Shown: one piece after another, positions 1-64,000 of the stretch
How positions within the stretch are numbered: the first letter of the stretch is position 1
How the letters are laid out: every line of letters starts with the position of its first letter
Assembly: GCA_964429235.1 (NCBI GenBank)
Contig: CAYSAQ010000002.1
Coordinates: 230,952 to 294,951 of the forward strand
Reading direction: 5' to 3'
Source: an uncultured Candidatus Marinamargulisbacteria bacterium
Lineage (GTDB): Bacteria > Margulisbacteria > Riflemargulisbacteria > GWF2-35-9 > DYQY01
Length of the DNA: 64,000 bases
Translations under genes and position numbers: made by a program
The notes under the pieces: generated by a model
Databases searched by the model: none
What the model was told of the DNA's origin: nothing
The model's input: the letters and a program-made list of their open reading frames with translations, nothing else

Positions 1-1
1 T

Positions 2-499
2 AGGAATTATGCTGAATTAGAAAAATATATGTATGGTTCTGCTGCCGTTGTTGGTTTGATGATGAGCCATGTTATAGGGATTAGGGATCATAGGGCTTTA
101 GCATATGCTGAAAAGCTTGGATATGCTATGCAGTTAACAAACTTTTTAAGAGATATTAAAGAAGATCTTTTGTTGAGAGGCAGGATATATTTGCCTCAGA
201 ATGAACTTAGCAATAATGGAGTTACGGAAGAGATGTTGGTGGCAGAAGATGTGAACGAGGAGTTTGTTTCTTTTATGAAGTATCAGATACAACGAGCTAG
301 AGACTTATATGCTGAATCAGCTGAAGGGGTTAAATATCTAGAGAGTGGCGGAAGAAGAGCAGTAAGAACGGCAACAAAACTTTATTCTGCAATTCTGTCC
401 GAGATAGAACGCAATAGTTATGATGTTTTTAATAAAAGAGCTTCAATAAGTTTTATAAGAAAAATAATACTGTTAATAAGTGACAGAATAGTTAATTAG
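2..499 (+). CDS. squalene/phytoene synthase family protein, C-terminal part (5' end lies upstream of the window)
   Basis: Reading frame is open from position 2 with no start. Translation YAELEKYMYGSAAVVGLMM...LRDIKEDLLLRGRIYLPQNEL matches the conserved second Asp-rich region and C-terminal core of CrtB/CrtM/HpnD-type synthases. It sits directly upstream of a CrtI-like desaturase. Confidence 0.75.
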   Translation, partial: RNYAELEKYMYGSAAVVGLMMSHVIGIRDHRALAYAEKLGYAMQLTNFLRDIKEDLLLRGRIYLPQNELSNNGVTEEMLVAEDVNEEFVSFMKYQIQRARDLYAESAEGVKYLESGGRRAVRTATKLYSAILSEIERNSYDVFNKRASISFIRKIILLISDRIVN

Positions 500-568
500 G
501 GCATGACCTAGAACTATACTTGCTTTAGAGTTATTATTTTAAAAGAGTCTTTTAGTAGGAGTAGTATA

Positions 569-2077
569 ATGAGCGAAAAAATCTTAATAGTTGGCGGGGG
601 TATTGGCGGCATAGCCGTTTCTTGTCTGCTTGCAAAAAAAGGATATGAAGTAGTTTTATACGAGAAAGAAGACCGATTAGGCGGCCGTTGTAATATTTTA
701 CAAGAAAAAGGATATACTTTTGACATGGGGCCATCATGGTACTTGATGCCAGAGGTGTTTGAGCACTTTTTTGAATTATTAGGTGAAAAGGTTGAGGATC
801 ATTTAGAGCTTATTAAGCTAGAAGCGTCTTACCGAGCTTTCTATGAAACAAGTAAGAAGTTTAGCAAAGATATATATACAAATAGAGATAAGTTAAAAGA
901 AGTATTCGAGAGTTTTGAAGAGGGAAGCTCTGAAAAACTTGACGAGTATCTTGCAATTGCAGAGGGACAATATGGCATCGCAATGGAAGATTTTGTTTAT
1001 AGAAACTACGATAGTTTAGTTGATTTCCTTAATTTGAACTTATTAAAGAAAGCAAAGAAGTTTTCACTTTTTACTGCCATGGATACATATGTAAAAAAGT
1101 TTTTTGCCAATAGAGATCTCCGTAAATTATTGGAATATCAGATGGTTTTTTTGGGAGGGTCTCCCTATAGTACGCCTGCACTGTATAAAATAATGTCTCA
1201 TGTTGATATGAACCAAGGAGTGTTTTATCCAATGGGTGGGATGTATAAGCTAATAGAGGCCATGGAGCGTATTGGTCGTAATCTTGGCGTAGAGTATTAT
1301 GTGGGTTCTGCAGTTGAGGAGTTGATAGTTGAAAATAATTATGCTCAAGGGATACGGCTTGAGAATGGGCATTTCATAAGAGCTGATGAGGTTATTTGCA
1401 ATGCAGATATGGCTTATGTAGAAACAACGCTTATTAAGCAAAAGAAGTTTCAAACATATCCAAAGAGTTTTTGGAAAAGAAAAGTTTTTGCACCGTCAGG
1501 GTTGATAATCTATTTAGGAATTGATGGAGAATTGCCAGAGTTGATACATCACAATTTATATTTCTCGTTTGACTGGCAAAAGAATTTTGAGCAGATATTT
1601 AATAAGCCACAATGGCCAGCGGATCCTTCTTTTTATGTTTGCAGTCCTAGCAAAATAGATGATTCTGTGGCTCCAGAAGGTAAAGAGAGCTTGTTTGTGT
1701 TCGTTCCGATTCCTCCTGATTTGATATATAGCAGAGGGCAAGTAAAAGGGTATGCGGATAAAATAATTGATATGATTGCAGACAAGATGAAGATAAAGAA
1801 TTTGTCTAAAAGGATAGATTTTCAACAAGTGTTTTGTATAGATGATTTTAAACAGAAATATAATAGCTATAAAGGAACGGCTCTAGGGCTGGCACATACA
1901 TTGAGACAATCAGCATCAATGCGGCCAAATAATAAGAGTAAAAAAATAAAGAATTTGTACTATGTTGGAGCGAACACAAATCCAGGAATAGGTTTGCCGA
2001 TGAGCGTTATTAGTGCAGAACTTACATATAAAAGGCTTCGAGGGATTAATTCAAAAAAGAAGCTAGATAGACTGTAG
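569..2077 (+). CDS. phytoene desaturase family FAD-dependent oxidoreductase (CrtI/CrtN-like)
   Basis: 502 aa with an N-terminal Rossmann dinucleotide motif ILIVGGGIGGIAVSCLLAKKGYEVVLYEKEDRLGGR. Length and layout match CrtI/CrtN, and an SD-like aggag lies upstream. Confidence 0.85.
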   Translation: MSEKILIVGGGIGGIAVSCLLAKKGYEVVLYEKEDRLGGRCNILQEKGYTFDMGPSWYLMPEVFEHFFELLGEKVEDHLELIKLEASYRAFYETSKKFSKDIYTNRDKLKEVFESFEEGSSEKLDEYLAIAEGQYGIAMEDFVYRNYDSLVDFLNLNLLKKAKKFSLFTAMDTYVKKFFANRDLRKLLEYQMVFLGGSPYSTPALYKIMSHVDMNQGVFYPMGGMYKLIEAMERIGRNLGVEYYVGSAVEELIVENNYAQGIRLENGHFIRADEVICNADMAYVETTLIKQKKFQTYPKSFWKRKVFAPSGLIIYLGIDGELPELIHHNLYFSFDWQKNFEQIFNKPQWPADPSFYVCSPSKIDDSVAPEGKESLFVFVPIPPDLIYSRGQVKGYADKIIDMIADKMKIKNLSKRIDFQQVFCIDDFKQKYNSYKGTALGLAHTLRQSASMRPNNKSKKIKNLYYVGANTNPGIGLPMSVISAELTYKRLRGINSKKKLDRL

Positions 2078-2079
2078 CA

Positions 2080-2334
2080 TTGAAAAGGTTATGCTTGTTT
2101 GTTTTGTTTATGACCGTAGTTTCCCATGCTGGAATGTTGTCTGATATGTTAAATAATGATGGATCAAGATCTAGTATGATTGACGGACTTAAGTCATTGC
2201 TTAATATAAACAAAAAAATAACCGTGGATAACGTTTTATCTGAACGAGTTATAACAATTGAGTTTAAGGAGATTGATCCTGTTACTATTCCAGAAATAAA
2301 AGAAGTAACAATAAAAGAGGTTGTTTTGAAATGA
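2080..2334 (+). CDS. hypothetical small exported protein
   Basis: 84 aa with a hydrophobic signal-like N-terminus (LCLFVLFMTVVSHA). It is tightly packed between the desaturase and the DUF2141 gene. Confidence 0.4.
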   Translation: MKRLCLFVLFMTVVSHAGMLSDMLNNDGSRSSMIDGLKSLLNINKKITVDNVLSERVITIEFKEIDPVTIPEIKEVTIKEVVLK

Positions 2335-2741
2335 AAAAGTGTATTATGTTTGGTTTGTTATTTGTGATTACGATTTCTTTTGCCGGGCAGCTAAGTGTAA
2401 ATTTTCAGGCTAGAAGCAATAAAGGCGAAGTGTACGTTTCTGTTCATAGCAATGTTGCTACTTTTCCAATGAAAGCAGAAGAAGTTTCTATAAAAGCCTA
2501 TGTGTTGGCTTCAGAAAACGTAGTGATTATTAAGGATATTCCAAATGGCGAATATGCCGTGGCTATATATCACGATGAGAATAGCAATGGGAAGTTAGAT
2601 ACCGGCTGGTTTGGCATCCCTGCTGAAGGCGTAGGCGCATCAAATAATAAGGCTAGTTTTGGTCCTCCAAGTTACAAAGATGCATTATTCAAAATAGATT
2701 CTGAGGAGAAACGGATAATAATAGATATAAAGTATTTGTAG
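2331..2741 (+). CDS. DUF2141 family exported protein
   Basis: 136 aa with a signal peptide and the DUF2141-like core NGEYAVAIYHDENSNGKLDTGWFGIPAEGVGASNN..FGPP. Its start overlaps the preceding ORF by 4 nt. Confidence 0.75.
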   Translation: MKKCIMFGLLFVITISFAGQLSVNFQARSNKGEVYVSVHSNVATFPMKAEEVSIKAYVLASENVVIIKDIPNGEYAVAIYHDENSNGKLDTGWFGIPAEGVGASNNKASFGPPSYKDALFKIDSEEKRIIIDIKYL

Positions 2742-3521
2742 TTATTCTAAACAGTATTTTTCGTTACATAAGCGATCTTTAAAAGGGTTTGCTCTTAGTT
2801 CAAATTTAAACAAATATGGATAGTCTGCATGCAAGTGTTTAATGTAAGAAAACCATTCTATAATAATTAACTTATAGCCTCTTTGGATGTCGGTAAGAAT
2901 ATGTTTTTGGTCTTCAATAGAATTCTTGGCAAGGTTCTTTCTTCTAAGAAGCTCTTCTGTTGTATGAAAAACAGACCATAATAGTGCGGTAAAAGCGTTA
3001 TGCTCTAATAAATTTTGGTTGCCTAGTAAGTTTAAAAGAAACTTTCTTTTTGAATCTAAGAAGTCTTTCAATCCTTCTACTTTTTCTCCATTATATTCTA
3101 ATGTGCATTTATGATTTTTTAGTTCTTTTTCTATTTTAATTAGGTCTTTAGCCGTCCATTCTTTATCGTGTTCGAATTTGACTTGTAATAGATGTTTATC
3201 TGAATCCAGTTGGGCCATTCTATACATAAGTTCTGAACCTGTTTCTGTAAAGAAAGCTCCGATTAGCATATTTAGCTTGTGAAGCTTTTCTTGTTTCTCT
3301 CTTTTTTCTAGAACTTGATGAATAATCATAGAAACGAATAGTACTTCTAATGGCAAGAAGGCTATGTCGCCAAACATGTAAATGAAGATGTGGTGCGCAT
3401 CGCGGAAAATGAGATAATGCTCAAAATATAGAAGTGCGCTGGATAGCACTAACATGCATCCGAGCCAAATTTGCCAAGGAATCTTTTTTAACATGTGGGT
3501 ATTATAGCTCATTTGTTTCAT
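2742..3521 (-). CDS. hypothetical membrane protein
   Basis: 259-aa ORF with two predicted hydrophobic helices near the N-terminus. No recognisable catalytic motif. Confidence 0.5.
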   Translation of the reverse strand: MKQMSYNTHMLKKIPWQIWLGCMLVLSSALLYFEHYLIFRDAHHIFIYMFGDIAFLPLEVLFVSMIIHQVLEKREKQEKLHKLNMLIGAFFTETGSELMYRMAQLDSDKHLLQVKFEHDKEWTAKDLIKIEKELKNHKCTLEYNGEKVEGLKDFLDSKRKFLLNLLGNQNLLEHNAFTALLWSVFHTTEELLRRKNLAKNSIEDQKHILTDIQRGYKLIIIEWFSYIKHLHADYPYLFKFELRANPFKDRLCNEKYCLE

Positions 3522-3583
3522 AGGGCGAAGCCTGAGCAGGCAAATAGATGATATAATGGCATATAGAAACAGGAGGGATTGCT

Positions 3584-3763
3584 ATGCCATATGTAAGTAT
3601 AAGAGTTGCGGGAGAGCTTTCTAAGGAACAAAAGCAAAAGATAGCAGAGGATGTTTCTGGATCTTTAGAAAAAAATGCGGGTAAGCCTAAGGATACGGTT
3701 CTAATCTTTTTTGATGAAGTTGCGAGAGAAAATATTGCTAAAGGCGATAAGCTTTTATCGTGA
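3584..3763 (+). CDS. 4-oxalocrotonate tautomerase family protein (59 aa; absent from the supplied ORF track)
   Basis: ATG at 3584 preceded by aggaggga. Translation MPYVSIRVAGELSKEQKQKIAEDVSGSLEKNAGKPKDTVLIFFDEVARENIAKGDKLLS has the Pro-1 tautomerase signature, and its TGA stop overlaps the polA GTG start. Confidence 0.75.
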   Translation: MPYVSIRVAGELSKEQKQKIAEDVSGSLEKNAGKPKDTVLIFFDEVARENIAKGDKLLS

Positions 3764-6438
3764 AAAAAGCATTATTAATAGATGGCCATAGTTTAGCCTA
3801 TAGGGCTTTTTTTGCTGTTGCTGGTTTGACCACAAAAGACGGTCAGCCTACAAATGCCTTGCTTGGTTTTGCCAACATGGTGTTACAAATTATTAAGAAT
3901 CGTAATCCTGATCAGGTTTATGTTGCCTTTGATTTACCAAAACCAACATTCAGACATAAGTTATATCCAGAGTATAAAGGACACAGAGAAACACCTCCAG
4001 ATGAGTTTATTTCACAGATTCCACTAATTAAAGAGTTTGTTGAAGCGATTGGGCTTCCGATTGTTCAGCAAGAGGGCTTTGAGGCAGATGATGTTATAGG
4101 AGCGTTAGCCAATAAACTTAGCTCAGAAGGTGTACAGCCTTTCATTGTTACAGGAGATAAAGATGCCTTTCAGTTAGTAACGGAAGATATTAGAGTTCTT
4201 TTAACAAAGAAGGGGATAACAGAAATAGAAGAGTACGGCCCAGCGGAAGTTTATGACCGGTATGGACTATTAGTAGACCAGATAATAGACATGAAAGCTT
4301 TAATGGGTGATAGCTCGGATAATATTCCAGGAGTAAAAGGGGTAGGAGAGAAAACCGCAATAAAACTGTTGATAGATTATGGAACACTAGAAGACCTTTA
4401 TGAGAATGTTGGTGAAATAAAAGGTAAATTACAAGAGAAGTTAATAAACGATAAAGATAACGCATTTCTTAGTAAGAAATTGGCAACGATTGATACGACA
4501 GTAGCGTTGCAGGTGTCCCTACAGGATATAGATATTGATTTGAAATTATTAGAAGATTTTTTAAAGAAATATCAGCTATATAGCTTGATTAAGCGTTTTA
4601 TAGGAGCTGAGCAAGCAGTAGAAGAGAAACAGGTTGAAACTGCAATCATTGATAACAAAGAGTCCTTAGCTGAGGCAATAGCATATATTAAAAAGCAAAA
4701 AGAAATATCCGTGTATTGTGAGTATGATGATCGTACAGGAGACATTATTGGTCTAAGCATAGCTTTTGGAGCAGGTAATGCCTATGTTATTCCTCTTAGC
4801 TTTCTTTCAGGCAATTTGAGTTCAGGTGAACAATCTGCATTTGGTCCTATGTTCGCTACAGAAGAAGATTCAGCTTTTGAAGATTTAAAAGAAATTTTTA
4901 ACCAGAATAATCATAAAGTTTTACATGATGCAAAAAGATTGAAGCATACCTTAGATAATGAGGGTATTGAGCTTAATGGTACTTACGATGATGTTATGCT
5001 TATGGACTATTTGCTCACTCCTGATAGGAATAATAGAGAAATAGATAAAATGATGAATGTTTATTTGCACGAGAATGTATTAAGTAAAAAAGAGGTTCTT
5101 AGCAAGAGTAAAAAATATCATTTTTGTGAAATTGCTGCAGATAAAGCATTGGACTATATGGCAAAAAGGGCTGAGGCTATTCTTAGATTAAAGCCACGAC
5201 TTTTGTCTTTATTGGAGACAGAGGGTGTTCTTTTTATATATGAAGAAATGGATCTCCCCCTTATTAATGTCTTATTTAAAATGGAGCAACAAGGAATTCT
5301 AATAGACAAAAAATATTTAAAAGATATGTCAAAGCATTTGCACACAGAGCTAACTAGCATCGAAGATAATATATATATACTGGCGGGTGAAGAGTTTAAT
5401 ATAAATTCTACTAAACAACTACAAGTTATTTTGTATGAGAAATTAGGATTGCCAGCACTTAAGAAGACAAAGACAGGGTATAGTACAAACGTTGATGTGC
5501 TTGAGGATTTAGCAGGCAAATATGAGATAGCTAAAAGTCTTATTGAATATAGAAAGCTTGCTAAATTATTAAATACCTATGTAGATGCTTTGCCAAAGCT
5601 AGCAGATAAAGATGGAAGAATACATACGACATTTAATCCAACAGTTGCAGCTACTGGAAGGCTAAGTAGCAGTGAGCCTAATTTACAAAATATTCCTATT
5701 AGAGGCGATATTGGAAGTAAGATTCGCGGAGCTTTTGTTGCGAAGCCAGGGTATACACTGATAGTTGCAGACTACTCTCAGATTGAGCTGAGAATATTGG
5801 CGCATATTAGTAAGGATGAAAAGCTAAGCGAAGCTTTTTTAACGGGTAAAGATGTTCATAGTGCGACAGCAGCTTCTGTTTTTGATGTCCCGCTGGAAGA
5901 GGTTACTACCGAGTTAAGAAGAAAAGCCAAGGCTATTAACTTTGGATTAGCGTACGGCATGGGTGCTTTTAACATGGCCAATTCTTTAGGAGTTGAAATG
6001 CATGAAGCTCAACATCATATTGATGTGTATTTTAATAACTTTCCTAACATCCAGAAGTTTATGGAAGAAGCGCCAAAAAAAGTAATGGAAAATGGCTATA
6101 TTGAGACATTGTATGGCCGAAAAAGGTATTTTAAGGATTTTGCTACTGCAGGAAAAAGAGAGCAGAATTCTCAGGCAAGGATGATTATAAATTCTCCAAT
6201 ACAGGGACTTGCTGCAGATATAGTCAAGTTGGCAATGATTGAGCTGGATAAAGAAATTGCTGCATATGATGCCAATGTTTTGTTACAGGTACATGATGAA
6301 CTTGTAGTGGAAGTAAAGAATGAACAAGCAGATGAGCTTTGTAAGCTAGTTGTGGATATTATGGAAAATGCTTATAAAATAGATGTGCCATTATTAGTTA
6401 ATGCATCAGTTGGTGATAATTGGTTAGAAGCAAAGTAA
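3760..6438 (+). CDS. polA: DNA polymerase I
   Basis: 892 aa with an N-terminal 5'-3' exonuclease region (LLIDGHSLAYRAFFA), a central domain and C-terminal polymerase motifs (DYSQIELRILAHIS; QVHDELVVEV). GTG start. Confidence 0.95.
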   Translation: MKKALLIDGHSLAYRAFFAVAGLTTKDGQPTNALLGFANMVLQIIKNRNPDQVYVAFDLPKPTFRHKLYPEYKGHRETPPDEFISQIPLIKEFVEAIGLPIVQQEGFEADDVIGALANKLSSEGVQPFIVTGDKDAFQLVTEDIRVLLTKKGITEIEEYGPAEVYDRYGLLVDQIIDMKALMGDSSDNIPGVKGVGEKTAIKLLIDYGTLEDLYENVGEIKGKLQEKLINDKDNAFLSKKLATIDTTVALQVSLQDIDIDLKLLEDFLKKYQLYSLIKRFIGAEQAVEEKQVETAIIDNKESLAEAIAYIKKQKEISVYCEYDDRTGDIIGLSIAFGAGNAYVIPLSFLSGNLSSGEQSAFGPMFATEEDSAFEDLKEIFNQNNHKVLHDAKRLKHTLDNEGIELNGTYDDVMLMDYLLTPDRNNREIDKMMNVYLHENVLSKKEVLSKSKKYHFCEIAADKALDYMAKRAEAILRLKPRLLSLLETEGVLFIYEEMDLPLINVLFKMEQQGILIDKKYLKDMSKHLHTELTSIEDNIYILAGEEFNINSTKQLQVILYEKLGLPALKKTKTGYSTNVDVLEDLAGKYEIAKSLIEYRKLAKLLNTYVDALPKLADKDGRIHTTFNPTVAATGRLSSSEPNLQNIPIRGDIGSKIRGAFVAKPGYTLIVADYSQIELRILAHISKDEKLSEAFLTGKDVHSATAASVFDVPLEEVTTELRRKAKAINFGLAYGMGAFNMANSLGVEMHEAQHHIDVYFNNFPNIQKFMEEAPKKVMENGYIETLYGRKRYFKDFATAGKREQNSQARMIINSPIQGLAADIVKLAMIELDKEIAAYDANVLLQVHDELVVEVKNEQADELCKLVVDIMENAYKIDVPLLVNASVGDNWLEAK

Positions 6439-6525
6439 TAACAATACTTTCTAGCTGTTGCCCTTTTACTTTTTGAGTTTTTTTGCCATAATTTTAGTTA
6501 GTAAGCCTTGAAGGAGATAATAACA

Positions 6526-7236
6526 ATGTCAAAGTATAAAAGAGTTTTATTGAAATTAAGCGGAGAGGCATTCTTAGGAAAAAGACAATATGGTATTGAT
6601 CCTGAGTTTTTAAAGGAATTAGCAGAAGAGATAGCAGATGTGAAATCTAATAAAACAGTTGAGCTAGCGATAGTAATTGGTGGTGGGAATATTTTTAGGG
6701 GGCTGAGTGGTGCCGCCAATGGGATGAATCGCGTAAAAGGCGATTATATGGGAATGTTGGCCACAGTTATGAATGCAATCGCATTGCAAGATGCGTTTGA
6801 TCAGGTTGGTTTAGATTCTAGGGTTCAAACATCTTTTGACATTAAAGAGTTTGCGGAACCGTTTATTTTGCAAAAAGCATTGAGACATTTAGCCAAAGGA
6901 AGAGTTGTAATATTCGCCGGTGGAACAGGAAATCCATTTTTTACTACAGATACGGCAGCAGTTCTAAGAGCTGTAGAGATAGATGCAGACCTTATTCTTA
7001 AGGCTACTAAAGTTGATGGTGTTTATGATAAGGATCCTGTGCAGCATCAAGATGCAAAGATGTATAAAGATATAACCTATATGGATGTGCTAAAGAAAGA
7101 CTTGCGGGTGATGGATTCTACTGCAATAAGTTTGAGTAAAGATAACAAGTTGCCGATGCAAGTTTTTAATATGAGCGTAAGGGGTAATATAAAGAGAGTT
7201 CTATCAGGTGAGGATATTGGTACAATAATAGGTTGA
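6526..7236 (+). CDS. pyrH: UMP kinase
   Basis: [16 protein letters not shown]...[10 protein letters not shown] is the canonical PyrH N-terminus. I prefer the ATG at 6526 with aaggaga 9 nt upstream over the track's TTG at 6508. Confidence 0.93.
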
Positions 7237-7301
7237 TTCGTTGAAAATATATTTACTGCAAGCTACAATTACAACAGCTTGTTAGATAACAGGAGGAAAG
7301 T

Positions 7302-7835
7302 ATGAGTGATATAAACGAGAGAATGCAAAAAGCTTTAGATAGCTTAAAAAATAATTTCATGACCCTTAGAACAGGAAGAGCTAATACTGATATTCTTAAT
7401 AGAGTAATGGTAGAGGCATATGGTTCTCAGATGCCAATTAATCAGGTTGCTACAATGCATATTCAAGATAGTAATGTAATAGTTGTGACTCCTTTTGATA
7501 AAAGCACATTAGGTGCTATAGAAAGAGGTATCGTGAAGGCTGATATTGGACTTAATCCTAACAATGACGGAATGAACGTTAGATTGATGATTCCGCCTTT
7601 AACACAGGAGAGAAGAAAAGTGTTGGATAAGGCAGCAAAAAAGATGGCAGAGGAATCTAGAGTTGTAGTTCGTAATACGAGAAGAGATTTTATGGACAAG
7701 ATAAAGAAGAACGAAGACCTAAGCGATGATGAAAAAAAACGCGAAGAGAATGGTGTTCAGACTGTTACGGATAAGTTCATCAAGAAAGCAGATGAGCTTT
7801 TAAATCACAAAGAGCAGGAAATAATGGAAATCTAA
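7302..7835 (+). CDS. frr: ribosome recycling factor
   Basis: 177 aa with typical RRF sequence (LRTGRANTDILNRVMVEAYG...). Conserved pyrH-frr-uppS-cdsA-dxr order. Confidence 0.95.
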   Translation: MSDINERMQKALDSLKNNFMTLRTGRANTDILNRVMVEAYGSQMPINQVATMHIQDSNVIVVTPFDKSTLGAIERGIVKADIGLNPNNDGMNVRLMIPPLTQERRKVLDKAAKKMAEESRVVVRNTRRDFMDKIKKNEDLSDDEKKREENGVQTVTDKFIKKADELLNHKEQEIMEI

Positions 7836-8530
7836 TGAATCAACAGACCCTTCCTGAGCATATTGCAATTATCATGGATGGCAATGGTCGTTGGGCTAAG
7901 CAAAGAGGTATCCCTAGAACCGCTGGACACAAAGAGGGCGGGAAAGCTCTAAAGAAAATAATCCGAGCTTGTAAAGAATTAGGCGTAAAGCAGTTATCTG
8001 TTTATGCATTTTCTACAGAAAATTGGAAGAGACCAGAAGAAGAGGTCAGTTTTTTGAAGGGGCTACTCAAGAATGCTTTGCTAAAAGAAGTTAAGAAGCT
8101 TTCCAAAGAGGGTGTTCGGATAAGGTTTTTAGGGCAGTTAGATGCTTTTGAGCCAGAACTAGTAACCCAGATTAGAGAGACAGAGGAATATACCAAAGAT
8201 AATTCGGAACATCAGCTTAATATAATGCTGAATTATGGTTCAAGAGCAGAGATAGTTCAGGCAGTTAATAAAGCAGTGGCGAATGGCGAAGAAATTACAG
8301 AAGAGATTTTCTCAGAGTTACTTTATACAAAAGATATTCCAGACCCAGAGCTTATTATTAGGACAAGTGGAGAGCAGAGATTGAGTAACTTTTTGTTGTG
8401 GCAAGCAGCTTATTCAGAGTTTTATTTTACTGACACATATTGGCCAGATTTTGATAAAAAGGAATTAGAGAAAGCAATAGCAGATTATTCTTCTCGCAAG
8501 AGAAGGTTTGGAGGATTAGATGGTTCTTAA
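7835..8530 (+). CDS. uppS: undecaprenyl diphosphate synthase
   Basis: HIAIIMDGNGRWA...FSTENWKRP are cis-prenyltransferase signature motifs. TAATG overlap with frr. Confidence 0.93.
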   Translation: MNQQTLPEHIAIIMDGNGRWAKQRGIPRTAGHKEGGKALKKIIRACKELGVKQLSVYAFSTENWKRPEEEVSFLKGLLKNALLKEVKKLSKEGVRIRFLGQLDAFEPELVTQIRETEEYTKDNSEHQLNIMLNYGSRAEIVQAVNKAVANGEEITEEIFSELLYTKDIPDPELIIRTSGEQRLSNFLLWQAAYSEFYFTDTYWPDFDKKELEKAIADYSSRKRRFGGLDGS

Positions 8531-9389
8531 AAGAAAATTATCAATTAGAAAGTTGTTTACTAGAGGGACAACAATCCTTATAGCTATACCCTTAGTAGTA
8601 TTAATTTTAGACCCGGTATTGCTTATAAAAGATCCTAATTTCTTGCCTTATGAGGGTCTTCCTTTTCTAATATTTGTTTTGAGTATAGCTATTTTAATGC
8701 TGAATGAGTTTTTTCAAATGGCAGACAAAGAAAGCAATGATCCATTGTTCTTGTCTGGACAAGCTATCGTAACAACTTTGATAGTTTTAGCATTTTTTAA
8801 GGAATTATCTTTTCTTTGGAATAACTTGTTTGCCTTTATTGCATCCATACTAGTTGTAATTATTTCTTTATATGAGCTCAGAAAGAAAAAGCTGCTTTTT
8901 TTCAAACAAAAAGAGTTAGTTAATTTTAGAGCAATTATGTATATTGGCTGGTGTGTTACCTTTCTAGTGCTTATTCGTAATCTCGAATTTGGAAAAGTGT
9001 TAGTATTTTATTTTGCTTTTACAGTTTGGTTTATGGATATATTTGCCTATCTTATTGGCATGACTATTGGCCGACATGAACTTAATGAAATTAGCCCCAA
9101 AAAATCCATAGAGGGTTCTGTTGGAGGTTTTGTGGCTGCCGTTGTTGCTTCGTATATAATGTTGTCTAGCGTAGGAAGTGTAGATGCGATTCATAGTATT
9201 ATTCTGGGAGGGATAATTGGTATTATTGGTCAGACAAGCGACTTGTACGAGTCTCTTATAAAGCGAACATATAATGTAAAAGATTCTAGTAATATTTTGC
9301 CTGGTCATGGTGGGATATTGGATAGGGCAGACAGTTTTATTCTGCTAGCGCCAATTGTTTATTATTATTTACTTTTCTTAGGGCTATAA
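8520..9389 (+). CDS. cdsA: phosphatidate cytidylyltransferase
   Basis: Polytopic membrane protein with the C-terminal CdsA signature SIKRTYNVKDSSNILPGHGGILDRADS. Confidence 0.88.
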   Translation: MVLKRKLSIRKLFTRGTTILIAIPLVVLILDPVLLIKDPNFLPYEGLPFLIFVLSIAILMLNEFFQMADKESNDPLFLSGQAIVTTLIVLAFFKELSFLWNNLFAFIASILVVIISLYELRKKKLLFFKQKELVNFRAIMYIGWCVTFLVLIRNLEFGKVLVFYFAFTVWFMDIFAYLIGMTIGRHELNEISPKKSIEGSVGGFVAAVVASYIMLSSVGSVDAIHSIILGGIIGIIGQTSDLYESLIKRTYNVKDSSNILPGHGGILDRADSFILLAPIVYYYLLFLGL

Positions 9390-9390
9390 G

Positions 9391-10527
9391 ATGAATAGAC
9401 TTGTAGTTTTAGGCTCAACAGGAACTATTGGAGAGCAGTGTTTAGCGCTTGTTAGCGCTTATCCAGATAGATTCAAAGTGATTGGGATGAGTTGTCATTC
9501 TAATATCGCAAAATTCAAAGAGCAGTTAACAAAATATCAACCAAAATATGCTGCAGTAAGTTCTGATAATGATATTTCAACACTAAAAAAAGAATTTTCT
9601 AATATAGTCTTCTTTGATGGTAAAGGTGCTTTAACAGATTTAGTTTCCGTAGATGAATATGACATGGCAGTTGTTTCAATAGTTGGGGTAGCGGCATTGT
9701 TGCCAACGCTTAAGATAATTCAGCAGGGTAAGGATTTAGCTATTGCCTCAAAAGAGGTTTTAGTTGCTGCTGGACACTTAGTATATGAGGCCTTAGCAAT
9801 ATCAAAATCAGAGTTATATCCAATTGATAGTGAGCATGTAGCTATTTCTTTATGCCTGAGGGGTTATGAAAAAAAGGATATAAAAAAGATAATTATTACT
9901 GCATCAGGAGGACCATTCTGGAATAAAGATGATTTATCGAAAGTAACAATTAACGATGCATTAGCTCATCCTAATTGGTCTATGGGCAGCAAGATAACAA
10001 TAGATAGCGCAACAATGATAAATAAGGGGCTAGAGGTAATTGAGGCACATTGGTTGTTTAATGTGAATTATGACAAAATAAAAGTGTTGGTTCATCCACA
10101 AAGCATTGTTCATGGAATGGTTGAGTATGTAAATGGAGCATTAGTATCACAATTGAGCATGCCAGATATGAGTATGCCTATTTTGTATGCAATCGCTGGT
10201 GGAGAGATAGCCGATTATAATAATAATGACTTAGAGCTGGCAGGGAAAAGTCTTGATTTTATGGAGCCAGATTTGAAAAAATTCAGAGGTTTAGCTCTAG
10301 CTTATGAGGTTGGAAAGCAAGGTGGCAGTATGCCAGCAGTCTTTAATAGTGCAAACGAAGAGGCAGTTAGTTTGTTTCTTGCTGGCAAATGTAGTTTTCT
10401 TCAGATAACTGAATTGGTAGAAAAAGCTTTGGCAAAACATAAGCGGATTTTAGCGCCAACATTAGATGATATTTTACAGATTGATATAACTTCCAGAGAA
10501 ATAGTACAAGAACTTTCCAATGGATAA
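9391..10527 (+). CDS. dxr: 1-deoxy-D-xylulose 5-phosphate reductoisomerase
   Basis: 378 aa with VVLGSTGTIGEQCL N-terminus and the conserved SANEEAV region. Positioned after cdsA as in many genomes. Confidence 0.93.
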   Translation: MNRLVVLGSTGTIGEQCLALVSAYPDRFKVIGMSCHSNIAKFKEQLTKYQPKYAAVSSDNDISTLKKEFSNIVFFDGKGALTDLVSVDEYDMAVVSIVGVAALLPTLKIIQQGKDLAIASKEVLVAAGHLVYEALAISKSELYPIDSEHVAISLCLRGYEKKDIKKIIITASGGPFWNKDDLSKVTINDALAHPNWSMGSKITIDSATMINKGLEVIEAHWLFNVNYDKIKVLVHPQSIVHGMVEYVNGALVSQLSMPDMSMPILYAIAGGEIADYNNNDLELAGKSLDFMEPDLKKFRGLALAYEVGKQGGSMPAVFNSANEEAVSLFLAGKCSFLQITELVEKALAKHKRILAPTLDDILQIDITSREIVQELSNG

Positions 10528-11542
10528 GCTAGATTTATTTATTGCAACATCACTAGGTTCCATAAAAGAAAGAAGAGAGTTTCAACTTGCATATTGTGAG
10601 GGTGGAAGCCTCGATAGATTTCATGAAAAACTAAAGAAGAAAAGATCAGAAGTAGAATCTATAAAAGAATATTGCGAGTGTTCTGGAGTGGAAATAGTAT
10701 TATATGATTCTCAGATATATCCATCGCTTCTAAAGCAAATACCCGATGCTCCGTTATTATTGTATGCAAAGGGCAACGTGGATTTGCTTAAAGTTAGCAC
10801 AGCAATATCAATGGTAGGAACAAGAGGTGCTACTCAATATGGAACAACTATGGCTTTTGAACTTGCTAAAGAATTAGCTGGTTATGGGACAGTAATAGTA
10901 AGTGGGCTAGCTGATGGTATAGATGCTGCATCTCACAGAGGCGCATTGTCAGCGGGGTCAACAATAGCCGTGATTGGTTCTGGGTTGAAGTTTGAGTATC
11001 CTGCTGTTAATAGAGATCTTTATCAGCAAATATATGCGGAGGGTTTAGTTCTTACAGAGTTTGCTCCAGATATTTCTCCTGACCGGCACACGTTCCCAGT
11101 AAGGAATAGAATAATAGCCGGATTATCTAGAGGTGTAGTTGTTGTAGAGTCGAAATCGTCAGGTGGTTCAATGATTACGGCTCAACTAGCACTAGATTAT
11201 GATAGAGAAGTATTTGCAGTTCCAGGTAGAGCAACAGATGTGACAAGCAGAGGGACTAATAAACTGATAAAGCTAGGCGCGAAACTTGTAGAAAGCTCTT
11301 CAGATATTACTGAAGAACTGAATTGGTTGATACCAAAGGATGCTGTAAAGCAGGAGGTTAAGTATAAGCTTAGCGAAGAAGAACAATTGGTTTTCGATAA
11401 GATGAGCTTAGAACCTATTTATATTGATAATTTAGCAGAGCAAGTAGGATTAGAGCTTAAAAAAGTATTAACAATACTTACGTTTTTAGAGATGCAAAGT
11501 ATAGTTCGTCAGATACCTGGTAAGTATTACGTAAAAGGTTAA
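10520..11542 (+). CDS. dprA: DNA processing protein DprA (Smf)
   Basis: Rossmann-like DprA core VGTRGATQYG...VSGLADGIDAASHRGAL...VVVESKSSGGSMITAQLALDYDREVFAVPG. Confidence 0.88.
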   Translation: MDKLDLFIATSLGSIKERREFQLAYCEGGSLDRFHEKLKKKRSEVESIKEYCECSGVEIVLYDSQIYPSLLKQIPDAPLLLYAKGNVDLLKVSTAISMVGTRGATQYGTTMAFELAKELAGYGTVIVSGLADGIDAASHRGALSAGSTIAVIGSGLKFEYPAVNRDLYQQIYAEGLVLTEFAPDISPDRHTFPVRNRIIAGLSRGVVVVESKSSGGSMITAQLALDYDREVFAVPGRATDVTSRGTNKLIKLGAKLVESSSDITEELNWLIPKDAVKQEVKYKLSEEEQLVFDKMSLEPIYIDNLAEQVGLELKKVLTILTFLEMQSIVRQIPGKYYVKG

Positions 11543-11607
11543 TTTAGCTGGGAATTTTTTCATATAGTTTCGATAACTAATCACAACTAATAATTTAGGA
11601 GATATAT

Positions 11608-12687
11608 ATGAAGAACAAAGTAGTTTCTATGAATAATAAAGAAGGTACTGTTGGTGTATTGCAAAAGATAGCTGGTTCTGTGAAAGACTTCTTAGGGTGG
11701 GTTTCAATTGACGATTCGTCTAATGTTCACGGTTTGGGGTTTTCTGCGACGGTATTATATCCACAAGGTCATGATGGTAAAACTGTGCTGCTTTCTAAAG
11801 CTAAGAAGCAAGCGTTAGCGGCTGCGCTTGATAAGACTTTGTCAAAATCTGGGTTTAGAAAATTGCTATTAAAAGAATGTCCGAACAAGTATTCTAATAT
11901 AGAAATCATTTCTTTGCCAGAAGGAAAAGTCTATAAGTCTGCTGGAACAGGGACTATAGCTTTTACTGTAAATAGAATTATTGAAGATGCTACATTGGAA
12001 ATAACAGGGTTGTTTTTAGAATATATCCTTACTCAGATTAATTTAATGAAAGGTGAAAGCTTTTGTATGTATTCGAATGATGAAAAGAATAATGGATTTT
12101 TTAGATCGACGCAGCAGATTAATGGACTTATTAATTTTGATAAAGTGCCTACTCCTGAATTGAATATTGATTGGACAATAAAAGGAGCTGTTTGTAACGG
12201 TAATGTTACGTATAATCGAACTTCTGAGTTTTATGTGGAAGGAATAACACTTCAGCTTAAATATTGCCATAGAACAGAAACAGATTATGTGGATTATGCT
12301 GCAGGTGAAAAAGATAAGTTTATATCTATATTGCTGGATAGGTTTAACAGTGAAGAGGGAAGAGATTTTATTAAGTATTGTAAGAAGTTAGGTTTGGATT
12401 ATATTGCGTTTTATCCCGATAATGATGGTAAGGGTGTCCACCCTAAAGAGATGTGTGCCGGCAAACTTAATATTACTGTTTCGGCATTTCTTTCGCTAAG
12501 TTGGGATGAGCTAAAGGCAGGGATAGCGAGTATAGCCAGACAGGTTAAGGAGACTCTTCCAGATAAGGATACAACATACGGGAAATTCTCAAAAGAAGAT
12601 AGGGTTGGATTTATTATGGGCGCAAATTATAACAATTTAAGGATTTATCCAAAACCTGACAATATAGTTTTTGAGAAAAATTGGTAG
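11608..12687 (+). CDS. hypothetical protein (no family recognised)
   Basis: 359-aa ORF with ATG preceded by aggag. No signal peptide and no recognisable catalytic motif. Confidence 0.5.
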   Translation: MKNKVVSMNNKEGTVGVLQKIAGSVKDFLGWVSIDDSSNVHGLGFSATVLYPQGHDGKTVLLSKAKKQALAAALDKTLSKSGFRKLLLKECPNKYSNIEIISLPEGKVYKSAGTGTIAFTVNRIIEDATLEITGLFLEYILTQINLMKGESFCMYSNDEKNNGFFRSTQQINGLINFDKVPTPELNIDWTIKGAVCNGNVTYNRTSEFYVEGITLQLKYCHRTETDYVDYAAGEKDKFISILLDRFNSEEGRDFIKYCKKLGLDYIAFYPDNDGKGVHPKEMCAGKLNITVSAFLSLSWDELKAGIASIARQVKETLPDKDTTYGKFSKEDRVGFIMGANYNNLRIYPKPDNIVFEKNW

Positions 12688-12688
12688 C

Positions 12689-13273
12689 TTATTGGCCTTT
12701 TAAATAAAGAACATTCTTTTTATTTTTAAATATTTGTAATAGTTTTTTGTTAGTTTCCTTTAAGATGCTGAATTCATCTGGCGAATAGTATGATAATTCA
12801 TATTCCCTGTTAAAGATTTCCATAGTTGCCTTAAGGTATTCTTCAACTATTTCTTCCGCTAATAATCCAACAACTAATAATTGTATGGGTTTCGTGAAAT
12901 CCAGTGGATGCTTTACTGTATGTCCGTGTAACAATACAATTTCTAATGATTTAGTTTTAATTAGTAGTTTGAATATGTCTTTTGGTTCAGTAGTAGCCTT
13001 TAGTATAAGTCTTTTTAAATCGTCAAAAAAAGGATTTTGAGTGTTAACAAAGTAGTTAACTTGGTTTCCTTGAGGGAATCGACAAATTACTTGTGCTGCT
13101 ACAAGTTTTTTTGTTTCACGTTGTACTGCAGAAATTGGCTCATCGATTATTCTGCTGAGTTCCCTGGTATGATATTTTTTATTAGTGTTAAAAAGAAATA
13201 GCTCTAATAGCTTTCTTTTTACTTTTGATTGAATAAGATTTTCGAGTATTTGCGACATATTCTCATGGTACAT
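12689..13273 (-). CDS. hypothetical protein, possible winged-helix DNA-binding N-terminus
   Basis: 194 aa. The N-terminal segment YHTRELSRIIDEPISAVQRETKKL resembles a wHTH recognition helix. Last gene of a four-gene minus-strand operon. Confidence 0.45.
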   Translation of the reverse strand: MYHENMSQILENLIQSKVKRKLLELFLFNTNKKYHTRELSRIIDEPISAVQRETKKLVAAQVICRFPQGNQVNYFVNTQNPFFDDLKRLILKATTEPKDIFKLLIKTKSLEIVLLHGHTVKHPLDFTKPIQLLVVGLLAEEIVEEYLKATMEIFNREYELSYYSPDEFSILKETNKKLLQIFKNKKNVLYLKGQ

Positions 13274-13303
13274 AAAAAGTGGTCATAAAGTCAATGGCTT
13301 TTG

Positions 13304-14131
13304 CTAGAACAGCTCTTTCGCTTGTTTAAGCGTTCGGCAGCCTATTAGCGTGAAAGAGGATTTCGAAAGAGATTGTGTTTCTTGAAGTATTTGCTGAGGC
13401 AGAGAAAGTTGCGACTTGCTAGCAGATTCTTTTTGAGTGCTGATAGTATTTTGTAGCTTTCCCCAGTTATGATTGTTTTTCCCTTGATAGAAAAAGTTTT
13501 TAGCAGATTTATTTGGGATATCTTCCGTGGTTTTAAATTTATCTAAGAGTAATCCTCCTTGAAAAGTTCCATAAGTAATTGTTTGTATGTTTTTTTCTTT
13601 GCAAAAAGATAGGATATTGTATGTTTCTTCTGTGCTTATAAGAGAGAATTGCAGCTGAACTGTATCTATATGGCTTAATAGCTCAAGATTTTGAAGTTCT
13701 TTTAGTGATAAGTTGCAGACTCCAATTTTTTTAATAATCTTTCGTTCCTTAAATGATAAAAGAGTTTCTATTGCTTTGTCCGTTGAATAGTTTGGATCTG
13801 GCCAATGAATTTGATATAAGTCTATTTGCTCTTTTTGTAGTCTGCGAAGTGAATCAATCAGCTCTTTCTCTAATGATTTTTTTTCAAGGTTATGAAAGAA
13901 GCCTTTTTTTGTATGAATAAGCCCGCATTTTGTGGCGATCTTTATGTCGCCTGTATTATCTTCTATCGCTTGCCCAACTATAGTTTCAGAGTGACCGTCA
14001 CCATAGACAGGAGCAGTGTCGATAAGAGGGATGTTCTTTTCTATAGCATATCGAATAACATTAAGGCTTTCAGGGTCTTTAACATCACCCCAAAAGTGTT
14101 TTCCAAATTGCCAAGTACCTAGTCCAATCAT
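13304..14131 (-). CDS. aldo/keto reductase family oxidoreductase
   Basis: MIGLGTWQFG...IDTAPVYGDGHSETIVG...IHWPDP are classic AKR motifs. Start overlaps the upstream gene by 4 nt. Confidence 0.85.
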   Translation of the reverse strand: MIGLGTWQFGKHFWGDVKDPESLNVIRYAIEKNIPLIDTAPVYGDGHSETIVGQAIEDNTGDIKIATKCGLIHTKKGFFHNLEKKSLEKELIDSLRRLQKEQIDLYQIHWPDPNYSTDKAIETLLSFKERKIIKKIGVCNLSLKELQNLELLSHIDTVQLQFSLISTEETYNILSFCKEKNIQTITYGTFQGGLLLDKFKTTEDIPNKSAKNFFYQGKNNHNWGKLQNTISTQKESASKSQLSLPQQILQETQSLSKSSFTLIGCRTLKQAKELF

Positions 14132-15213
14132 AAATGGGTAAAGACCTTTTCATTGAACCACTTTTCAAATTCTTCATTATCTTTGAAGTTGAATCCAAAC
14201 ACATTTTTCCAAATGGTTGGTGATTCCATACATAAATATACAAATTGATCTGGGTGGTGATTCTTGATAGCATCAATTAGTTCTTTATATGCTTTTTCTC
14301 GACGAAATCGAAGGTACCTGAATTTCTGGTCATCAGCCAAAATAAACTCATCCATATACAAGGGGCTCTTCCTTATGAAGGTTGGTTTTAGTCCTTTTGT
14401 GAATCTAAGGGTTCCTATGCTAATCCATCTTATTTTTTCTTTAGGGATTATTTTATAAATTTTATTTATTGTATTTTTGTAATCATCTGTATAATCCTTA
14501 TAAAGAATTACTGGGTCAAAATGAAAAGCAACATCATAACCATGGTCAGTGATTTTTTTAGCTGCTTTTAATCTTTCATCAAGAGAGGGAGTGTCTTTTT
14601 CAGAAGAGTTTGTCACAAGTTCTGAGTTTACAGACCAAGCAACTATAATGTTATTGGCTGGTTCTATTTTAAGTAGATTTTCGATGCTAACTGATTTTGT
14701 TTTAAGTTCTAGTATAACATTTTTGTGATCCTTAAAGACATTCACTAAGTCTGTAGAAAGTTCGCTTATTTCATCAGCAATAAGGCTGTCTGTAAATTCT
14801 CCAGTGCCAATCCTGTATAGTTGTTTGCTGTTTATGTAATTTCCAATTATGTTTTTCTGCATATAGCTTGTGGTATCCGTAAAAACTGATATTGATTCTG
14901 TTTTTAAGTAGTCTTGAAGAATGCAATATGTGCAGCCAAAGCTACAATTGTGACCAACATTAAGTATTCTGTAGTTGCAACAATGATATTTCGTTGTGCC
15001 AGGGCACATAACAACAGGATCCCCTTTTAGTTTGGTAAGAAGTAGTGTGTTTGGTGAGTCATGGAGTGCTAATATTTCTTTTAGATTATTATCCTCAAAA
15101 TATATCTTTTCTGCATTGGGTAATTTATTCAGCACCCTTTTAGTAATGACATCATTGACTACAAAATTGTTAATTAATAGTTTCGTGAAGTTATGAATAT
15201 TTTTATTTATCAT
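14128..15213 (-). CDS. spore photoproduct lyase family radical SAM protein
   Basis: 361 aa with a CxxxCxxC cluster (NCSFGCTYC, Cys 90/94/97), the same spacing and position as SplB. Overlaps both neighbouring genes by 4 nt. Confidence 0.8.
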   Translation of the reverse strand: MINKNIHNFTKLLINNFVVNDVITKRVLNKLPNAEKIYFEDNNLKEILALHDSPNTLLLTKLKGDPVVMCPGTTKYHCCNYRILNVGHNCSFGCTYCILQDYLKTESISVFTDTTSYMQKNIIGNYINSKQLYRIGTGEFTDSLIADEISELSTDLVNVFKDHKNVILELKTKSVSIENLLKIEPANNIIVAWSVNSELVTNSSEKDTPSLDERLKAAKKITDHGYDVAFHFDPVILYKDYTDDYKNTINKIYKIIPKEKIRWISIGTLRFTKGLKPTFIRKSPLYMDEFILADDQKFRYLRFRREKAYKELIDAIKNHHPDQFVYLCMESPTIWKNVFGFNFKDNEEFEKWFNEKVFTHL

Positions 15214-15620
15214 AGCCCTACCTTTCCGGTAATTAACAATGACAGTTCTTCAAGGTAGTTGCTTTTTTCTTCTAACATGTTTTTTGCTTTAGCCATTTCG
15301 CTCGCTGAGTTGCATAGGTAGTTAATGGTATATGCATCGCTTTCAAAGTTATCATTATAGATGATTCTAAAGTATGTATTTTGGTTATGAATTGATTTTA
15401 ATAGAGATGACAACTTTTTCTTGTACCTTGAATATTCCGGGTATCTTAATTCTCGAATATAGGTGATGAATGCGTCAGATATTTTATTGGCATCAGATTC
15501 AAACTTTTTAAAAGATTCTAGCGTTAATGTTCTATCTTGCAGCATTAATTCTTCTATAATTTCTTTTGCTTCTTTTTTTTGGTTATGATTAAGCCTAAAA
15601 TTCTTATAAATATTTTCCAT
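15210..15620 (-). CDS. hypothetical small protein, first gene of the SPL-family operon
   Basis: 136-aa ORF translationally coupled to the downstream radical SAM gene. No signal peptide. Confidence 0.5.
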   Translation of the reverse strand: MENIYKNFRLNHNQKKEAKEIIEELMLQDRTLTLESFKKFESDANKISDAFITYIRELRYPEYSRYKKKLSSLLKSIHNQNTYFRIIYNDNFESDAYTINYLCNSASEMAKAKNMLEEKSNYLEELSLLITGKVGL

Positions 15621-15678
15621 GTGCTTATTTTAACACTATAGCAGGATAAAATATGTTTCTTTAGTTAGCGACCATAAT

Positions 15679-15742
15679 CCCCCTTCGCCGAAAGGCTCTT
15701 ACCCCTTTGATAAAGGGGGCGCTGCTCCCTCGTCGAGGGAGC
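15679..15742. repeat. GC-rich palindromic element (two or three adjacent hairpins) in a divergent intergenic region
   Basis: Hairpin ccccttt-gat-aaagggg at 15702-15718 and gctccctcg-t-cgagggagc at 15724-15742, with a small gcc-gaaa-ggc stem-loop upstream. Sharply GC-rich against AT-rich flanks. Confidence 0.5.
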
Positions 15743-15950
15743 CTTTTATTAATTTATTTGATTATGAAAAGAAGGTATATTCCAAAGTGATAGGGGGAGT
15801 TAAGAAAGTGCCTAGTTGGTATATAATTAAATTATGAATTTTGAAGAAATAATAGAAGAACTAAAAAGTTTTGAGGATTCATAACTGCTATACTAGACAA
15901 AGAAGATTCAGTAAAATGGATAGCAAGAGATGCGAGGAGAGAGTTAGTAG

Positions 15951-16553
15951 ATGTTAAAATTCTTCAAAGGCTCAAAAAAAGAGCAGGAAAATAACAAGAT
16001 AATTTTTGTAGGATTGGGAAATCCAGGCAAACAATATGCGAATACACGACATAATGTAGGGTTTATGGCTATTGATGAACTTATTAAACATTGGAACGCT
16101 ACAGAAAAAGGTTCTAAAAAGGGTTCCTATGATTGTTTTGAGTGCTCTGTTTCAGGAAAGAAAGTTTTTTTGGTTAAGCCACTAACGTTTATGAATCTTA
16201 GCGGAAAAGCTGTTCAAGGCATATGTGCGAAAGCAAGAGTTCCAATAACTTCAGTAGTAGTAATGTTTGATGATATTGCTATTCCCTTTGAAAAATTAAA
16301 GATACGAAAACAAGGGTCTGCTGGCGGGCATAATGGGCTGAAGTCTATTATTGCTGTTCTAGGACAGAACTTTCCAAGAATAAAAATAGGCATTGGTGAT
16401 GAAAGAGCAGGTAAAGACCTAAGCGACCATGTGCTTAGTAAGTTTAGCAAAGAAGAAAAAAAAGAACTCGATTTACTTATAGAGAGTATTCCGAATATTG
16501 CCAAAAGTATTATTGAAGATGGTCTTGATGTGGCTATGAATAAGTTTAATTAA
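15951..16553 (+). CDS. pth: peptidyl-tRNA hydrolase
   Basis: IIFVGLGNPGKQYANTRHNVGF...GGHNGLKS is the Pth signature. ATG preceded by gaggagag. Confidence 0.9.
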   Translation: MLKFFKGSKKEQENNKIIFVGLGNPGKQYANTRHNVGFMAIDELIKHWNATEKGSKKGSYDCFECSVSGKKVFLVKPLTFMNLSGKAVQGICAKARVPITSVVVMFDDIAIPFEKLKIRKQGSAGGHNGLKSIIAVLGQNFPRIKIGIGDERAGKDLSDHVLSKFSKEEKKELDLLIESIPNIAKSIIEDGLDVAMNKFN

Positions 16554-17787
16554 TACTGCCAACCCAAGCTTCTATTTCGAATAACCAATCTACTCTACAA
16601 ACATTAGCATTTACAAAGATAGTCGGAGTGTTTGGGAATTTCTTTTTTACAATATCGTAAGCAATATCACGTGCTTCTTCAAAGTCAGCCTGTGTGTATC
16701 CTTTTGGCTTGGCAATATATGCTCTAGTAGAGAAAAATTGATCTAAAGTCATTTTGCGTTGTTCTGCAACTCTTTGCATGTTTTTTATTGCTAAAAGAGT
16801 TTGTCTTTGTGTGTCACCAAGATATCTAACCTTTTCACCTGTAACAGCTGCAGTACCAGAAATCCACTCTGTTTCTCCCTTAGGATTAACTACTGAAAAG
16901 CCCCTTGAGAAAGCCGGCGGTGCCTTCTTGCCGGGCTCAGCTGCTTTTTGTAATACAGCTTGGTGATACTCAAAAGGGTTTGTTTGAAAAGGATTGGATA
17001 CAGGATAGCCTTTTACTGCTTTGTTTTTAGTTCTAACGGCAACTCCTTCTAGTAGTATTGATCCATCATGCATATCAATTCCAGTAGAAGCTGGCGGAAC
17101 TTTTTCGTTCCATAATTCACTGTTTGGGTTTCCTATTTTAAAAGAGAGGCTTTTAAAAAAATCAGCTCTAGCATTGTTCATGTTTTGATAGTTTTCGCCT
17201 ACTTCACCATTAATAGTAATAATATCCTTTTGGTATATCCAAGTTCTAGCAACCTCACCAAAAGAAAACCCGTTTTCTTCAAGAAGAGTATTTGCATGTT
17301 GAAACACATCCACGGACTCAGCATATGGCCCCACAATGCCGCCTCTTGGCGTTATCCCAGAGAAGAAAGCCCATTCCATGTCCTCAAACTCTAAGATGCT
17401 TAAATTGTTGTTTATGCGTTTAGGAGTAAGTTCACTAATTAAAATCTCTATTAAGCAATCTTCGCCAAATGCCGGTGGCTGAGGGATTATGCTAAAAGCA
17501 GGTGTTTTTCCGCCATAGTAAATAGCTAGTTCTGTTTCAATTTCTTTTGCTTTGGTTAGATTTTTTGTGAAGATTTGAGTTCTTATTACATTGTCAGCAG
17601 ATAGGTTGTTGTCAGCTAAAAGTTTATCAAGCTGTTTTAGGTTGTTGCGAAGCTGAGCTATTACGCCTTGTCCAGCAGTTGGAGCAATAGCTGCATTTAT
17701 AGCTTTAGTTCCACACAGATTCCCTATAGAAGAAAGCGTGTAGTTGCCTGTTAATAAGCTAGAAGTTGATATAATTTTGTGTAACAT
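16546..17787 (-). CDS. tandem RidA/YjgF-like domain protein, possible FkbO/Hyg5-type chorismatase family
   Basis: 413 aa with two RidA-like segments, each ending in an IEIL/EIEAWV-type motif (NVIRTQIFTKNL...CLIEILISE and PTIFVNANVCRVDWLFEIEAWV). Length and tandem layout fit chorismatase-like enzymes. Confidence 0.55.
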   Translation of the reverse strand: MLHKIISTSSLLTGNYTLSSIGNLCGTKAINAAIAPTAGQGVIAQLRNNLKQLDKLLADNNLSADNVIRTQIFTKNLTKAKEIETELAIYYGGKTPAFSIIPQPPAFGEDCLIEILISELTPKRINNNLSILEFEDMEWAFFSGITPRGGIVGPYAESVDVFQHANTLLEENGFSFGEVARTWIYQKDIITINGEVGENYQNMNNARADFFKSLSFKIGNPNSELWNEKVPPASTGIDMHDGSILLEGVAVRTKNKAVKGYPVSNPFQTNPFEYHQAVLQKAAEPGKKAPPAFSRGFSVVNPKGETEWISGTAAVTGEKVRYLGDTQRQTLLAIKNMQRVAEQRKMTLDQFFSTRAYIAKPKGYTQADFEEARDIAYDIVKKKFPNTPTIFVNANVCRVDWLFEIEAWVGSIN

Positions 17788-17852
17788 TCAGAAATATATC
17801 GAAACCTAGTTCAATATATTGCAGTAAAAAATATTAATAAATAAAGTTTTTT

Positions 17853-18659
17853 TTAACTTCCCCAAGTATAAGCAAATGAGTAGATTAGCTCATCAGAGAT
17901 AGAATAAGGAACCTCTACCGCGTATTTTACTGATCCAAGATAAGATTGAGTTCCTATCATAAAAGGTAAATCAAATCCTAATGCATATCCGTTTTCGTTG
18001 GCACCAACATTAAGCATTGTTGTATCATTTATTAGCAGTGAAAGTCCTGAACTATATTTTATTTTTTCTCCAGCAAGTCTTATGAAACTGATTTTGTTAG
18101 ACCACATTACTTTATTCCAAGGGATAAAGTTTAGACCAAAACCAATTGTTGGAGGGAAATCATTATCCAAGATATTATCGTTATCCTTAAAGAAATGTTC
18201 CAAGGTAACTCCCGAGTAGACTTTGTTGCGAAGGTCCATATAGCTTACGCCTAATAGTGTTGACCAGCCATTGCTTTTGACTCCAGCGGCATCTAATGCA
18301 ATTGTTTGATAAGTTATGCCCCAGGAGAAAGATTTGTTTATTTTTGACCCATAACCGAAGAGCGCTATTGTTGCATTTTCACTGATAGATTTTTCTTCAA
18401 GTTTCATTTCTCCAGCACCAAACCCGTTATAAATAACATAACTAAGGGTTTGTTTGGCTGTTCTTTGTTTTGTTGTGTCGATGTTTTGGTTGCTAATAGC
18501 AAACCGTGTTTGAGGCAAAAAGGCAGGATTAACAACAAAGGCTTCGTGGTTCATGATAAGCGCAATATTAGATTTTGCTACACTTAAATCAGATACACTT
18601 GTCAAATTGTAAGCAAAACTAATGTAAGTTAAAAATAGAAATAGAACTTTGATTTTCAT
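17853..18659 (-). CDS. hypothetical outer-membrane (beta-barrel-like) protein
   Basis: 268 aa with an N-terminal signal peptide and alternating hydrophobic and aromatic-rich segments. Coupled to the upstream lipoprotein gene. Confidence 0.5.
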   Translation of the reverse strand: MKIKVLFLFLTYISFAYNLTSVSDLSVAKSNIALIMNHEAFVVNPAFLPQTRFAISNQNIDTTKQRTAKQTLSYVIYNGFGAGEMKLEEKSISENATIALFGYGSKINKSFSWGITYQTIALDAAGVKSNGWSTLLGVSYMDLRNKVYSGVTLEHFFKDNDNILDNDFPPTIGFGLNFIPWNKVMWSNKISFIRLAGEKIKYSSGLSLLINDTTMLNVGANENGYALGFDLPFMIGTQSYLGSVKYAVEVPYSISDELIYSFAYTWGS

Positions 18660-27844: not shown

Positions 27845-29332
27845 ATGAAAATATCTTTTATATTCACACCTTTTTGTGCACCAACTTTTGTTCCTTATTA
27901 TCTTTGTGAGTTGATTGGTTATTTGTACGCAAGAGGTTTGGATGCTGACTGTTCTATTTTTGATTGGAATATCGAACAGTTTCAAAGAAGTTTGGGAGAT
28001 TTGGCTGAGGTAAAAAGAATAAAGTCCGGTGATTGGAGTAGTTATCTTGATGATAGCTATAGGGTCGCTCATCAGTGGCAAAGAATACAGGAGAAAACAG
28101 AGCTGGAGCTGGAAGCATATTTGAGAAGAGCAGGAAGTGTTCCATCAATTTTTGCCATGGTTGATGAAGAGATAGAATTTTCAGAGTTTGTTTGTTTGTC
28201 GCTTACATTTAACCACAGAGGTGGTGCATCACAGTTTTACCCAACAATTGCGTTAGCTAAATACATAAAAAATAAATGGCCAGAAAAGAAAATAATTCTT
28301 GGAGGAGCATATTTAAACCATATTGGCCGAGAGCAATTAATTAAAATATTTACCGAAATTGACTTTGTTTTATATAGAGAAAGTGAAGAAAGTTTGTTTT
28401 TATTACTTAACGAGACGGAAACAAACAAACAATTAATCCCTAATATGGTTTTCCGAGATAAGGGCAATATTATTACAACCGAACAAGTGGATAATGTTCA
28501 GCGGCAATTAGACTATGTGCCAATATTTGAGGGCATAGAGTTTGATAAATATTTGTCGCCAGAAACTAGTGTTGCTATTCAATATAAAAGAGGTTGTGAT
28601 TGGGGAAAATGCACTTTTTGTTCGCAGAATAATACATATTTCTTGAAACCAGAAGTTAATCAACAAGGCTTTACTAAAAGAGTAGAGGCTTTAAAGAAAG
28701 AAGGGGTTAAGTTTTTGTTTTTGGCAGATCAGATGATTTCACCCAAAGACCTAGCGTTTATTAATTCTGTTTTGGGCGATAGCTTTTTTTGGGCGTGTAT
28801 GATGATGCCGCAGAAGGGCATATCCGGGCAATTGCTAGAAGAAATGTATGCGTCTGGATGCCGGTGGATATGTTGGGGAATAGAATCCGGCAGTAAGGGT
28901 GTTTTGAAAAGCATGAATAAGCCAATGGATATAGAAGTAGCGAAGGCAAATATTATAAATGCTAGCCAATCAGGGATAAAGAATGTTCTTCTGATGATAG
29001 ATGGATTTCCCACAGAGACAGAAGAGGATAGAAAACAATCGTTAGATTTTTTAAAAGAAATGAAACCATATTATTATGATAATTCGCTTAGTCCTTTTCA
29101 TGTATGTCAGGGTTCTTATGTGCAAAATAACCCTGCAGAGTTTGGCATAGAGAAATTATCACGTGTTCCTATCTATAAAGATGATGAGAAAATATTATAT
29201 TCAGAACTGTACTCGTATTCCCCAATGAAAAACATTGAAGTTAATAATGAGGATAGGCGGACAATCCCTTATGCAGAACATATGCTGATTGCTTGCACTC
29301 TTTATAGTGATTTGGCAGTATTAGAACTATGA
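27845..29332 (+). CDS. B12-binding domain radical SAM protein
   Basis: 495 aa. N-terminal about 240 aa has a B12-binding-like layout, followed by the radical SAM cluster CDWGKCTFC. Confidence 0.75.
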   Translation: MKISFIFTPFCAPTFVPYYLCELIGYLYARGLDADCSIFDWNIEQFQRSLGDLAEVKRIKSGDWSSYLDDSYRVAHQWQRIQEKTELELEAYLRRAGSVPSIFAMVDEEIEFSEFVCLSLTFNHRGGASQFYPTIALAKYIKNKWPEKKIILGGAYLNHIGREQLIKIFTEIDFVLYRESEESLFLLLNETETNKQLIPNMVFRDKGNIITTEQVDNVQRQLDYVPIFEGIEFDKYLSPETSVAIQYKRGCDWGKCTFCSQNNTYFLKPEVNQQGFTKRVEALKKEGVKFLFLADQMISPKDLAFINSVLGDSFFWACMMMPQKGISGQLLEEMYASGCRWICWGIESGSKGVLKSMNKPMDIEVAKANIINASQSGIKNVLLMIDGFPTETEEDRKQSLDFLKEMKPYYYDNSLSPFHVCQGSYVQNNPAEFGIEKLSRVPIYKDDEKILYSELYSYSPMKNIEVNNEDRRTIPYAEHMLIACTLYSDLAVLEL

Positions 29333-30027
29333 AATTATTTTTTACTAGGTTAGGGAAACGAGAACGTCATGTTTTAGACGGAATAACTTCTTTAGAAGTA
29401 CGGGAAGCTAGAGTTTTAAAGACATCAACATATTCAAAAGTTCTAGTGAGTAAAAAATTACGTATAGTTTTAAAGGTTTATAAAGATAAGAGCATGGCCC
29501 ATAAAGTACTTAAAAAATATAGATATCTTGAAAGAAGAAGATTAGATAAGTTTTTTGTAAAAATGTATGGACTAGTTGAGATAGATAACGAGTGGATAAT
29601 TGTTATGGACTATTTGGGAATAAGCTCAAGTAGTGAAAGCTTGAAGTCGATGTATGATATGGATCAGAAGAAATGCATAAGGATGATAAGTAAGGCAATA
29701 AGGGCAACGAATAGTAGTGGCTTTTTTCATGGTGATTTAGATCATTTTGGCAACTGGTTTGTTTATGAAGGTATGCCAGTTTTTATAGATATAGATAGAT
29801 CACAGATAGTTAGGTTTAATGTTTTTAAGCGCGTGTATTTTTCTGTTGAGGATAGGATAGGAATTTGTTTAGCATTTCTTATTATCTTTGGTAAAAATAA
29901 AGGTTTCAGGTATGCGAAGCAACTGATCCTTAGATACAGTTTGTTCTCTTTTATTTGGTGGCCATTAGTAGCTGAGTCGCTTAAAAGGTGGTTAATTAGT
30001 CAAAGGTTTTTTAAGATAGAAGACTAG
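29329..30027 (+). CDS. small atypical kinase-like protein (Kdo kinase / RIO / Bud32-like fold)
   Basis: 232 aa with IVLKVYKDK (beta-3 Lys-like), WIIVMDYLG (hinge-like), FFHGDLDHFGNWFV (catalytic-loop-like) and FIDIDRS (DFG-equivalent). ATGA overlap with the radical SAM gene. Confidence 0.5.
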   Translation: MKLFFTRLGKRERHVLDGITSLEVREARVLKTSTYSKVLVSKKLRIVLKVYKDKSMAHKVLKKYRYLERRRLDKFFVKMYGLVEIDNEWIIVMDYLGISSSSESLKSMYDMDQKKCIRMISKAIRATNSSGFFHGDLDHFGNWFVYEGMPVFIDIDRSQIVRFNVFKRVYFSVEDRIGICLAFLIIFGKNKGFRYAKQLILRYSLFSFIWWPLVAESLKRWLISQRFFKIED

Positions 30028-30126
30028 CTTCCCTTTTTACTATCATATCCGCAGATGTTTAAAAATCACTAATGTGGGCTTAATATTTAATGTTAAGAAG
30101 ATATATATGTTAAAGGGGACAAAATT

Positions 30127-31317
30127 ATGACAGGAGCATTATCATTAGATTCAGCAGCATCTAGCAATAGTGTAGCTAGTGTAAACTTACCTACATCAAA
30201 CCCTAAAGATGAACTTTTTGAGAAAAGTGATATTCCATTTGTTCCATCTGGTAGTTTGCCGAATACAAGTCCACCAAGCACTTCAGTAATTGAGCAAACA
30301 AAACCAGAAGTATTGGCGTTTAAAGAAACTAATAAAACACCAGAAGAGTTTAAAGTTACTATTCACAATAGTGCCAGTGAAGAGACGGCAAAGAGTTTTG
30401 TTGATGTGAAAGTAAAGAATGGGTATAAAGCTGGAGAGTGGAAGGAATGGAATAGAGATTTTGCTGAAAATATTTTGGGCCTGCATGATTTGACAGATGA
30501 GGAAATTATGGATGTTGTTAAGCATTTCCAGACGTTACTATATGGGTCTATTAAAGTAGATGGGAAACTAGGGCCAGTGACTTTGATTGCCTTATCAAAA
30601 CTAATGGACATTAAAATACCAGATGATGACTGCTTTAGGTTAGCATATGACCAGAGCAATGATAGTACTCTTGAGAGTCTCACGGCAGAAGATATTCAAG
30701 CGTATGCAAGCAGAAACTATAGTAAGGCATTGGCTTCTTATTTGATAGAAGAAGAAGGGTTTGATGCAAGACCTGATAATCCAGGCGTTGCAAGTGGAGC
30801 TACTATTGGCCATGGGCTTGATTTGAAGTTTGCAAGTTTAGGAGATTTAGCATTAATCAAGAAGTTAGGGCTATTGCCACCAGCAAAAGCAGACTGGCTT
30901 ATATCTTATAAAAAAGGAGAGAAATCTTTGGAAGGGTTTGTATTAACAAGGTCGGAAGCAAGGGCAGTATTGGATAAGATTACTATTCCTAAATTTACTA
31001 GGTTAGCTGAAAACTGGATTGGCAAAGAAAATTTTGATGTATTACCTCAAGAGAAAAAAATTGCGTTGATTGGGTTAGTTTTTAATAGAGGGACTAGGAT
31101 ATCAGGTTCAACTAGAAAAGAAATGGCAGCAACTAGAGGGATTCTAGGAAATCTTTCATCGCTTGATTCGTCAGGTAAAGCAGCTGCATATAAAGAAGTT
31201 TCGTCACAAATAAAACAAATGAATGTCACCATGGCCTCAAGATGGGCTAAGGCAAGAGGGCTGTTTGCTAGAAGAAATAGAGAAGCCTCAATGTTTAATT
31301 TAAACACATATACTTAA
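30127..31317 (+). CDS. peptidoglycan-binding domain plus GH24 (phage-type) lysozyme-like protein
   Basis: 396 aa. Ser/Thr/Pro-rich N-terminus without signal peptide, a PG_binding_1-like segment (VKHFQTLLYGSIKVDGKLGPVTLIAL), then T4-lysozyme-like motifs EEEGFDARPDNPGVASGATIGHG, KKIALIGLVFNRG and SRWAKARGLFARRNRE. Confidence 0.55.
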   Translation: MTGALSLDSAASSNSVASVNLPTSNPKDELFEKSDIPFVPSGSLPNTSPPSTSVIEQTKPEVLAFKETNKTPEEFKVTIHNSASEETAKSFVDVKVKNGYKAGEWKEWNRDFAENILGLHDLTDEEIMDVVKHFQTLLYGSIKVDGKLGPVTLIALSKLMDIKIPDDDCFRLAYDQSNDSTLESLTAEDIQAYASRNYSKALASYLIEEEGFDARPDNPGVASGATIGHGLDLKFASLGDLALIKKLGLLPPAKADWLISYKKGEKSLEGFVLTRSEARAVLDKITIPKFTRLAENWIGKENFDVLPQEKKIALIGLVFNRGTRISGSTRKEMAATRGILGNLSSLDSSGKAAAYKEVSSQIKQMNVTMASRWAKARGLFARRNREASMFNLNTYT

Positions 31318-31426
31318 CTATACAAGTTTCCTTCTATAAATCACGTTATCTAATATGGGTATAACTATGTTTAAAATCAGAGTATTTTGGGCACAATAAC
31401 TATATAAGATAAGGAGGTTGGATAAG

Positions 31427-32512
31427 ATGGCAGTAGGTATGAATACAAACACACTAACTTCGGCGAAGTTTAGAAAACCATCAGAAACCACTATCGAAAG
31501 TCTAGCGACGGTAAAGCCCGGGCCAGCAAATAAGGGGCTTGGAGCAACTAGTGCAGGAGCCGTATTCCTGCCAGTGCCTGGATTAAAAATTGCACAAACA
31601 ACTCCTCAAGAATTGCAAAAGCATGAAACAGTTACAAAAATAAATGCAGGAATTGAAGGTCTATGGGATGGCTCTAACGAAGTTGGGCCAAATGTAAAAG
31701 CATTTATAGCATCTAAAGTTGATGGATTTAAAGGAGCGGCTGGTCGTGAAGAGTGGCAGAGTTGGGGCAAAGAGTTTGTAGAAGCGATGGCTGCAGATTT
31801 AAAAATGTCTCCTGCTGAAGTTGAGGCGCTATCTCCTGCCGATATCTCTAAGTTGGTTGAAACGTTACAATCACAAATTAGCGCAACATGGCAGGTCAGT
31901 TTGTTTGGTCCTGATACATTGATGCATTTAGCTAAAAGGTTAGATAGTACACATGACGGTTTCTTAAATAATCTTAAAACAGACTTAAGCTCAGAAGCTG
32001 CAAAGACTTTTGATAGCAAATGGACAAAGATAACAAATTTTTATAAAGAGATAACAAAATTTGATAATCATTCAAAAGAGGATTTAGTAAAGTTTAATAA
32101 AGCAACTGTTCCATCTACAGATAAAGGTAGTCGATTAGCAAGCGTAGCTAGGCAAGTAGCCTCAGAAATGCCTGGTATTGGAAGATGTAAAAAGGGAGTT
32201 CGATTAGCTTTTGAAAAAGCAGGATTTGGAACAATTGCTGGATTGTCAGCGTATATGGCAGCCCCACAGTTAGCAAAAAGAGGTGGTTTTTCAGAGGCGT
32301 CTGTTAGTAGAAACCAATTGAAACAACTTCCAGCTGGAGCTGTTATTGTTTGGAATAAAGGAAGAATAGGCGGGGGCCGTTTGTCCTCTGCAGGGTTAGA
32401 GCACGGTCATATAGAAATATCATTAGGCAATGGTGGCGAGTTTGCATGCGATTATCAAGGAAGTGTTAATCCACAAAGAGCTCAAAGCTATAGAGTATTT
32501 ATTCCTAAATAA
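31427..32512 (+). CDS. hypothetical protein with C-terminal papain-fold (CHAP/NlpC-P60-like) amidase or peptidase domain (tentative)
   Basis: ATG at 31427 with aaggagg 9 nt upstream, preferred over the track's TTG at 31418. C-terminal GRCKKGVRLAFEKAGFG...AGAVIVWNKG...EHGHIEISLGNGG matches a Cys...His papain-like arrangement; N-terminus is S/T-rich with no signal peptide. Confidence 0.4.
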   Translation: MAVGMNTNTLTSAKFRKPSETTIESLATVKPGPANKGLGATSAGAVFLPVPGLKIAQTTPQELQKHETVTKINAGIEGLWDGSNEVGPNVKAFIASKVDGFKGAAGREEWQSWGKEFVEAMAADLKMSPAEVEALSPADISKLVETLQSQISATWQVSLFGPDTLMHLAKRLDSTHDGFLNNLKTDLSSEAAKTFDSKWTKITNFYKEITKFDNHSKEDLVKFNKATVPSTDKGSRLASVARQVASEMPGIGRCKKGVRLAFEKAGFGTIAGLSAYMAAPQLAKRGGFSEASVSRNQLKQLPAGAVIVWNKGRIGGGRLSSAGLEHGHIEISLGNGGEFACDYQGSVNPQRAQSYRVFIPK

Positions 32513-33025
32513 CTATCCGCTATAGGTCGGAGCAGCTTTAGGAGATTTCATCTTTTTCACATTATGATAATAATCGTAAGTAAGCGTTGTCGCATCAGAT
32601 AAAGTCTTACAGCTTTGTATTTCTCCAATAAACATAGTATGAGTCCCTATATCCATCTGATTCACTACCTTGGCATCCATTACAGAAACTGTGTTTTCTA
32701 AAACAACAGGAGAGCCGGTACAAGCTATTTCATGTTTTGTGTCTGCAAATTTATCAATATCTCTACCACTCTTGAATCCAAATTTACCAATAAAAGGAAC
32801 TGGGGTTTCTTGATCTAATACTGAGATTCCAAAAGAACCAGTTTTAGATATATATTCGTGTGTTAGGTTTTCTTTGTTGATGCAGGTAGCTATCCTTGGT
32901 GGTTCAGCTGTTACCTGGAACACAACAGTTGCTATTTGTCCGTTTATTTTGCCTTCGCCATTTGCGGCTCCTACAATATAGACGCCGTATCCTAATTTAA
33001 ATAGAGCACTATGATCCATTTTCAT
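32513..33025 (-). CDS. flavin reductase family protein
   Basis: 170 aa with flavin-reductase-like core (YGVYIVGAANGEGKINGQIATVVFQVT...). Confidence 0.75.
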   Translation of the reverse strand: MKMDHSALFKLGYGVYIVGAANGEGKINGQIATVVFQVTAEPPRIATCINKENLTHEYISKTGSFGISVLDQETPVPFIGKFGFKSGRDIDKFADTKHEIACTGSPVVLENTVSVMDAKVVNQMDIGTHTMFIGEIQSCKTLSDATTLTYDYYHNVKKMKSPKAAPTYSG

Positions 33026-33540
33026 TATATTGTAACTCCAGCAGGAGGATTGAAGATTCTTGAAGCTAGTTCTTTGTCTATCATGAACAGGCCTCCACTA
33101 TCTTTGCCGATAAGTTTTAGGCTTTGTATAATACCGTCTGCAGTAGACTCTTCTTCTACTTGTTCATCAATAAACCATTGAAAAAAGCTTGTGCTTGCAT
33201 GGTCCTTAAGCTCAATAGCTAAGTTCATAAGGTTATTGATTTTTTCTGTTACTATTCTTTCATGGGCCAAAGCGTCTTCAAAAGCAGCAAGAGGAGATTT
33301 CCATTTGTTTTGTGGACCGTTGATTCCCGTTAAAGTTATTTTTCCACCACGTTCTAGAACATAGTCATAGAATTTTTTAGCATGAGACTGTTCTTCCATT
33401 ACTTGTACTTTCATCCAATTGGCAAAACCGTTTAGGTTTAAACTTGAGAAGTATGCTGCCATTGCAAGGTAAAGATAAGCTGAAAATAGCTCGAAGTTTA
33501 TTTGGTCATTAATGGCTTTTTCTATTTTTTTATCTAACAT
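33025..33540 (-). CDS. ferritin (non-heme)
   Basis: Ferritin-like di-iron helices (NFELFSAYLYLAMAAYF...VMEEQSHAKKFYDYVLERGG). I prefer the second Met (MLDKK, at 33540) because a ggagg SD precedes it on the coding strand; the track start is 33561. Confidence 0.85.
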   Translation of the reverse strand: MLDKKIEKAINDQINFELFSAYLYLAMAAYFSSLNLNGFANWMKVQVMEEQSHAKKFYDYVLERGGKITLTGINGPQNKWKSPLAAFEDALAHERIVTEKINNLMNLAIELKDHASTSFFQWFIDEQVEEESTADGIIQSLKLIGKDSGGLFMIDKELASRIFNPPAGVTI

Positions 33541-33567
33541 TTTTTGTTCCTCCAGCCTCACCCCCGG

Positions 33568-33589
33568 CCCCTCTCCTTCAGGAGAGGGG
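33568..33589. repeat. GC-rich perfect hairpin (9-bp stem) in a divergent intergenic region
   Basis: cccctctcc-ttca-ggagagggg lies immediately upstream of the ferritin start and is not a terminator by position. Confidence 0.5.
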
Positions 33590-33653
33590 GGAGAGAAAGT
33601 TCTTTTTCTTTTATTGTAGTGATTTAAATTTGAGATTCAAGTAAATTCTTTTA

Positions 33654-33695
33654 GCTCCCTCACTGAGGGGGATGTCGCAAAGCGACAGGGGGAGC
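33654..33695. repeat. compound GC-rich palindromic element
   Basis: gctccct...ccctca-c-tgaggg (33657-33669) and tgtcgc-aaa-gcgaca (33672-33686) are enclosed by gctccc/gggagc arms, about 45 nt upstream of the mfd-like start. Confidence 0.45.
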
Positions 33696-33739
33696 TATTA
33701 TTTGCCATTCACCCACATAACATATACAATAATTCAGCT

Positions 33740-35815
33740 ATGAAACTTCAGGTAGGCGTAAATGTAGATGTAGATTTAATAATAGAAGAGCTAGAGAATT
33801 ATAAATATTCTAGAGTTACCTTGGCTCTTAGTCCTGGTGATTATGCTATTAGAGGAAGCATTATAGATGTATTTCCTTCTAATCAAAATGTTCCTATTAG
33901 AATCGAGTTGTTTGATACAGAGATAGAAGATATCAGAACATTTGAGCCAACATCACAGCGATCCCTGACAAAGCTTAAAAATATTGAGATCAACCCTTTT
34001 GATAAGAATGTAAAGCATCATGATCATATTATCCCGCATGAAATATTATTTGATTTGAATCAAGGAGATAAGGTTGTTCATATCAACCATGGTATCGGTA
34101 TTTATCAAGGGCTAAAGAGGCTAAAGTTTGGTAAATATGAAGGCGAATATGCGGTAGTTGAGTATCAAGAAAATGACAAAATATATATCCCAATAGAACA
34201 GCTTACAAGAATTTATAAATTCTCTGGCGGGGTAGACCCTAAGGTTAATTCTTTAAGAGATAAACAATGGGAGAAGACTCAAAAAAAAGTTAAGAAGGTT
34301 GTAAAAGATGTAGCCAAAGACCTTTTTTATTTATATAAGAATCGTAAGCTTAATGAAGGGTTTTCTTTTGCTGAGGATAGCGAGATGTCTATACAGCTTG
34401 CAGAATCTTTTCCATTTAAGGAAACCAGAGACCAACAAAAGGCAATTGATGATGTTAGAAAAGATATGGAGTCTGCCAAAGTAATGGATAGGCTTATTTG
34501 TGGAGATGTTGGGTTTGGTAAAACAGAAGTAGCAATACGAGCAGCACTTAAAGCAGTAGAGAGTAGAAAGCAGGTCGTATTATTAGCGCCAACAACTATT
34601 CTTTCGAAGCAACATTATGAAGTGTTTAATAAGCGGCTAGGCATTCTCGGAGTTAATGTGGAGTTTCTTAATAGGTTTAAAACACGCAAGGAACAGAGAG
34701 ACACCTTGCAGAGGCTTCAGCAGGGATTAACAGACGTAATCGTGGGGACACATCGTTTGTTGCAAAAAGACGTAGAATTTGCAGATTTAGGGCTAGTGGT
34801 TATTGATGAAGAACAAAGATTTGGAGTGATGGCAAAGGAGCGATTAAAAAAGTATAGAAGCCATGTTGATGTGTTAACTCTTTCAGCGACACCGTTACCA
34901 AGGACGTTATATATGTCTATTTCTGGAATCAGAGATATTAGTGTTATTAATACCCCTCCGTTAGAGAGATTGCCGATTATTACAGAGGAACATGTATTTG
35001 ATATAGATTTTATTAAGAAGAAGATAAATAAAGAGACGCGTAGAAATGGACAGGTGTTTATCTTGCACAATCGTATTCACGACATTATTCACTTAAGGAA
35101 TCAGATACACAATGTGATGCCAGGTTTGGATATTAGAATAGGGCATGGGCAGATGAAGCCAAGAGAGCTTGAGCAGTTGATGGTTGAGTTTTATGAGAAT
35201 AAATTCCCCGTGCTTATAGCTACAACAATTATTGAAAATGGAGTAGATATCCCTAACGCTCATACTATTTTTGTAAATAACGCAGAGCATTTCGGGTTAG
35301 CACAATTGCATCAGTTGAGAGGGCGTGTTGGACGAAACCAGGTGCAGTCTTATTGTTATTTGATGTATAAAAATGCTGATAAATTTACTGATGAGGTTAA
35401 GACCAGGTTTGAGGCACTTATGGAATTCTCAACATTGGGTTCAGGGTATGATATAGCACTTAGAGATTTAGAGTTAAGAGGTATTGGGAATATTTTGGGC
35501 ACAGAGCAAAGCGGTTATATGGAAGCTGTTGGGTTTGAGTTCTATATGCATTTGCTAAATAATGCGATTGCTAAAGAAAAGGGAGTTCAGCAAAAAGAAC
35601 GACCATATATAACTATTTCATCCAAGATGCAGGCATATATTTCAGAAGATTATATTCCAGATATGAATATTCGATTGGCATTATATAAATCTATTGCGGA
35701 GCTAAGTAGTCAGAAACAGGTAGAAAGTTTGAAGCAAGAGTGTGTGGATAGGTTTGGTCCATTGCCGCATAACCTTGTTATTATGTTACAGGTTATTAGC
35801 GAAGAAGTAGTGTGA
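33740..35815 (+). CDS. mfd: transcription-repair coupling factor (Mfd)-like helicase, short form lacking the N-terminal UvrB-homology module
   Basis: 691 aa. Has the Mfd RNAP-interaction segment (GDKVVHINHGIGIYQG...KIYIPIEQL), SF2 motifs (GDVGFGKTEVA; VVIDEEQRFG; HQLRGRVGR) and the start of the C-terminal TRCF domain (LALYKSIA...DRFGPLP), then stops. Canonical Mfd is about 1150 aa. Confidence 0.8.
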   Translation: MKLQVGVNVDVDLIIEELENYKYSRVTLALSPGDYAIRGSIIDVFPSNQNVPIRIELFDTEIEDIRTFEPTSQRSLTKLKNIEINPFDKNVKHHDHIIPHEILFDLNQGDKVVHINHGIGIYQGLKRLKFGKYEGEYAVVEYQENDKIYIPIEQLTRIYKFSGGVDPKVNSLRDKQWEKTQKKVKKVVKDVAKDLFYLYKNRKLNEGFSFAEDSEMSIQLAESFPFKETRDQQKAIDDVRKDMESAKVMDRLICGDVGFGKTEVAIRAALKAVESRKQVVLLAPTTILSKQHYEVFNKRLGILGVNVEFLNRFKTRKEQRDTLQRLQQGLTDVIVGTHRLLQKDVEFADLGLVVIDEEQRFGVMAKERLKKYRSHVDVLTLSATPLPRTLYMSISGIRDISVINTPPLERLPIITEEHVFDIDFIKKKINKETRRNGQVFILHNRIHDIIHLRNQIHNVMPGLDIRIGHGQMKPRELEQLMVEFYENKFPVLIATTIIENGVDIPNAHTIFVNNAEHFGLAQLHQLRGRVGRNQVQSYCYLMYKNADKFTDEVKTRFEALMEFSTLGSGYDIALRDLELRGIGNILGTEQSGYMEAVGFEFYMHLLNNAIAKEKGVQQKERPYITISSKMQAYISEDYIPDMNIRLALYKSIAELSSQKQVESLKQECVDRFGPLPHNLVIMLQVISEEVV

Positions 35816-35827
35816 TTATTCTACTGC

Positions 35828-36553
35828 TCAGGTTCTTGGCTTAAGGTCATTTTTTAATGCCATAAAAGCTTTTAGTGTATCTTTATCAAAAGCAGATAAG
35901 CATAGTATGCTAGAGAGCATGAATTCGCCTGCTACAAAAAATTTGTTTGTATTCCATAACATCATGGCAGGAGTAGATAAAAATAGATGTAAAAGCACAA
36001 ACAATCTAATGCCATAATTTATATTTTTTAGTATGTCGGAAGAATGCAGCCGTTGTACCTTTATTTTTGGTCGTAGTTCCTCAGGTACATTTTTGATTTT
36101 AGATTCATTGCGAATCAATATTTCTTTAATGTCAGATGACGGAACATTCTCTATTCCTACTTGGTATACTGCATGAGGTTGTAAAAACCATTTTTTCCAG
36201 ATACCCGGTTTGGTCAATTGTTTTGATTCTGCTTCAATTGTTATATAGACTTCAGGTTTTTCAGAATGGCCCATGAAAAAGTGCTCTAGTTTTGAGATCT
36301 TTTCTGGATGTGTATTTAGTCCCCAAAGTCTAAGCCATGATGGAGATTCTTTTAGTAATGTTCTGTCTAGATAAGTGATTGATCGAGACTTTACTTGGTC
36401 AGTTTCCGTAATTGCTCCTACTAACTTGTCTGCCAGTACAGTGCTTGAGCGAGATGGAATAATGCCACCACTTTCTGCGATTTTGTGTAGTCGCTCAAAG
36501 CTTGTTCCAAGATATATATTTGTAGTAGTATTCGCAATAATTTTTGTACGCAT
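35828..36553 (-). CDS. hypothetical protein
   Basis: 241-aa ORF with a hydrophobic C-terminal segment and no recognisable motif. Confidence 0.45.
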   Translation of the reverse strand: MRTKIIANTTTNIYLGTSFERLHKIAESGGIIPSRSSTVLADKLVGAITETDQVKSRSITYLDRTLLKESPSWLRLWGLNTHPEKISKLEHFFMGHSEKPEVYITIEAESKQLTKPGIWKKWFLQPHAVYQVGIENVPSSDIKEILIRNESKIKNVPEELRPKIKVQRLHSSDILKNINYGIRLFVLLHLFLSTPAMMLWNTNKFFVAGEFMLSSILCLSAFDKDTLKAFMALKNDLKPRT

Positions 36554-36612
36554 AGTTATTCCTATAATTGTTTTGCTAAGTTATCGGAGTAATATTAAGA
36601 AAGTTGCAGTAG

Positions 36613-37728
36613 TTAGCGAGAGAGTAAGTTTTTCAGAAGACCTAATTTATTGGATTTTTCAGAGAACCAAAAGCATAGCGCATAGTGCAAGAATGTAGCT
36701 AATTTGCCTTTTACTTTTATTCCTTCAGCAAGCCCAATACTATTATTGTTAGCCATAGGGATAATGTATCCTGGGTCATGCGATTTAAAAGTAATTAGAG
36801 GTTTTTTGCTTATGCTATTAATTATATTCTTTGCAGCAACCTTTGCGGCATCCACTGCAAAACGGACACTCATTCTAAGTGGCATATCTTTTTCTATAAA
36901 CTGACAGGAGTCGCCACAGGCAAAAACATTATCAGAGATATGCATATTTTTATCCACAAGCACTCTTTCTTGTCTGTCTTTTTCTCCATTAAGTTGCTTG
37001 ATTATATCAACAGCTTTCACGCCAGAGCTCCATACTAACATTGCTCTTTCATAAGTATCCTTTTCGTTAATAGTAATAGTTGTTTCTTCAATGTTTGTTA
37101 CTTGAGAATTAATAAGACAATTAATCTTTAAACTGTATAAATTTTTCACAACATGTTTCCTGATCCATTCCGGCATAGGCCTTAAAAGTTTAGGAGAGAA
37201 CTCTACAATGGATATTTTCTTATCAAGCCCTTGTTTATCAAATAATAGCCTAAGATGCGTAGCAGTTTCTATCCCAGTATAGCCTCCACCAGAGACCAGA
37301 ACATGGTCGATGTTGTCAGAAAGAGCGGCTACTTTGATAGTGGAAGCATCTCGCACATCATCTAGTTTCAGAGAATTATTAGTAATAAGCTTGTTGCCAT
37401 AATAATTTGTTTCAGATCCTGTAGTTATAAGAAGATAGTCATAGTCTATTTGCTGGGTTGGAGTTTTTATTATATTTTCATTGGAAAGGACCTCTATTAC
37501 AGCTTCATTTATAAAGTTGATTTTTCTTTTTTTGCACCAATGAGTTAATGAGAAAGTTATGTTTTTTATTGCTAGGTTGCCACTAATAATATCCGGTAGC
37601 AAAGGAAGAAAAGTGGAGTCATCCTTGTAGTCGAGTATGGTTAGCTGAATGTCATGGTTTTTATATAGCTTCTTTGCAGCCTGAATTCCTGCAAAGCCAC
37701 CACCGATAATAACTACTTTTTTTTGCAT
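36613..37728 (-). CDS. type II NADH:quinone oxidoreductase-like FAD/NAD(P)-binding oxidoreductase
   Basis: N-terminal KVVIIGGGFAGIQAAKKL and a second dinucleotide-binding motif VLVSGGGYTGIETA. Length fits the NDH-2 / sulfide:quinone reductase family. Confidence 0.75.
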   Translation of the reverse strand: MQKKVVIIGGGFAGIQAAKKLYKNHDIQLTILDYKDDSTFLPLLPDIISGNLAIKNITFSLTHWCKKRKINFINEAVIEVLSNENIIKTPTQQIDYDYLLITTGSETNYYGNKLITNNSLKLDDVRDASTIKVAALSDNIDHVLVSGGGYTGIETATHLRLLFDKQGLDKKISIVEFSPKLLRPMPEWIRKHVVKNLYSLKINCLINSQVTNIEETTITINEKDTYERAMLVWSSGVKAVDIIKQLNGEKDRQERVLVDKNMHISDNVFACGDSCQFIEKDMPLRMSVRFAVDAAKVAAKNIINSISKKPLITFKSHDPGYIIPMANNNSIGLAEGIKVKGKLATFLHYALCFWFSEKSNKLGLLKNLLSR

Positions 37729-37766
37729 GGTTTCATTGTAGCATAGGTCTCTAGTATAATAGTGGC

Positions 37767-38660
37767 ATGAAAAAGAATATAAAAGTTTGGATTCAGGCTA
37801 TAAGAGCATACTCTTTTACGGCATCGGTTGTTCCTGTTCTCATATGTTTTGCAATAGCAATTATGAATGGAAATAAAGTTGGTTTGTTGGACTTTTTTTT
37901 GATGTTGCTGGGGGTTCTTTGTATTCATGCAGCTACGAATTTAGTTAATGATTTTTATGATTATATAAAGGGTGTAGACAGGAAAGAAACAAAAGGCTCT
38001 AGCATGGTTTTAGTAGATGGCTTGTTGAAGCCTGCCCAGCTGATACCAGTTATAGCTATTTTTTATTCTATAGCATTAATTATTGGCACATATTTTATCT
38101 ATACCGCAAGTTCTCAATTATTGTGGTTTATTCTTATCGGATTGGGCGGAAGCTATTTTTATACAGCAGGAAACAAATCTTTAAAATATTTAGCACTGGG
38201 TGAACCTGCGGTGTTTTTATTAATGGGTCCTTTTTTGTTTTTAGCTATTTATTTTGGATTTACAGCAGAGTTCTCATTGGATGTTTTGCTATTCTCATTG
38301 CCTGTTGGATTACAGATTATGGCCATAATTACCGCTAATAATATCAGAGATATTGATGACGATAAGGCTTCTGGAATTAAGACAATAGCAATGCTTTTGG
38401 GTAAAAAGAAAGCTAAGTATTTGTACTATGCAGAGTTAGACTTTTCTTATTTATTACTAGGAATATATACTTTCTTTTACTATAAGAACTATTGGCTGTT
38501 ACTGCCAATGATTAGCTTGCCAATAGCTTTTAAATTAGTTAGAACTTTTTTAAAAGAAGAAACTTTGCCAGAAAATATAGTTGAAAATACTGCAAGGTTT
38601 CAGATGATATTTGGCTTATTATTATTTGCGGCACTAATGCTAACGTACCTTTTAGGATGA
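37767..38660 (+). CDS. UbiA-family prenyltransferase (MenA-like)
   Basis: Polytopic membrane protein with NDFYDYIKGVD and ANNIRDIDDDKASGIKT Asp-rich motifs typical of MenA/UbiA. Confidence 0.75.
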   Translation: MKKNIKVWIQAIRAYSFTASVVPVLICFAIAIMNGNKVGLLDFFLMLLGVLCIHAATNLVNDFYDYIKGVDRKETKGSSMVLVDGLLKPAQLIPVIAIFYSIALIIGTYFIYTASSQLLWFILIGLGGSYFYTAGNKSLKYLALGEPAVFLLMGPFLFLAIYFGFTAEFSLDVLLFSLPVGLQIMAIITANNIRDIDDDKASGIKTIAMLLGKKKAKYLYYAELDFSYLLLGIYTFFYYKNYWLLLPMISLPIAFKLVRTFLKEETLPENIVENTARFQMIFGLLLFAALMLTYLLG

Positions 38661-39652
38661 TAGAAGATTTTTCTAAAGAGTTAGCCGATGAGTATGCAAA
38701 GAATATTGCAGATCTTTTAAATATACATAAGCAAGATATTGGTCAGGATGCTTTTAATCAATTAACAAAATCAATGGCAGGTAAAGGGAAGATGTTTCGT
38801 TCGCTTCTAGCATTATTGGTTTTCTTGGGATATTCAAAGCAAGAGTCTCTAACAGAATCATATAGATGGGCAATTTCTTTTGATATTTTGCAGAGCTTCA
38901 TCTTGTTTCATGATGATATTCTTGATAAGGCAACAATAAGAAGAGGGAGCCCTGTTCCTTCCAAAGAGTTGGCATTAGTTTGGGGTGATATATTGTTTGC
39001 CTCTGGCGTAAAACAGTTTATGAGTATACCTGTAAATGAAGAAAAGAAATCGCTAGCATTAATGGAGCTAATGCAAATAGCAATTGATACAGGAATAGGC
39101 GAGATGGCAGATCAACGATTAGCTATTGGCAGAATAAAAGATATTACGGAAGAAGAGATTGCGCAGGTGTATATGAAAAAAACAGCCATGTATTCTTTTG
39201 TATCACCATTTGTTTGTGCTGCAATTATCGGTGGTGCAAGTAGCAAAGACATAGAATTATTGAGGACAGCAGGAAGTAAAATAGGAGTTGCGTATCAATA
39301 TTTAGATGATTTGATAGACGTTTTCATGAAAGAAGGAGATTCTGGGAAAACAAGCATGAATGATGTGCAGAATGGTAAATTGAATATAGTTTTATTTAAA
39401 TCATTAGCGTGTATAACAGAAAAAAAGGAACAAGAAAGATTTTTAAGTTCTTTGGAAATAGGGGACATTAAAAGCGTAAAAAGCTTTATAGAGAGTATTT
39501 CAGTAAAAAGAGATATTATTTCTAGTATTAATGCTTTAGTTCTGGAAGGCATACAGTGTATCGATAGTTTAGAAATAGATTTGCAATATAAAAAAAATAT
39601 TAAAAACATAATCTCTAGTTTATTTGAAAAGTACTTAATAAAGTTTATATAA
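38657..39652 (+). CDS. polyprenyl diphosphate synthase (trans-isoprenyl diphosphate synthase family)
   Basis: Two DDxxD motifs (FHDDILDKAT; YQYLDDLIDVF). Overlaps the MenA-like gene by 4 nt. Confidence 0.75.
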   Translation: MIEDFSKELADEYAKNIADLLNIHKQDIGQDAFNQLTKSMAGKGKMFRSLLALLVFLGYSKQESLTESYRWAISFDILQSFILFHDDILDKATIRRGSPVPSKELALVWGDILFASGVKQFMSIPVNEEKKSLALMELMQIAIDTGIGEMADQRLAIGRIKDITEEEIAQVYMKKTAMYSFVSPFVCAAIIGGASSKDIELLRTAGSKIGVAYQYLDDLIDVFMKEGDSGKTSMNDVQNGKLNIVLFKSLACITEKKEQERFLSSLEIGDIKSVKSFIESISVKRDIISSINALVLEGIQCIDSLEIDLQYKKNIKNIISSLFEKYLIKFI

Positions 39653-39683
39653 TAGGGCTAATAAGTATCTAGGAGGTAATAAG

Positions 39684-40064
39684 ATGGAATTTGCAAAGAA
39701 GAATGCACATTGGTTATTAAGGGCTGCCTTTGCAGCGGTATTTTTATTTCATGGTTTAAGTAAGTTTCCAGTTGCTGGAGCAATGGCTGGTATGATGGGC
39801 ATGCCTGTTATCGCGGTATATATGCTGGCGTTAATGGAAACAATGGCAGGGGTGTTGGTGCTGTATGGCGGGTTAGGTAATGGTTTAGCAACTAAGGTTG
39901 GTGGAGCATTAATAGTTCCTGTTATGTTAGGAGCAATCATGATGTTGCATGCTGGACAGTGGAGCTTTATGCCTACTGAACAATTTCCTGCTGGTGGCAT
40001 GGAATTCCAGGTAGTATTAATAGGGCTTTCTTTATATTTCTTATTTAAGGGAAATGATATTTAA
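39684..40064 (+). CDS. DoxX family membrane protein
   Basis: 126 aa with four hydrophobic helices and a DoxX-like N-terminus (LLRAAFAAVFLFHGLSKF). SD aggagg upstream. Confidence 0.7.
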   Translation: MEFAKKNAHWLLRAAFAAVFLFHGLSKFPVAGAMAGMMGMPVIAVYMLALMETMAGVLVLYGGLGNGLATKVGGALIVPVMLGAIMMLHAGQWSFMPTEQFPAGGMEFQVVLIGLSLYFLFKGNDI

Positions 40065-40074
40065 TAAGTTAATC

Positions 40075-40101
40075 TTCTCCCTCGCCATTGGCGAGGGAGA
40101 A
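40075..40101. terminator. bidirectional terminator hairpin (12-bp GC-rich stem) between convergent genes
   Basis: ttctccctcgcc-att-ggcgagggagaa followed by tcgtttt. It lies between the stops of the DoxX gene (+) and the RND gene (-). Confidence 0.7.
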
Positions 40102-40106
40102 TCGTT

Positions 40107-43100
40107 TTAGATAGTTTTTACTTCACATCCAGTACACATCTTTTTAACGCGAGCATTAAAGTTATGCTGTATAACGTATAAAGATGGCACCAAAATTAGC
40201 GTAATAATAGTTGCAAAGACAAGCCCCCATGCAATCGTAAGAATCATTGGTACTATGAATGGGTTATCTCCACCAAATGCATATGCAGTAGGAAAGAGAC
40301 CAGCTGCAGTAGTAGTTGTAGTTAGCAGAATTGGGCGCAGTCTTCTTTTTGCTCCAGCTGCCATACTCTCGATACTGGTTCCGGCTTCATCTCTCTTAGT
40401 ATTCAAGAAACTTATCATTACTAATGAATCATTTACGACAATCCCTGTTAGTCCGATAAGTCCAATCATTGCTGGAAAACTCATTGGTAAATTGTGAGAC
40501 CAGAATGTGAAGATAACACCAGATAAACTGAAAGGAATAGCAGTCATTACTAAGAATGGCTGAGTGAAGCTGTTAAATAGAACAACAAGAATAAAGTAGA
40601 TACCAACTAATGCAAGGATAAGAGCAGAGAAGAGGCTAGACATAGCTTCCTGTGTATCTTGTTCTTCACCACCAAATTTTACTCTTAAGGCAGGATACTG
40701 TTTTGTTAGAGGTTTTAATTCTTTTTTGATTTTCTGGTTTGCTTCAAAAGAAGTTATTTTATCTAAATCAACATCAGCATAGATTGTAACTGATCTATCT
40801 GCATCAAAGTGATTTATTTTAAGCAAATCATCTTTCTCTGTAGCTTTAATAAGCTGGCCAAGAGGGATTAGTTTCCCTTGATGATTTTGAACAGTTAAAG
40901 ACTTAATTGTTCTTAATGTTGCTGCTTTTTTGTTGGAACCAGCAGTTCTTGCTTCTTTGTTTAAGATAACCCTATAGTCTATATCTTCTCCGTTCCATCG
41001 AAGTTCAGATACAATGATGCCCTGGAAAGCTGTTCTAATAGTATTTGCTACAGATATGGCATTTAGTCCTAGCCTAGACATAAGGTCATAATCTAGTGAT
41101 ATATCGATTCTTTTTTTGCCTTTCCCTTCATTGTCTACGATATCTTTTACTCCATCTAGATTTGCTAAATAGTTTTTAAGATGTTTGAAAACAGCATTAC
41201 GAGAATCATCATTGTCGCTAATAAGAGTAACCGTGATAGGCTCTCCAACTGGAGGTCCGTCAGATAGAATATCAGCATCAAGTTTGGTAAACCCTTTGAT
41301 GCCTTCAATATCTTTTTTGATGTCAGAAACTATGTCTGTTGCTGTTCTGTTTCTGCTTCCCATTGGAGTAAGGTGAATCATAATGTTCCCTACAAACCCT
41401 GCACTATAGTTTGTTCCAAAATCAGCCACTTGAGGGATATGTTCTCCTACAGTAGTTACAAATTTTGATACACCTTGTGTTAGATAAGGTTTTAATGCTT
41501 CTTCAATAGCTTCTGCTTTCTTAGATGTTTCCTCTAAGCTTGTTCCCTGTGCTGTTTCATAAGTAATGTATGCATACATACCATCATCAGAAGGGAATAG
41601 AACGAATTTCATACTTGTTATCATTACGATGATAGATAAGATGAATATTCCTATAAAAGTTAGTGTTGTTTTATATTTATTGTTTATCGTGAATATAATA
41701 AATTTTTCATATTTATTTTCAAAGCGACCAAACCATGTTTTCTTCTTTTTATCTTTCTTTTTAATTTTTGTATGAGAAATATGAGAAGGAAGAATGAATA
41801 AACATTCTGCCAAAGAGCTGAATAGTATCAGCGCAACAGCAATCGGCATTTGGAACATGAACTTCCCAAGGATACCTTTCATTGCCATCATAGGCAGGAA
41901 CACTACAACTGTTGTTAAAATAGTTGTTATAACCGGCCACAGTACTTCTTGAACTCCTTTTTGCGCTGCTTCCATTGGAGGAAGTCCCTCTTCTCGGTAG
42001 TGGTAGATGTTTTCGCCAACAATAATGGCATCATCGACAATCATTCCAAGTACAAGGATAAGCCCCATTAAGGAAATAAAGTTTATTGTTACTCCGAAAA
42101 CAGGGAAAAGACTCAGTGAAAGCATTATGGAGATTGGTATTCCAAGTGCAGTCCAAAATGCTATTTTAAAATTAAGCAGAACAAGCAAGGTTAGTAGAAC
42201 AAGCACAAACCCTAGCCAAGCATTGCTTATTACCATATCTAGTAAGCTTTTTACTTCAACCGAAAAGTCGACTACAAGTGATATTTGTACGTTTTCTGGA
42301 AGATCTTTTTGGAAGTCTTTTATGATTTGTCGCATTTCTACAGAAGCGTTCATTATGTCAGCGGCAGGTTTTTTCTTAACAGTCATGTTGATGGACTTAT
42401 TTCCATCAGTTTTAATTATAGTTCCTGCTTTTTCATATCCATCTACAATGCGAGCAACGTCAGAAACAATAACTCTGTTACCTTCAAATCCACTACGGAT
42501 TATTACTTTTCCCACATCTTTTGGGTTTTCAAATTCTGACATGATTAAGAATTTTTTCTCATTGAATTTGCTGTTAAGATCGCCAGCACTCATTCTAAAG
42601 TTATGCGCCTCGATAGCTGACATGACTTCACCAAGAGATATATAGTTCGCTAGTAGCTTCTTTTGGTCTACTTCTATTTTGATTTCTTTTTCTAGGTAGC
42701 CGAATTTATCTATGCCTCCTACAAGTTTGTTTTCTCTAAACTTGTTTTCTAGTGCTTTTGCATAAACTCTTTTTATTCCATAGTTAGCAGTCCCTGTAAT
42801 TGCAACTTCTACTAAGGGTAGTGTGTCGCTGTTAATTTCTATAATATATGGTTTTGCTTCAACTTCCTTTGGTAAATCTTGAACCCGGTCGACTGCTTTT
42901 TTGATATCTTCCTTGGTTTTTTTATAATCAACGGAATCATCAAGTTCTACAGCGACTATAGAAAAGCTCTCAAGTGATCTTGATGTAAGCCTTTTTATGC
43001 CATCAACACTTTTTAATTCGTCTTCTATTTTGTTTGTTACTTTTAGCTCGACATCTTCTGGAGAAGCGCCTGGGTAGACTGTAGAGATTCTTACAAACCC

Positions 43101-43229
43101 ATAATCTACAGAAGGGGCACCTTGTTTTTGTAGGTTTTTAATAGTTAGAGCGCCCATTAATAGTATAAATACTAATATAAGGTTTACTACCTTTGGTCGT
43201 TTGATAAAGAATTCAACGATTTTCATCAT
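40107..43229 (-). CDS. RND family efflux transporter permease (AcrB/AcrD/AcrF-like)
   Basis: 1040 aa, 12-TM architecture with two large periplasmic loops and typical RND N-terminus MMKIVEFFIKRPKVVNLILVFILLMG. Confidence 0.92.
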   Translation of the reverse strand: MMKIVEFFIKRPKVVNLILVFILLMGALTIKNLQKQGAPSVDYGFVRISTVYPGASPEDVELKVTNKIEDELKSVDGIKRLTSRSLESFSIVAVELDDSVDYKKTKEDIKKAVDRVQDLPKEVEAKPYIIEINSDTLPLVEVAITGTANYGIKRVYAKALENKFRENKLVGGIDKFGYLEKEIKIEVDQKKLLANYISLGEVMSAIEAHNFRMSAGDLNSKFNEKKFLIMSEFENPKDVGKVIIRSGFEGNRVIVSDVARIVDGYEKAGTIIKTDGNKSINMTVKKKPAADIMNASVEMRQIIKDFQKDLPENVQISLVVDFSVEVKSLLDMVISNAWLGFVLVLLTLLVLLNFKIAFWTALGIPISIMLSLSLFPVFGVTINFISLMGLILVLGMIVDDAIIVGENIYHYREEGLPPMEAAQKGVQEVLWPVITTILTTVVVFLPMMAMKGILGKFMFQMPIAVALILFSSLAECLFILPSHISHTKIKKKDKKKKTWFGRFENKYEKFIIFTINNKYKTTLTFIGIFILSIIVMITSMKFVLFPSDDGMYAYITYETAQGTSLEETSKKAEAIEEALKPYLTQGVSKFVTTVGEHIPQVADFGTNYSAGFVGNIMIHLTPMGSRNRTATDIVSDIKKDIEGIKGFTKLDADILSDGPPVGEPITVTLISDNDDSRNAVFKHLKNYLANLDGVKDIVDNEGKGKKRIDISLDYDLMSRLGLNAISVANTIRTAFQGIIVSELRWNGEDIDYRVILNKEARTAGSNKKAATLRTIKSLTVQNHQGKLIPLGQLIKATEKDDLLKINHFDADRSVTIYADVDLDKITSFEANQKIKKELKPLTKQYPALRVKFGGEEQDTQEAMSSLFSALILALVGIYFILVVLFNSFTQPFLVMTAIPFSLSGVIFTFWSHNLPMSFPAMIGLIGLTGIVVNDSLVMISFLNTKRDEAGTSIESMAAGAKRRLRPILLTTTTTAAGLFPTAYAFGGDNPFIVPMILTIAWGLVFATIITLILVPSLYVIQHNFNARVKKMCTGCEVKTI

Positions 43230-43231
43230 GG

Positions 43232-44692
43232 TTATTTGGCTCCTTTGTTGATGATGCTCATTAATAATGGTGTTTTTTGATATGTATCCAATAGTGATGA
43301 CAATTTGTTTATTAGTAGCATTTTGCTGCTTTTTAATGAAGCAAGATGCATCTTTGTTCCAAGGAGTTTGTCTTGGGCATTAATAAGAAAATACAAAGAG
43401 CTTCTTCCTTGCTTAAACTTCTTTTCTTCAAGTGCTGCAAATTCTATGGATAAGTTTACTAGTTCTTCGTTTTCTCTAATCATTTCATCTAAGGATTTAA
43501 TGTTTTGGTAAATAGTAAGAAGTCCATCAACACTATCTTTCATTATGTTTTCATTTTCTTTTTGTATTTTAGTTAATCTTTCTCTGGCTGCTTGTTCTTC
43601 TTTATTTGCAGCAGTGTTTTGCAAAGGAGTTTCAATTTGTAATCCGATACTAAATGGAGACTGAGATCCTAGATTATTAGCCATGTCCTCTTTTGTGTTT
43701 TCTGCAGAACCAACAGTTTTAGATAGGAACAGTTCGGCTGATGGTTTTGACTTGTTTTCTTGGTAAAGCAAAGTTTCTTTTTGCATTTTTTCTTGTATTT
43801 TTAATAGCTTTGCAAGTTTCGATCTTGTTTGAAGGTAATTAACAGAGTCTGCTACTCGGCCATCTACACCTAGTTGAATGTTGTTTTGAGGTAATAATGA
43901 TGTAGCGTCTTTGTTTTTTGCATCACCAATTCGGGAAGCAATGACCAATCCTTTATTTTCTAAGCCTTGCTTTGCCGATAGAAATTGAACCGATTTAGAT
44001 TTCAAGCTTTGGTTTGCTTGTACAAGTTCTAGTTTTTCAGAAGCACCTCTTTTGTATTGTTTTTCTACAAATGATACTTGGTCTTTAGCTTTATTATATT
44101 GTTCTTTGGTAATAACCATTGTGATATAAGCAAGCTGCCACGAAAGATAATCATCGATTAGTGTTTTATAAAAATTCTCTAAATCTTCAGAGTATTTAAT
44201 TGAAGCGAGTTCGTTGCCGAATTTAGCAAGTTGTAATGGATATCTGTCCATTTGTCCAAAAGCATTTTTCAGTAATGGTTGCACGATACTAATGTTTAAA
44301 TTCGCGTTGTAAATAGTAGAAGTTCCACCATTGAACCCAGGGATTGCTTTCATGCGAGTAGCTTCAGATGTTAGGTTTAGCCTCGTTCCTGTATCTGCTA
44401 ATAAAGAAGATAGCCCTGCTTGTGCTACAAGTATCTCGGTGTCACCACTGTACATTGTTGTTCCTTGCATGGAGTATCCTTTTGTATAAGAAGAAGACAT
44501 GAAAAGGTTCCAGTCATTTATGCCCTTTGCCATGTCGTTGGCATTCAGTTGTGCCATATATTCTGCTTGGCTTTTCTCAACCAATGGATGGTTATTTAGT
44601 GCTAGTTCTAGGTAATCATCTAAAAGCAGAACTTGTGGTGTTTGAGCAAAAGACACACACAGTATTCCTAGTAGTATTATTATTCTTTTCAT
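43232..44692 (-). CDS. TolC-family outer membrane efflux protein
   Basis: 486 aa with signal peptide, TolC-like start (LLLDDYLELALNNHPLVEKSQAEY) and coiled-coil-rich repeats. Immediately upstream of the RND gene on the same strand. Confidence 0.75.
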   Translation of the reverse strand: MKRIIILLGILCVSFAQTPQVLLLDDYLELALNNHPLVEKSQAEYMAQLNANDMAKGINDWNLFMSSSYTKGYSMQGTTMYSGDTEILVAQAGLSSLLADTGTRLNLTSEATRMKAIPGFNGGTSTIYNANLNISIVQPLLKNAFGQMDRYPLQLAKFGNELASIKYSEDLENFYKTLIDDYLSWQLAYITMVITKEQYNKAKDQVSFVEKQYKRGASEKLELVQANQSLKSKSVQFLSAKQGLENKGLVIASRIGDAKNKDATSLLPQNNIQLGVDGRVADSVNYLQTRSKLAKLLKIQEKMQKETLLYQENKSKPSAELFLSKTVGSAENTKEDMANNLGSQSPFSIGLQIETPLQNTAANKEEQAARERLTKIQKENENIMKDSVDGLLTIYQNIKSLDEMIRENEELVNLSIEFAALEEKKFKQGRSSLYFLINAQDKLLGTKMHLASLKSSKMLLINKLSSLLDTYQKTPLLMSIINKGAK

Positions 44693-44801
44693 TTTAGTCT
44701 CCTTTTGTATAATCTGTATAATATATTTGATTTCTACTTTTTAAGTAGTAGCATTATATTATAGTATATTGAGAATGAGTAGAGAAAGGGCGGAGTTACC
44801 T

Positions 44802-45557
44802 ATGGAACAAATAACTAGTTTTCAAAATCCAAAATATAGAAACCTTGGCAAGCTTCATAGCAAGAAGCATCGTGATGCCATGTCATTATTTATTGTAGAG
44901 GGCGAAAAAGAAATAACTTTTGCTTTGCGAAACGGCTATGTTTGCCAGGAACTATGGGGCACAGAAGAAAAGTTAGAAGTAATAAATGTTGAGACTGCTA
45001 AATACCTTATTAATAGGGGAATGTTTGAAAAGATTGGGTACAGAGAAAAAACAGAGTCAATCTTGGGTGTTTTTCAAAAAAAAGATGAGCAGATAGACTT
45101 GTCTGGCGCAGAGAATATTCTTGTTTGTGAAAAAATTGAAAAGCCTGGGAATATTGGGGCCTTATTTAGAATAGCTGACGGTGCTGGCGCCGATTTGATT
45201 GTTTTTACGGAACAAGACACTGATATTTATAGCCCAAATGTTATAAGAAATAGTGTGGGAACTTTTTTTTCAACAAAGTTTGGCTGTATAGATAAAGAAA
45301 ACTTATATATAGGATTAAAGAAACATGGCGTTGAAATTATGGTGGCAACTCCAGAAGCTACGAATCCTTATTATAAGGAAAATCTATCTGTGAAAAGTGC
45401 GCTTGTAGTAGGAAGTGAGCATAACGGTGTTTCTGACTATTGGAAAGAAAAAGCTGATATAAAGTTATCTATTCCAATGCTGGGCGAAAATGATTCCTTA
45501 AACGTAGGTATAAGCGTAGCAGTTGTTATGTATGAGAAGGTTCGTCAGTTATCGTGA
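44802..45557 (+). CDS. TrmH/SpoU family RNA 2'-O-methyltransferase
   Basis: SPOUT motifs (NIGALFRIADGAGAD; LVVGSEHNGVS; LNVGISVAVVMYE). I prefer ATG at 44802 with ggag upstream over the track's TTG at 44769. Confidence 0.8.
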   Translation: MEQITSFQNPKYRNLGKLHSKKHRDAMSLFIVEGEKEITFALRNGYVCQELWGTEEKLEVINVETAKYLINRGMFEKIGYREKTESILGVFQKKDEQIDLSGAENILVCEKIEKPGNIGALFRIADGAGADLIVFTEQDTDIYSPNVIRNSVGTFFSTKFGCIDKENLYIGLKKHGVEIMVATPEATNPYYKENLSVKSALVVGSEHNGVSDYWKEKADIKLSIPMLGENDSLNVGISVAVVMYEKVRQLS

Positions 45558-45718
45558 AGCGTCCTGCAGTAGCTTCTGTATTGTTGTTGGTAGTTATCAC
45601 GGTTTTACTTATGGTTGCAAATTATTATATAGAGTCATTGTCTATTCAAAAGCAACAATTGCAATTTATGAAGGATAGTCTTATAAAAGATGTTGAAGAA
45701 TTTAACAGTCTGCAATAA
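45554..45718 (+). CDS. possible small membrane protein (54 aa, GTG start; not in the ORF track)
   Basis: Translation VKRPAVASVLLLVVITVLLMVANYY... has one hydrophobic helix. Start overlaps the trmH stop. Could be spurious. Confidence 0.2.
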   Translation: MKRPAVASVLLLVVITVLLMVANYYIESLSIQKQQLQFMKDSLIKDVEEFNSLQ

Positions 45719-45750
45719 TATCATACAAGCGAAAAGAGGATGAAAGTTTT

Positions 45751-46248
45751 ATGCAAGTAGATGTAACACCATTATTATCAGAAATAGGAAATTCAGAAGA
45801 ATATTCTTTGGATGAGCCGTTTAAATTAGATTTAGGCGAAGATATGTCGCTAAAGGATAATGTAGTGCTAGAAGTGACAGTAGTTAATTCTGGAATGGGT
45901 TTGGTTGCAAAGGGAAGGATTTCGACAATTGTGAGCTTAGAATGCTCAATATGTTTGAAGCAATTTGACGAGAAAATTTCTTTTGAGTTTGAAGAGCGTT
46001 TTGTAGATGAATCCAAAAAATATTTTTCTGATGAGAAAGATTACGAAGTTCAGAATGATGACGTATTCTTCACGTATAGCGCAGATTTAACGATAGATTT
46101 CTCTGAAATGGCACGTGAACTTATTATTTTAAATTTGCCAATAGCACCTAAATGTGATATAAATTGTCAGGTTCAGAAACAAGAAGAGAAAAAGACAATA
46201 GATCCAAGACTGGCTGTTTTGGAACAACTAAAAAAGACGGAGGACTAG
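45751..46248 (+). CDS. yceD: YceD/DUF177 family protein
   Basis: 165 aa with CxxC...CxxC pairs (ECSICL; PKCDINCQ), located immediately upstream of rpmF as is typical. Confidence 0.8.
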   Translation: MQVDVTPLLSEIGNSEEYSLDEPFKLDLGEDMSLKDNVVLEVTVVNSGMGLVAKGRISTIVSLECSICLKQFDEKISFEFEERFVDESKKYFSDEKDYEVQNDDVFFTYSADLTIDFSEMARELIILNLPIAPKCDINCQVQKQEEKKTIDPRLAVLEQLKKTED

Positions 46249-46249
46249 A

Positions 46250-46438
46250 ATGGCAGTACCTAAAAAGAAAACCACTAAGATGAAGAGAGATCAGCGTAGA
46301 GCGCACTGGAAAGTTAAAATGCCAGAAATCTCAACTTGTCCTAATTGTCAGGCAGACGTTAGACCTTATCATGTTTGCACATCCTGTGGTGAATACCAAG
46401 GGCGTCAGATTTTGAATAAAACAGCAGTAGCTGAATAA
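46250..46438 (+). CDS. rpmF: 50S ribosomal protein L32
   Basis: MAVPKKKTTKMKRDQRRAHWK...CPNCQ...CTSCG is the L32 signature with a zinc ribbon. Confidence 0.9.
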   Translation: MAVPKKKTTKMKRDQRRAHWKVKMPEISTCPNCQADVRPYHVCTSCGEYQGRQILNKTAVAE

Positions 46439-46448
46439 TAAACCCCTA

Positions 46449-47444
46449 ATGAAAATAGCATTGGATGCAATGGGAGGAGATTTCGCCCCGAAGAACGAAG
46501 TTCTTGGTGCGATTGATGCTGTCCGCAAAAATTCAAAAATAGAAGTTGTTTTAGTCGGTGACGAAAAAGCAATAAACGAGGAGCTAGCAAAATATAAAAC
46601 GCGAAAGCGTATTTCTGTTGTACATGCTAGTGACCGAATAAGCATGAATGAACATCCTACAAAAGCAATTAAGAATAGCGACTCATCATTGATGGTTGCT
46701 ATTAAGATTTTAAAAGAAGGTAACGTAGATGCACTTGTATCTGCTGGAAACACTGGCGCAGTATTAGCTGCTTCTATATTTAAGATTGGAAGAATCGAGA
46801 ATGTAGAGAGACCAGGCATCGTTGCCGTATTCCCAACAATAGGCAAGCCAATAGTCGCACTAGACCTTGGTGCGAATGCTGATTGTAAGCCAAAGCACTT
46901 GGTTCAATTTGCAAAAATGGGATCTATATATTCGCAGCATAGATTTGGCATAGAGAAGCCAGAAGTAGCAATCCTTAATATAGGCGAAGAAGAAAAAAAA
47001 GGTAACGAGCTTACCACTGAGACATATCAAATATTAAAAAAAGATAAAGCGGTTAACTTTGTTGGCAACCTAGAGCCACAATATATATTTTCAGGTAAAG
47101 TAGATGTTGTTGTTTGTGATGGGTTTGTTGGAAATGTTGTCTTGAAGCTAGGAGAAGGACTTGTCTCTATGGTGTTTAAACTAATAAAAGCAACTATTAA
47201 GAAAAGCCTAATGGCTATGTTTGGCGCTGTGTTTATGGTTCCTGCATTAAAAAAGATTAAAAAGAAATTCGATTATGATGAGTTCGGAGGAACATTGTTA
47301 TTAGGAGTAAAAAAACCAGTAATAATTGCTCATGGATCAGCTAGCCCAAAAGCATTAAGAAATGCAATTGGCGAAGCAGCTATTATGGTTGAGGAAAATG
47401 TTGTTGATGATATTAGAAATATTTTAGTTGAAGAAGAAAAATAA
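46449..47444 (+). CDS. plsX: phosphate acyltransferase PlsX
   Basis: MKIALDAMGGDFAP N-terminus with the rpmF-plsX-fabH arrangement. Confidence 0.93.
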   Translation: MKIALDAMGGDFAPKNEVLGAIDAVRKNSKIEVVLVGDEKAINEELAKYKTRKRISVVHASDRISMNEHPTKAIKNSDSSLMVAIKILKEGNVDALVSAGNTGAVLAASIFKIGRIENVERPGIVAVFPTIGKPIVALDLGANADCKPKHLVQFAKMGSIYSQHRFGIEKPEVAILNIGEEEKKGNELTTETYQILKKDKAVNFVGNLEPQYIFSGKVDVVVCDGFVGNVVLKLGEGLVSMVFKLIKATIKKSLMAMFGAVFMVPALKKIKKKFDYDEFGGTLLLGVKKPVIIAHGSASPKALRNAIGEAAIMVEENVVDDIRNILVEEEK

Positions 47445-47455
47445 GAGGGGTCAGA

Positions 47456-48448
47456 ATGTCAAATAACAGTTATGGAATAATAGGCTCAGGTAACGCAATT
47501 CCAAAAAAGAAATTTATGAATGATGATTTTGTTAAGCTAGGGCTTGAAACAAATGATGAGTGGATAGCTTCACGAACAGGGATAAGACAAAGATTTATTG
47601 CAGAAGAAGAAACATCTGCAAGTTTGGCTATAGAAGCAGCAAGTAAAGCAATTGATAATGCGGGTATTGATAAAGATGATGTCGACCTTATTATAGTTGC
47701 CACAACAACTCCAGATTATCAATTGTTTCCATCTACTGCTTGTTTGGTTCAAGGCGCATTAGATATAAAGGAGACAGCAGCTTTTGATATTAGCGCTGCT
47801 TGTACTGGTTTTATTTATGCACTTGATACAGCAGTAAAGATGATGAAATCAGGGTTATATAAGAATGCATTAGTAATTGGGACGGACACATTAAGCAAAT
47901 ATTGCGACTGGAAAGATCGTTCTACAGTTGTTCTTTTTGGTGATGGCGCAGGCGCTGTCGTTTTAGGTAAGGTAGAAGATGGATATGGTTTGCTTTCTTC
48001 ATATCTTGGCGCTAAAGGTCAGGACTATGATAAATTGATTATTCCAAAGGGTGGATCAAAGGAAAAACTAACCAAAGAGACAGTTAACGACCCACTAGCT
48101 TCCATCCAAATGGATGGCCGAGCAATTTACAAATTCGCAATAAATATTATTGTGAAAATGATGGATGAAGCTTTAGCTACTGCTGGGCTGAAGAAAGAGG
48201 ACGTTACCTTCTTAATACCGCATCAAGCGAACAAAAGAATGATCGATTATGCGCAAGATAAGTTAGGATTGTCGGATAATCAGGTGTATGTTAACATTGA
48301 CAAATATGGCAATACATCCGGCGCATCAATCCCAATAGCAATCACTGAAGTAATGAGCAAAAACCTCCTTAAAAAAGGAGATATAGTGATAACTGTGGGC
48401 TTTGGCGCAGGGCTTACCTACGGGGCAAATGTTATTAAATGGATATAA
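47456..48448 (+). CDS. fabH: 3-oxoacyl-ACP synthase III
   Basis: 330 aa with active-site Cys context FDISAACTGFIYAL and the C-terminal HQANKRMIDY / GNTSGASIP motifs. Confidence 0.93.
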   Translation: MSNNSYGIIGSGNAIPKKKFMNDDFVKLGLETNDEWIASRTGIRQRFIAEEETSASLAIEAASKAIDNAGIDKDDVDLIIVATTTPDYQLFPSTACLVQGALDIKETAAFDISAACTGFIYALDTAVKMMKSGLYKNALVIGTDTLSKYCDWKDRSTVVLFGDGAGAVVLGKVEDGYGLLSSYLGAKGQDYDKLIIPKGGSKEKLTKETVNDPLASIQMDGRAIYKFAINIIVKMMDEALATAGLKKEDVTFLIPHQANKRMIDYAQDKLGLSDNQVYVNIDKYGNTSGASIPIAITEVMSKNLLKKGDIVITVGFGAGLTYGANVIKWI

Positions 48449-48479
48449 AAAAAACATATAAAAAAATAGGAGGAAAAAA

Positions 48480-49640
48480 GTGGAATATTTCTTAACAGAC
48501 GAACAAAAAATGATCGTTGATCTATCAAAAAAGATTACGGACGAATATATCATTCCAGAAAGAGCAAGATTAGATAAGGAAGAAATCTTCCCAACAGAAA
48601 TCTTAAAGAAGATTGCAGAAGCTGATCTTTATGGACTATATATCCCAGAAGCATATGGTGGCTTCGGTGGTGGAGTTATGGACTTCATATTAGCAGTAGA
48701 AGAATTTAGTAAAGGATGTATCGGCGTATCTGTGTCTTTCGCAGCAAACGCTCTTGGTATTTATCCTGTTCTAGCTTTCGGAACTGAAGAACAAAAACAA
48801 AAATATTTACCAGCTATAGCAGCTGGTACAAGCCAAGCAGCTTTCGGCCTTACAGAAGCTAACGCTGGGTCAGACGCAGGCGGAGTTCAAGCTACTGCAG
48901 AACTAAAAGGGGATCATTATATTCTTAATGGTACAAAACAATGGATAACAAATGGCGCAGAAGCTGATACTTATACTGTTATTGCTATGACAGATAAGAA
49001 CAAAGGTGCTCGCGGAGCATCTGCTTTCATCGTTGAAAAAGGATGGGAAGGTTTTACTTTCGGTAAGAAAGAAGACAAGTTAGGTATTAGAGCTAGTTCT
49101 ACTACTGAGCTTATTTTCCAAGACGTTAAAGTTCCTAAAGAAAATTTATTAGGTAGAGAAGGAGTGGGTTTTATCATTGCTATGAAAAACTTAGACCATT
49201 CTAGACCAGGTATCGCAGCTCAGGGTGTAGGACTTGCACAAGGAGCTATGGAAGCAGCTGTTAAATACTCTAGAGAAAGAGTTCAGTTTGGTAAGCCAAT
49301 ATCTTCTTTCCAAGCTAACCAACATAAGTTAGCTAATATGGCTACACAGATTGAAGCATCAAGAGCTCTTTTATATCAAACAGCTAAGAATATTGATTCT
49401 GGTGTAAAAGATTTTTCAAGAGCATCAGCTATGTGCAAACTTATGGCTACAGACGTATGTATGGCTACAACAAATGAAGCACTACAGATTTTTGGTGGAT
49501 ATGGTTATATGAAAGAATATCCTATCGAAAAAATGTTTAGAGATGCTAAGATTCTTCAGATTTATGAAGGCACAAACGAAATTCAGAGAAATGTTATTGC
49601 TTTGGATGTAATCAAAGAAAGCGCAAGAAAAGACAAGTAG
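48480..49640 (+). CDS. acyl-CoA dehydrogenase (butyryl-CoA dehydrogenase-like)
   Basis: 386 aa with ACAD motifs (GLTEANAGSDAGG; QIFGGYGYMKEYPIEKMFRDAKILQIYEGTNEIQR). Confidence 0.9.
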   Translation: MEYFLTDEQKMIVDLSKKITDEYIIPERARLDKEEIFPTEILKKIAEADLYGLYIPEAYGGFGGGVMDFILAVEEFSKGCIGVSVSFAANALGIYPVLAFGTEEQKQKYLPAIAAGTSQAAFGLTEANAGSDAGGVQATAELKGDHYILNGTKQWITNGAEADTYTVIAMTDKNKGARGASAFIVEKGWEGFTFGKKEDKLGIRASSTTELIFQDVKVPKENLLGREGVGFIIAMKNLDHSRPGIAAQGVGLAQGAMEAAVKYSRERVQFGKPISSFQANQHKLANMATQIEASRALLYQTAKNIDSGVKDFSRASAMCKLMATDVCMATTNEALQIFGGYGYMKEYPIEKMFRDAKILQIYEGTNEIQRNVIALDVIKESARKDK

Positions 49641-49660
49641 TCTTTAGGAGGTAGAGTTAA

Positions 49661-50446
49661 ATGAATATTGCAGTTTGTATTAAACAGGTGCCTGACTCAG
49701 ACAAGGTTACTATCGATAGAGAGACTAACCGTCTAAATAGAGTAGGTGTTCCTAGTGTTATCAATCCATTCGATGAGAATGCATTAGAAATGGCACTTCA
49801 AATGAAAGAACAGTATGGAGCGAAGGTAACAGTTATTACTATGGGACCTCCTCAAGCAGAGCAAGCTTTGAGAGAAGCTATTTCTGTTGGAGCTGATGAA
49901 GCTATTCTTGTTACAGATAGAAAGTTTGCTGGAGCAGATACTTGGGCAACTTCTTATACTTTGAGCATGGTTGTTAAAAAGGCTGGAGATTTTGATCTTA
50001 TTCTTTTTGGTAAGCAAGCAATAGATGGTGATACTGCACAGGTTGGACCTGGCGTAGCGCACTTCCTTGATATTCCTGTTGTTACTTATGTTAAAGAAGC
50101 AGAGAAAACAGATACAGGATATAAAGTGAAAAGAGTAACTGAAGAAGGTTATCAGATTTGGGAAGTAGATGGTACCGCTGCATTTACTATAGTAAAAGAG
50201 GCAAACACAATGAGATTGCCTTCTTTAAAAGGTAAAATGAGAGCAAAGAGTGCGCCAATTACAACTTGGGGTGCGGAAGATATAGGAGCAGAAGATGCGA
50301 AGATCGGTCTTAACGGTTCTCCTACTATCGTAAGAAAAGTATTTGCTCCACCAATTAAAACAAATAGAGAAACAATTGATAACGAAGACGTGACTCAAGC
50401 AGTTAAAGAACTGGTTGGGAAGCTAAAGGAGAGGAAGATACTATGA
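49661..50446 (+). CDS. etfB: electron transfer flavoprotein subunit beta
   Basis: 261 aa with MNIAVCIKQVPD N-terminus typical of EtfB. Confidence 0.9.
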   Translation: MNIAVCIKQVPDSDKVTIDRETNRLNRVGVPSVINPFDENALEMALQMKEQYGAKVTVITMGPPQAEQALREAISVGADEAILVTDRKFAGADTWATSYTLSMVVKKAGDFDLILFGKQAIDGDTAQVGPGVAHFLDIPVVTYVKEAEKTDTGYKVKRVTEEGYQIWEVDGTAAFTIVKEANTMRLPSLKGKMRAKSAPITTWGAEDIGAEDAKIGLNGSPTIVRKVFAPPIKTNRETIDNEDVTQAVKELVGKLKERKIL

Positions 50447-51432
50447 GCGAGATTTGGATTTTTGCAGAACAACGTGACGGTGTAATAACTAAAGCGACTT
50501 TAGAATTGTTAAGCGAAGGACAGATATTAGCTGACAAGTCTGGCTATACTTTATGTGCGGTTCTATTATCAGCTGATGATAGTGACTTACTACAGCTTCT
50601 ATATAACTATGGAGCAAAGAAAGTATATTCAGCAGTAGATCCTAAACTGTCTTATTATCAGAATGATTATTATGCAAAGGTAATTGCTGACCTTGTGAAA
50701 GAAAACAAGCCAGAGATTATTCTTTATGGTGCAACTAGTGTTGGCAGAAGCTTAGCCCCAACAGTTGCCGTAATGGTAGATGCTGGACTTACAGCAGACT
50801 GTACTGAATTAGATTTTGATACAGAAGAAATGTTACTTACACAGACTAGACCTGCTTTTGGTGGAAACATCATGGCAACTATTCTTTGTCCTAACCATAG
50901 ACCACAAATGTCTACAGTTAGACCTAATGTTTTTAAGAAAACAGAAATAGGCACAAAAGAAAAAGGTGAAAAAATTGCTGTTAAAGCAGATCTTTCATCC
51001 ATAAAAGATAGAATGAGAATGATTGAAGAGACTCATGAAGAGTCTGATGCTATTGATCTTAGTGAAGCAGAAATTATTGTTTCTGGTGGCAGAGGAGTAG
51101 GTTCTAAAGAAAACTTCGCAATAATCGATGCCTTAGCTAAAGAAATAGGCGCAGGAGTAGGCGCTTCAAGAGCCACTGTTGATGCAGAGTGGATTGCTCA
51201 CTTTCATCAGGTTGGTCAGACAGGTAAGACAGTTTGTCCTAAGATTTACATTGCTTGTGGAATATCTGGTGCTATTCAGCACTTAGCAGGTATGCAAAGC
51301 TCTGATTTAGTCATTGCTGTTAATAAAGATCCTGAAGCACCAATTTTTGGTGTAGCAGATATCGGAGTTGTTGGCGATTTGCATGCGATAGTTCCGGAAC
51401 TAACAAAACAAATAAAGGCATCTAAGAGCTAA
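50443..51432 (+). CDS. etfA: electron transfer flavoprotein subunit alpha
   Basis: 329 aa with the C-terminal FAD-binding region (IVSGGRGVGSKENF...YIACGISGAIQHLAGM). Overlaps etfB by 4 nt. Confidence 0.9.
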   Translation: MSEIWIFAEQRDGVITKATLELLSEGQILADKSGYTLCAVLLSADDSDLLQLLYNYGAKKVYSAVDPKLSYYQNDYYAKVIADLVKENKPEIILYGATSVGRSLAPTVAVMVDAGLTADCTELDFDTEEMLLTQTRPAFGGNIMATILCPNHRPQMSTVRPNVFKKTEIGTKEKGEKIAVKADLSSIKDRMRMIEETHEESDAIDLSEAEIIVSGGRGVGSKENFAIIDALAKEIGAGVGASRATVDAEWIAHFHQVGQTGKTVCPKIYIACGISGAIQHLAGMQSSDLVIAVNKDPEAPIFGVADIGVVGDLHAIVPELTKQIKASKS

Positions 51433-51433
51433 A

Positions 51434-52351
51434 ATGAGCAGTACAGCTTTTATATATCCAGGACAGGGTTCTCAATTTGTGGGTATGGCTAAATCTATGG
51501 TTGAATCAAACCTAGATTTCTTTGCTGACCATATTGAGGTTATTAATGAAATTTGTGGAGAAGACTTTTTAGAGCTTATGTTCGAAGGTCCGATAGAAGA
51601 CCTTAGTGTAACTACAAATACTCAGCCTGCATTATTTATTGCATCTGCTTTAGTAACGGACCTTTTAAAAGAGAAGGGTGCTAATCCTAAGTTTGTCGCA
51701 GGACATAGTTTAGGAGAGTATTCCGCGTTATATGCAGCAGAAGTTTTCAATTTTCGCACAGGGCTCACTCTTGTTAAACAAAGAGGCGATATGATGAACA
51801 AAGCAGTTCCTGCTGGAGTAGGAACAATGGCAGCAATTATTGGACTAGCTCCTGAGAAAATCGAAGAGATTTCAAAAGACGCTGGTATTGAAGTTGCTAA
51901 CTATAACAATGCATCACAAATAATTGTTTCAGGTGAAAAAGAAAAAGTTGTAGCTAGTTTGGTAGCATTTAGTGAAGCTGGAGCAAAGAGAGCCATGGAG
52001 CTTAATGTAAGTGGACCATTTCATTCATCATTAATGAAACCAATGGCAGATGAATTTTCTCAGTTTTTGAGTGATATGGATTTTGTAGATGCAAAGATTC
52101 CCGTAGTTACAAATGTAGATGCTATGATTACAACAGATGCGAATGAAATCAAAAAAAAGCTAGTAAAACAATTGTACTCTTCAGTATACTGGATGCAGTC
52201 AGTTGAAAAACTAACAGCAAAAGGCGTGGACTCATATATTGAGTGCGGAGCTGGTAAAGTATTAACTGGGATTACAAAAAGAATTAGTAAAACTTCTCAA
52301 TTCACAGCTATTGATAATAGCGATGATTTGATAAGATATATTGAAGGATAA
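51434..52351 (+). CDS. fabD: malonyl CoA-ACP transacylase
   Basis: FIYPGQGSQFVGM and the active-site GHSLGEYSALYAA motif. Confidence 0.93.
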   Translation: MSSTAFIYPGQGSQFVGMAKSMVESNLDFFADHIEVINEICGEDFLELMFEGPIEDLSVTTNTQPALFIASALVTDLLKEKGANPKFVAGHSLGEYSALYAAEVFNFRTGLTLVKQRGDMMNKAVPAGVGTMAAIIGLAPEKIEEISKDAGIEVANYNNASQIIVSGEKEKVVASLVAFSEAGAKRAMELNVSGPFHSSLMKPMADEFSQFLSDMDFVDAKIPVVTNVDAMITTDANEIKKKLVKQLYSSVYWMQSVEKLTAKGVDSYIECGAGKVLTGITKRISKTSQFTAIDNSDDLIRYIEG

Positions 52352-52364
52352 AGAGGAGGAGCTT

Positions 52365-53099
52365 ATGAGTTTAAAAGGAAAAGTTGCCGTAGTTACTGGC
52401 GGTTCAAGAGGGATTGGGAAAGCAATCGCTTTAGAATTAGCAGGAAAAGGCGCAGATATTGCAATTTTAGATATGATGACAAGCGATACACCAGCAGAAA
52501 TAGAAAAGTTAGGCGTAAGAGCTATAGAAGTAAAGTGTGATGTTTCTGATGCAGAAAAAGCAGATGCCTCTATTAAAGAAGTAATAGAAAAGCTTGGCGC
52601 TGTAGACATTCTTGTTAATAACGCAGGAATCACAAGAGATAATTTAATGTTAAGAATGAAGATTGAAGAGTGGAATGCAGTTATTAACATTAATCTTACT
52701 GGTGTATATAACATGTCTAAGGCAGTTGTTAGACCAATGATGAAAGCTAAAAGCGGGAAGATAGTAAATATCGCTTCAGTTGTTGGGCAGATGGGTAATG
52801 CTGGACAAGCAAACTATTCTGCTGCGAAAGCTGGTGTAATTGGCCTTACAAAAACAATAGCAAGAGAGTTTGCAAAGAAAAATATTCAAGCAAACGCTGT
52901 TGCCCCAGGATTTATAAAAACAGAAATGACAGAAAAATTATCACAAGATGTTATTGATCATTTCAATAACAATATTCCTTCAGGTACATTTGGTACTCCT
53001 GAGGATGTTGCAAAAGCTGTAGCATTTTTGAGCTCAGCTGATTCCCAATACATAACCGGTCAGGTCATCAATGTTGATGGCGGACTTGTAATGAGTTAG
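52365..53099 (+). CDS. fabG: 3-oxoacyl-ACP reductase
   Basis: SDR motifs (VVTGGSRGIGKAIA; NNAGI; YSAAKAG). I prefer ATG at 52365 with aggagga 6 nt upstream over the track's TTG at 52341. Confidence 0.93.
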   Translation: MSLKGKVAVVTGGSRGIGKAIALELAGKGADIAILDMMTSDTPAEIEKLGVRAIEVKCDVSDAEKADASIKEVIEKLGAVDILVNNAGITRDNLMLRMKIEEWNAVININLTGVYNMSKAVVRPMMKAKSGKIVNIASVVGQMGNAGQANYSAAKAGVIGLTKTIAREFAKKNIQANAVAPGFIKTEMTEKLSQDVIDHFNNNIPSGTFGTPEDVAKAVAFLSSADSQYITGQVINVDGGLVMS

Positions 53100-53127
53100 T
53101 TTTTAAATAATAAGGAGGTGAATAAGA

Positions 53128-53367
53128 ATGAATGAACAAGAAATTTATGAAAAAGTTAAAGCAGTTGTTGTAGAACAATTAGGTGTTAGCGAAAGTGAAG
53201 TAACGAAAGAAGCTTCATTCGTTGATGATCTAGGAGCTGATTCTCTAGATAGCGTTGAATTATTAATGGCGTTAGAGGAAGAATTCGGTACTGAGATTTC
53301 TGATGATGATGCAGAAGGACTTAAGTCTGTATCTGATACTGTTACTTATATCGGCGGTAAGCTGTAA
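53128..53367 (+). CDS. acpP: acyl carrier protein
   Basis: 79 aa with the phosphopantetheine attachment motif [20 protein letters not shown]. Confidence 0.93.
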
Positions 53368-53384
53368 AAATAATAATTTTTAAT

Positions 53385-53403
53385 AGGAGGACTCAGTCCT
53401 CCT
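53385..53403. terminator. intra-operon stem-loop after acpP (possible attenuator or partial terminator)
   Basis: Near-palindrome aggaggact-c-agtcctcct lies 18 nt after the acpP stop and about 20 nt before fabK, followed by tgtt. The stem contains an SD-like aggagg. Confidence 0.4.
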
Positions 53404-53423
53404 GTTAAAGAAAGAAAATAATT

Positions 53424-54383
53424 ATGGAATTAAAACTAGTTAAGATAAAAAATCACAAGAAAGTACTCCCGATTATTCAGGGAGGAATGGCCATTAGAAT
53501 CTCTACCGGTAATTTAGCCGGTGCAGTTGCAGCAGAAAATGCAATTGGACTCATCGCAGCGTCAGGAATGTCGATGGATGAAGTAGTTGAAGAAGTAGAA
53601 ATAGCAAGAGAAAAATCACAGGGAAATGGGCTCGTAGGCGTTAACATCATGGTAGCAGCTACTGAATGTCTTGACCTGGTAAGAACATCGTTAGAAGCAG
53701 CTGTTGACCTTATTGTTGTAGGAGCAGGGTTTTCTAAAGACGTATTTAAAATTATTAAAGAAAGCAATTCGAAGACAGCAGTAGTTCCTGTTGTATCTTC
53801 TGCAAAGGCAGCCAGATTGTCTTATAAACTAGGTGCAGACGCAATAGTAGTTGAAGGCACAGAAGCTGGAGGGCATCTTGGAACAGATCGTCCTATGAAA
53901 GAGATTTTACAAGAAGTTCTTGTTGAAATTGATGGTAGGATTCCTGTGTTTGCTGCAGGTGGAGTATTGTATGGAAAAGATATTTGCGAAGTTATTAATA
54001 TGGGCGCCAAGGGTGTTCAGATGGGTACTAGATTTGTAATGAGTGAAGAATGTAATGCTGATATTAAATTTAAAGAGATGTATTTAAGGTATGGGGAGAC
54101 AGAAACTGTTAAGTTTTTGAGTCCAGCCGGATATCCTGGCAGAGCAGTCCCAAATAAATACATCGATAGAGTTAATGCTGGAGAGATAACGGATAGATGT
54201 ACGCATCTTTGTTTGAAATCATGTAGTAGAAAGTTTTGCATCATTGAGTCTTTAATAAGAGCTCAACAAGGTGATGTTGAGAATGGAATAGTTTTTGCCG
54301 GTAAGAGATTTAATGAAATTAAAGATATTCTTCCAGTTAAAACAATAATAAATAATTTAGTAACTGAAATTGCAGAGTGCTAA
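53424..54383 (+). CDS. fabK: enoyl-ACP reductase II (FabK; nitronate monooxygenase family)
   Basis: 319-aa FMN-dependent TIM-barrel with PIIQGGMA and GTEAGGHLG motifs. Its position between acpP and fabF supports FabK over a generic NMO. Confidence 0.85.
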   Translation: MELKLVKIKNHKKVLPIIQGGMAIRISTGNLAGAVAAENAIGLIAASGMSMDEVVEEVEIAREKSQGNGLVGVNIMVAATECLDLVRTSLEAAVDLIVVGAGFSKDVFKIIKESNSKTAVVPVVSSAKAARLSYKLGADAIVVEGTEAGGHLGTDRPMKEILQEVLVEIDGRIPVFAAGGVLYGKDICEVINMGAKGVQMGTRFVMSEECNADIKFKEMYLRYGETETVKFLSPAGYPGRAVPNKYIDRVNAGEITDRCTHLCLKSCSRKFCIIESLIRAQQGDVENGIVFAGKRFNEIKDILPVKTIINNLVTEIAEC

Positions 54384-54395
54384 GGAGGAATTATA

Positions 54396-55640
54396 ATGAC
54401 TAAAAAAAGAGTAGTAGTAACAGGATTAGGGATGATTTGCCCATTAGGACACGATGTAGATACAACTTGGGAGAATTTGTTAGCAGGAAAGAATGGAATC
54501 GTTTATCTTGAAGATGAAGGTTTTACCGATTTTCCAACAAGAATAGCTGGAACTGTAAAAGATTTTGACCCTGTTGAGTTTGGTATAGCACCAAAAGAAG
54601 CTAGAAGAATGTCAAGATTCTTACAGTTTGCAATTGTTGCTGCAAAAGAAGCAGTTTTAGATTCAGGATTAGATATTGAGAAAGATGCTGATTCAATTGG
54701 TGTTGGTATCGGTTCTGGTGTTGGTGGAATAGATGTAATGGCAGCTAATGCTATAGCACTTCACGAAAGAGGAGTAAGAAAAGTATCTCCTTTTACTGTG
54801 CCAATGATGATTAATGATATGGCAGCTGGAATTGTTAGTATTGAGCTTGGTGCAAAAGGACCAAACTTCTGTACAACAACAGCTTGTGCATCTGGAACTC
54901 ACACAATTGGTGATTGTTTCAAGCTTATCCAAGATGATAGAGCAATTGCTATGGTTGCAGGCGGTGCGGAAGCGGCTGTAACTCCATTAGGGATGGCTGG
55001 ATTCTGTGCAGCAAAATCTCTTTCAACTAGAAATGATGAGCCAGAAAAAGCAAGCAGACCATTTGATGCAGATCGTACTGGATTTGTAATGGGTGAAGGT
55101 TCTGGAATTATTATTTTAGAAGAATTGGAACATGCAAAAGCAAGAGGCGCAAAAATTTATGCTGAGATGATTGGCTATGGCCTATCAGGTGATGCCTATC
55201 ACTTAACAGCTCCGCCAGCTGATGGTAATGGTGCTGCTAGAGCAATCAAAATGGCTCTTAAAGATGCTGGGCTAGCCCCAACAGATGTTGATTATGTAAA
55301 CGCACACGGAACATCTACTAAGCTTAATGACCAACAAGAAACTAATGCAATAAAAACTGTATTTGGCGATCACGCTCATAACTTGATGATAAGCTCTACT
55401 AAGTCTATGACAGGTCACCTTCTTGGTGCAGCTGGTGCAATAGAAGCAATATTCTTAGCAAAGACTATTCAAGATTGTATAGTTGCTCCAACTATCAATT
55501 ACGATACTCCAGACGAAGAGCTGGACCTTGATTATGTTCCTAATGTAGCAAGAGAGGCTGAAGTTAATGTAGCTATTTCAGATTCTTTTGGATTCGGCGG
55601 ACATAACGGTGTAATTGCTATGAAGAAGTTTCTTTATTAA
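54396..55640 (+). CDS. fabF: 3-oxoacyl-ACP synthase II
   Basis: 414 aa with active-site Cys context (TTTACASGTH), His motifs (NAHGTST; GHLLGAAG) and the C-terminal NSFGFGGHN. Confidence 0.93.
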   Translation: MTKKRVVVTGLGMICPLGHDVDTTWENLLAGKNGIVYLEDEGFTDFPTRIAGTVKDFDPVEFGIAPKEARRMSRFLQFAIVAAKEAVLDSGLDIEKDADSIGVGIGSGVGGIDVMAANAIALHERGVRKVSPFTVPMMINDMAAGIVSIELGAKGPNFCTTTACASGTHTIGDCFKLIQDDRAIAMVAGGAEAAVTPLGMAGFCAAKSLSTRNDEPEKASRPFDADRTGFVMGEGSGIIILEELEHAKARGAKIYAEMIGYGLSGDAYHLTAPPADGNGAARAIKMALKDAGLAPTDVDYVNAHGTSTKLNDQQETNAIKTVFGDHAHNLMISSTKSMTGHLLGAAGAIEAIFLAKTIQDCIVAPTINYDTPDEELDLDYVPNVAREAEVNVAISDSFGFGGHNGVIAMKKFLY

Positions 55641-55666
55641 CATAAAAATATACTTATAATAGAAGC

Positions 55667-56233
55667 ATGTATGTAGCAGGCGTAGATGAAGCAGGTCGTG
55701 GAGCATTAGCTGGCCCAGTTGTGGCAGCAGCAATTGTGTTTTCTAAAGGTCAGGATATTTCTAAGTTCAGAGATTCTAAGAAACTATCTGCAAAACAGAG
55801 AGAAGCAATTTTTCAAAGTATAATCGACGAGTCGGAATCAATAGGTATTGGTGTAATACATCACGATATTATAGATCGGGTTAATATATTGCAGGCAACC
55901 TATCAGGCGATGAATAAAGCAGTGCTTCGGCTGCACCTAATGCCAACGCTGGTACTTGTTGATGGAAATCGCGAAATACCGCAATTAGAGCTCCCTCAGA
56001 AGACTATAGTGAAGGGCGACGATAAGATTCCGCTTATTTCAGCAGCATCTATTATTGCTAAAGTTGTTAGAGATAGAATTATGCTTGGATATGCTAAAGT
56101 TTTCCCTGAATATGAGTTTGAGAAACATAAGGGATATGGTACCAAGTTACATATGGAAAATATTGAGATTGCAGGGCTTAGCAGGATACATCGTAGGAGT
56201 TTTAATATTTCCAAACAGTTGGTTTTGTTTTAA
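55667..56233 (+). CDS. rnhB: ribonuclease HII
   Basis: 188 aa with the catalytic start YVAGVDEAGRGALAGPVV and the central DSKKLS motif. Confidence 0.9.
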   Translation: MYVAGVDEAGRGALAGPVVAAAIVFSKGQDISKFRDSKKLSAKQREAIFQSIIDESESIGIGVIHHDIIDRVNILQATYQAMNKAVLRLHLMPTLVLVDGNREIPQLELPQKTIVKGDDKIPLISAASIIAKVVRDRIMLGYAKVFPEYEFEKHKGYGTKLHMENIEIAGLSRIHRRSFNISKQLVLF

Positions 56234-56247
56234 CCCTTCCGTCTGCT

Positions 56248-56268
56248 AGCGCAGCCACCTTCCCTTCG
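56248..56268. repeat. GC-rich hairpin (9-bp stem) after rnhB; terminator-like but with no T-tract
   Basis: ccttccctt-cgt-aagggaagg, with a smaller ctgc-tagc-gcag hairpin at 56233-56244. Same pyrimidine-arm/purine-arm style as the other intergenic hairpins. Confidence 0.5.
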
Positions 56269-56332
56269 TAAGGGAAGGAGAATTCAGAGTGGTAACTTCA
56301 CAAAGATGTAATAATTTTGTTATAGTTATTAA

Positions 56333-64000: not shown

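What the first reader, a model, noticed from the sequence alone, without database searches (positions are those of the whole stretch)
15679..15742. GC-rich pyrimidine-arm/purine-arm hairpins recur in intergenic regions of an AT-rich genome
Short perfect hairpins with C/T-rich 5' arms and G/A-rich 3' arms occur in at least five intergenic regions: 15702-15742, 33568-33589, 33654-33695, 40075-40101, 56248-56268 and 59030-59138. Their GC content is far above the flanks. Those between convergent genes can act as terminators, but the copies at 15.7 kb and 33.6 kb sit in divergent promoter regions, which points to a dispersed palindromic element family (REP-like or RPE-like) or regulatory RNA structures rather than simple terminators.
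Basis: seen in the sequence. Interest (0 to 1): 0.5.

Follow-up and report, generated by a model that had tools for sequence, protein, structure and literature searches.

The report
Dispersed triplex-motif DNA repeats
The GC-rich hairpins are real and are part of short three-armed DNA repeats (the BoxC/PIT 'intrastrand triplex motif' kind known from E. coli and cyanobacteria) that were inserted into gene spacers of this Margulisbacteria genome; the kind is known, but relatives hint at which nuclease gene travels with it.

Summary
The window has six perfect pyrimidine-arm-first GC-rich hairpins with arms of at least 7 nt. There were none in 100 dinucleotide shuffles, and all six are intergenic. 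In five of the six hairpins, and in the composite at 33654-33697, a second purine/T tract follows within 3-19 nt and is the exact mirror of the purine arm. This is the design of a class II purine-motif intrastrand triplex, the BoxC/PIT/TMECO kind. The unit at 33556-33589 is almost the E. coli type B sequence. Where the linker is long, it forms a small hairpin whose stem covaries. Two hairpins (15724-15742 and 40075-40101) have no third arm and have T-rich tails, so they may be terminators. Relatives have empty orthologous sites: the ackA/lptFG spacer is 2-4 nt against 256 nt here, and units are absent from rnhB/yraN, the ferritin leader and the pth upstream region. The units are therefore lineage-specific insertions, not conserved terminators or riboswitches. 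In relatives and other phyla, inward-pointing units bracket YcjD-like DUF559 nuclease genes, including E. coli ycjD. That suggests, but does not prove, a mobilising cassette. I rate this a new variant of a known kind, of moderate interest.

The parts
15676..15718 (-). Unit W1. On the - strand it reads CCCCTTT atc AAAGGGG, then a 19-nt linker (contains GCC-TTTC-GGC), then GGGGATT.
   Evidence: 7 of 7 triads are compatible with the purine motif (G.G-C, A/T.A-T); the direct-repeat decoy scores 6/7. About 0.007 such third strands are expected in a 30-nt zone. It is ambiguous, because AAGGGGG in the same tract can also pair by Watson-Crick with CCCCCTT.
15724..15742 (.). W2, a plain hairpin GCTCCCTCG t CGAGGGAGC with no third arm, followed on the + strand by CTTTTATTAATTT.
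   Evidence: best third strand 5/7. The terminator-like scan flags it on the + strand. DNA fold -8.3 kcal/mol, z -3.5. It resembles the outer hairpin plus CCTTTT tail of units downstream of DUF559 genes (L031).
33556..33589 (-). Unit W3. On the - strand it reads CCCCTCTCC tgaa GGAGAGGGG ccg GGGGTGAGG. It sits in the ferritin 5' leader, and its purine tail runs into the GGAGG ribosome-binding site 10 nt before the ATG at 33540.
   Evidence: 9 of 9 triads; decoy 7/9. Expected by chance 0.0007. It is nearly E. coli TMECO type B, CCCTCTCCC tgtg GGAGAGGG ccg GGGTGAGGG. It is absent from the L003 leader, which is about 43 nt shorter.
33613..33640 (-). Promoter-like site TTGAAT-16-TACAAT for ferritin. 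It is context, not part of the repeat.
   Evidence: The same hexamers are present in L003 and L012 (read).
33654..33697 (+). Unit W4: AGCTCCCTCA c TGAGGGGGA, linker hairpin TGTCGC-AAA-GCGACA, then GGGGGAGCT. It lies between the two divergent promoters.
   Evidence: Sequence. R2 AGGGGGAG is the mirror of R1 GAGGGGGA, but the Y/R1 stem has a 1-nt loop and one T.G, so strict scans miss it. The Watson-Crick fold pairs Y with R2 instead (z -4.0 to -4.4). L012, L003 and L010 carry 1 to 5 units, plus a DUF559 gene in L003 and L010, at the same spot.
33702..33730 (+). Promoter-like site TTGCCA-17-TACAAT for mfd. It is context, not part of the repeat.
   Evidence: L012 has TTGCCT-17-TAAAAT at the same place.
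40075..40101 (.). W5, a plain 12-bp hairpin TTCTCCCTCGCC att GGCGAGGGAGAA with no third arm. It fills the 42-nt gap between the convergent DoxX and AcrB-type genes.
   Evidence: It is the top terminator-like site on the + strand, with tail TCGTTTTAGA. DNA fold -14.2 kcal/mol, z -6.8. It shares the CTCCCTCG/CGAGGGAG arms with W2.
56232..56278 (-). Unit W6. On the - strand it reads CCTTCCCTT acg AAGGGAAGG t-GG-CTGC-gcta-GCAG-ac GGAAGGGTT. It abuts the rnhB stop codon.
   Evidence: 9 of 9 triads; decoy 7/9. Expected by chance 0.0009. The same arms, with a different linker hairpin (CTCAAC-gta-GTTGAG), occur at L012 5695-5742 next to unrelated genes. The unit is absent from the rnhB-yraN spacer of L019 (9 nt) and L022 (80 nt).
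58917..58980 (.). Degenerate fragments of units (CTCGCTCAC, CCTCAGTGACCTTCG, CTCAGTGACC) at the start of a 256-nt block inserted between the ackA and lptFG stop codons.
   Evidence: The 20-mer CACTTCGAGAGCCTCAGTGA is identical to L012 9818-9837, where it is nested inside the linker hairpin of a unit. The whole block is missing in L019, L020, L021 and L024.
59019..59047 (-). Unit W7. On the - strand it reads CTTTCCCC tg GGGGAAAG cta GATAGGGG.
   Evidence: 8 of 8 triads; decoy 6/8. Expected by chance 0.0016.
59121..59148 (+). Unit W8: CTTCCTC ttgg GAGGAAG tca GAAGGAG, followed by more purine tracts up to 59172.
   Evidence: 7 of 7 triads; decoy 5/7. Expected by chance 0.014.

Best explanation
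The hairpins are the Watson-Crick part of short (28-48 nt) GC-rich repeat units built as pyrimidine arm, loop, purine arm, linker, second purine/T arm. The linker is either 3 nt or a small hairpin. The second purine/T arm is the mirror image of the first purine arm. This is the class II purine-motif 'intrastrand triplex motif', the kind first described as BoxC/PIT and later as TMECO in E. coli, and found in abundance in cyanobacteria.

Shown here: the three-arm design; its excess over chance; the covariation of all three arms and of the linker hairpin between copies; and that the copies are lineage-specific insertions into intergenic spacers, in either orientation.

Inferred: the only fold that uses all three conserved arms is a hairpin with the third arm laid antiparallel on the purine arm (G.G-C and T.A-T/A.A-T triads). 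According to the literature this fold forms in DNA but not in RNA. The units would therefore act at the DNA level, when the purine-rich strand is single-stranded (replication, repair, recombination or an ssDNA transfer intermediate). They would behave as selfish or neutral repeats that mark unstable spacers, not as gene regulators.

Further inference, weaker: they spread with, or derive from, the inward-pointing end modules of small YcjD-like DUF559 nuclease cassettes.

Two plain hairpins (15724-15742 and 40075-40101) lack the third arm and may simply work as terminators.
For: 1. Design and chance. Five of six perfect Y/R hairpins carry a perfect full-length mirror third strand within 3-19 nt on one strand (7/7, 9/9, 9/9, 8/8, 7/7). 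The direct-repeat decoy is never perfect. 0.0007-0.014 are expected per site, and no class II motifs appeared in 100 window shuffles or 1000 local shuffles.

2. Third-arm bases. T replaces A in the third arm (GGGGTGAGG, GGAAGGGTT, GATAGGGG, GGGGATT). The purine-motif code allows this, but it rules out Watson-Crick pairing with the Y arm at those positions.

3. Covariation. There are 13 different Y arms, each with matching R1 and mirrored R2, across 28 units in 10 loci. 18 of 21 long linkers form a hairpin of >=4 bp, with 17 different stems; shuffled linkers give a mean of 2.2 and a maximum of 7.

4. Class bias. There are 18 class II loci against 1 class I locus in 246 kb of Margulisbacteria DNA.

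5. Match to the described family. W3 is near-identical to TMECO type B. The features reported for TMECO also hold here: always intergenic, both orientations, inverted pairs and hypervariable loci.

6. Insertions. The ackA/lptFG spacer is 2-4 nt in four relatives, 157 nt in one and 256 nt here. W6, W3 and W1/W2 are absent from orthologous spacers. The same unit occurs at non-orthologous sites in two species.

7. No known RNA family matches.

8. DUF559 link. Units lie within 300 nt of the ORF and point into it in 7 of 8 independent loci with close homologues, and in none of 19 loci with distant homologues. E. coli ycjD ends inside a degenerate unit and has TMECO no. 9 about 170 nt downstream.
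Against: 1. Triplex folding was not and cannot be tested here. For the E. coli motif the triplex forms only with the isolated strand in vitro, and in vivo DMS footprinting gave no sign of it.

2. Purine tracts are low-complexity. With 6-nt arms the direct-repeat decoy does about as well as the mirror.

3. For W1 and W4 the second purine arm can also pair by Watson-Crick with the Y arm, and the nearest-neighbour fold prefers that pairing.

4. The copies in the window are not near-identical to one another, so 'family' rests on architecture and cross-species matches rather than on many identical copies.

5. Only about 76 kb of this genome was seen, and the 12 kb flanking the window hold no further unit.

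6. There is no DUF559 gene in the window. E. coli TMECO sites other than the ycjD locus show no DUF559 remnants. Six relatives' loci of about 20 kb have no units at all.

7. No target-site duplications were seen.
Confidence: 0.72

Rival explanations
1. The hairpins are ordinary, independently evolved intrinsic (rho-independent) terminators and attenuators.
For: W5 (40075-40101) sits between convergent genes and has the tail TCGTTTTAGA; it is the best terminator-like site in 30-50 kb. W2 is flagged on the + strand. W6, W7 and W8 lie downstream of genes.
Against: Six of the eight hairpins have no T tract on either strand. W1-W4 lie in divergent spacers, W4 between the two promoters. Relatives manage with 2-4 nt between ackA and lptFG and 9 nt between rnhB and yraN. 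A typical terminator of this genome (21663-21692, A-tract/stem/T-tract) looks different. The conserved third arm and linker hairpin have no role in termination. The paper read here reports, citing earlier work, that E. coli PIT/BoxC elements showed no terminator or promoter activity.
Confidence: 0.1
2. The units are RNA-level regulators. The pyrimidine arm (CCUCC-like, resembling the anti-Shine-Dalgarno sequence) and the two GGAGG-like purine arms form alternative pairings that expose or hide a ribosome-binding site.
For: The W3 tail supplies the GGAGG 10 nt before the ferritin ATG. In DUF559 cassettes the inner purine arm lies 3-7 nt before the start codon (L010 and L028). W1 and W4 have two alternative Watson-Crick partners for the Y arm.
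Against: Units occur in both orientations relative to transcription: W6 is antisense, and W4 lies upstream of both promoters. They are not conserved at orthologous leaders. T-for-A changes in the third arm weaken pairing with the Y arm. No Rfam family matches. RNA folds of the W3 and W8 regions are no better than shuffles (z -0.2 to +0.4).
Confidence: 0.1
3. The units are REP/BIME-type or MITE-type elements moved by a transposase: a RAYT (REP-associated tyrosine transposase) or an IS (insertion sequence) transposase.
For: They are short GC-rich palindromes dispersed in intergenic DNA, sometimes in inverted pairs and clusters, with presence/absence differences between relatives.
Against: No transposase or RAYT gene lies in the window or in the fetched relatives' loci. 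There is no conserved GTAG-type head, no terminal inverted repeats with target duplications, and the copies are not near-identical. The three-arm mirror design is not a REP feature.
Confidence: 0.05
4. The conserved third arm serves something other than a triplex. It could be a binding site for a protein that reads hairpin plus tail (for example the DUF559 nuclease), or part of a G-rich four-stranded structure. On this view the mirror symmetry is a by-product.
For: There is no in vivo evidence for triplexes at the E. coli motif. The G runs in R1 and R2 are long. The association with a nuclease gene suggests protein recognition.
Against: The mirror relation, with only G opposite G and A/T opposite A, holds over 13 different arm sequences. 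This is what a base-triad code predicts, and is hard to explain by a sequence-specific protein site. A quadruplex would not need the pyrimidine arm.
Confidence: 0.13

Closest known systems
BoxC / PIT elements / TMECO of E. coli (Hoyne et al. 2000; Holder et al. 2015, PMC4666352)
   Same: Class II order (Y arm, R arm, reverse-Hoogsteen arm) with 7-9-nt GC-rich arms. Always intergenic, in both orientations, in inverted pairs, and at loci that differ between relatives. W3 differs from TMECO type B only by a one-base shift of the arms and the first loop.
   Different: The arms here are much more varied (CTTCCTC, CTTTCCCC, CCTTCCCTT and others) than the near-identical E. coli copies. Half the units have a 15-24-nt linker that forms its own hairpin.
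GC-rich intrastrand triplex motifs of cyanobacteria (Microcystis, Nostoc, Anabaena) in the ITxF survey
   Same: GC-rich class II motifs that are far over-represented against scrambled genomes, in the sister lineage of Margulisbacteria.
   Different: I could not compare sequences, because the database is not available here.
REP/BIME elements with their RAYT transposase
   Same: Short intergenic GC-rich palindromes that cluster and vary between strains. They offer a model in which one domesticated nuclease gene maintains many orphan hairpins.
   Different: No RAYT and no GTAG head were found. The candidate partner here is a PD-(D/E)XK (Vsr-like) DUF559 protein, not an HUH Y1 enzyme. The units have a third arm.
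Rickettsia palindromic elements (RPE)
   Same: Dispersed palindromic repeats. In one fetched locus (L028 3020-3115) two units lie in frame inside an RmlD-like gene, as RPEs do.
   Different: RPEs are 100-150 bp and AT-rich-genome specific. The units in this window are 28-48 nt and all intergenic.
Small dispersed repeats (SDR) of filamentous cyanobacteria (Elhai et al. 2008; recalled from memory, paper not read here)
   Same: Very small (about 20-30 nt) hairpin-associated repeats that insert into each other and into intergenic hairpins. Compare the 20-mer nested in a linker hairpin in L012.
   Different: I made no sequence comparison, and triplex design has not been described for SDRs as far as I recall.

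Membership tests
Class II purine-motif intrastrand triplex motif (Hoyne 2000 / ITxF definition) | Three consecutive domains on one strand in the order pyrimidine arm, purine arm, third (reverse-Hoogsteen) arm. | tested here: met
   W1, W3, W6, W7 and W8 under strict rules, W4 under relaxed rules. There is no class I motif in the window.
Class II purine-motif intrastrand triplex motif (Hoyne 2000 / ITxF definition) | The third arm is antiparallel to the purine arm and uses only G.G-C, A.A-T or T.A-T triads. Stem is 6-15 nt, with at most one mismatch. | tested here: met
   7/7, 9/9, 9/9, 8/8 and 7/7 perfect triads. The direct-repeat decoy is never perfect at full length.
Class II purine-motif intrastrand triplex motif (Hoyne 2000 / ITxF definition) | Short loops (1-6 nt in ITxF, 0-10 nt in Hoyne et al.). 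| tested here: inconclusive
   Met by W3, W7 and W8, whose second loop is 3 nt. Not met by W1, W4 and W6, whose linkers are 15-19 nt. Those of W4 and W6 fold into a perfect hairpin of 4-6 bp (only 3 bp in W1), which would shorten the effective loop.
Class II purine-motif intrastrand triplex motif (Hoyne 2000 / ITxF definition) | The isolated strand actually folds into a triplex (CD, NMR, melting). | not testable with these tools
   The folding programs model only Watson-Crick and wobble pairs.
TMECO / BoxC consensus CCCTCNCCC N3-6 GGGNGAGGG N3 GGGNGAGGG | Match to the consensus pattern. | tested here: not met
   W3 (CCCCTCTCC tgaa GGAGAGGGG ccg GGGGTGAGG) fits only with one mismatch per arm because the register is shifted by one base. 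The other units have different arms. W3 is a close relative, not a member in the strict sense.
Intrinsic terminator | A GC-rich hairpin directly followed by a T/U tract at the 3' end of a transcription unit. | tested here: not met
   Met only by W5, and in sequence terms by W2. The six three-armed units have no T tract, and relatives lack them at the same gene ends.
REP / RAYT system | Many near-identical imperfect palindromes with a conserved tetranucleotide head, plus a RAYT gene flanked by them. | tested here: not met
   No such head or near-identical copies were found. There is no Y1-transposase gene among the genes of the window and fetched loci. The whole genome was not available.
Rickettsia palindromic element (RPE) | Element of 100-150 bp, often inserted in frame in coding genes. 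| tested here: not met
   The units are 28-48 nt, and all copies in the window are intergenic. One in-frame case was seen only in an unrelated locus.
Known structured RNA families (Rfam 15) | Score at or above a family's gathering threshold. | tested here: not met
   There were no hits at gathering threshold in the window. Only chance-level hits (E 0.08-0.95) appeared in relaxed searches of the spacers.

The most novel reading that the evidence does not exclude
The three-armed units may be the end modules of a widespread, so far undescribed selfish cassette that encodes a YcjD-like DUF559 (Vsr-fold) nuclease. In the cassette, units point inward on both sides of the gene. The inner purine arm of the upstream unit serves as the ribosome-binding site, and the linker hairpin of the downstream unit carries the stop codon. 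The nuclease would recognise the folded (triplex or hairpin) DNA ends. The solitary units in this window, and BoxC/PIT/TMECO elements in E. coli, would be its orphan, MITE-like progeny. This would give a function to DUF559/YcjD and an origin to BoxC repeats, which have had neither since the 1990s.
Probability: 0.3. Interest if true: 0.8.

Novelty: new variant of a known kind. Interest (0 to 1): 0.5.

Why it matters
Intrastrand-triplex repeats (BoxC/PIT/TM) are abundant in enterobacteria and cyanobacteria and mark unstable loci. Their origin, their way of spreading and any function are still unknown. The key survey explicitly found no mobility gene near them.

This window extends the kind to Margulisbacteria, the non-photosynthetic sister group of cyanobacteria. 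The design survives wholesale change of the arm sequences, with three-way covariation plus a covarying linker hairpin. That argues for selection on the fold itself. It also shows that earlier searches, which allowed only short loops, would have missed half of the units.

The recurrent bracketing of YcjD-like DUF559 nuclease genes by inward-pointing units gives a concrete, testable candidate for the missing enzyme. For annotation, the practical lesson is that these hairpins should not be called terminators or riboswitches by default. They also explain odd C-terminal tails on DUF559 proteins and contig breaks at such loci.

Tried and rejected
- **Known RNA genes.** Rfam at gathering threshold on the window, relaxed searches on the spacers, and a tRNA/tmRNA scan gave nothing meaningful.
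- **DUF559 gene in the window.** A tblastn search found none.
- **Protein-anchored scans for relatives.** The genome and metagenome collection scans yielded only four Margulisbacteria loci. I therefore obtained orthologous regions through AckA and Pth homologues and contig look-ups.
- **Strain-level variation.** Two other samples carrying the same Mfd protein are 100% identical over 4.5-6.6 kb, so they are uninformative.
- **Extending the census.** The 9.4 kb upstream and 2.7 kb downstream of the window contain no further unit.
- **Direct-repeat decoy.** With 6-nt arms it does not separate from the mirror model; only full-length arms discriminate.
- **DUF559 remnants at other E. coli TMECO sites.** None were found: at most two places per genome, both at the ycjD locus.
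- **Strand bias relative to replication.** GC skew is positive across the whole window, and the units split four on the - strand to two on the + strand. That is too few to judge.
- **Target-site duplications.** None are evident at the W6 and ackA/lptFG junctions.
- **Literature.** Searches for DUF559, ycjD or BoxC found no paper linking the gene to the repeats.
Full report
**Observation.** The window is 35.5% GC and encodes ordinary housekeeping genes. Its Mfd, AckA and Pth proteins are 60-82% identical to proteins of Marinamargulisbacteria and Riflemargulisbacteria MAGs, so the source is a member of the Margulisbacteria.

Two corrections apply. The one given as 56248-56268 is at 56258-56278. 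'59030-59138' is two hairpins, at 59030-59047 and 59121-59138.

A scan for perfect hairpins with a homopyrimidine 5' arm and a homopurine 3' arm (arm >=7, G-rich) finds six, plus one of the opposite polarity. One hundred dinucleotide-preserving shuffles of the window gave means of 0 and 0.08. One thousand shuffles confined to the five spacers gave none. All six lie in intergenic DNA, which makes up only about 3.7 kb of the 64 kb. A perfect palindrome of this kind reads pyrimidine-arm-first on both strands, so the polarity bias is a property of the element and not of the strand chosen.

**The missing third arm.** Next to five of the six hairpins, on one strand only, a second purine-rich tract follows the purine arm after 3 to 19 nt. 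Read 5' to 3', it is the exact mirror of the purine arm: G stands opposite G, and A or T stands opposite A.

| Unit | Purine arm | Third arm | Triads |
|---|---|---|---|
| 15676-15718 | AAAGGGG | GGGGATT | 7/7 |
| 33556-33589 | GGAGAGGGG | GGGGTGAGG | 9/9 |
| 56232-56278 | AAGGGAAGG | GGAAGGGTT | 9/9 |
| 59019-59047 | GGGGAAAG | GATAGGGG | 8/8 |
| 59121-59148 | GAGGAAG | GAAGGAG | 7/7 |

A decoy that asks for a direct repeat instead of a mirror is never perfect at full length (6/7, 7/9, 7/9, 6/8, 5/7). The degenerate mirror patterns occur only 3 to 59 times on both strands of the window, so 0.0007 to 0.014 would be expected in any one 30-nt zone. No class II motif appeared in any shuffle.

The composite at 33654-33697 has the same plan (CTCCCTCA, TGAGGGGGA, a TGTCGC-AAA-GCGACA hairpin, then AGGGGGAG). 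Its first stem has a one-base loop and a T.G, so it passes only relaxed rules. Two hairpins, 15724-15742 and 40075-40101, have no third arm. They share the arms CTCCCTCG/CGAGGGAG and are the only ones followed by T-rich tails.

**What this design is.** The order pyrimidine arm, purine arm, antiparallel G/A/T arm defines a class II purine-motif intrastrand triplex (PMC4666352). [quoted passage not shown]

The unit in the ferritin leader reads CCCCTCTCC tgaa GGAGAGGGG ccg GGGGTGAGG. TMECO type B reads CCCTCTCCC tgtg GGAGAGGG ccg GGGTGAGGG. They have the same arms shifted by one base and the same second loop.

The reported properties of TMECO also hold here. It is always intergenic, occurs on both strands, often forms inverted pairs, lies at loci that vary between strains, and has no promoter or terminator activity. 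The same paper states that purine-motif triplexes do not form in RNA, that the isolated E. coli strand forms a stable triplex in vitro, and that no triplex was detected in vivo or in duplex DNA.

**Variation supports selection on the fold.** I collected units from the window, three Margulisbacteria relatives and seven loci from other taxa. Among them are 13 different pyrimidine arms, each with its complementary purine arm and its mirrored third arm.

T frequently replaces A in the third arm. The triad code permits this, but it destroys Watson-Crick complementarity to the pyrimidine arm. The third arm is therefore not simply a second pairing partner.

Where the linker is long it forms its own hairpin. 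Eighteen of 21 linkers have a perfect stem of >=4 bp, with 17 different stem sequences; shuffled linkers give a mean of 2.2 and a maximum of 7. Such a hairpin would bring the third arm back onto the duplex.

In 246 kb of Margulisbacteria DNA I found 18 class II loci and a single class I locus.

**Caveats on the fold.** With 6-nt arms the mirror and direct models are not separable, because the tracts are low-complexity. For the units at 15676-15718 and 33654-33697, nearest-neighbour folding prefers pairing of the pyrimidine arm with the second purine arm.

**The units are insertions, not conserved signals.** Synteny around ackA is conserved in five relatives.

- **ackA/lptFG.** The convergent stop codons are 2-4 nt apart in four relatives, 157 nt apart in one, and 256 nt apart in the window. 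The extra DNA in the window holds two units and degenerate unit fragments.
- **rnhB/yraN.** The spacer is 9 nt in one relative and 80 nt of AT-rich DNA in another. Neither has a unit.
- **Ferritin leader.** It is about 43 nt shorter in L003, which matches the length of the unit. The TTGAAT/TACAAT promoter is conserved.
- **pth upstream.** The divergent spacer is 99 nt without any unit in L025, against 330 nt here.
- **Between the ferritin and mfd promoters.** The window has one unit, L012 an inverted pair, and L003 and L010 five units plus a gene.

The unit of the rnhB/yraN spacer recurs in L012 next to unrelated genes, with identical arms but a different linker hairpin. A 20-mer from the ackA/lptFG block is nested inside a linker hairpin in L012. 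Six loci of about 20 kb from close relatives have no unit at all. Density therefore varies between lineages, as it does between E. coli and Salmonella.

No Rfam family matches.

**Mechanism.**

*Shown:* the three-arm architecture, its covariation, its insertional distribution and its lack of a fixed relation to transcription.

*Inferred:* because all three arms and the linker hairpin are maintained while their sequences change, the selected feature is a fold of one strand. The only fold that uses all the parts is hairpin plus third strand. On published evidence that fold is a DNA structure, not an RNA structure.

I therefore take the units to be DNA-level repeats that fold when the purine-rich strand is unwound. 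They would persist as selfish or neutral passengers in spacers that tolerate them, namely between convergent stop codons, between divergent promoters and in leaders. Incidental effects are likely in single cases. The unit in the ferritin leader now supplies the GGAGG before the start codon, and the two plain hairpins may terminate transcription.

**A candidate partner gene.** In L003 and L010 the cluster upstream of mfd contains a 134-residue DUF559 protein (Pfam E 1.7e-31). Units stand on both sides of it and point into the gene. The inner purine arm of the upstream unit ends 3 nt before the ATG. The stop codon lies in the linker hairpin of the downstream unit.

The same arrangement appears in other loci:

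- L028 has three tandem units upstream and about seven downstream.
- L031 lies in a Firmicute-like gene context.
- Four loci from the viral-contig collection carry homologues that are >=44% identical.

None of 19 loci with more distant DUF559 homologues has a unit. Overall, 17 of 21 units in these loci lie within 300 nt of the gene.

Of the 120 closest homologues, 44 end in tails that read like translated unit sequence (KQSLSQLR, KSFHH, IPPSPP). Only 2-3 controls do.

E. coli YcjD is 39% identical to the L003 protein. It ends in ...RRSPSP inside a degenerate CCCTCTCCC/GAGGGGG hairpin. It is followed by a remnant of a second DUF559 3' end and then, about 170 nt downstream, by TMECO no. 9.

ycjD is present in 3378 of 5426 complete E. 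coli genomes. According to PMC12817139 it replaces the eefRABCD operon in phylogroups A, B1 and C. The supplementary tables of PMC4666352 list 19-30 TMECO in strains that I know to belong to A, B1 and C, 1-2 in B2 strains, and 6-13 in D and F strains (phylogroup assignments are from my own knowledge).

This fits the idea that the nuclease maintains the repeats. It is confounded by phylogeny, however, and other TMECO sites carry no DUF559 remnants. The only solved relative is an uncharacterised structural-genomics protein, 3HRL. I found no paper that links the gene to the repeats. I rate this reading at about 0.3.

**Verdict.** The interpretation as a dispersed element family is right in substance, but the family is BoxC/PIT/TM-type intrastrand-triplex repeats, not REP or RPE, and not regulatory RNA. 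It is a new variant of a known kind, in a new phylum, with diverse arms and a hairpin linker. Interest is moderate for the finding itself, and higher if the DUF559 cassette idea proves true.

Noticed in passing
L003 9251-9983; L010 4296-4892; L028 3860-4680; L031 9824-10391; L033 188-635: Small YcjD-like DUF559 nuclease genes are bracketed by class II units that point into the gene. The upstream inner purine arm lies 3-7 nt before the ATG, and the stop codon lies in the downstream linker hairpin. This was seen in 7 of 8 independent loci with close homologues and in none of 19 with distant ones.
   Followed up: partly
L056 (E. coli K-12 NC_000913.3 1349000-1353000), 2040-2830: ycjD ends inside a degenerate BoxC-like hairpin. 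It is followed by a remnant of a second DUF559 3' end and then by TMECO no. 9. Published TMECO counts are 19-30 in strains of the ycjD-bearing phylogroups, against 1-2 in B2 strains. ycjD is present in 3378 of 5426 complete genomes.
   Followed up: partly
L028 3020-3115: Two tandem 48-nt units (96 nt, 32 codons) lie in frame inside an RmlD-type dTDP-4-dehydrorhamnose reductase gene, between ...FKTDIS and LDITD.... This resembles RPE insertions in Rickettsia.
   Followed up: no
window 58931-58950 and L012 9818-9837: An identical 20-mer, CACTTCGAGAGCCTCAGTGA, occurs at non-orthologous sites in two species. In L012 it is nested inside the linker hairpin of a unit, which suggests that repeats insert into repeats.
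   Followed up: partly
window 53385-53403: This is the only purine-arm-first hairpin (AGGAGGAC tca GTCCTCCT). It sits just after the acyl carrier protein gene, with no third arm and no T tract. It may be an unrelated mRNA structure.
   Followed up: no
window 21663-21692: A textbook bidirectional intrinsic terminator (AAAAAGCCCAGTCAATTGACTGGGCTTTTT) lies between convergent genes. It shows what ordinary terminators look like in this genome.
   Followed up: no
window 33613-33640 (-) and 33702-33730 (+): Divergent promoter-like hexamers for ferritin and mfd are conserved in L003 and L012. The DNA between them is a shared insertion hot spot, carrying 1 to 5 units with or without a DUF559 gene.
   Followed up: partly
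L027 74-108: This is the single class I motif (third arm, purine arm, pyrimidine arm: AGGGGGAT...AAGGGGGAG ttc CTCCCCCTT). It lies upstream of pth in a relative, at the spacer where the window has units 15676-15742.
   Followed up: no
L021 7861-8532 and L024 7896-8423: Relatives carry an extra minus-strand ORF with no Pfam match (223 aa in L021, 122 aa in L024) between rnhB and yraN. This is the same spacer where the window has a unit, so the spacer takes up foreign DNA repeatedly.
   Followed up: no
L032, L035, L036 (3' ends of loci): Several contigs end within about 100 nt of the DUF559 gene's 3' end. This is consistent with tandem unit arrays breaking short-read assemblies.
   Followed up: no
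window 1-64000: GC skew is positive in nearly every 4-kb bin (0.09-0.28; -0.01 at 40-44 kb), so the whole window lies on one replichore with the + strand as the G-rich strand. Units split four on the - strand and two on the + strand.
   Followed up: no
L022 13314-20038; L023 9231-17114: A type III-A (Csm) CRISPR-Cas gene set with a WYL regulator sits next to the lptFG operon in one relative, where the window and other relatives have folate and tsaE genes.
   Followed up: no

Follow-up and report, generated by a model that had tools for sequence, protein, structure and literature searches.

A class-B-type radical SAM gene and an overlapping gene for an orphan kinase-like protein in a variable locus of a Margulisbacteria chromosome

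The locus lies in a 64-kb stretch of Margulisbacteria DNA, here called the window, and consists of a radical SAM gene, a kinase-like gene that begins within the stop codon of the former, two downstream genes (p396 and p364), and the divergent gene p540 (Table 1). Both reading frames, their ATGA overlap, and all the motifs quoted in the original prediction are found in the sequence. On sequence grounds the two genes are taken to be real rather than chance reading frames, since they have homologues at a distance, the N-terminus of the kinase-like protein is conserved (M1, T6, and G9 are invariant), and its dN/dS is about 0.22, with dS (0.42) not saturated. Co-transcription and translational coupling of the two genes are probable. 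The flanking intergenic gaps measure 89 and 99 nt, no terminator lies between the kinase gene and p396, and a promoter and terminator scan gave nothing above shuffled expectation; a search for a cobalamin riboswitch or another Rfam element upstream, within the window, was likewise negative. The GC content of the locus is that of the remaining window.

The overlap had been read as an argument for both co-expression and a shared function. The former is plausible, and the same ATGA overlap is present in the related genome L002, whose Mfd is only 77% identical to that of the window; the latter does not follow, because overlaps are routine in the window, where 14 of 43 same-strand gene pairs overlap (5 of the 43 by 4 nt), functionally unrelated genes among them. 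A 4-nt overlap is thus weak evidence for a shared function here, and in a genome with a coding density of about 94% (in the window) a stop/start overlap tells little about a common role.

Table 1. Features of the locus (positions in the window).
Feature	Position	Strand	Description
p540	26133..27755	-	540 aa; divergent; at the position of the relatives' SixA-like phosphatase promoter side
Radical SAM gene	27845..29332	+	ATG start, 495 aa; predicted class-B-type (cobalamin-domain) enzyme of an uncharacterised subfamily
N-terminal Rossmann-like, B12-binding-like domain (about aa 1-225)	27845..28519	+	Helical insertion at aa 41-109; strand/helix alternation in the model
[4Fe-4S] cluster motif CDWGKCTFC (aa 251-259)	28595..28621	+	CX4CX2C spacing
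ATGA stop/start overlap	29329..29332	+	Read from the sequence; kinase start inside the radical SAM stop
Kinase-like gene	29329..30027	+	ATG start, 232 aa; basic, pI about 10; orphan minimal protein-kinase-like protein
Predicted ATP-anchoring beta3 lysine K49, in VLKVY(K)	29473..29475	+	Invariant in four lineages
Catalytic loop HGDLDHFGNW (aa 134-143)	29728..29757	+	H134, D136, H139, G141, N142, and W143 invariant
Predicted metal-binding loop IDIDR (aa 153-157)	29785..29799	+	I153, D154 (equivalent of the DFG Asp), and D156 invariant
p396	30127..31317	+	396 aa; disordered N-terminus, DGKLGP peptidoglycan-binding-like motif, weakly T4-lysozyme-like C-terminus
p364	31418..32512	+	364 aa; N-terminal part similar to that of the L009 Peptidase_M15 protein

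The first protein is recognised by the Radical_SAM profile PF04055 with 50.5 bits (gathering score 29.5), and its AlphaFold model (pLDDT 90.3, pTM 0.91) finds full-length Foldseek matches in MgmA, TsrM, TokK, OxsB, AprD4, and CysS with E-values of about 1e-16 to 1e-14, the alignments with MgmA, TsrM, TokK, OxsB, and CysS extending over 450–570 columns. These results bear out the proposed class-B layout, and the modelled protein is a radical SAM enzyme in which an N-terminal Rossmann domain precedes the radical SAM barrel. The B12-binding-like character ascribed to the N-terminal half is supported by the Rossmann fold of the predicted structure and not by a direct match to the Pfam B12-binding profile PF02310, which is lacking at E<=1; precomputed PF02310 matches are absent in four close orthologues and present in more distant relatives, and the domain aligns with PF02310-bearing relatives, with G153-G154 invariant in 41 sequences. 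The alignments with NCBIfam class-B models begin near aa 130. The cysteines of the predicted cluster motif (C251, C256, and C259) do not vary among 41 aligned relatives, and the motif itself was rightly named, with a spacing that corrects the canonical expectation: the CX4 interval is one residue longer than in CX3CX2C and occurs in 17 of the 41. Orthologues share 56% identity in a syntenic genome, 42% in L005, and 41% in L006, and a metagenome scan for further ones gave only relatives of 23–31% identity, none of them with the kinase.

The radical SAM protein falls far below the curated cutoff of every named class-B family in NCBIfam, with 86 bits against 750 for ApyD, 83.5 against 600 for PhpK, 79 against 282 for rSAM_ocin_1, 70 against 360 for MgmA (TIGR04014), 58 against 578 for HpnJ, and 51 against 481 for BchE; its top matches in this collection are peptide C-methyltransferases. 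As regards a RiPP cluster, PF05402 (the PqqD-like recognition domain) is not matched, and the flanking gaps are too short to hold a precursor peptide gene. The protein may be a cobalamin-dependent C-methyltransferase that acts on a common cellular substrate and not on a natural-product intermediate, because its orthologues and distant relatives stand alone among housekeeping genes and the nearest characterised relatives are methyltransferases. The fold alone leaves the chemistry unfixed, because AprD4, which is built in the same way, acts as a diol dehydratase rather than a methyltransferase; AprD4 also operates without cobalamin.

The 232-aa protein retains the elements of a protein-kinase-like fold that had been pointed out (VxxK, HGDLDHFGNW, and IDIDR), and K49, D136, N142, and D154 are unchanged across four lineages. 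Its homologues in the three other lineages are 29–36% identical, where neighbouring genes retain 58–81%, so that the protein evolves fast; the catalytic-loop residues are nevertheless invariant at an overall identity of 29–33%. Profile matches are to eukaryotic-type protein kinases, and the fold search, made with a structure model of low confidence (pLDDT 64), returned almost exclusively kinases, while a single-sequence search of the PDB gave no significant match. The nucleotide loop (KTSTYSKV or SSSKKATIY) contains no glycine, the predicted helix 54-63 has no conserved acidic residue for the alphaC Glu salt bridge, and the Asp and Asn of the catalytic loop are spaced by 6, where canonical kinases have 5. 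The family is basic throughout (pI 8.6–10). A C-terminal membrane anchor was considered and rejected, the maximal 19-residue hydropathy of 1.34 being judged too low for a transmembrane helix; the usual Kyte-Doolittle cut-off is about 1.6.

By these sequence features the second protein is assigned to the protein-kinase-like superfamily as an orphan family. An exhaustive HMM search of 1.84 billion representatives together with a word-index search recovered it in four lineages and in one truncated 946-bp fragment only, and an HMM scan of 47 sequences likewise placed it in four lineages only. The protein probably transfers phosphate, because the ATP lysine, the catalytic Asp, the Asn, and the metal-binding Asp are retained; it would be an atypical kinase, having neither a glycine-rich loop nor the alphaC glutamate.

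The gene order varies among the relatives. In the window, p540, on the opposite strand, is followed by the radical SAM gene, the kinase gene, p396, and p364, whereas L002 has a phosphatase gene, the radical SAM gene, the kinase gene, p404, and p423, with 3-nt and overlapping junctions. In L009/L010, the divergent p542 precedes genes for the phosphatase, the kinase, an Amidase_3 protein, and a Peptidase_M15 protein; in L011, the divergent p545 precedes phosphatase, kinase, Amidase_3, and YkuD_2 genes. The phosphatase that adjoins the kinase locus in these relatives has 164 aa, carries the histidine-phosphatase motifs RHAKS...GHN, shows a dN/dS of 0.15, and has its best NCBIfam match in SixA (51.7 bits, below the sixA cutoff of 74.5); no copy is present in the 64-kb window. 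Homologues of p540 are 52–54% identical in L009 and L011 and lacking in L002, and its match to LPD3 is weak and below the cutoff. The p396 protein is 42–45% identical to the 404-aa protein of L002 and is absent from L009 and L011, so that its homologue co-varies with the radical SAM gene, occurring only in the two genomes that have that gene.

The kinase gene lies upstream of variable genes, which are annotated peptidoglycan enzymes in two lineages (L009/L010 and L011); in the other two (the window and L002) the downstream protein has a sub-threshold lysozyme-like similarity, the Pfam and PDB similarities of p396 being below threshold. For p364, no Pfam family was found, and its resemblance to the L009 Peptidase_M15 protein amounts to 33% identity over 170 aa. 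The cell-wall-active surroundings described earlier are seen on the downstream side in all lineages, the similarity staying sub-threshold in the window and L002.

The expectation that the two genes occur together wherever either is found does not hold, their adjacency being limited to the window and L002. Among the four kinase-bearing lineages, two have the radical SAM gene, which is cleanly missing from the syntenic site in L009/L010 and L011; conversely, the kinase accompanies two of the four lineages with a radical SAM orthologue and is absent in L005 and L006. With only four lineages known per family these co-occurrence statistics are tiny, and the genomes lacking a partner are metagenome-assembled and possibly incomplete. 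The L005 orthologue has no operon partner, the L006 orthologue is followed by a QueG-like gene with a cmoB-like gene nearby, and the vicinity of both orthologues lacks p396 and the kinase. The radical SAM gene also occurs alone in 33 more distant loci, and distant relatives have been seen standing alone beside polA or ubiA. As to whether the kinase frame is merely an unconserved one that does not accompany the radical SAM gene, the frame is conserved, but it has that companion in only two of four lineages. The pairing had not been recognised as a described pathway, and a literature search is in agreement, having given only unrelated papers, which is a weak negative. Relatives carry the labels Marinamargulisbacteria and Termititenax.

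The proteins Mfd, NYN, and ferritin are 90–94% identical between L002 and L009, 68–81% between L002 and the window, and 67–81% between the window and L009, from which the branching order (window,(L002,(L009,L011))) is derived; with this sequence-based order the overlap of the radical SAM and kinase genes would be ancestral and the radical SAM gene would have been lost in L009/L011. The reading that is favoured, by a narrow measure, sees in this chromosomal locus of a compact Margulisbacteria (Candidatus Margulisiibacteriota) genome an ancestral operon neighbourhood that is facultative, and not an obligate two-enzyme pathway. The arrangement of the two genes would be ancestral to the clade, yet the genes separable, and the kinase would form the invariant core of a variable locus; together with the SixA-like phosphatase, adjacent in three of the four lineages, it may constitute a pair for reversible phosphorylation. 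A loose neighbourhood rather than a proven pathway is proposed because related genomes show each gene without the other. As a counterpoint, the conserved overlap and the tight trio of L002 could also represent a true three-gene unit that tolerates losses.

An obligate pathway, in which radical SAM enzyme and kinase would work one after the other on a single small molecule or envelope precursor, for example by radical methylation and then phosphorylation, is unlikely. The substrates named in the original prediction were a lipid, an LPS or peptidoglycan precursor, or a small metabolite. Such a pathway would account for the overlap kept in two genomes despite the divergence of Mfd, for the purifying selection acting on both genes, and for the cell-wall-related genes downstream in all lineages, sub-threshold as these are in the window and L002; moreover, in aminoglycoside and phosphonate pathways class-B radical SAM enzymes occur together with kinase-fold phosphotransferases and with phosphatases. 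Against it stand the persistence of the kinase in L009/L010 and L011 without the radical SAM gene and of the orthologues in L005 and L006 without the kinase, the frequency of overlaps in the window, the lack of a Kdo/WaaP profile match, and the finding that no other biosynthetic genes are clustered at the locus. A role of the 232-aa protein as pseudokinase or scaffold, or in another chemistry on a kinase fold, with a link to the radical SAM gene that is regulatory or nil, is quite improbable. The glycine-free nucleotide loop, the missing alphaC acidic residue, the catalytic loop one residue above canonical length, the fast evolution, and the low-confidence model are consistent with such a protein; the joint invariance of K49, H134, D136, N142, D154, and D156 at about 30% identity is hard to explain without catalysis, and the low dN/dS argues in the same direction.

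Very unlikely is an ancestral three-gene cassette in which a SixA-like phosphatase would serve as eraser and a minimal kinase as writer, joined by a class-B radical SAM methyltransferase, all directed at one macromolecular target; individual lineages would have lost components of it. In its full form, which is held to be just as doubtful, the cassette would be intact in L002 and bring radical C-methylation and reversible phosphorylation together on one target, the kinase being a new family confined to Margulisbacteria; the targets might be the adjacent secreted peptidoglycan-hydrolase-like proteins or tRNA/rRNA. The tight packing of all three genes in L002 and the co-variation of the p396 homologue with the radical SAM gene are compatible with this proposal, as are the methylation of a protein glutamine by MgmA and the peptide C-methyltransferases among the top NCBIfam matches. 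For an RNA target, the very basic kinase, the similarly sized ArkI, a minimal kinase that phosphorylates tRNA (PMC9095486), and the QueG-like and cmoB-like genes near the L006 orthologue can be adduced. However, every link is circumstantial, the ArkI motifs HGQ and DFE are absent from the kinase family, a RiPP recognition domain and the space for a precursor peptide gene are lacking, and the L005 and L006 orthologues have neither p396 nor the kinase nearby, the former being without any operon partner.

The original prediction had also left room for a defence role, and the pair might be an anti-phage defence module or the cargo of a mobile element, which is exceedingly improbable. The locus does form a variable island with conserved genes on both sides, the NYN protein nearby has a match in a phage protein family, p540 has its weak LPD3 match, and the radical SAM protein weakly matches the candidate model PDC-M51A in PADLOC (29 bits); the last match reflects generic class-B similarity, in PADLOC the kinase, phosphatase, p540, and p396 remain without a match, so that these profiles give no support to defence, and the unchanged GC content, the chromosomal flanking synteny, and the position of the island at the same site in all lineages speak against this reading. 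A phage origin of the pair was rejected, the kinase having no PHROG match and the radical SAM protein a generic weak one only.

The two products define two families: a class-B radical SAM subfamily that is rare, has CX4CX2C spacing, and occurs singly among housekeeping genes; and an orphan family of minimal kinases, with four complete lineages, in which the catalytic residues are invariant and the nucleotide loop and alphaC region atypical. Biochemical de-orphaning of both would be reasonable. Should the pair, or the triad with the SixA-like phosphatase, have a substrate in common, radical chemistry of the cobalamin type would be connected to reversible phosphorylation in a candidate phylum that is uncultured and counts symbionts of animals and protists among its members.

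In comparison with known kinases, the window protein resembles RIO and Bud32 kinases in size (about 230 aa) and in its HGDL...N and ID.D loops, and the nucleotide loop of its relatives, SSSK[KN][AS]T, is similar to the RIO motif STGKEA. In contrast to RIO and Bud32, it has no conserved alphaC glutamate and a catalytic loop one residue longer. The RIO1 profile PF01163 gives 25.6 bits (cutoff 22) along positions 80-152 of 187 only, and one of the four family members reaches the threshold, so the RIO half of the proposed Kdo/RIO-like assignment is marginal, while the Kdo half finds no profile support: the Kdo/WaaP LPS kinase profile PF06293 has no match at E<=1 for the window protein or at E<=0.1 for any member. 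The cutoffs for Bud32/KEOPS are missed by far (TIGR03724, 19.5 bits against 125; NF011464, 19.8 against 246), and no Kae1/KEOPS or ribosome-biogenesis genes lie in the kinase neighbourhood. One relative carries the JGI label Bud32. ArkI is characterised by an HGQ catalytic triplet, a DFE metal loop, and a C-terminal YKR motif (PMC9095486), and membership in its family was rejected, since the present family has H-x-D and D-x-D; with ArkI and minimal kinases that are bacterial effectors, such as OspG, there is no significant sequence similarity, only functional analogy.

Among radical SAM enzymes, MgmA/QCMT (9CCB), TsrM, TokK, OxsB, CysS, and AprD4 share the two-domain fold of the window protein over its full length with a TM of about 0.6, at an identity of only 12–15%. 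The cysteine triad, the GG motif, and GxES-type motifs are conserved as in these enzymes, the CX4CX2C spacing being the departure from the CXXXCXXC that a recent review gives as canonical (PMC12931638). A profile built from the radical SAM family matches MgmA best (E 2e-40), which is also its nearest solved relative.

The radical SAM and kinase-like genes were both found where the original prediction had placed them, with the kinase ATG sitting within the radical SAM TGA as read from the window sequence, and all the motifs quoted for them were located: CDWGKCTFC at residues 251-259 of the radical SAM protein and, in the kinase, VLKVYK (containing K49), HGDLDHFGNW (residues 134-143) and IDIDR (residues 153-157). 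The overlap is weak evidence for a module because about 94% of the window is coding and 14 of its 43 same-strand pairs overlap, five with a 4-nt overlap. In the source genome ATGA-type overlaps also connect genes that are unrelated: one pair in the window, overlapping by 4 nt, is an aldo/keto reductase gene and a second, spore-photoproduct-lyase-like radical SAM gene. Promoter and terminator scans gave no informative signal, and no Rfam family reached gathering score in the whole 64 kb, where no riboswitch was found. Across positions 1-64000 nearly all 2-kb bins have a positive GC skew, and the cumulative skew climbs almost throughout, with no replication switch point.

Features of the locus and gene orders in the compared lineages (locations without prefix are in the window; L-prefixed ones are in loci of other genomes or contigs)
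Feature	Location	Strand	Length	Remark
Radical SAM ORF	27845..29332	+	495 aa	
Kinase-like ORF	29329..30027	+	232 aa	
NYN-domain protein	25379-26074	-		
p540	26133-27755	-	540 aa	
p396	30127-31317		396 aa	
p364	31418-32512		364 aa	
Aldo/keto reductase	13304-14131	-		4-nt overlap with next
Spore-photoproduct-lyase-like radical SAM	14128-15213	-		
SixA-like histidine phosphatase	L002:9503-9997; L009:4100-4594; L011:1813-2307		164 aa	
Downstream peptidoglycan-enzyme genes	L009:5373-10548; L011:3085-9313			
P-loop NTPase (p423)	L002:13568-14839		423 aa	
QueG-like	L006:11533-12225; L007:4368-5060		230 aa	
Fifth kinase-like copy	L052:1-336			946-bp metagenome contig
Gene order	Window			p540 (-); radical SAM, kinase, p396, p364
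Gene order	L002			SixA-like phosphatase, radical SAM, kinase, p404, p423
Gene order	L009/L010			p542 (-); phosphatase, kinase, Amidase_3 (1220 aa), Peptidase_M15
Gene order	L011			p545 (-); phosphatase, kinase, Amidase_3, YkuD_2

The locus is chromosomal and syntenic across lineages; the relatives, MAGs of the phylum Candidatus Margulisiibacteriota, are annotated as Marinamargulisbacteria or Termititenax. Aminotransferase, AI-2E transporter and NYN genes at one end and flavin reductase, ferritin and Mfd genes at the other form a common backbone, which encloses a stretch that differs by lineage. By housekeeping identity L002 groups with L009/L011 (Mfd 90%, NYN 94%) and the window is the outgroup (Mfd 77%). 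From this it follows that the common ancestor of the clade already had the radical SAM-kinase order with its ATGA overlap, and that the L009/L011 branch cleanly lost its radical SAM gene; the phosphatase distribution reflects either a loss in the window lineage or a gain in the sister branch. The NYN protein is the best conserved of the locus (81-94% between lineages) and has a full-length match to the phage family phrog_5783 (E 2e-77). The adjacent p540, with a weak sub-threshold LPD3 match, is kept at 52-54% in L009 and L011 and missing in L002, where the phosphatase gene directly follows NYN.

Of the co-occurring two-gene module that had been proposed, the ancestral overlap stands, but each gene is accompanied by the other in two of its own four lineages and lacks it in the remaining two. 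The radical SAM gene of L005, another Margulisbacterium, has no operon partner, more distant relatives stand alone beside polA or ubiA, and the kinase HMM had no match in any of the other loci compared. The pairing is facultative and restricted to particular lineages; the constant element of the locus is the kinase. In L006, as in L007, a QueG-like gene lies 5 nt downstream of a 41% radical SAM orthologue; the L006 protein is C-terminally short and, at 195.4 bits, stays under the TIGR00276 cutoff of 200. A gene for a cmoB-like methyltransferase is nearby in this genome of 44% GC, and these neighbours hint at a B12 or tRNA-modification context.

The radical SAM protein scores 50.5 bits against Pfam Radical_SAM (cutoff 29.5). 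Its NCBIfam matches, all far under the family cutoffs, are with class-B families, which carry a B12 domain (best ApyD, PhpK, rSAM_ocin_1 and MCR glutamine methylase), and their alignments begin near residue 130, within the N-terminal domain. The structure predicted from a 41-sequence alignment (pLDDT 90.3, pTM 0.91) gives full-length Foldseek matches to MgmA (9CCB, an MCR glutamine C-methyltransferase), TsrM, TokK, OxsB, AprD4 and CysS, with E about 1e-16 to 1e-14, and a profile search of the PDB returns the same set, with MgmA on top (2e-40). The predicted class-B layout is supported because of this modelled fold match and transitive homology, but its B12-binding-like half has no Pfam B12-binding match at E<=1. 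In a collection of 5.8 billion proteins the only orthologues found are 56% (L002), 42% (L005) and 41% (L006) identical, and a metagenome scan gave no further relative above 31% identity; the close subfamily is rare.

The kinase reaches 25.6 bits with RIO1, above the cutoff of 22, but aligns to part of that profile only, and the other three family members stay under this cutoff; Pkinase matches are weak in all four. The family profile finds eukaryotic-type kinases in the PDB (E about 4e-4), and most of the ten distant matches tested from an exhaustive search contain a Pkinase domain. This individually weak yet consistent evidence points to a protein-kinase-like fold; of the Kdo/RIO-like assignment, the RIO part is marginal, with the window member alone above the cutoff, and the Kdo profile matched none of the four. 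The proteins are basic (pI 8.6-10), the hydropathy of their C-terminal hydrophobic helices is under the level usual for a transmembrane segment, and the two closest copies show a dN/dS of 0.22 at dS 0.42. The family, as searched in 5.8 billion clustered and 1.84 billion representative sequences, comprises four lineages and one truncated fragment and is an orphan. The fragment (L052) is 57% identical to the L009 copy, with similarity ending right after FFHRDIA, inside the catalytic loop, which makes it a truncated pseudogene or else a chimeric assembly.

The most regular neighbour of the kinase is a SixA-like phosphatase, whose gene in three of four lineages immediately precedes the kinase gene or the radical SAM-kinase pair; its top match is sixA (51.7 bits, under the cutoff of 74.5), and it is 65-89% conserved, with dN/dS of 0.11-0.15. 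The genes after the kinase in L009 and L011 are annotated as peptidoglycan enzymes (Amidase_3, Peptidase_M15, YkuD_2), and the window and L002 have p396 and p404 there, with sub-threshold peptidoglycan-binding and T4-lysozyme-like similarity. The p396 homologue is confined to radical SAM-bearing lineages, a co-variation resting on two cases. The lineage-variable downstream set resembles polymorphic cell-wall effectors. The N-termini of p364 and the L009 Peptidase_M15 protein are similar; in the position of p364, L002 has an unrelated P-loop NTPase with weak STAND/AAA matches and a weak PADLOC mad8 match.

The somewhat favoured reading is that the two genes are co-expressed yet separable. The radical SAM protein would be an uncharacterised class-B enzyme, probably a methyltransferase, with a common cellular substrate, and the kinase an atypical, probably active phosphotransferase that would make up a reversible pair together with the SixA-like phosphatase in lineages having the gene of the latter. 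With each gene also found without the other, an obligate pathway common to both is unlikely. That the kinase is a pseudokinase is improbable. The family alignment has no glycine-rich loop and no conserved alphaC glutamate, which would fit that reading, but K49, H134, D136, H139, G141, N142, W143, D154 and D156 are invariant at about 30% overall identity, which speaks for catalysis. Slightly less probable again is a three-gene cassette in which phosphatase, radical SAM protein and kinase modify one macromolecular target; the three genes are consecutive in L002, and no phosphatase copy lies anywhere in the 64-kb window. A defence or mobile module, the former allowed for in the original prediction, is very improbable, having no PADLOC or PHROG support.

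A literature search for the radical SAM-kinase pairing returned no matching described system and nothing relevant either way. A recent review places OxsB, TsrM, TokK and the MCR glutamine C-methyltransferase in one architectural class and names CXXXCXXC as the canonical motif (PMC12931638). The cluster motif predicted for the radical SAM protein is present but not in standard spacing, being CX4CX2C, with one residue more than the canonical CX3CX2C, as in 17 of the 41 aligned relatives; the Asp-to-Asn spacing of the kinase is one residue longer than in canonical kinases. Both proteins are divergent branches, without family assignment, of well-known superfamilies.

What the first reader, a model, noticed from the sequence alone, without database searches (positions are those of the whole stretch)
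30127..32512. Adjacent pair of peptidoglycan-hydrolase-like proteins with long S/T/P-rich N-termini and no Sec signal
The first protein has a PG_binding_1-like segment followed by T4-lysozyme-like motifs (EEEGFDARPDN...TIGHG; ALIGLVFNRG; SRWAKARGLFARRNRE). The second has a C-terminal Cys...His arrangement (GRCKKGVRL...AGAVIVWNKG...HGHIEISLG) resembling CHAP/NlpC-P60 amidases. Both carry 100-250-aa low-complexity N-terminal regions enriched in Ser, Thr and Pro and lack a cleavable signal peptide. No phage structural or holin genes are nearby, so a prophage lysis cassette is unlikely. They could be contact- or secretion-system-delivered cell-wall toxins or host-directed effectors, or unusual division or remodelling hydrolases.
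Basis: partly seen in the sequence, partly recalled or inferred. Interest (0 to 1): 0.65.

Follow-up and report, generated by a model that had tools for sequence, protein, structure and literature searches.

The report
Signal-less modular cell-wall hydrolase pair
Two neighbouring chromosomal genes encode cell-wall-cutting enzymes, one related to pesticin and phage lysozymes and one to the Tae3 endopeptidase; both sit on the same unusual N-terminal scaffold with no standard export signal, so the enzymes are ordinary but how they leave the cell and whose wall they cut is unknown.

Summary
ORFs 30127-31317 (P1, 396 aa) and 31427-32512 (P2, 361 aa) are real genes with orthologues.

- **P1:** its C-terminal domain belongs to the GH24 pesticin/phage-lysozyme clan. 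A family profile hits pesticin at E 3.4e-5, and hhalign gives 96.5% probability. Glu210, Thr226, Asp232 and Arg382-Arg383 are invariant.
- **P2:** its C-terminal domain is a Tae3-like CHAP/NlpC-P60 cysteine endopeptidase. Foldseek gives TM 0.74 to 4hz9, and a profile hits it at E 3.6e-6. Cys254 and His328 align with the catalytic Cys23 and His81.
- **N-termini:** the "100-250 aa low-complexity" description is overstated. Only about 55 residues are disordered. Next comes a folded helical module of about 110 aa, shared by both proteins, very rare, and PG_binding_1-like in its last third.
- **Export signal:** neither protein has a Sec/Tat-type hydrophobic segment, although other proteins in the window have classical signals.
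- **Context:** the surroundings are housekeeping genes. I found no phage, T6SS, holin or immunity gene.
- **Relatives:** related genomes carry different catalytic domains (M15, SLT, an added YkuD) on the same scaffold.
- **Wider family:** 84 Tae3-like genes across diderm phyla show the same signal-less, disordered N-termini in scattered housekeeping contexts.

My best reading is exported, wall-anchoring lytic enzymes, probably used against other cells. Self-directed autolysins remain a serious rival. This is a new variant of a known kind.

The parts
30113..30118 (+). Shine-Dalgarno-like AAGGGG upstream of the P1 start codon
30127..31317 (+). P1 gene (396 aa): leader, shared module, linker, pesticin/GH24-like domain
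   Evidence: Orthologues are P0002, P0014 and P0020, in syntenic loci L001, L006 and L169.
30127..30294 (+). P1 disordered N-terminal leader (aa 1-56), Ser/Thr/Pro-rich, no hydrophobic core
   Evidence: pLDDT <50. STP fraction 0.42, the highest in the window. It is 38-54% identical to orthologues, as conserved as the catalytic domain at 35%.
30295..30624 (+). P1 shared helical module (aa 57-166; motif GEWKEWNRDF...VDGKLGPVTL); the last third is PG_binding_1/3-like
   Evidence: It is 59-65% identical among P1 orthologues, the most conserved part of the protein.
30742..31314 (+). P1 pesticin/GH24-like lysozyme domain (aa 206-396). Predicted catalytic or strictly conserved residues: E210 (30754-30756), P219, T226 (30802-30804), D232 (30820-30822), LVFNRG 317-322, R382-R383, E386
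31412..31417 (+). Shine-Dalgarno AGGAGG upstream of the P2 ATG
31427..32512 (+). P2 gene (361 aa from ATG 31427; the ORF listing gives TTG 31418): leader, shared module, helical linker, Tae3-like domain
31427..31591 (+). P2 disordered N-terminal leader (aa 1-55)
   Evidence: pLDDT <50 for residues 1-49. STP fraction 0.30. The weakly hydrophobic stretch at 38-56 scores KD19 = 1.29 and is not conserved in orthologues.
31592..31951 (+). P2 copy of the shared helical module (aa 56-175; EEWQSWGKEF...SLFGPDTL)
   Evidence: The same module carries a Peptidase_M15 domain in P0016.
32117..32509 (+). P2 Tae3-like CHAP/NlpC-P60-clan cysteine endopeptidase domain (aa 231-361). Residues: C254 (32186-32188), H328 (32408-32410), D342 (32450-32452)

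Best explanation
P1 and P2 are a pair of modular murein (peptidoglycan) hydrolases built on one lineage-specific N-terminal scaffold. The scaffold is a ~55-aa disordered leader with no Sec/Tat features, followed by a ~110-aa helical module whose last third resembles a PG_binding_1 wall-binding motif. Different catalytic 'warheads' are attached to it.

P1 carries a pesticin/phage-endolysin-type GH24 lysozyme domain that should cut the glycan strand. P2 carries a Tae3-type Cys-His endopeptidase domain that should cut peptide cross-links. Together they would take peptidoglycan apart from both sides.

**Shown:** the domain identities, the conserved catalytic residues, the shared module, the lack of a classical signal, the housekeeping context, and the swapping of warheads in relatives.

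**Inferred:**
1. The proteins are exported, because their only plausible substrate lies outside the cytoplasm.
2. The conserved disordered leader is the recognition element for a Sec-independent route that I could not identify.
3. The helical module anchors the enzyme on peptidoglycan.
4. The main target is the wall of other cells (competition, predation or scavenging) rather than the producer's own wall. The producer's outer membrane would protect it, which would explain why no immunity gene is present.
For: **Enzyme identity of P1**
- Orthologues give consistent sub-threshold Pfam hits to Pesticin (best E 2.7e-5) and Phage_lysozyme (4e-4).
- There are 219 relatives in viral contigs, each about 200 aa and single-domain. 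These relatives are 39-41% identical to annotated endolysins of Xylella, Xanthomonas and Stenotrophomonas phages.
- A profile of the P1 family plus viral homologues hits pesticin 4aqn at E 3.4e-5, then other GH24 lysozymes. hhalign against the pesticin activity domain gives 96.5% probability, E 9e-10.
- Of the 18 profile members, 12 hit Phage_lysozyme and 10 hit Pesticin.
- Invariant E210, P219, T226 and D232 reproduce the Glu-x8-Pro and Thr-x5-Asp spacing of pesticin E178/P187/T201/D207. Alanine mutants E178A, T201A and D207A of pesticin are inactive (PMC3390615).

**Enzyme identity of P2**
- The AlphaFold model has mean pLDDT 76, and blocks 74-94 over most of the C-terminal domain, with a dip to 53-68 at about residues 311-330.
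- The best PDB matches are Tae3 4hz9 (E 5.4e-4, target TM 0.74, 25% identity), then Tae1/Tse1.
- A sequence profile hits 4hz9 at E 3.6e-6, with GRC and HGH aligned on Cys23 and His81. These two residues are the known catalytic dyad (PMC11796386).
- C254, H328 and D342 are invariant in 80 homologues, 57 of which give weak CHAP hits.
- Homologues fuse the domain to PG_binding_1/2/3 or LysM.

**Scaffold**
- The pairwise P1/P2 match has E 8e-6.
- The module profile finds only 19 proteins among 1.8 billion representatives. Some of these carry SLT or M15 domains.

**Warhead swapping**
- P0016 has the P2-type leader and module with Peptidase_M15.
- P0014 is P1 plus YkuD_2.
- P2 orthologues sit next to an SLT protein (L002) or an M15 protein (L003).

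**Leaning towards non-self targets**
- The closest characterised relatives of both warheads are interbacterial toxins or phage lysins, not housekeeping autolysins.
- The second gene of the slot varies between close relatives.
- Tae3-like homologues form tandem arrays and multi-copy families. They occur in many diderm phyla, including predatory lineages.

**No classical signal**
- The same holds family-wide: only about 3 of 84 homologues look Sec- or lipoprotein-like.
Against: - No secretion apparatus, chaperone, holin or immunity gene lies in the 64-kb window. None is conserved next to the orthologues.
- P1 has stayed at the same housekeeping locus in four genomes that are only 42-45% identical. 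That is more typical of a housekeeping gene than of a fast-turning-over weapon.
- A wall-binding module is typical of autolysins and endolysins.
- P1 itself reaches no Pfam threshold, and its structure model is poor (pLDDT 57).
- Export is inferred, not shown.
- The source organism and its lifestyle are not established. The nearest named relative is a Riflemargulisbacteria MAG.
Confidence: 0.45

Rival explanations
1. Self-directed autolysins. The two enzymes remodel the producer's own sacculus (division, growth, or making room for an envelope-spanning machine). They reach the periplasm by a specialised route such as the flagellar type III export gate, as FlgJ does. The disordered leader would be the export signal and the module would hold them on the wall.
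For: - P1 is retained at one syntenic housekeeping locus in four divergent genomes.
- There is no immunity gene and no room for one.
- A PG_binding-like module is present.
- A disordered N-terminus without a Sec signal is what FlgJ-type substrates have (my own knowledge).
- Some Margulisbacteria carry flagellar genes.
- The P2 N-terminus MAVGMNTNTL resembles flagellar axial-protein N-termini. This is a resemblance from memory, not tested.
Against: - No Rod_binding domain was found in P1, P2 or 80 homologues.
- No flagellar genes lie in the window or among the neighbours.
- The second gene is dispensable or variable among close relatives.
- The nearest characterised relatives of both domains are toxins or phage lysins.
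- Tandem multi-copy arrays elsewhere are unusual for housekeeping hydrolases.
Confidence: 0.3
2. Colicin/pesticin-like bacteriocins. The disordered leader would be an import (translocation) domain carrying TonB/Tol-type epitopes, not an export signal. The helical module would be the receptor- or wall-binding part, and the C-terminal domain would be the killing domain. The proteins would be released by lysis or leakage and taken up into the periplasm of related diderm cells.
For: - The domain order and size match pesticin: a disordered T domain, a middle domain and a C-terminal lysozyme-like activity domain, 357 aa in pesticin against 396 aa in P1.
- P1's warhead is pesticin-like.
- Killing domains are swapped on a constant N-terminal part, as in colicins and pyocins.
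- All homologue-bearing lineages found are diderms.
- Beta-prone N-terminal residues 2-8 (MTxxLxLD, MAVxxN) sit where colicin M and pesticin have their TonB box. This comparison is from memory and was not tested.
Against: - No adjacent immunity gene of the Pim/Cmi type and no lysis gene.
- A PG_binding-like module is not a known receptor-binding domain.
- No recognisable TonB-box consensus was demonstrated.
- Long-term syntenic retention of P1.
Confidence: 0.12
3. Type VI secretion effectors of the Tae/Tge kind, loaded on Hcp/VgrG and injected into neighbouring cells.
For: - Tae3 and Tae1 are the best structural matches for P2.
- Pesticin domains occur on VgrG in Vibrio fluvialis (PMC9620997, title listed).
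- A. baumannii Tae17 combines a lytic transglycosylase with a Tae3-like amidase.
Against: - No T6SS gene, PAAR, adaptor or immunity gene lies in the window.
- None appears among 103 immediate neighbours of homologues, nor in recurrent neighbour clusters.
- At 361-396 aa with a wall-binding module, the proteins are unlike the ~120-150-aa Tae effectors.
- Many host phyla of the family are not known for T6SS (my own knowledge).
Confidence: 0.05
4. Remnant or domesticated phage lysis genes. They would be released through a holin, either for programmed lysis or for a holin/endolysin-type (type 10) secretion route.
For: - P1's catalytic domain is homologous to phage endolysins.
- Endolysins lack signal peptides.
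Against: - No holin, spanin or phage structural gene lies nearby, and the context is core chromosome in four genomes.
- P2's domain and the shared module have no relatives in 2.9 million viral contigs.
- The viral relatives are ~200-aa single-domain proteins without the leader or module.
Confidence: 0.05

Closest known systems
Pesticin activity domain (Yersinia pestis; PDB 4aqn; Pfam PF16754) and its phage-endolysin relatives in the GH24 clan (PF00959)
   Same: - P1 residues ~206-396 are homologous at profile level: E 3.4e-5 by hmmsearch and 96.5% by hhalign.
- The strictly conserved Glu / Pro / Thr-x5-Asp / Arg-Arg pattern is the same.
- The overall order is the same: disordered N-terminus, middle domain, C-terminal lysozyme-like domain.
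   Different: - P1 itself is below every Pfam threshold.
- The middle part is an unrelated, rare helical module with a PG_binding-like end.
- There is no Pim-like immunity gene and no demonstrated TonB box.
- The gene sits in a chromosomal housekeeping context instead of on a plasmid.
Tae3 (type VI amidase effector 3, Ralstonia pickettii; PDB 4hz9), a D,D-endopeptidase of the CHAP/NlpC-P60 clan
   Same: - The P2 C-terminal domain has the same fold (target TM 0.74).
- The profile match has E 3.6e-6.
- The catalytic Cys-His dyad is aligned (C254/H328 on C23/H81).
   Different: - P2 is three times longer, with a disordered leader and a wall-binding-like module.
- There is no T6SS linkage and no Tai3/IseA-type immunity gene.
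- The family is spread over Margulisbacteria-like, Vulcanimicrobiota, Sericytochromatia, Melainabacteria, Myxococcota and other genomes as orphan genes.
Acinetobacter baumannii Tae17 (bifunctional T6SS effector: lytic transglycosylase plus Tae3-like amidase)
   Same: It combines a glycan-strand cutter with a Tae3-like peptide cutter. That is the same functional pairing as P1+P2, and as the SLT+P2-orthologue pair in L002.
   Different: In Tae17 the two activities are fused in one T6SS-delivered protein with an immunity partner. Here they are two genes on a shared non-T6SS scaffold.
FlgJ (flagellar rod cap and muramidase)
   Same: It is a peptidoglycan hydrolase with no Sec signal and a disordered N-terminal part, exported by a specialised route.
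   Different: P1 and P2 have no Rod_binding domain, no flagellar gene context and different catalytic families.

Membership tests
GH24 clan: Pesticin (PF16754) / Phage_lysozyme (PF00959) - P1 | The window protein itself passes the curated family threshold | tested here: not met
   P1 gave no lysozyme-family hit at E<=0.1. The direct PDB phmmer search gave none. tblastn of its domain against 50,697 phage records found nothing.
GH24 clan: Pesticin (PF16754) / Phage_lysozyme (PF00959) - P1 | Profile-level homology of the P1 family to family members | tested here: met
   - Orthologues hit Pesticin at 2.7e-5 (24.6 bits against a cut-off of 25.8) and Phage_lysozyme at 4e-4.
- Profile A8 hits pesticin 4aqn at E 3.4e-5, then GH24 lysozymes.
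- hhalign gives 96.5%.
- Of 18 aligned members, 12 hit PF00959 and 10 hit PF16754.
GH24 clan: Pesticin (PF16754) / Phage_lysozyme (PF00959) - P1 | Catalytic or strictly conserved residues: Glu, Pro, Thr, Asp (pesticin E178, P187, T201, D207) and the C-terminal Arg-Arg | tested here: met
   - E210, P219, T226, D232, R382 and R383 are invariant in 18 sequences.
- T226, D232 and R382-R383 align directly with pesticin T201, D207 and R339-R340.
- The Glu and Pro are matched by spacing only: E-x8-P and T-x5-D are identical to pesticin.
GH24 clan: Pesticin (PF16754) / Phage_lysozyme (PF00959) - P1 | Two-lobed lysozyme fold | tested here: inconclusive
   - The model has pLDDT 57, and the region around the catalytic motif (residues 177-231) is below 50.
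- Foldseek's top hits are T4 lysozyme, but at E ~0.5 and probability 0.8.
GH24 clan: Pesticin (PF16754) / Phage_lysozyme (PF00959) - P1 | Muramidase activity on peptidoglycan | not testable with these tools
   This needs zymography or muropeptide analysis.
Tae3 / CHAP-NlpC/P60 catalytic domain - P2 | Papain-like alpha+beta fold matching Tae3 | tested here: met
   Foldseek against 4hz9_A gives E 5.4e-4, TM 0.74 normalised to the target, and 25% identity. Tae1/Tse1 come next. Model blocks over the domain score 74-94, with a dip at about residues 311-330.
Tae3 / CHAP-NlpC/P60 catalytic domain - P2 | Catalytic Cys-His dyad in register (Tae3 C23/H81) | tested here: met
   The profile alignment puts GrC on GRC(23) and hGH on HGH(81). 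The dyad is as stated in PMC11796386. C254, H328 and D342 are invariant in 80 sequences.
Tae3 / CHAP-NlpC/P60 catalytic domain - P2 | The window protein passes the Pfam CHAP threshold | tested here: not met
   P2 gave no hit. Fifty-seven of 80 homologues give weak CHAP hits, best E 2.6e-5.
T6SS Tae effector-immunity system | Genetic linkage to T6SS genes (hcp, vgrG, PAAR, adaptors) | tested here: not met
   None is present in the 64-kb window. None appears among 103 immediate neighbours of homologues or in the recurrent neighbour clusters.
T6SS Tae effector-immunity system | Adjacent cognate periplasmic immunity gene (Tai3/IseA-like) | tested here: not met
   The intergenic gaps are 99 and 109 bp. 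The P2 stop codon abuts the convergent flavin-reductase gene.
Colicin/pesticin-type bacteriocin | N-terminal intrinsically disordered translocation domain | tested here: met
   pLDDT is below 50 for residues 1-56 (P1) and 1-49 (P2).
Colicin/pesticin-type bacteriocin | TonB or Tol box in the disordered domain | not tested
   I have only a visual resemblance of residues 2-8, and no model or assay was available.
Colicin/pesticin-type bacteriocin | Linked immunity and/or lysis gene | tested here: not met
Prophage lysis cassette | Holin, spanin or phage structural genes adjacent | tested here: not met
   The neighbours are a radical-SAM enzyme, a RIO-like kinase, flavin reductase, ferritin and Mfd. 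The rest of the window is housekeeping. The same synteny is found in L001, L006 and L169.
PG_binding_1 (PF01471) - shared module | Full-length domain match above threshold | tested here: not met
   - Only partial, sub-threshold matches to model positions 30-57 of 57, at E 0.013-0.016. PG_binding_3 matches at E 0.008-0.018.
- Multi-repeat PG_binding-type proteins match only profile positions 80-114 of the module.
FlgJ-type flagellar hydrolase | Rod_binding domain and flagellar operon context | tested here: not met
   No Rod_binding hit in P1, P2 or 80 homologues. No flagellar genes in the window.

The most novel reading that the evidence does not exclude
The disordered, signal-less leaders mark substrates of an unrecognised Sec-independent export or delivery route for peptidoglycan hydrolases in diderm bacteria. 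The window pair would be one instance of a much larger class. At least 84 orphan Tae3-like endopeptidase genes fall in it, from Vulcanimicrobiota, Sericytochromatia, Melainabacteria, Margulisbacteria-like, Myxococcota, Bdellovibrionales, Negativicutes and other genomes. They have a median of 154 low-complexity residues ahead of the domain, almost never a Sec signal, and no T6SS, phage or flagellar neighbours. In the Margulisbacteria-like lineage the leader plus a rare helical module acts as a reusable chassis onto which GH24, Tae3-like, M15, SLT and YkuD warheads are exchanged.
Probability: 0.2. Interest if true: 0.8.

Novelty: new variant of a known kind. Interest (0 to 1): 0.5.

Why it matters
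Both catalytic domains belong to well-known families, so the enzymology is ordinary. The packaging is not. A conserved disordered leader replaces a signal peptide. A very rare helical module (19 hits among 1.8 billion protein representatives) is shared by enzymes with different warheads. Those warheads are exchanged at one chromosomal slot in a poorly known lineage close to Margulisbacteria.

The same signal-less, low-complexity N-termini run through a large orphan Tae3-like family in many diderm phyla. If they turn out to be an export or import signal, this would define a new way of moving wall-degrading enzymes across a Gram-negative envelope. It would also supply new lysin scaffolds. If the proteins are simply autolysins using a known specialised gate, the finding is a modest annotation gain for two 'hypothetical proteins'.

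Tried and rejected
**Searches that gave nothing significant**
- Direct Pfam, PDB and PHROG searches with P1 and P2.
- hhalign of the three-sequence P1 alignment against T4 lysozyme: probability 1%.
- A four-sequence P1 domain profile against the PDB.
- tblastn of the P1 domain against cultured phages.

**Partial or weak results**
- The AlphaFold model of P1, built from only three sequences, was poor. The fold searches on it are therefore only suggestive.

**Hypotheses tested and dropped**
- The FlgJ idea, which came from Met-rich N-termini in homologues, was tested through Pfam and found no Rod_binding domain.
- Linkage to T6SS, phage or pilus genes was tested by clustering 753 neighbour ORFs and annotating recurrent clusters and 103 immediate neighbours. 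The results were heterogeneous housekeeping genes, a zinc-ribbon protein recurring in 15 loci, a small downstream ORF recurring in about 6 loci, and PilT-like ATPases in four loci, three of them syntenic Vulcanimicrobiota loci.
- Viral relatives of the P2 domain and of the shared module: none.

**Taxonomy of the window, unresolved**
- Its genome was not among the loci returned from the GTDB representative genomes.
- Cluster look-ups gave no organism names.
- A lead that it might be related to the placozoan symbiont 'Ruthmannia eludens' (Marinamargulisbacteria) could not be verified, and I do not rely on it.

**A wrong turn**
- The 423-aa gene after the P1 orthologue in L001 and L169 looked like a secretion ATPase (weak T2SSE/SpoIIIAA hits). 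It has no detectable relation to the PilT-like neighbours elsewhere. It may be a housekeeping Ycf45-like ATPase, though that last point is from memory.

Full report
**What is there**

The window is low-GC (about 35%) with a strong positive GC skew throughout. At the stated coordinates lie two same-strand ORFs: P1, 30127-31317 (396 aa), and P2. P2 is listed from TTG 31418. ATG 31427 lies 9 nt after an AGGAGG, and orthologues begin MAV..., so I take 31427-32512 (361 aa) as the gene.

Both are real genes. P1 has orthologues of 42-45% identity (P0002, P0014, P0020). P2 has orthologues of 43-44% identity, one of them from a Riflemargulisbacteria MAG.

**Surroundings**

The whole 64-kb window is core chromosome. 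It encodes PolA, RRF, UppS, CdsA, Dxr, DprA, Pth, a fatty-acid synthesis operon, ETF/acyl-CoA dehydrogenase, Pta-AckA, LptF/G, an AcrB-type pump with its outer-membrane factor, FolP and others.

The immediate neighbours are a radical-SAM enzyme and a small RIO-like kinase upstream. Downstream, on the opposite strand, are flavin reductase and ferritin, followed by Mfd. There are no phage, holin, T6SS, T3SS or flagellar genes. The gaps around the two genes are 99, 109 and 0 bp, so there is no room for a small immunity gene. Promoter and terminator scans were not above chance.

**Anatomy**

AlphaFold gives pLDDT below 50 only for residues 1-56 of P1 and 1-49 of P2. These leaders are the two most Ser/Thr/Pro-rich N-termini among 57 ORFs of the window (0.42 and 0.30; median 0.14).

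After the leader comes a folded helical region. The two proteins are homologous there: P1 55-161 against P2 58-176, 26% identity, E 8e-6. A profile of this module was searched exhaustively against 1.8 billion representative proteins. It found only 19 proteins.
- These include more P1 and P2 orthologues.
- P0016 is a 466-aa protein with a P2-type leader and module but a Peptidase_M15 C-terminus.
- P0024 is a 386-aa protein with an SLT domain.
- Other hits have two copies of the module.
- Classical multi-repeat PG_binding proteins match only the last third of the profile.
- Pfam gives partial sub-threshold PG_binding_1/3 matches at the same place.

I therefore read the module as a rare helical domain ending in a PG_binding_1-like wall-binding motif.

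**No classical export signal**

Neither protein has a hydrophobic segment that could serve as a Sec, Tat or lipoprotein signal. The maximum 12-residue hydropathy near the N-terminus is 0.66 and 1.44. Bona fide exported proteins of the same window score 2.3-3.5.

In P1 orthologues the leader is 38-54% identical and the module 59-65%, against 35% for the catalytic domain. The leader is therefore under sequence constraint and is not a mere linker.

**P1 catalytic domain**

Decisive evidence came from relatives:
- All three orthologues give consistent sub-threshold hits to Pfam Pesticin and Phage_lysozyme and to PHROG endolysin families.
- The domain has 219 relatives in IMG/VR viral contigs. They are about 200-aa single-domain proteins, 28-34% identical over nearly the full domain.
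- One of these is 39-41% identical to annotated endolysins of Stenotrophomonas, Xanthomonas and Xylella phages.
- A profile of the P1 family plus 15 viral homologues hits pesticin (4aqn) at E 3.4e-5, then GH24 lysozymes.
- hhalign against the pesticin activity domain gives 96.5% probability.
- Twelve of 18 members pass as Phage_lysozyme hits and 10 of 18 as Pesticin hits at E <= 0.01.
- Invariant residues are E210, P219, T226, D232, LVFNRG, W373, R382, R383 and E386.
- Pesticin's strictly conserved residues are E178, P187, T201, D207 and Q301, with R339 and R340 also strongly conserved. E178A, T201A and D207A are inactive (PMC3390615). The spacings Glu-x8-Pro and Thr-x5-Asp are identical in P1.

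P1 is therefore a pesticin-type member of the GH24 clan with an intact active-site pattern. Its warhead is of phage-endolysin ancestry.

**P2 catalytic domain**

The model built from 12 homologues is good over most of the C-terminal domain.
- The best solved match is the T6SS effector Tae3 (4hz9: E 5.4e-4, target TM 0.74, 25% identity), followed by Tae1/Tse1.
- A sequence profile also finds 4hz9 (E 3.6e-6), aligning GRC with Cys23 and HGH with His81. These are the known catalytic dyad (PMC11796386).
- Tae3 is described as a D,D-endopeptidase (PMC12700454).
- In an 80-sequence alignment C254, H328 and D342 are invariant.
- Fifty-seven of 80 give weak CHAP hits. Many others carry PG_binding_1/2/3 or LysM.
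- The domain has no relative in viral contigs.

**Comparative context**

P1 sits in the same slot (…AI-2E transporter, NYN, … P1, …, flavin reductase, ferritin, Mfd) in three other genomes (L001, L006/L007, L169). The gene after it varies:
- the Tae3-like P2 in this window;
- a P-loop ATPase in L001 and L169;
- in L006, a P1 with an extra YkuD_2 domain, followed by the M15 protein P0016 and a further Cys/His protein with a repeat-rich leader.

P2 orthologues elsewhere follow an SLT-domain protein (L002) or an M15 protein (L003). So one chassis carries exchangeable warheads, and glycan-cutting and peptide-cutting enzymes tend to be paired.

**The wider Tae3-like family**

In one genome per GTDB species, 126 relatives were found in Vulcanimicrobiota, Sericytochromatia, Melainabacteria, Myxococcota, Burkholderiales-labelled MAGs, Bdellovibrionales, Bradymonadia, Riflebacteria, Planctomycetota and Selenomonadaceae. 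All are diderm lineages.

Of 84 distinct ORFs, the median stretch ahead of the domain is 154 aa with 70% S/T/P/G/N/Q/A/M. Only about three have a Sec- or lipoprotein-like start. Many have striking Met/Gln/Gly-rich N-termini, and tandem arrays occur. Neighbour clustering and Pfam annotation showed heterogeneous housekeeping contexts and no T6SS, phage or flagellar linkage.

**Interpretation**

- **Shown:** two modular murein hydrolases with intact catalytic residues, a shared rare scaffold, no classical signal, no linked apparatus or immunity gene, and warhead exchange in relatives.
- **Inferred:** export, because cross-linked peptidoglycan is the only plausible substrate; a role of the constrained leader in that export (or in import); and wall anchoring by the module.

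I lean (0.45) towards enzymes directed at other cells. Both warheads are closest to toxins or lysins, the cassette varies between relatives, and the family forms multi-copy arrays. An outer membrane would make immunity unnecessary for enzymes released to the outside.

The main rival (0.3) is self-directed autolysins using a specialised gate such as the flagellar export apparatus. It is supported by the long syntenic retention of P1 and the missing immunity gene. Some Margulisbacteria do have flagellar genes.

A colicin/pesticin-like import reading (0.12) fits the domain order but lacks immunity and lysis genes. T6SS effectors and prophage lysis genes are unlikely (0.05 each).

**Limits**

- The organism is not identified.
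- The route across the envelope is unknown.
- P1's fold rests on profile homology rather than on a confident model.
- No activity was measured.

Noticed in passing
window 26133-27755 (-): This 540-aa protein has the third most Ser/Thr/Pro-rich N-terminus in the window (MQTTKTTTNITSTQG) and no signal peptide. It has a weak LPD3 match (E 1.3e-4). Its C-terminal motifs (FEGGN, HIDT, GVDCRT) look to me like a guanidino-group-modifying (pentein) enzyme, but that is from memory only. No PDB sequence hit was found. It is conserved as a 545-aa gene in L006/L007. It may be another signal-less exported protein of the same organism.
   Followed up: partly
L001 11310-12581 (+) and L169 9179-10345 (+): In two related genomes the slot occupied here by P2 holds a 388-423-aa P-loop ATPase with weak T2SSE / Spore_III_AA / STAND matches. 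It shows no detectable similarity to the PilT-like ATPases near some Tae3-like genes elsewhere.
   Followed up: partly
L006 10793-11950 (-): This 385-aa protein lies next to the M15 hydrolase. It has a long low-complexity N-terminus with three copies of PSFW(E/Q)RLFG and a C-terminal Cys...His arrangement (DCYRLPH...GGHVVLI). It has no Pfam hit. It could be a further hydrolase with a different leader.
   Followed up: no
L033, L042-L046, L058, L061, L063, L064, L066, L069 and others (Vulcanimicrobiota, Burkholderiales-labelled and Selenomonadaceae MAGs): Tae3-like paralogues here have extreme Met/Gln/Gly-rich N-termini (for example MAFNPMMM...MMQMMQMMQMM). Tandem arrays occur: four copies in L035 and two in L038. 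A conserved ~140-aa ORF starts 6-52 bp downstream in about six loci (weak DUF4245 match, no signal peptide). A ~430-aa zinc-ribbon protein recurs nearby in 15 loci.
   Followed up: partly
window 33740-35815 (+): The Mfd (transcription-repair coupling factor) gene encodes only 691 aa, and relatives have the same length (691-692 aa). E. coli Mfd is about 1150 aa (from memory). This appears to be a naturally short form lacking much of the N-terminal region.
   Followed up: no
window 27845-30027 (+): A 495-aa radical-SAM protein overlaps by 4 nt a 232-aa RIO1/protein-kinase-like ORF directly upstream of P1. The kinase-like gene is also upstream of P1 in L001 and L006, but it is absent in L169. It is therefore not an obligate partner.
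   Followed up: partly
window 35828-36553 (-): This 241-aa protein has no Pfam hit. It has a Thr/Asn-rich N-terminus (MRTKIIANTTTNIY) and a hydrophobic C-terminal stretch.
   Followed up: no
whole window: GC skew is positive in 30 of 32 2-kb bins and most genes are on the + strand, so the window probably lies on one replichore with + as the leading strand. The source genome was not among the loci returned from the GTDB representative genomes. Its proteins occur on contigs of up to 410 kb in several public metagenome sources.
   Followed up: partly

Follow-up and report, generated by a model that had tools for sequence, protein, structure and literature searches.

Dispersed GC-rich repeats with the potential to fold as intrastrand triplexes have been described under the names BoxC, PIT and TM or TMECO (Bergler 1992; Hoyne et al. 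2000, 2002; Holder et al. 2015, PMC4666352). BoxC and PIT have been known since 1992; by the account given in PMC4666352, BoxC was first described in the envM paper of Bergler et al. 1992. In the class II (purine-motif) arrangement, a pyrimidine block is joined by a complementary purine block and by a third block that matches the purine block in antiparallel orientation, with G opposite G and either A or T opposite A (PMC4666352). The ITxF definition specifies a stem of 6-15 nt and loops of 1-6 nt, and the TMECO consensus reads CCCTCNCCC N3-6 GGGNGAGGG N3 GGGNGAGGG, a second loop of TTA denoting type A and one of CCG type B (PMC4666352). The E. coli elements are always intergenic, show no orientation bias and mark unstable loci, and no transposase, integrase, phage or plasmid context was seen (PMC4666352). 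The triplex fold of the isolated G-rich strand was shown in vitro for E. coli TMECO by CD and NMR; a triplex was not detected in vivo for the E. coli elements, no promoter or terminator activity was found, and purine-motif triplexes do not form in RNA (PMC4666352). According to the work cited there, tests of PIT elements in E. coli likewise gave no transcription effect and no terminator activity (cited in PMC4666352), and the cited studies of 2000-2015 provided no function, origin or mobility gene for the family. A small nuclease gene that is selfish within its own target is known from a different setting, namely the free-standing homing endonuclease I-Bth0305I, which has a Vsr-like fold (PMC3424549).

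The window analysed here, a 64,000-nt stretch of margulisbacterial DNA with a GC content of 35.5%, contains a 199-nt spacer bordered on one side by a ferritin gene on the minus strand and on the other by a short-form mfd gene on the plus strand (ATG at 33740), both assigned by Pfam calls. Two patches of this spacer reach a GC fraction of 0.65-0.75 around two palindromes, denoted H1 and H2 (Table 1). A first-pass annotation of this DNA had described a divergent promoter region filled with structured GC-rich palindromes, one close to the ferritin start and the other upstream of mfd. This description was confirmed, as the 9 bp stem of H1 lies 28 nt from the ATG at 33540, H2 ends 43 nt before the mfd ATG, and the patches of 65-75% GC belong to a 35% GC genome. 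The longest ferritin ORF opens with a GTG located 7 nt from H1; the ATG at 33540 appears to be the likelier start, because a GGAGG site precedes it and it yields the 171 aa ferritin of public gene calls. Promoter-like sites, both of them consensus predictions only, accompany the two genes: that of ferritin is situated in the AT-rich 62-nt stretch separating H1 from H2, and that of mfd begins 5 nt past H2.

Table 1. Sequence features of the ferritin-mfd spacer and additional three-block units of the window (Y, pyrimidine block; R, purine block)
Feature	Position	Strand	Description
Ferritin ribosome-binding site	33549-33553	-	GGAGG; 8 nt before ATG 33540; unpaired in the folded predicted 5' UTR
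H1 full unit	33556-33589	-	Y, R and third block; mirror match 9/9
H1 hairpin	33568-33589		CCCCTCTCC TTCA GGAGAGGGG; 9 bp stem, 4-nt loop; alternatively 10-nt arms 2 nt apart
H1 Y block	33589-33581	-	CCCCTCTCC, then loop TGAA
H1 R block	33576-33568	-	GGAGAGGGG, then loop CCG
H1 third (reverse-Hoogsteen-type) block	33564-33556	-	GGGGTGAGG
Ferritin promoter-like site (predicted)	33613-33640	-	-35 TTGAAT (33640-33635), 16-nt spacer, -10 TACAAT (33618-33613)
H2	33652-33697	+	Compound palindrome; three-block unit whose second loop forms a hairpin; mirror match 7/7
H2 Y block	33655-33661	+	CTCCCTC, then loop ACT
H2 R block	33665-33671	+	GAGGGGG
H2 loop 2	33672-33687	+	A+TGTCGC-AAA-GCGACA, 16 nt
H2 third block	33688-33694	+	GGGGGAG
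H2 alternative outer Watson-Crick stem	33652-33659 / 33690-33697	+	TAGCTCCC/GGGAGCTA
mfd promoter-like site (predicted)	33702-33730	+	-35 TTGCCA (33702-33707), 17-nt spacer, -10 TACAAT (33725-33730)
Unit (region 15676-15744)	15676-15718	-	Y CCCCTTT, R AAAGGGG, 19-nt loop 2 with small hairpin, third block GGGGATT
Unit	56232-56278	-	Y CCTTCCCTT, R AAGGGAAGG, 17-nt loop 2 hairpin CTGC-GCTA-GCAG, third block GGAAGGGTT (9/9)
Unit	59019-59047	-	CTTTCCC / GGGAAAG / GATAGGG
Unit	59119-59150	+	CTTCCTC / GAGGAAG / GAAGGAG

Both palindromes form part of a larger three-block arrangement on one strand, consisting of a C-rich block, a G-rich block and a mirrored G-rich block, as in the BoxC/PIT/TMECO elements, and both agree with the class II definition over the full length of the third block (9/9 in H1 and 7/7 in H2). 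The third block of H1 is its purine arm mirrored, with one A replaced by T; a weaker C/T-rich extension continues upstream of H1 to about 33600 and could also pair with this third block. With 9-nt blocks, a 4-nt first loop and the CCG second loop of TMECO type B, H1 is near-identical to the E. coli type B element, which reads CCCTCTCCC / TGT / GGGAGAGGG / CCG / GGGTGAGGG (PMC4666352 Table 1), the same layout on the minus strand of H1 being CCCCTCTCC / TGAA / GGAGAGGGG / CCG / GGGGTGAGG. The two differ in that the register of H1 is shifted by one, one G/C having moved from the outer to the inner end in all three blocks. This shift is a three-way compensated change by which both the Watson-Crick and the mirror relations are kept. 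The strict TMECO pattern gave 0 matches on either strand of the 64-kb window.

H2 represents a variant of the same design, since its second loop is itself a hairpin. The loops of H1 (4 and 3 nt) fall inside the published limits, whereas the 16-nt second loop of H2 falls outside them; the search of Hoyne et al. reportedly permitted loops of 0-10 nt. H2 also contains CCCTCA/TGAGGG pairing arms, and its architecture equals that of two units (B and C) found in the related genomes discussed below. Moreover, the unit upstream of a DUF559 nuclease gene in one viral contig (L152) encloses a hairpin, GTCGC-GAA-GCGAC, near-identical to that of H2. One H2-specific pattern had 0 matches in the viral contigs, which held no close copy of H2; three matches to a second pattern were discarded as an unrelated short hairpin before a phage gene. 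The class membership of H2 is thus one of grammar rather than of sequence likeness. About half of the units found at DUF559 genes share with H2 a hairpin second loop of 14-24 nt, which distinguishes them from the published elements, as does the margulisbacterial host. In other respects the units resemble the described class: they are intergenic, occur in either orientation and often as inverted pairs, and are GC-rich even in AT-rich genomes.

We consider it probable, at roughly 70%, that H1 and H2 are two independent copies of the dispersed GC-rich intrastrand-triplex repeats known as BoxC, PIT and TM/TMECO, generic units and not regulators of particular genes. The local explanation is an ordinary one, namely dispersed repeats of a known type in a new phylum, with one hairpin-loop variant. 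H1 and H2 would be solo units and not a matched pair, since their types differ and the conserved ferritin promoter lies between them; an origin of both as one inverted pair left behind by a cassette deletion was rejected. H-DNA mirror repeats share the mirror symmetry of the purine block and the identical base-triad code, but H-DNA comprises two blocks in a duplex, whereas the present units possess a third, complementary block and a single strand folds on itself. A G-quadruplex in the G-rich strand was set aside, given that the E. coli relatives form a triplex by NMR (PMC4666352) and that a quadruplex needs no mirror rule. Searches of Rfam returned a best E-value of 0.37 for the spacer at a permissive threshold, and no relevant matches at the gathering threshold for 35 related loci.

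The nearest genomes, one assigned to Candidatus Marinamargulisbacteria (L003) and the other to Riflemargulisbacteria (L010), show 76% Mfd identity, and a search for closer relatives with the ferritin homologue gave a nearest non-identical protein that is about 70% identical. The order flavin reductase, ferritin, mfd is kept in L003, where five units of this grammar share the ferritin-mfd spacer with a unit-flanked DUF559 gene of 134 aa (Pfam PF04480, E = 1.7e-31). In L010, a unit-flanked DUF559 cassette immediately precedes mfd, its other neighbour being a different gene. In the 64-kb window itself, tblastn with two DUF559 proteins revealed no DUF559 gene (nothing below E = 0.5). The -35/-10 pair TTGAAT/TACAAT is conserved upstream of the L003 ferritin gene, and the TTGCC box of mfd is conserved as well, in L010 as TTTGCC directly after the last unit. 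The place of H2 is that of the last unit ahead of the mfd -35 box, and a unit lies directly upstream of this box in 3/3 related genomes. Within this clade, units recur upstream of mfd, and the presence of a unit there in all three genomes could reflect retention for a local function. Compared with L003, the interval from the conserved -10 box to the ribosome-binding site is longer by ~40-45 nt, the additional sequence being H1. Together with the BoxC/PIT class of both units, this supports one of the options named in the first-pass annotation, that of an inserted palindromic element.

The relatives also bear on the possibility that H1 is kept for a role in RNA, as a leader stem-loop that stabilises the ferritin mRNA or tunes its translation, H2 being unrelated. 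From the promoter model, ferritin transcription is predicted to start at ~33606, with H1 at a distance of 8-17 nt from the 5' end; the leader transcript would then carry H1 as a stem-loop close to this end, and the ribosome-binding site would remain accessible. Both the third and the R block are, furthermore, Shine-Dalgarno-like, and at several loci the third block is found 5-15 nt before a start codon. On the other hand, the L003 ferritin gene has the same promoter and ribosome-binding site and lacks H1, and units occur in either orientation to genes and also in convergent spacers. PIT elements were without transcription effect in E. coli by the account cited above, and since purine-motif triplexes are not formed in RNA (PMC4666352), the hairpin part alone would have to act. 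We regard such a role as unlikely. The structured 5' UTR offered by the first-pass annotation can be entertained as a side effect for H1, given the predicted promoter upstream of it, and not for H2.

A function as terminators or insulators, guarding ferritin or mfd against read-through, is decidedly improbable. A scan flagged the plus strand of H1 as terminator-like, with a T-rich run after it, the units of L003 and L010 lie between a DUF559 gene and an mfd gene that are co-directional, and GC hairpins of the window are found at gene 3' ends (see below). Against this, no gene outside the spacer is transcribed toward H1 or H2 in the window, H2 was not flagged and has no proper T-tract, and the mirrored third block plays no part in termination; the cited E. 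coli tests of PIT elements showed no terminator activity either. As a secondary use of a generic repeat, H1 might serve ferritin as a leader hairpin, or a unit ahead of mfd might act as an insulator.

The generic nature of the repeat is apparent within the window. A three-block detector found 6 complete units in the 64 kb, against a mean of 0.4 in simulated sequence. The six units are distributed over four intergenic spacers and both strands, with inverted pairs in two of the spacers. GC hairpins with a pyrimidine 5' arm numbered 9 against 0.6 in simulated sequence and were the sole over-represented hairpin class, all remaining hairpins amounting to 127 against 128 expected; since the detectors demand perfect stems, units are undercounted. 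The unit at 15676 is adjoined by a GC hairpin, GCTCCCTCG/CGAGGGAGC, within the region 15676-15744, a divergent spacer between an unknown 136-aa ORF and pth. The unit at 56232 has rnhB on one side and the UPF0102/YraN gene on the other, and the two units within 59019-59150 form a pair of inverted orientation in a convergent spacer. GC hairpins at 21663 and 40075 are located at gene 3' ends. Exact or near-exact copies of H1 or of H2 were not found elsewhere in the 64-kb window.

Beyond the window, the 21-mer of H1, GGAGAGGGGCCGGGGGTGAGG, was found exactly in 119 stretches of IMG/VR viral contigs with GC contents of 38-74%, a set that may include bacterial fragments. There, CCCCTC(T/G)CC followed by a short loop nearly always precedes it, and a single contig stretch contained as many as four copies; in phage-like contigs of lower GC it lies in short intergenic gaps, in either orientation. 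BLAST also located it in plasmids of Sphingomonas, Sulfitobacter and Pseudanabaena, where it lies in unannotated intergenic DNA. A second common sequence type consists of GCCTCCCC-N4-GGGGAGGT, a variable hairpin and then GGAG(G/A)GGT, the inner hairpin varying in sequence while its pairing is kept.

This distribution weighs heavily against the suggestion of the first-pass annotation that an iron- or oxidative-stress regulator could use the palindromes as operators. Such a regulator would be a dimeric protein, for example Fur, PerR or another iron or redox sensor, that would co-control ferritin and mfd. Two divergent promoter-like sites do border the location, H2 reaches the -35 region of each, and in L003 and L010 a unit takes up this position ahead of mfd as well. 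Fur and PerR boxes, however, are AT-rich and consist of a 19-bp or a 7-1-7 inverted repeat. The units are built of GC-rich homopurine/homopyrimidine blocks, and their symmetry is that of a hairpin plus a one-strand mirror repeat instead of a simple dyad of typical operator size. The best Fur/PerR-like matches in the spacer scored 11/19 and 11/15, which places them in the top 0.3-0.8% of window positions and about at chance for a 200-nt spacer; Fur, PerR and OxyR-like boxes were all at chance level there. Numerous unrelated loci carry the element, as do phage-like contigs that differ widely in GC, and the ferritin gene of L003 does without H1. Identical elements at unrelated loci, which the first-pass annotation itself had held to speak against an operator, were indeed found, in the form of the H1 21-mer in the viral-contig stretches and plasmids, and the four further units of the same grammar in the window adjoin unrelated genes. 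In the absence of a box, with the wrong kind of symmetry and with generic copies elsewhere, an iron or redox operator is very unlikely.

An origin of the palindromes by chance from GC-rich surroundings can practically be dismissed: the folding energy of H1 differs only weakly from that of dinucleotide shuffles (z = -0.8 to -1.6), as expected if the composition of a C-run and a G-run alone guarantees pairing, but that of H2 differs clearly (z = -3.2 and -4.2), neither sequence was matched in 100 shuffles, the counts of pyrimidine-first hairpins and of units exceed simulation, and the 21-mer of H1 is exact in independent viral-contig stretches.

The reading of H1 and H2 as dispersed triplex-type repeats raises the matter of the gene that accompanies the units in L003 and L010. 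DUF559 is, to our knowledge, a large uncharacterised nuclease family. A metagenome scan with a DUF559 alignment yielded 80 loci with GC contents of 34-69%, of which the 67 with an ORF of normal size were used. Pyrimidine-first hairpins occurred at 5.4 per kb within 150 nt of the DUF559 ends, compared with 0.14 per kb elsewhere in the same loci, and complete units at 4.9 per kb upstream and 3.2 per kb downstream, compared with 0.10. This corresponds to a 30-50 times enrichment of units at the gene ends, in inverted orientation, and 41 of the 67 loci had a complete unit on both sides. On the upstream side the G-rich strand mostly coincided with the coding strand (37:13), on the downstream side with the opposite one (8:34); therefore, the third blocks usually face the DUF559 gene. 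The downstream unit often overlaps the last DUF559 codons. Within a locus, the sequences on either side of the DUF559 gene match as inverted repeats, with a median score of 37.5 versus 18 for mismatched loci (p = 3.6e-16).

These loci also reveal the rules of the third block. It mirrored the purine block in 102 cases and copied it directly in 16 (p = 1.7e-16), and opposite an A of the purine block it carried A 85 times, T 84 times and G once. This A/T-not-G rule is the purine-motif triad code. The mirror-rule and enrichment statistics come from this independent DUF559 set, the loci L012-L250 having been chosen by pattern and being biased in that respect. The second loop of the units at DUF559 genes is bimodal, either 3 nt or a hairpin of 14-24 nt. 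DUF559 genes are flanked by units likewise in two viral-contig loci (L077 and L152), and in Picosynechococcus, Synechocystis, Pseudanabaena, Deinococcus aetherius, Azospirillum lipoferum and Neisseria gonorrhoeae. The published elements have a context without mobility genes, whereas the units described here bracket DUF559 genes and occur in viral contigs and plasmids. The similarity of DUF559 proteins follows the type of unit weakly (27/41 nearest neighbours sharing it, 18 being expected), and a claim of co-evolution was dropped on this account.

In E. coli K-12, a degenerate unit forms the end of the DUF559 gene ycjD, and a canonical BoxC follows about 190 nt later, upstream of fabI. The gene fabI is the old envM. 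As envM is the gene of the 1992 report, the copy next to ycjD is very likely the founding BoxC. A clean empty site for ycjD and this BoxC was sought among 5,426 E. coli genomes and rejected: about 2,000 of them lack the segment, with a breakpoint just after BoxC, which represents a larger replacement.

The physical association between DUF559 genes and the units is directly observed; an enzymatic action on the units is hypothetical. We tentatively propose that DUF559 nucleases (COG2852, Vsr-like) are the missing partner of the BoxC/PIT repeats, the gene being placed between inverted units in at least six phyla. The nuclease may recognise the unit in folded or mismatched form and mobilise or maintain it, in the manner of RAYT with REP, or the gene may home into palindromic pairs of units. 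As part of the same tentative proposal, units with a hairpin as second loop may form a large sub-class missed by earlier searches. A literature search, which left most subscription journals outside its reach, retrieved no paper linking DUF559 to BoxC or PIT. The nearest solved structure to DUF559 is 3hrl (NGO0050), a protein of no assigned function.

Two known systems offer models for such a partnership. Like REP/REPIN sequences and their RAYT genes, the units are short GC-rich intergenic palindromes, present singly and as inverted pairs, that flank a small nuclease-type gene as inverted copies and far outnumber it. They differ in having no Y1 (RAYT) transposase, the flanked genes being DUF559 genes of the Vsr-like PD-(D/E)XK type of about 120 aa, and in their mirrored third block; the GTAG/CGTC tag of REP is absent from H1 and H2. 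In addition, REPs are species-specific, whereas the sequence of the units is common across phyla. The Vsr-like homing endonucleases are likewise small PD-(D/E)XK proteins of Vsr fold, and a DUF559 gene centred in a palindromic pair of units would resemble them. They differ in that the DUF559 genes show no intron or intein context, that an allele pair with exact-junction empty and filled sites was not found, and that the sequence similarity between DUF559 and I-Bth0305I (PDB 3r3p) is marginal (E = 0.33).

The following mechanism is proposed. The C/T block and the complementary G/A block pair as a hairpin on one strand, and in single-stranded DNA the third block would fold back on this hairpin to form a purine-motif triplex (G.G-C, A.A-T and T.A-T), as we infer for H1 and H2. 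In many phyla, small DUF559 (Vsr-like PD-(D/E)XK) genes have units in inverted orientation at either end, solo units and pairs being far commoner, and the units would spread or persist through DNA-level events at the folded structure. Units and nuclease might then constitute a selfish pair comparable to REP/RAYT, or to a homing-type gene amid a palindromic target. In the ferritin-mfd spacer the nuclease gene is absent and two solo units are left, so that the link of H1 and H2 to DUF559 runs through the relatives at 76% Mfd identity. H2 would directly adjoin the two promoters at their -35 boxes; judging from the E. coli tests, the effect of H1 and H2 on the expression of ferritin or mfd is probably small.

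For this locus, a tempting regulatory reading is removed, and generic repeats of this kind are unfit for inferring an iron or stress regulon. More broadly, the association with DUF559 supplies the repeat family, which has lacked a partner since 1992, with a concrete candidate. The bracketing of DUF559 genes across phyla, the occurrence in phage-like contigs and plasmids, and the covarying second-loop hairpin in half of the units lead to a testable hypothesis, in which a structure-specific nuclease is paired with triplex-forming repeats. If it is true, H1 and H2 would be orphan ends of a DUF559-repeat system. DUF559 genes were also among the enriched targets in a survey of programmed inversions (PMC9881135), which fits genes located between inverted repeats.

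Stand-alone units were also observed within the Margulisbacteria clade to which the window belongs. The Riflemargulisbacteria relative L010 carries an inverted pair at an unrelated locus, not accompanied by a nuclease gene; therefore, solo unit pairs exist in this clade too. Within the window itself, a further full three-block unit was identified, and a second divergent spacer, situated upstream of both pth and a 136-aa ORF of unknown function lacking a Pfam match, carries a unit together with an additional GC hairpin and a T-run. The UPF0102/YraN gene beside the former unit (114 aa, Pfam E = 1.9e-24) represents a further small PD-(D/E)XK-type nuclease.

Coordinates of the features described in this part
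Feature	Location	Remark
Inverted unit pair, stand-alone	L010 1665-1772	unrelated locus, Riflemargulisbacteria genome
Full three-block unit and gene region	window 56232-56677	unit between rnhB and UPF0102/YraN gene
Unit, GC hairpin and T-run	window 15676-15744	second divergent spacer
136-aa ORF	window 15210-15620	
TGAAGGAGAG of H1	window 33571-33580 (minus)	10 nt
mfd, short form	window 33740-35815	691 aa
364-aa ORF	window 31418-32512	adjoins flavin reductase gene
ycjD-BoxC region	E. coli K-12 1351040-1351830	L336
Block of about 90 nt	L132, L133, L148, L154, L155, L167, L169	viral contigs, around the GCCTCCCCTAGCGGGGAGGT match

The sequence TGAAGGAGAG, comprising the loop and the first part of the purine block of H1 (one of the two units in the ferritin-mfd spacer), exactly matches the ferritin ribosome-binding-site region of L003, a Candidatus Marinamargulisbacteria relative (about 3183-3192). 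This identity may be due to chance or may reflect microhomology where the unit entered. The adjacent mfd product begins at the UvrB-interaction domain, and its C-terminal TRCF domain match stops at position 59 of 95. Because mfd of L003 is equal in length, the gene does not look like a pseudogene but like a short Mfd that occurs naturally in this clade. The 364-aa ORF, which has no Pfam domain, is conserved in two public contigs, L001 and L002.

In E. coli K-12, a partial copy of the 3' end of ycjD, a DUF559 gene, sits between ycjD and BoxC. The K-12-type ycjD-BoxC segment is missing in about 2,000 of the 5,426 complete E. coli genomes, the breakpoint being located a few tens of nt 3' of BoxC; in O157 strain AR-0429, the single segment-lacking genome examined, genes encoding a TetR-family regulator and RND efflux proteins are found upstream of fabI instead.

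Many viral contigs share a repeated block of roughly 90 nt (…GGTCCTG(C/T)TAG(C/G)C GCCTCCCCTAGCGGGGAGGT GGAGGGG … GTCAA … TATGAGCAAAT), which gave no Rfam match and may constitute a phage RNA or DNA element not yet described. Another unit type, consisting of AGGAGGGGA and GAGGGGAGGT separated by 2-3 nt, occurs in at least eight copies in a single viral contig (L023).

Follow-up and report, generated by a model that had tools for sequence, protein, structure and literature searches.

A naturally short Mfd homologue of Candidatus Margulisbacteria lacks the scaffold domains and keeps the predicted UvrA-docking domain

Results

A complete gene for a 691-residue Mfd

The window, by which we mean the whole 64-kb stretch of DNA analysed, carries an open reading frame that a preliminary description had singled out as an Mfd homologue of only 691 residues, preceded by 178 bp that hold GC-rich palindromes. 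The features at the locus are the following:

33562..33739, no strand assigned: intergenic region from which mfd and the minus-strand ferritin gene diverge, with GC-rich hairpins at 33568-33589 and 33654-33694 and no capacity to encode the missing Mfd residues
33702..33730, plus strand: promoter-like site TTGCCA-17-TACAAT, 10 of 12 matches in a consensus scan
33740..35815, plus strand: compact mfd gene, a complete ORF with an ATG start, 691 aa and a stop codon

The assignment to Mfd held. The protein scored 872.6 bits against the mfd equivalog model TIGR00580.2, above the cut-off of 800, and Mfd proteins were its top solved-structure matches. Its score with the enterobacterial-type Mfd model NF007966 was 667.7 bits and thus below the cut-off of 1329, as expected for a divergent and shorter protein. 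The alignment with E. coli Mfd (1148 aa) runs unbroken through E. coli residues 474-1061, with ~44% identity over 474-1063, and the protein is ~460 aa shorter overall. An identity as RecG was rejected: the best RecG model, whose cut-off is 718, reached 393.8 bits and matched the motor only (residues 199-596), and all RecG models stayed far under their cut-offs. Neither end of the reading frame can be moved outward. Downstream, a convergent gene ends 12 bp past the mfd stop codon, which makes a C-terminal extension impossible; upstream, two in-frame TAA codons at 33617-33622 are followed by no start codon before the mfd ATG, so that the 178 bp (33562-33739) cannot lengthen the ORF, as had been proposed beforehand. 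The ORF is a real gene, and its product is an Mfd.

The second hexamer of the promoter-like site is separated from the ATG by 9 nt. The site is no more than a match to the consensus, and the scanned region holds as many sites of this kind as shuffling predicts. The ATG has no evident Shine-Dalgarno sequence. The hairpins have no whole-unit repeats elsewhere in the window, and we rejected them as a known RNA, the Rfam matches being at chance level with no family at a credible score.

The compact Mfd retains domain 2, the RNAP-interacting domain, the motor and part of domain 7

Pfam matches, alignment to E. coli Mfd and an AlphaFold model gave the following domain map:

33740..33997, plus strand: D2, the UvrA-binding 'UvrB interaction' domain, complete (aa 1-86)
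33998..34054, plus strand: 19-aa linker in place of D1b, D3 and the D3-D4 linker (E. coli 214-473), aa 87-105 by alignment
34055..34234, plus strand: D4, the RNAP-interacting domain (RID), aa 106-165, Pfam CarD_TRCF_RID
34235..34939, plus strand: relay helix and translocase lobe TD1/D5, Pfam DEAD at 229-386
34940..35599, plus strand: translocase lobe TD2/D6, TRG motif and hook helices, aa 401-620, Pfam Helicase_C at 426-533
35600..35812, plus strand: D6-D7 linker and proximal D7, three helices at 642-653, 658-672 and 677-690

D2 is an insertion into D1 in UvrB and Mfd. The N-terminal piece, at first taken for the tail of the UvrB-like domain, is the whole of D2: Pfam UvrB_inter (PF17757) matches residues 2-86 with an E value of 7.5e-24 over profile positions 2-87 of 91, the corresponding E. 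coli segment is 133-213, and the peptide IRIELFDTEIEDIRTFEPTSQRS lies within the core of the domain. For residues 5-84, the best solved-structure match was 4dfc_A, a 93-residue D2-only Mfd chain, followed by UvrB domain 2 entries; matches to these D2-only and UvrB domain-2-only constructs are consistent with D2 being a self-contained unit. The structures of 4dfc_A (Mfd D2) and of 3fpn_B (UvrB), both D2-only constructs, were solved bound to the UvrA interaction domain. [quoted passage not shown]

The linker that follows D2 measures 19-24 aa in all short forms versus 166-313 aa in full-length Mfds, and it is the segment least conserved among the short forms. The RID covers the whole CarD_TRCF_RID profile (PF02559, E value 1.7e-16, residues 106-161) and aligns to E. 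coli 474-547; its residue L128 aligns with E. coli L499, and every short form has L or M at this position. The relay helix (aa 176-204, helical in the model) carries W177, which corresponds to W550, a regulatory node of E. coli Mfd (PMC3488230). Lobe TD1 contains the Walker A motif GFGKT (258-262) and DEEQ (356-359), and the TD2/TRG/hook region forms helices at 569-614 in the model. The ATPase, TRG and relay-helix residues are all invariant among the short forms (GFGKT, DEEQ, SATP, QLRGRVGR, the TRG block R580/G581/Q590/G592 and W177). The Pfam domains and the E. coli 474-1061 alignment thus bear out the earlier view that the RID and the full translocase core are kept, and from their intact state displacement of RNAP by the short Mfd is plausible.

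At the C terminus, Pfam TRCF (PF03461) matches residues 629-686 over profile positions 2-59 of 95 only. Most of this domain had been considered missing, but these positions, with the three helices spanning 642-690, are kept. The alignment stops near E. coli residue ~1068 of 1148, so that the distal ~80 aa of D7 are missing, and 18-32 residues follow G673 in the short forms versus a median of 100 in full-length Mfds. The part of D7 that is left includes the E..DRFG motif, which contacts D2 in E. coli, with E667, D670 and R671 equivalent to E. coli E1045, D1048 and R1049. Where a single block of ~350 N-terminal residues had been thought absent, the losses form three separate blocks: D1a at the N terminus (E. 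coli 1-126, ~126 aa), D1b plus D3 and the linker internally (214-473, ~260 aa, with 19 aa instead) and distal D7 at the C terminus (~1069-1148, ~80 aa). Judged from this map, the compact Mfd is a natural 'mini-Mfd' that has lost the scaffold domains and kept the predicted UvrA-docking domain.

The AlphaFold model had a pLDDT of 82.5, with a confident D2 (78-91) and a disordered linker (<50 across residues 91-103). In Foldseek comparisons, query-normalised TM-scores were 0.80-0.83 against the apo Mfd of M. smegmatis and M. tuberculosis and, against E. coli Mfd, 0.78 for the L1 state, 0.67-0.68 for the apo state and 0.55-0.56 for L1.5 and L2. Closed apo or L1 conformations are therefore nearest to the model, and these superposition statistics suggest that D2 and D7 may be in contact in the compact Mfd.

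Searches for the missing modules

No match near mfd was obtained with the E. coli D1a, D1b-D3 and distal-D7 segments as tblastn queries, and tblastn found no missing Mfd module in 33562..33739. We extended the queries to ~300 D1a, D1b-D3 and distal-D7 segments of ~100 full-length Mfds and searched the 64-kb window together with 3-10 kb on the flanks of ten further loci with a short mfd. A single stray match (E 0.004) was all that the window and the ten loci yielded, and thus no separate ORF for the missing module, which had been suggested as a check; the positive control matched 5 of 5 full-length mfd loci. In tblastn, the D2 alignment continued past the ATG into the 15 codons that precede it (33695-33739; LLFAIHPHNIYNNSA, paired with E. 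coli 113-127), with 4 of 15 residues identical and a P-to-G spacing that matches E. coli. We rejected LLFAIHPHNIYNNSA as an N-terminal extension or remnant, given the absent start codon and the in-frame stops at 33617-33622; the remnant reading is also contradicted by an orthologue (L010), in which an in-frame TAA lies five codons upstream and the similarity is absent.

The short form is conserved across Margulisbacteria

Orthologues proved to be similarly short: the same domain boundaries recur in ~23 protein clusters of 691-717 aa, at identities down to 41-44%, and the named clusters all belong to Candidatus Margulisbacteria, Marinamargulisbacteria or Riflemargulisbacteria. A query with the N-terminal 170 aa for further short forms returned 24 candidates only, all of them fragments. 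The length classes of Mfd are bimodal, short versus full-length, and intermediates are absent. In a neighbour-joining tree built from the core region, a single bipartition united the short forms, with a bootstrap of 69/100 and hence moderate support for the monophyly of all short forms; the core Margulisbacteria group had a bootstrap of 100/100. Gene neighbourhoods vary among the members, and unrelated genes tightly flank each short mfd.

The pN/pS values were 0.146/0.764 overall, 0.221/0.823 in D2 and 0.211/0.78 in the D7 remnant, with pN far under pS for every domain; pN and pS are given instead of dN/dS because synonymous sites are saturated (pS 0.73-1.0). The identical protein was present on at least nine contigs, two of which come from independent ENA and JGI/Logan assemblies, contrary to the assembly or frameshift artefact raised in the preliminary description. 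The decaying gene also considered there is refuted by the same boundaries recurring in ~23 clusters and by the low pN. On the sequence evidence, the compact Mfd is an intact, lineage-conserved architecture and neither a product of decay nor an artefact.

Residues of the UvrA surface and of the D2:D7 interface are conserved

In E. coli Mfd, R165, R181 and F185 form the UvrA surface, as shown experimentally (Manelyte 2010, PMC3025350). The corresponding residues of the compact Mfd are R38, R54 and F58, kept in 20/21, 21/21 and 18/21 short homologues, respectively. This is about the same conservation as in 104 full-length Mfds, in which F occupies the F185 position in 86 of 104; three of the 21 short forms have a replacement there. 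In one divergent short form the F185 position is occupied by D, and in another K replaces R165. On the D7 face of the D2:D7 interface, which was defined by mutagenesis in E. coli (PMC3025350), E667 is kept in 18 of 21 short homologues, and D670 and R671 in all 21. The D2 arginines are buried in this interface in E. coli (PMC3025350), so that their conservation could reflect the clamp instead of UvrA binding.

The UvrB homology module of E. coli Mfd is essential for transcription-coupled repair, and D7 is dispensable (PMC3025350). The earlier suggestion of a non-canonical UvrA recruitment was built on the wrong domain assignment; with a complete D2 and a conserved R/R/F triad, the prediction that UvrA recruitment is lost is not supported. 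No Uvr protein (uvrA, uvrB, uvrC) was found among the ORFs of at least 500 aa in the 64-kb window.

Discussion

We consider it probable that compact mfd encodes an intact, functional and streamlined Mfd, which would be the normal form in Candidatus Margulisbacteria. One ancestral lineage would have lost D1a, D1b, the lineage-specific D3 and distal D7 and kept D2, now joined by a flexible ~19-aa linker to the RID, the relay helix, the lobes, TRG/hook and three D7 helices. In the mechanism that we infer, the RID would grip a stalled RNA polymerase by its beta subunit and the SF2 motor would move along the upstream duplex DNA, pushing the polymerase off. D2 would then recruit UvrA, presumed to be present in Margulisbacteria genomes, through its E. 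coli-like R/R/F surface. In the free protein the retained E..DRFG helix of D7 probably masks this surface, as a minimal D2:D7 clamp. In E. coli Mfd, D1a and D1b form the scaffold that carries D2, and D1-D3 also take part in the closed state; without them the clamp may be weak or absent, as it is in the Mfd of Thermus thermophilus, which lacks autoinhibition (PMC13453472).

Two of the alternatives concern the integrity of the gene. That a decaying gene, or an assembly or frameshift error, has shortened a normal mfd would account for the ~460 aa missing relative to E. coli Mfd, but to mis-assemble all short forms is implausible given the independent assemblers and samples. Decay, too, would have had to spare every catalytic motif, hold pN far below pS in all domains, place the same boundaries in ~23 clusters, make one of three deletions internal and in frame, and leave no trace of the missing modules in any frame around mfd. 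We give this explanation practically no credence. A split gene, in which D1a, D1b, D3 or distal D7 would be encoded elsewhere as polypeptides that assemble with the 691-aa protein, draws on the limited reach of the search (64 kb and the 3-10 kb flanks at ten loci) and on unannotated ORFs that adjoin some short mfd genes (695 aa in L007, 202 aa in L021). Yet the ~300 segments matched all five controls and left the window and the ten loci blank save for the stray match, and three independent excisions at precise domain boundaries, clade-wide, suit domain loss better than fission. A split gene is thus very unlikely.

The other two accept the gene and differ on its function. In line with the preliminary description, an RNAP-displacing translocase might recruit no UvrA in the canonical way; uncoupled from nucleotide excision repair, it would keep D2 only to pair with D7 in autoinhibition or to make some other contact. 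The absence of D1a, D1b and D3, the change of the exposed residue F185 in three of 21 short forms and the lack of uvr genes among the longer ORFs of the window fit this explanation. We regard it as unlikely, because D2 is complete and its UvrA triad about as conserved as in full-length Mfds, structures have been solved for constructs of D2 alone from Mfd (4dfc_A) and UvrB (3fpn_B), and what the lineage retained is precisely the portion on which coupling depends in E. coli, where D7 is dispensable and the UvrB homology module essential (PMC3025350). Alternatively, a motor left without an effective clamp by the loss of D1, D3 and distal D7 could be constitutively derepressed, an always-on RNAP release or termination factor with unregulated UvrA recruitment, if any; this would matter if Margulisbacteria, like Cyanobacteria, have no Rho. 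In its favour are T. thermophilus Mfd, whose UvrB homology module is much reduced, whose clamp is open and which needs no RNAP to translocate (PMC13453472), and a Rho-less cyanobacterium, in which the effect of Mfd on transcript ends is limited but widespread (PMC12642595). Against it stand a D2:D7 interface that is invariant or nearly so on both faces, an intact hook-relay-helix node with an invariant W177, and the closed apo or L1 conformations nearest to the model. We consider such a derepressed motor quite unlikely.

An intact, streamlined Mfd shares with E. coli Mfd/TRCF (1148 aa; PDB 2eyq, 6x26) the RID, relay helix, both lobes and TRG/hook, as well as the D2 triad R165/R181/F185 and E1045/D1048/R1049 of D7. 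It differs in having no D1a, no D1b, D3 and long D3-D4 linker, and not the last ~80 residues of D7, and its D2 is N-terminal, directly beside the RID. Loading of E. coli Mfd involves a large swing of D1-D3 on a 25-aa linker (PMC7864632); with D2 directly beside the RID, a swing of this kind would be impossible in the same form. T. thermophilus Mfd (978 aa; PDB 6m6a, 13jq) is also naturally shortened and aligns to residues 106-678 of the compact Mfd. Its UvrB homology module comprises 191 residues (1-191), and its clamp is reported to be open and autoinhibition to be absent (PMC13453472). It nevertheless keeps D1a, D1b and D3, its D7 is complete, with 87 residues past the aligned end, and the Margulisbacteria form is ~290 aa shorter.

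Engineered E. coli variants (delta-BHM, delta-D7 and the D2-only chain 4dfc) resemble the compact Mfd in showing separable modules, and established that D7 is dispensable for strand-specific repair and that interaction with UvrA needs the D2 surface (PMC3025350). None of them combines a retained D2 with removal of D1/D3 and half of D7 kept, whereas the compact layout is natural and evolved under selection. RecG, an SF2 translocase of ~690 aa (PDB 1gm5), has a wedge domain as its N-terminal region. The compact Mfd has D2 and the RID at this position and, as a further difference, carries the TRCF domain.

The literature presents Mfd as a multi-domain machine that is highly conserved. Its regulation involves large movements of the D1-D3 module (PMC7864632) and the D2:D7 clamp (PMC3025350). 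A candidate phylum with D2, RID, motor and half of D7 would define, by natural example, the smallest set of domains that is functional, so that the need for the D1/D3 scaffold and distal D7 in coupling, in autoinhibition and in the topological wrapping tied to processivity is now testable. More tentatively, the compact Mfd could be a natural minimal coupling factor that still couples transcription to repair or, in a bolder version, a general factor for RNAP release that is always active, in relatives of the Cyanobacteria, which lack Rho. Margulisbacteria are a candidate phylum beside Cyanobacteria. Were the compact Mfd such a coupling factor, D1a, D1b, D3 and distal D7 would be dispensable, and D2, on its 19-aa tether beside the RID, would load on the stalled polymerase and pass the site to UvrA along a route less complex than the multi-step D1-D3 relocation of E. 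coli.

Our literature search, which excluded most subscription journals and is therefore not conclusive, found no description of a natural short Mfd or of excision repair in Margulisbacteria. Because the Pfam models cover the retained domains only, the short form is invisible to domain-architecture searches, and databases label it simply 'transcription-repair coupling factor'. At 79 kDa, the compact Mfd is also a smaller subject for structural and inhibitor work.

The gene and its family

The genes around the Mfd homologue lie as follows:

33740..35815 (+): mfd, 691 aa, ATG start (ORF listing)
33025..33561 (-): ferritin gene, divergent neighbour of mfd, 178 aa, GTG start at 33561 (ORF listing)
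35828-36553 (-): convergent ORF 3' of mfd, 241 aa, ending 12 bp past the mfd stop codon; no hit among precomputed Pfam matches

Two TAA codons (33617-33622) stand in frame upstream of the mfd ATG with no start codon after them and the end of the convergent neighbour lies 12 bp past the stop, so the ORF cannot be extended at either end. The protein scored 872.6 bits against TIGR00580 (curated cut-off 800), which identifies it as Mfd; RecG models matched the motor only, far under their cut-offs. The length and family given in the preliminary description thus hold, and its N-terminal domain assignment does not (see below).

The 15 in-frame codons before the ATG (33695-33739) were considered as a remnant of D1a. 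They align weakly to the end of E. coli D1a (4/15 identical, with equal P-to-conserved-G spacing), and we judged this likeness to be chance because there is no start codon, stops lie further upstream, and nothing similar occurs in the orthologue from a Marinamargulisbacteria relative (locus L010). The best promoter-like site, TTGCCA-17-TACAAT (33702-33742; consensus match only), ends 9 nt before the ATG. No Shine-Dalgarno sequence is visible there, and the transcript may carry only a very short leader or none.

D2 is complete and three other blocks are absent

Pfam matches of the 691-aa protein
Residues 2-86: UvrB_inter (PF17757), profile 2-87 of 91, complete
Residues 106-161: CarD_TRCF_RID, complete
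Residues 229-386: DEAD
Residues 426-533: Helicase_C
Residues 629-686: TRCF, profile 2-59 of 95

By phmmer against solved structures, residues 6-86 correspond to E. coli Mfd 133-213 and residues 103-683 to 474-1061, and a multiple alignment with E. coli Mfd (from NC_000913) agreed with these boundaries. From N to C terminus, D2 is joined by a linker of 19 aa to D4 (the RNAP-interacting domain), which is followed by the relay helix, the D5 and D6 translocase lobes, the TRG and hook helices, and proximal D7 (domain names after Deaconescu et al., as in PMC7864632). Absent are D1a (E. coli 1-126), D1b and D3 with its linker (E. coli 214-473), and the last ~80 residues of D7. What had been taken for the tail of a UvrB-like module is therefore the complete D2, the part of the module that touches UvrA; the peptide quoted in that context, IRIELFDTEIEDIRTFEPTSQRS, lies within its core. 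The protein thus passes the curated HMM cut-off and has the RNAP-interacting domain, motor, D2 and D7 motif of an Mfd; it departs from the textbook Mfd in that neither its UvrB homology module nor its D7 is complete.

Among solved structures, the 93-residue Mfd chain of 4dfc matches residues 5-84 best, and chains of UvrB domain 2 only, such as 3fpn_B, also match. We take both structures to show the isolated domain bound to the UvrA interaction domain, in which case D2 by itself suffices for UvrA contact. E. coli D2 contacts UvrA through R165, R181 and F185, and E1045, D1048 and R1049 of D7 touch D2 and mask this surface (Manelyte et al. 2010, PMC3025350).

UvrA-surface and masking residues (E. 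coli residue, equivalent in the 691-aa protein, short forms retaining it)
D2: R165, R38, 20/21
D2: R181, R54, 21/21
D2: F185, F58, 18/21
D7: E1045, E667, 18/21
D7: D1048, D670, 21/21
D7: R1049, R671, 21/21

These six residues are about equally conserved in the 21 short forms (homologues with the same boundaries) and in 104 full-length Mfds. No variation occurs in Walker A, DEEQ, motif VI, the TRG residues or W177, the last corresponding to E. coli W550, a regulatory node of the hook and relay helix (PMC3488230).

An AlphaFold2 model built from a 72-sequence alignment had a mean pLDDT of 82.5 and a pTM of 0.65. D2 was modelled confidently (block means 78-91), the linker (91-103) fell below 50, and the D7 remnant formed three helices (642-653, 658-672 and 677-690). 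Mfd structures ranked first in Foldseek, with TM-scores (normalised to the query) of 0.80-0.83 for apo M. smegmatis and M. tuberculosis Mfd; E. coli Mfd gave 0.78 in the L1 state, 0.67-0.68 as apoprotein and 0.55-0.56 in the L1.5 and L2 states. A D2:D7 contact is putative, being inferred from superposition statistics of this kind.

The short form is a conserved lineage trait

In a first protein search the identical protein (cluster P0001) was found on contigs of up to 410 kb, together with 18 further clusters of 691-717 aa (identity 44-77%, coverage 97-100%), after which the match list leaps to proteins of 1000-1200 aa covering 82-94% of the query. Profile searching among 1.84 billion representatives yielded three more short forms, P0143, P0233 and P0249, the other matches among the best 150 being 987-1250 aa long and aligned in two or three stretches; a final profile search added P0276 and P0277. 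All named short forms are from Candidatus Margulisbacteria, the related genome loci belonging to Candidatus Marinamargulisbacteria and Candidatus Riflemargulisbacteria, and the phylum is placed in the Cyanobacteriota/Melainabacteria group.

Related orthologues are similarly short, and all share the three deletion boundaries. Segment lengths are bimodal: short forms have 37-51 residues before R38 (full-length median 179), 19-24 between D2 and the RNAP-interacting domain (full-length 166-313) and 18-32 after G673 (full-length median 100). A neighbour-joining tree built on the core region of 125 sequences placed the 21 short forms in one bipartition (bootstrap 69/100); support for the core Margulisbacteria group was 100/100. 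This pattern fits, with moderate support, a single ancestral remodelling.

Between the gene and its L010 orthologue, with synonymous sites saturated, pN and pS were 0.146 and 0.764 overall, 0.221 and 0.823 in D2, and 0.211 and 0.78 in the D7 remnant. Since pN is well under pS throughout, all parts are under purifying selection. The identical gene is present on at least nine contigs, the two places shown being independent ENA and JGI/Logan assemblies. Decay and an assembly or frameshift artefact, both raised earlier, are refuted by this conservation and recurrence.

The neighbourhoods of short homologues are unrelated to one another, with other genes lying close on either side (beside a SpoU methylase; beside ruvB; in a SurA-like/MazG/DivIC context). 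The missing E. coli Mfd segments gave no tblastn match in the window or the short-form loci. We also searched with ~300 D1a, D1b-D3 and distal-D7 segments from ~100 full-length Mfds: all five full-length control loci matched (E down to 1e-25), and the window and ten short-form loci gave nothing except a stray match (E 0.004) far from mfd. No separately encoded modules were thus found in these loci and, as far as searched, the gene is neither an artefact nor split.

A probable streamlined coupling factor

The evidence best supports a streamlined yet complete coupling factor. Its RNAP-interacting domain would dock stalled RNAP, the motor would push the polymerase off, and D2 would recruit UvrA; in the free protein, D2 would probably be masked by the conserved E..DRFG helix of D7. 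In E. coli, transcription-coupled repair requires the UvrB homology module but not D7 (PMC3025350), and D2 is exposed only once the D1-D3 module has come loose and swung round on a 25-aa linker (PMC7864632). Here D2 is held by 19 residues directly beside the RNAP-interacting domain, so the choreography must differ.

The main alternatives are that D2 is retained for autoinhibition only, or that the motor, with an ineffective clamp, is constitutively active. A constitutive motor could matter if the lineage, like Cyanobacteria, is without Rho. The effect of cyanobacterial Mfd on transcript ends is limited but widespread (PMC12642595). [quoted passage not shown] UvrA recruitment by D2 is favoured by the completeness of the domain and the conservation of R38, R54 and F58, which leave the proposed loss of canonical recruitment largely unsupported.

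T. thermophilus Mfd (978 aa) is the nearest natural precedent and, unlike the present protein, retains all domains; among artificial constructs, E. coli Mfd truncations come closest. The full-text literature covered describes no natural Mfd made solely of D2, RNAP-interacting domain, motor and a half D7, and does not treat Mfd or excision repair in Margulisbacteria, a silence that is absence of evidence only, as most subscription journals lay outside its scope. The feature is real, and the architecture is new within a known family, moderately interesting for researchers of transcription-coupled repair and ordinary for genome annotation.

Neighbouring genes and intergenic hairpins

Two divergent short-form loci differ in context: in L009 (137-3326) ruvB follows mfd by 7 bp, and in L007 (6001-10376) the order is mfd, SurA-like PPIase, MazG, DivIC, an order resembling the mfd region of Firmicutes, with a 695-aa ORF without Pfam match 8 bp upstream of mfd. 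No uvrA, uvrB or uvrC is found among window ORFs of at least 500 aa. Other window genes are:

3760-6438 (+): DNA polymerase I, 892 aa, all PolA domains
18659-20227 (-): ORF, 522 aa, no Pfam match (direct scan)
26133-27755 (-): ORF, 540 aa, no Pfam match (direct scan)
31418-32512 (+): ORF close to mfd, 364 aa, no Pfam match (direct scan)
40107-44692 (-): AcrB-type efflux pump with outer-membrane factor

Short GC-rich hairpins (stems 5-9 bp, loops 3-4 nt) are concentrated at a few intergenic positions in the window, which is 35% GC:

15680-15745
33556-33600
33652-33697
56234-56278

One motif, GCTCCCTCNNNGAGGG, is present both at 15724 and at 33654 (chance expectation 0.02), and L010 has, immediately upstream of its short mfd, an analogous cluster (2800-2990) of 5-6 different GC-rich hairpins. 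The hairpins had no match in Rfam and may be a lineage-wide class of REP-like structured intergenic elements. A perfect hairpin, CCCCTCTCC-TTCA-GGAGAGGGG, lies at 33568-33589. Gene callers start ferritin 7 codons further in, at an ATG (MLDKK...) near 33540, giving 171 rather than 178 aa; with this later start, the 5' region of the transcript from the ferritin gene would include the hairpin, possibly as a regulatory structure.
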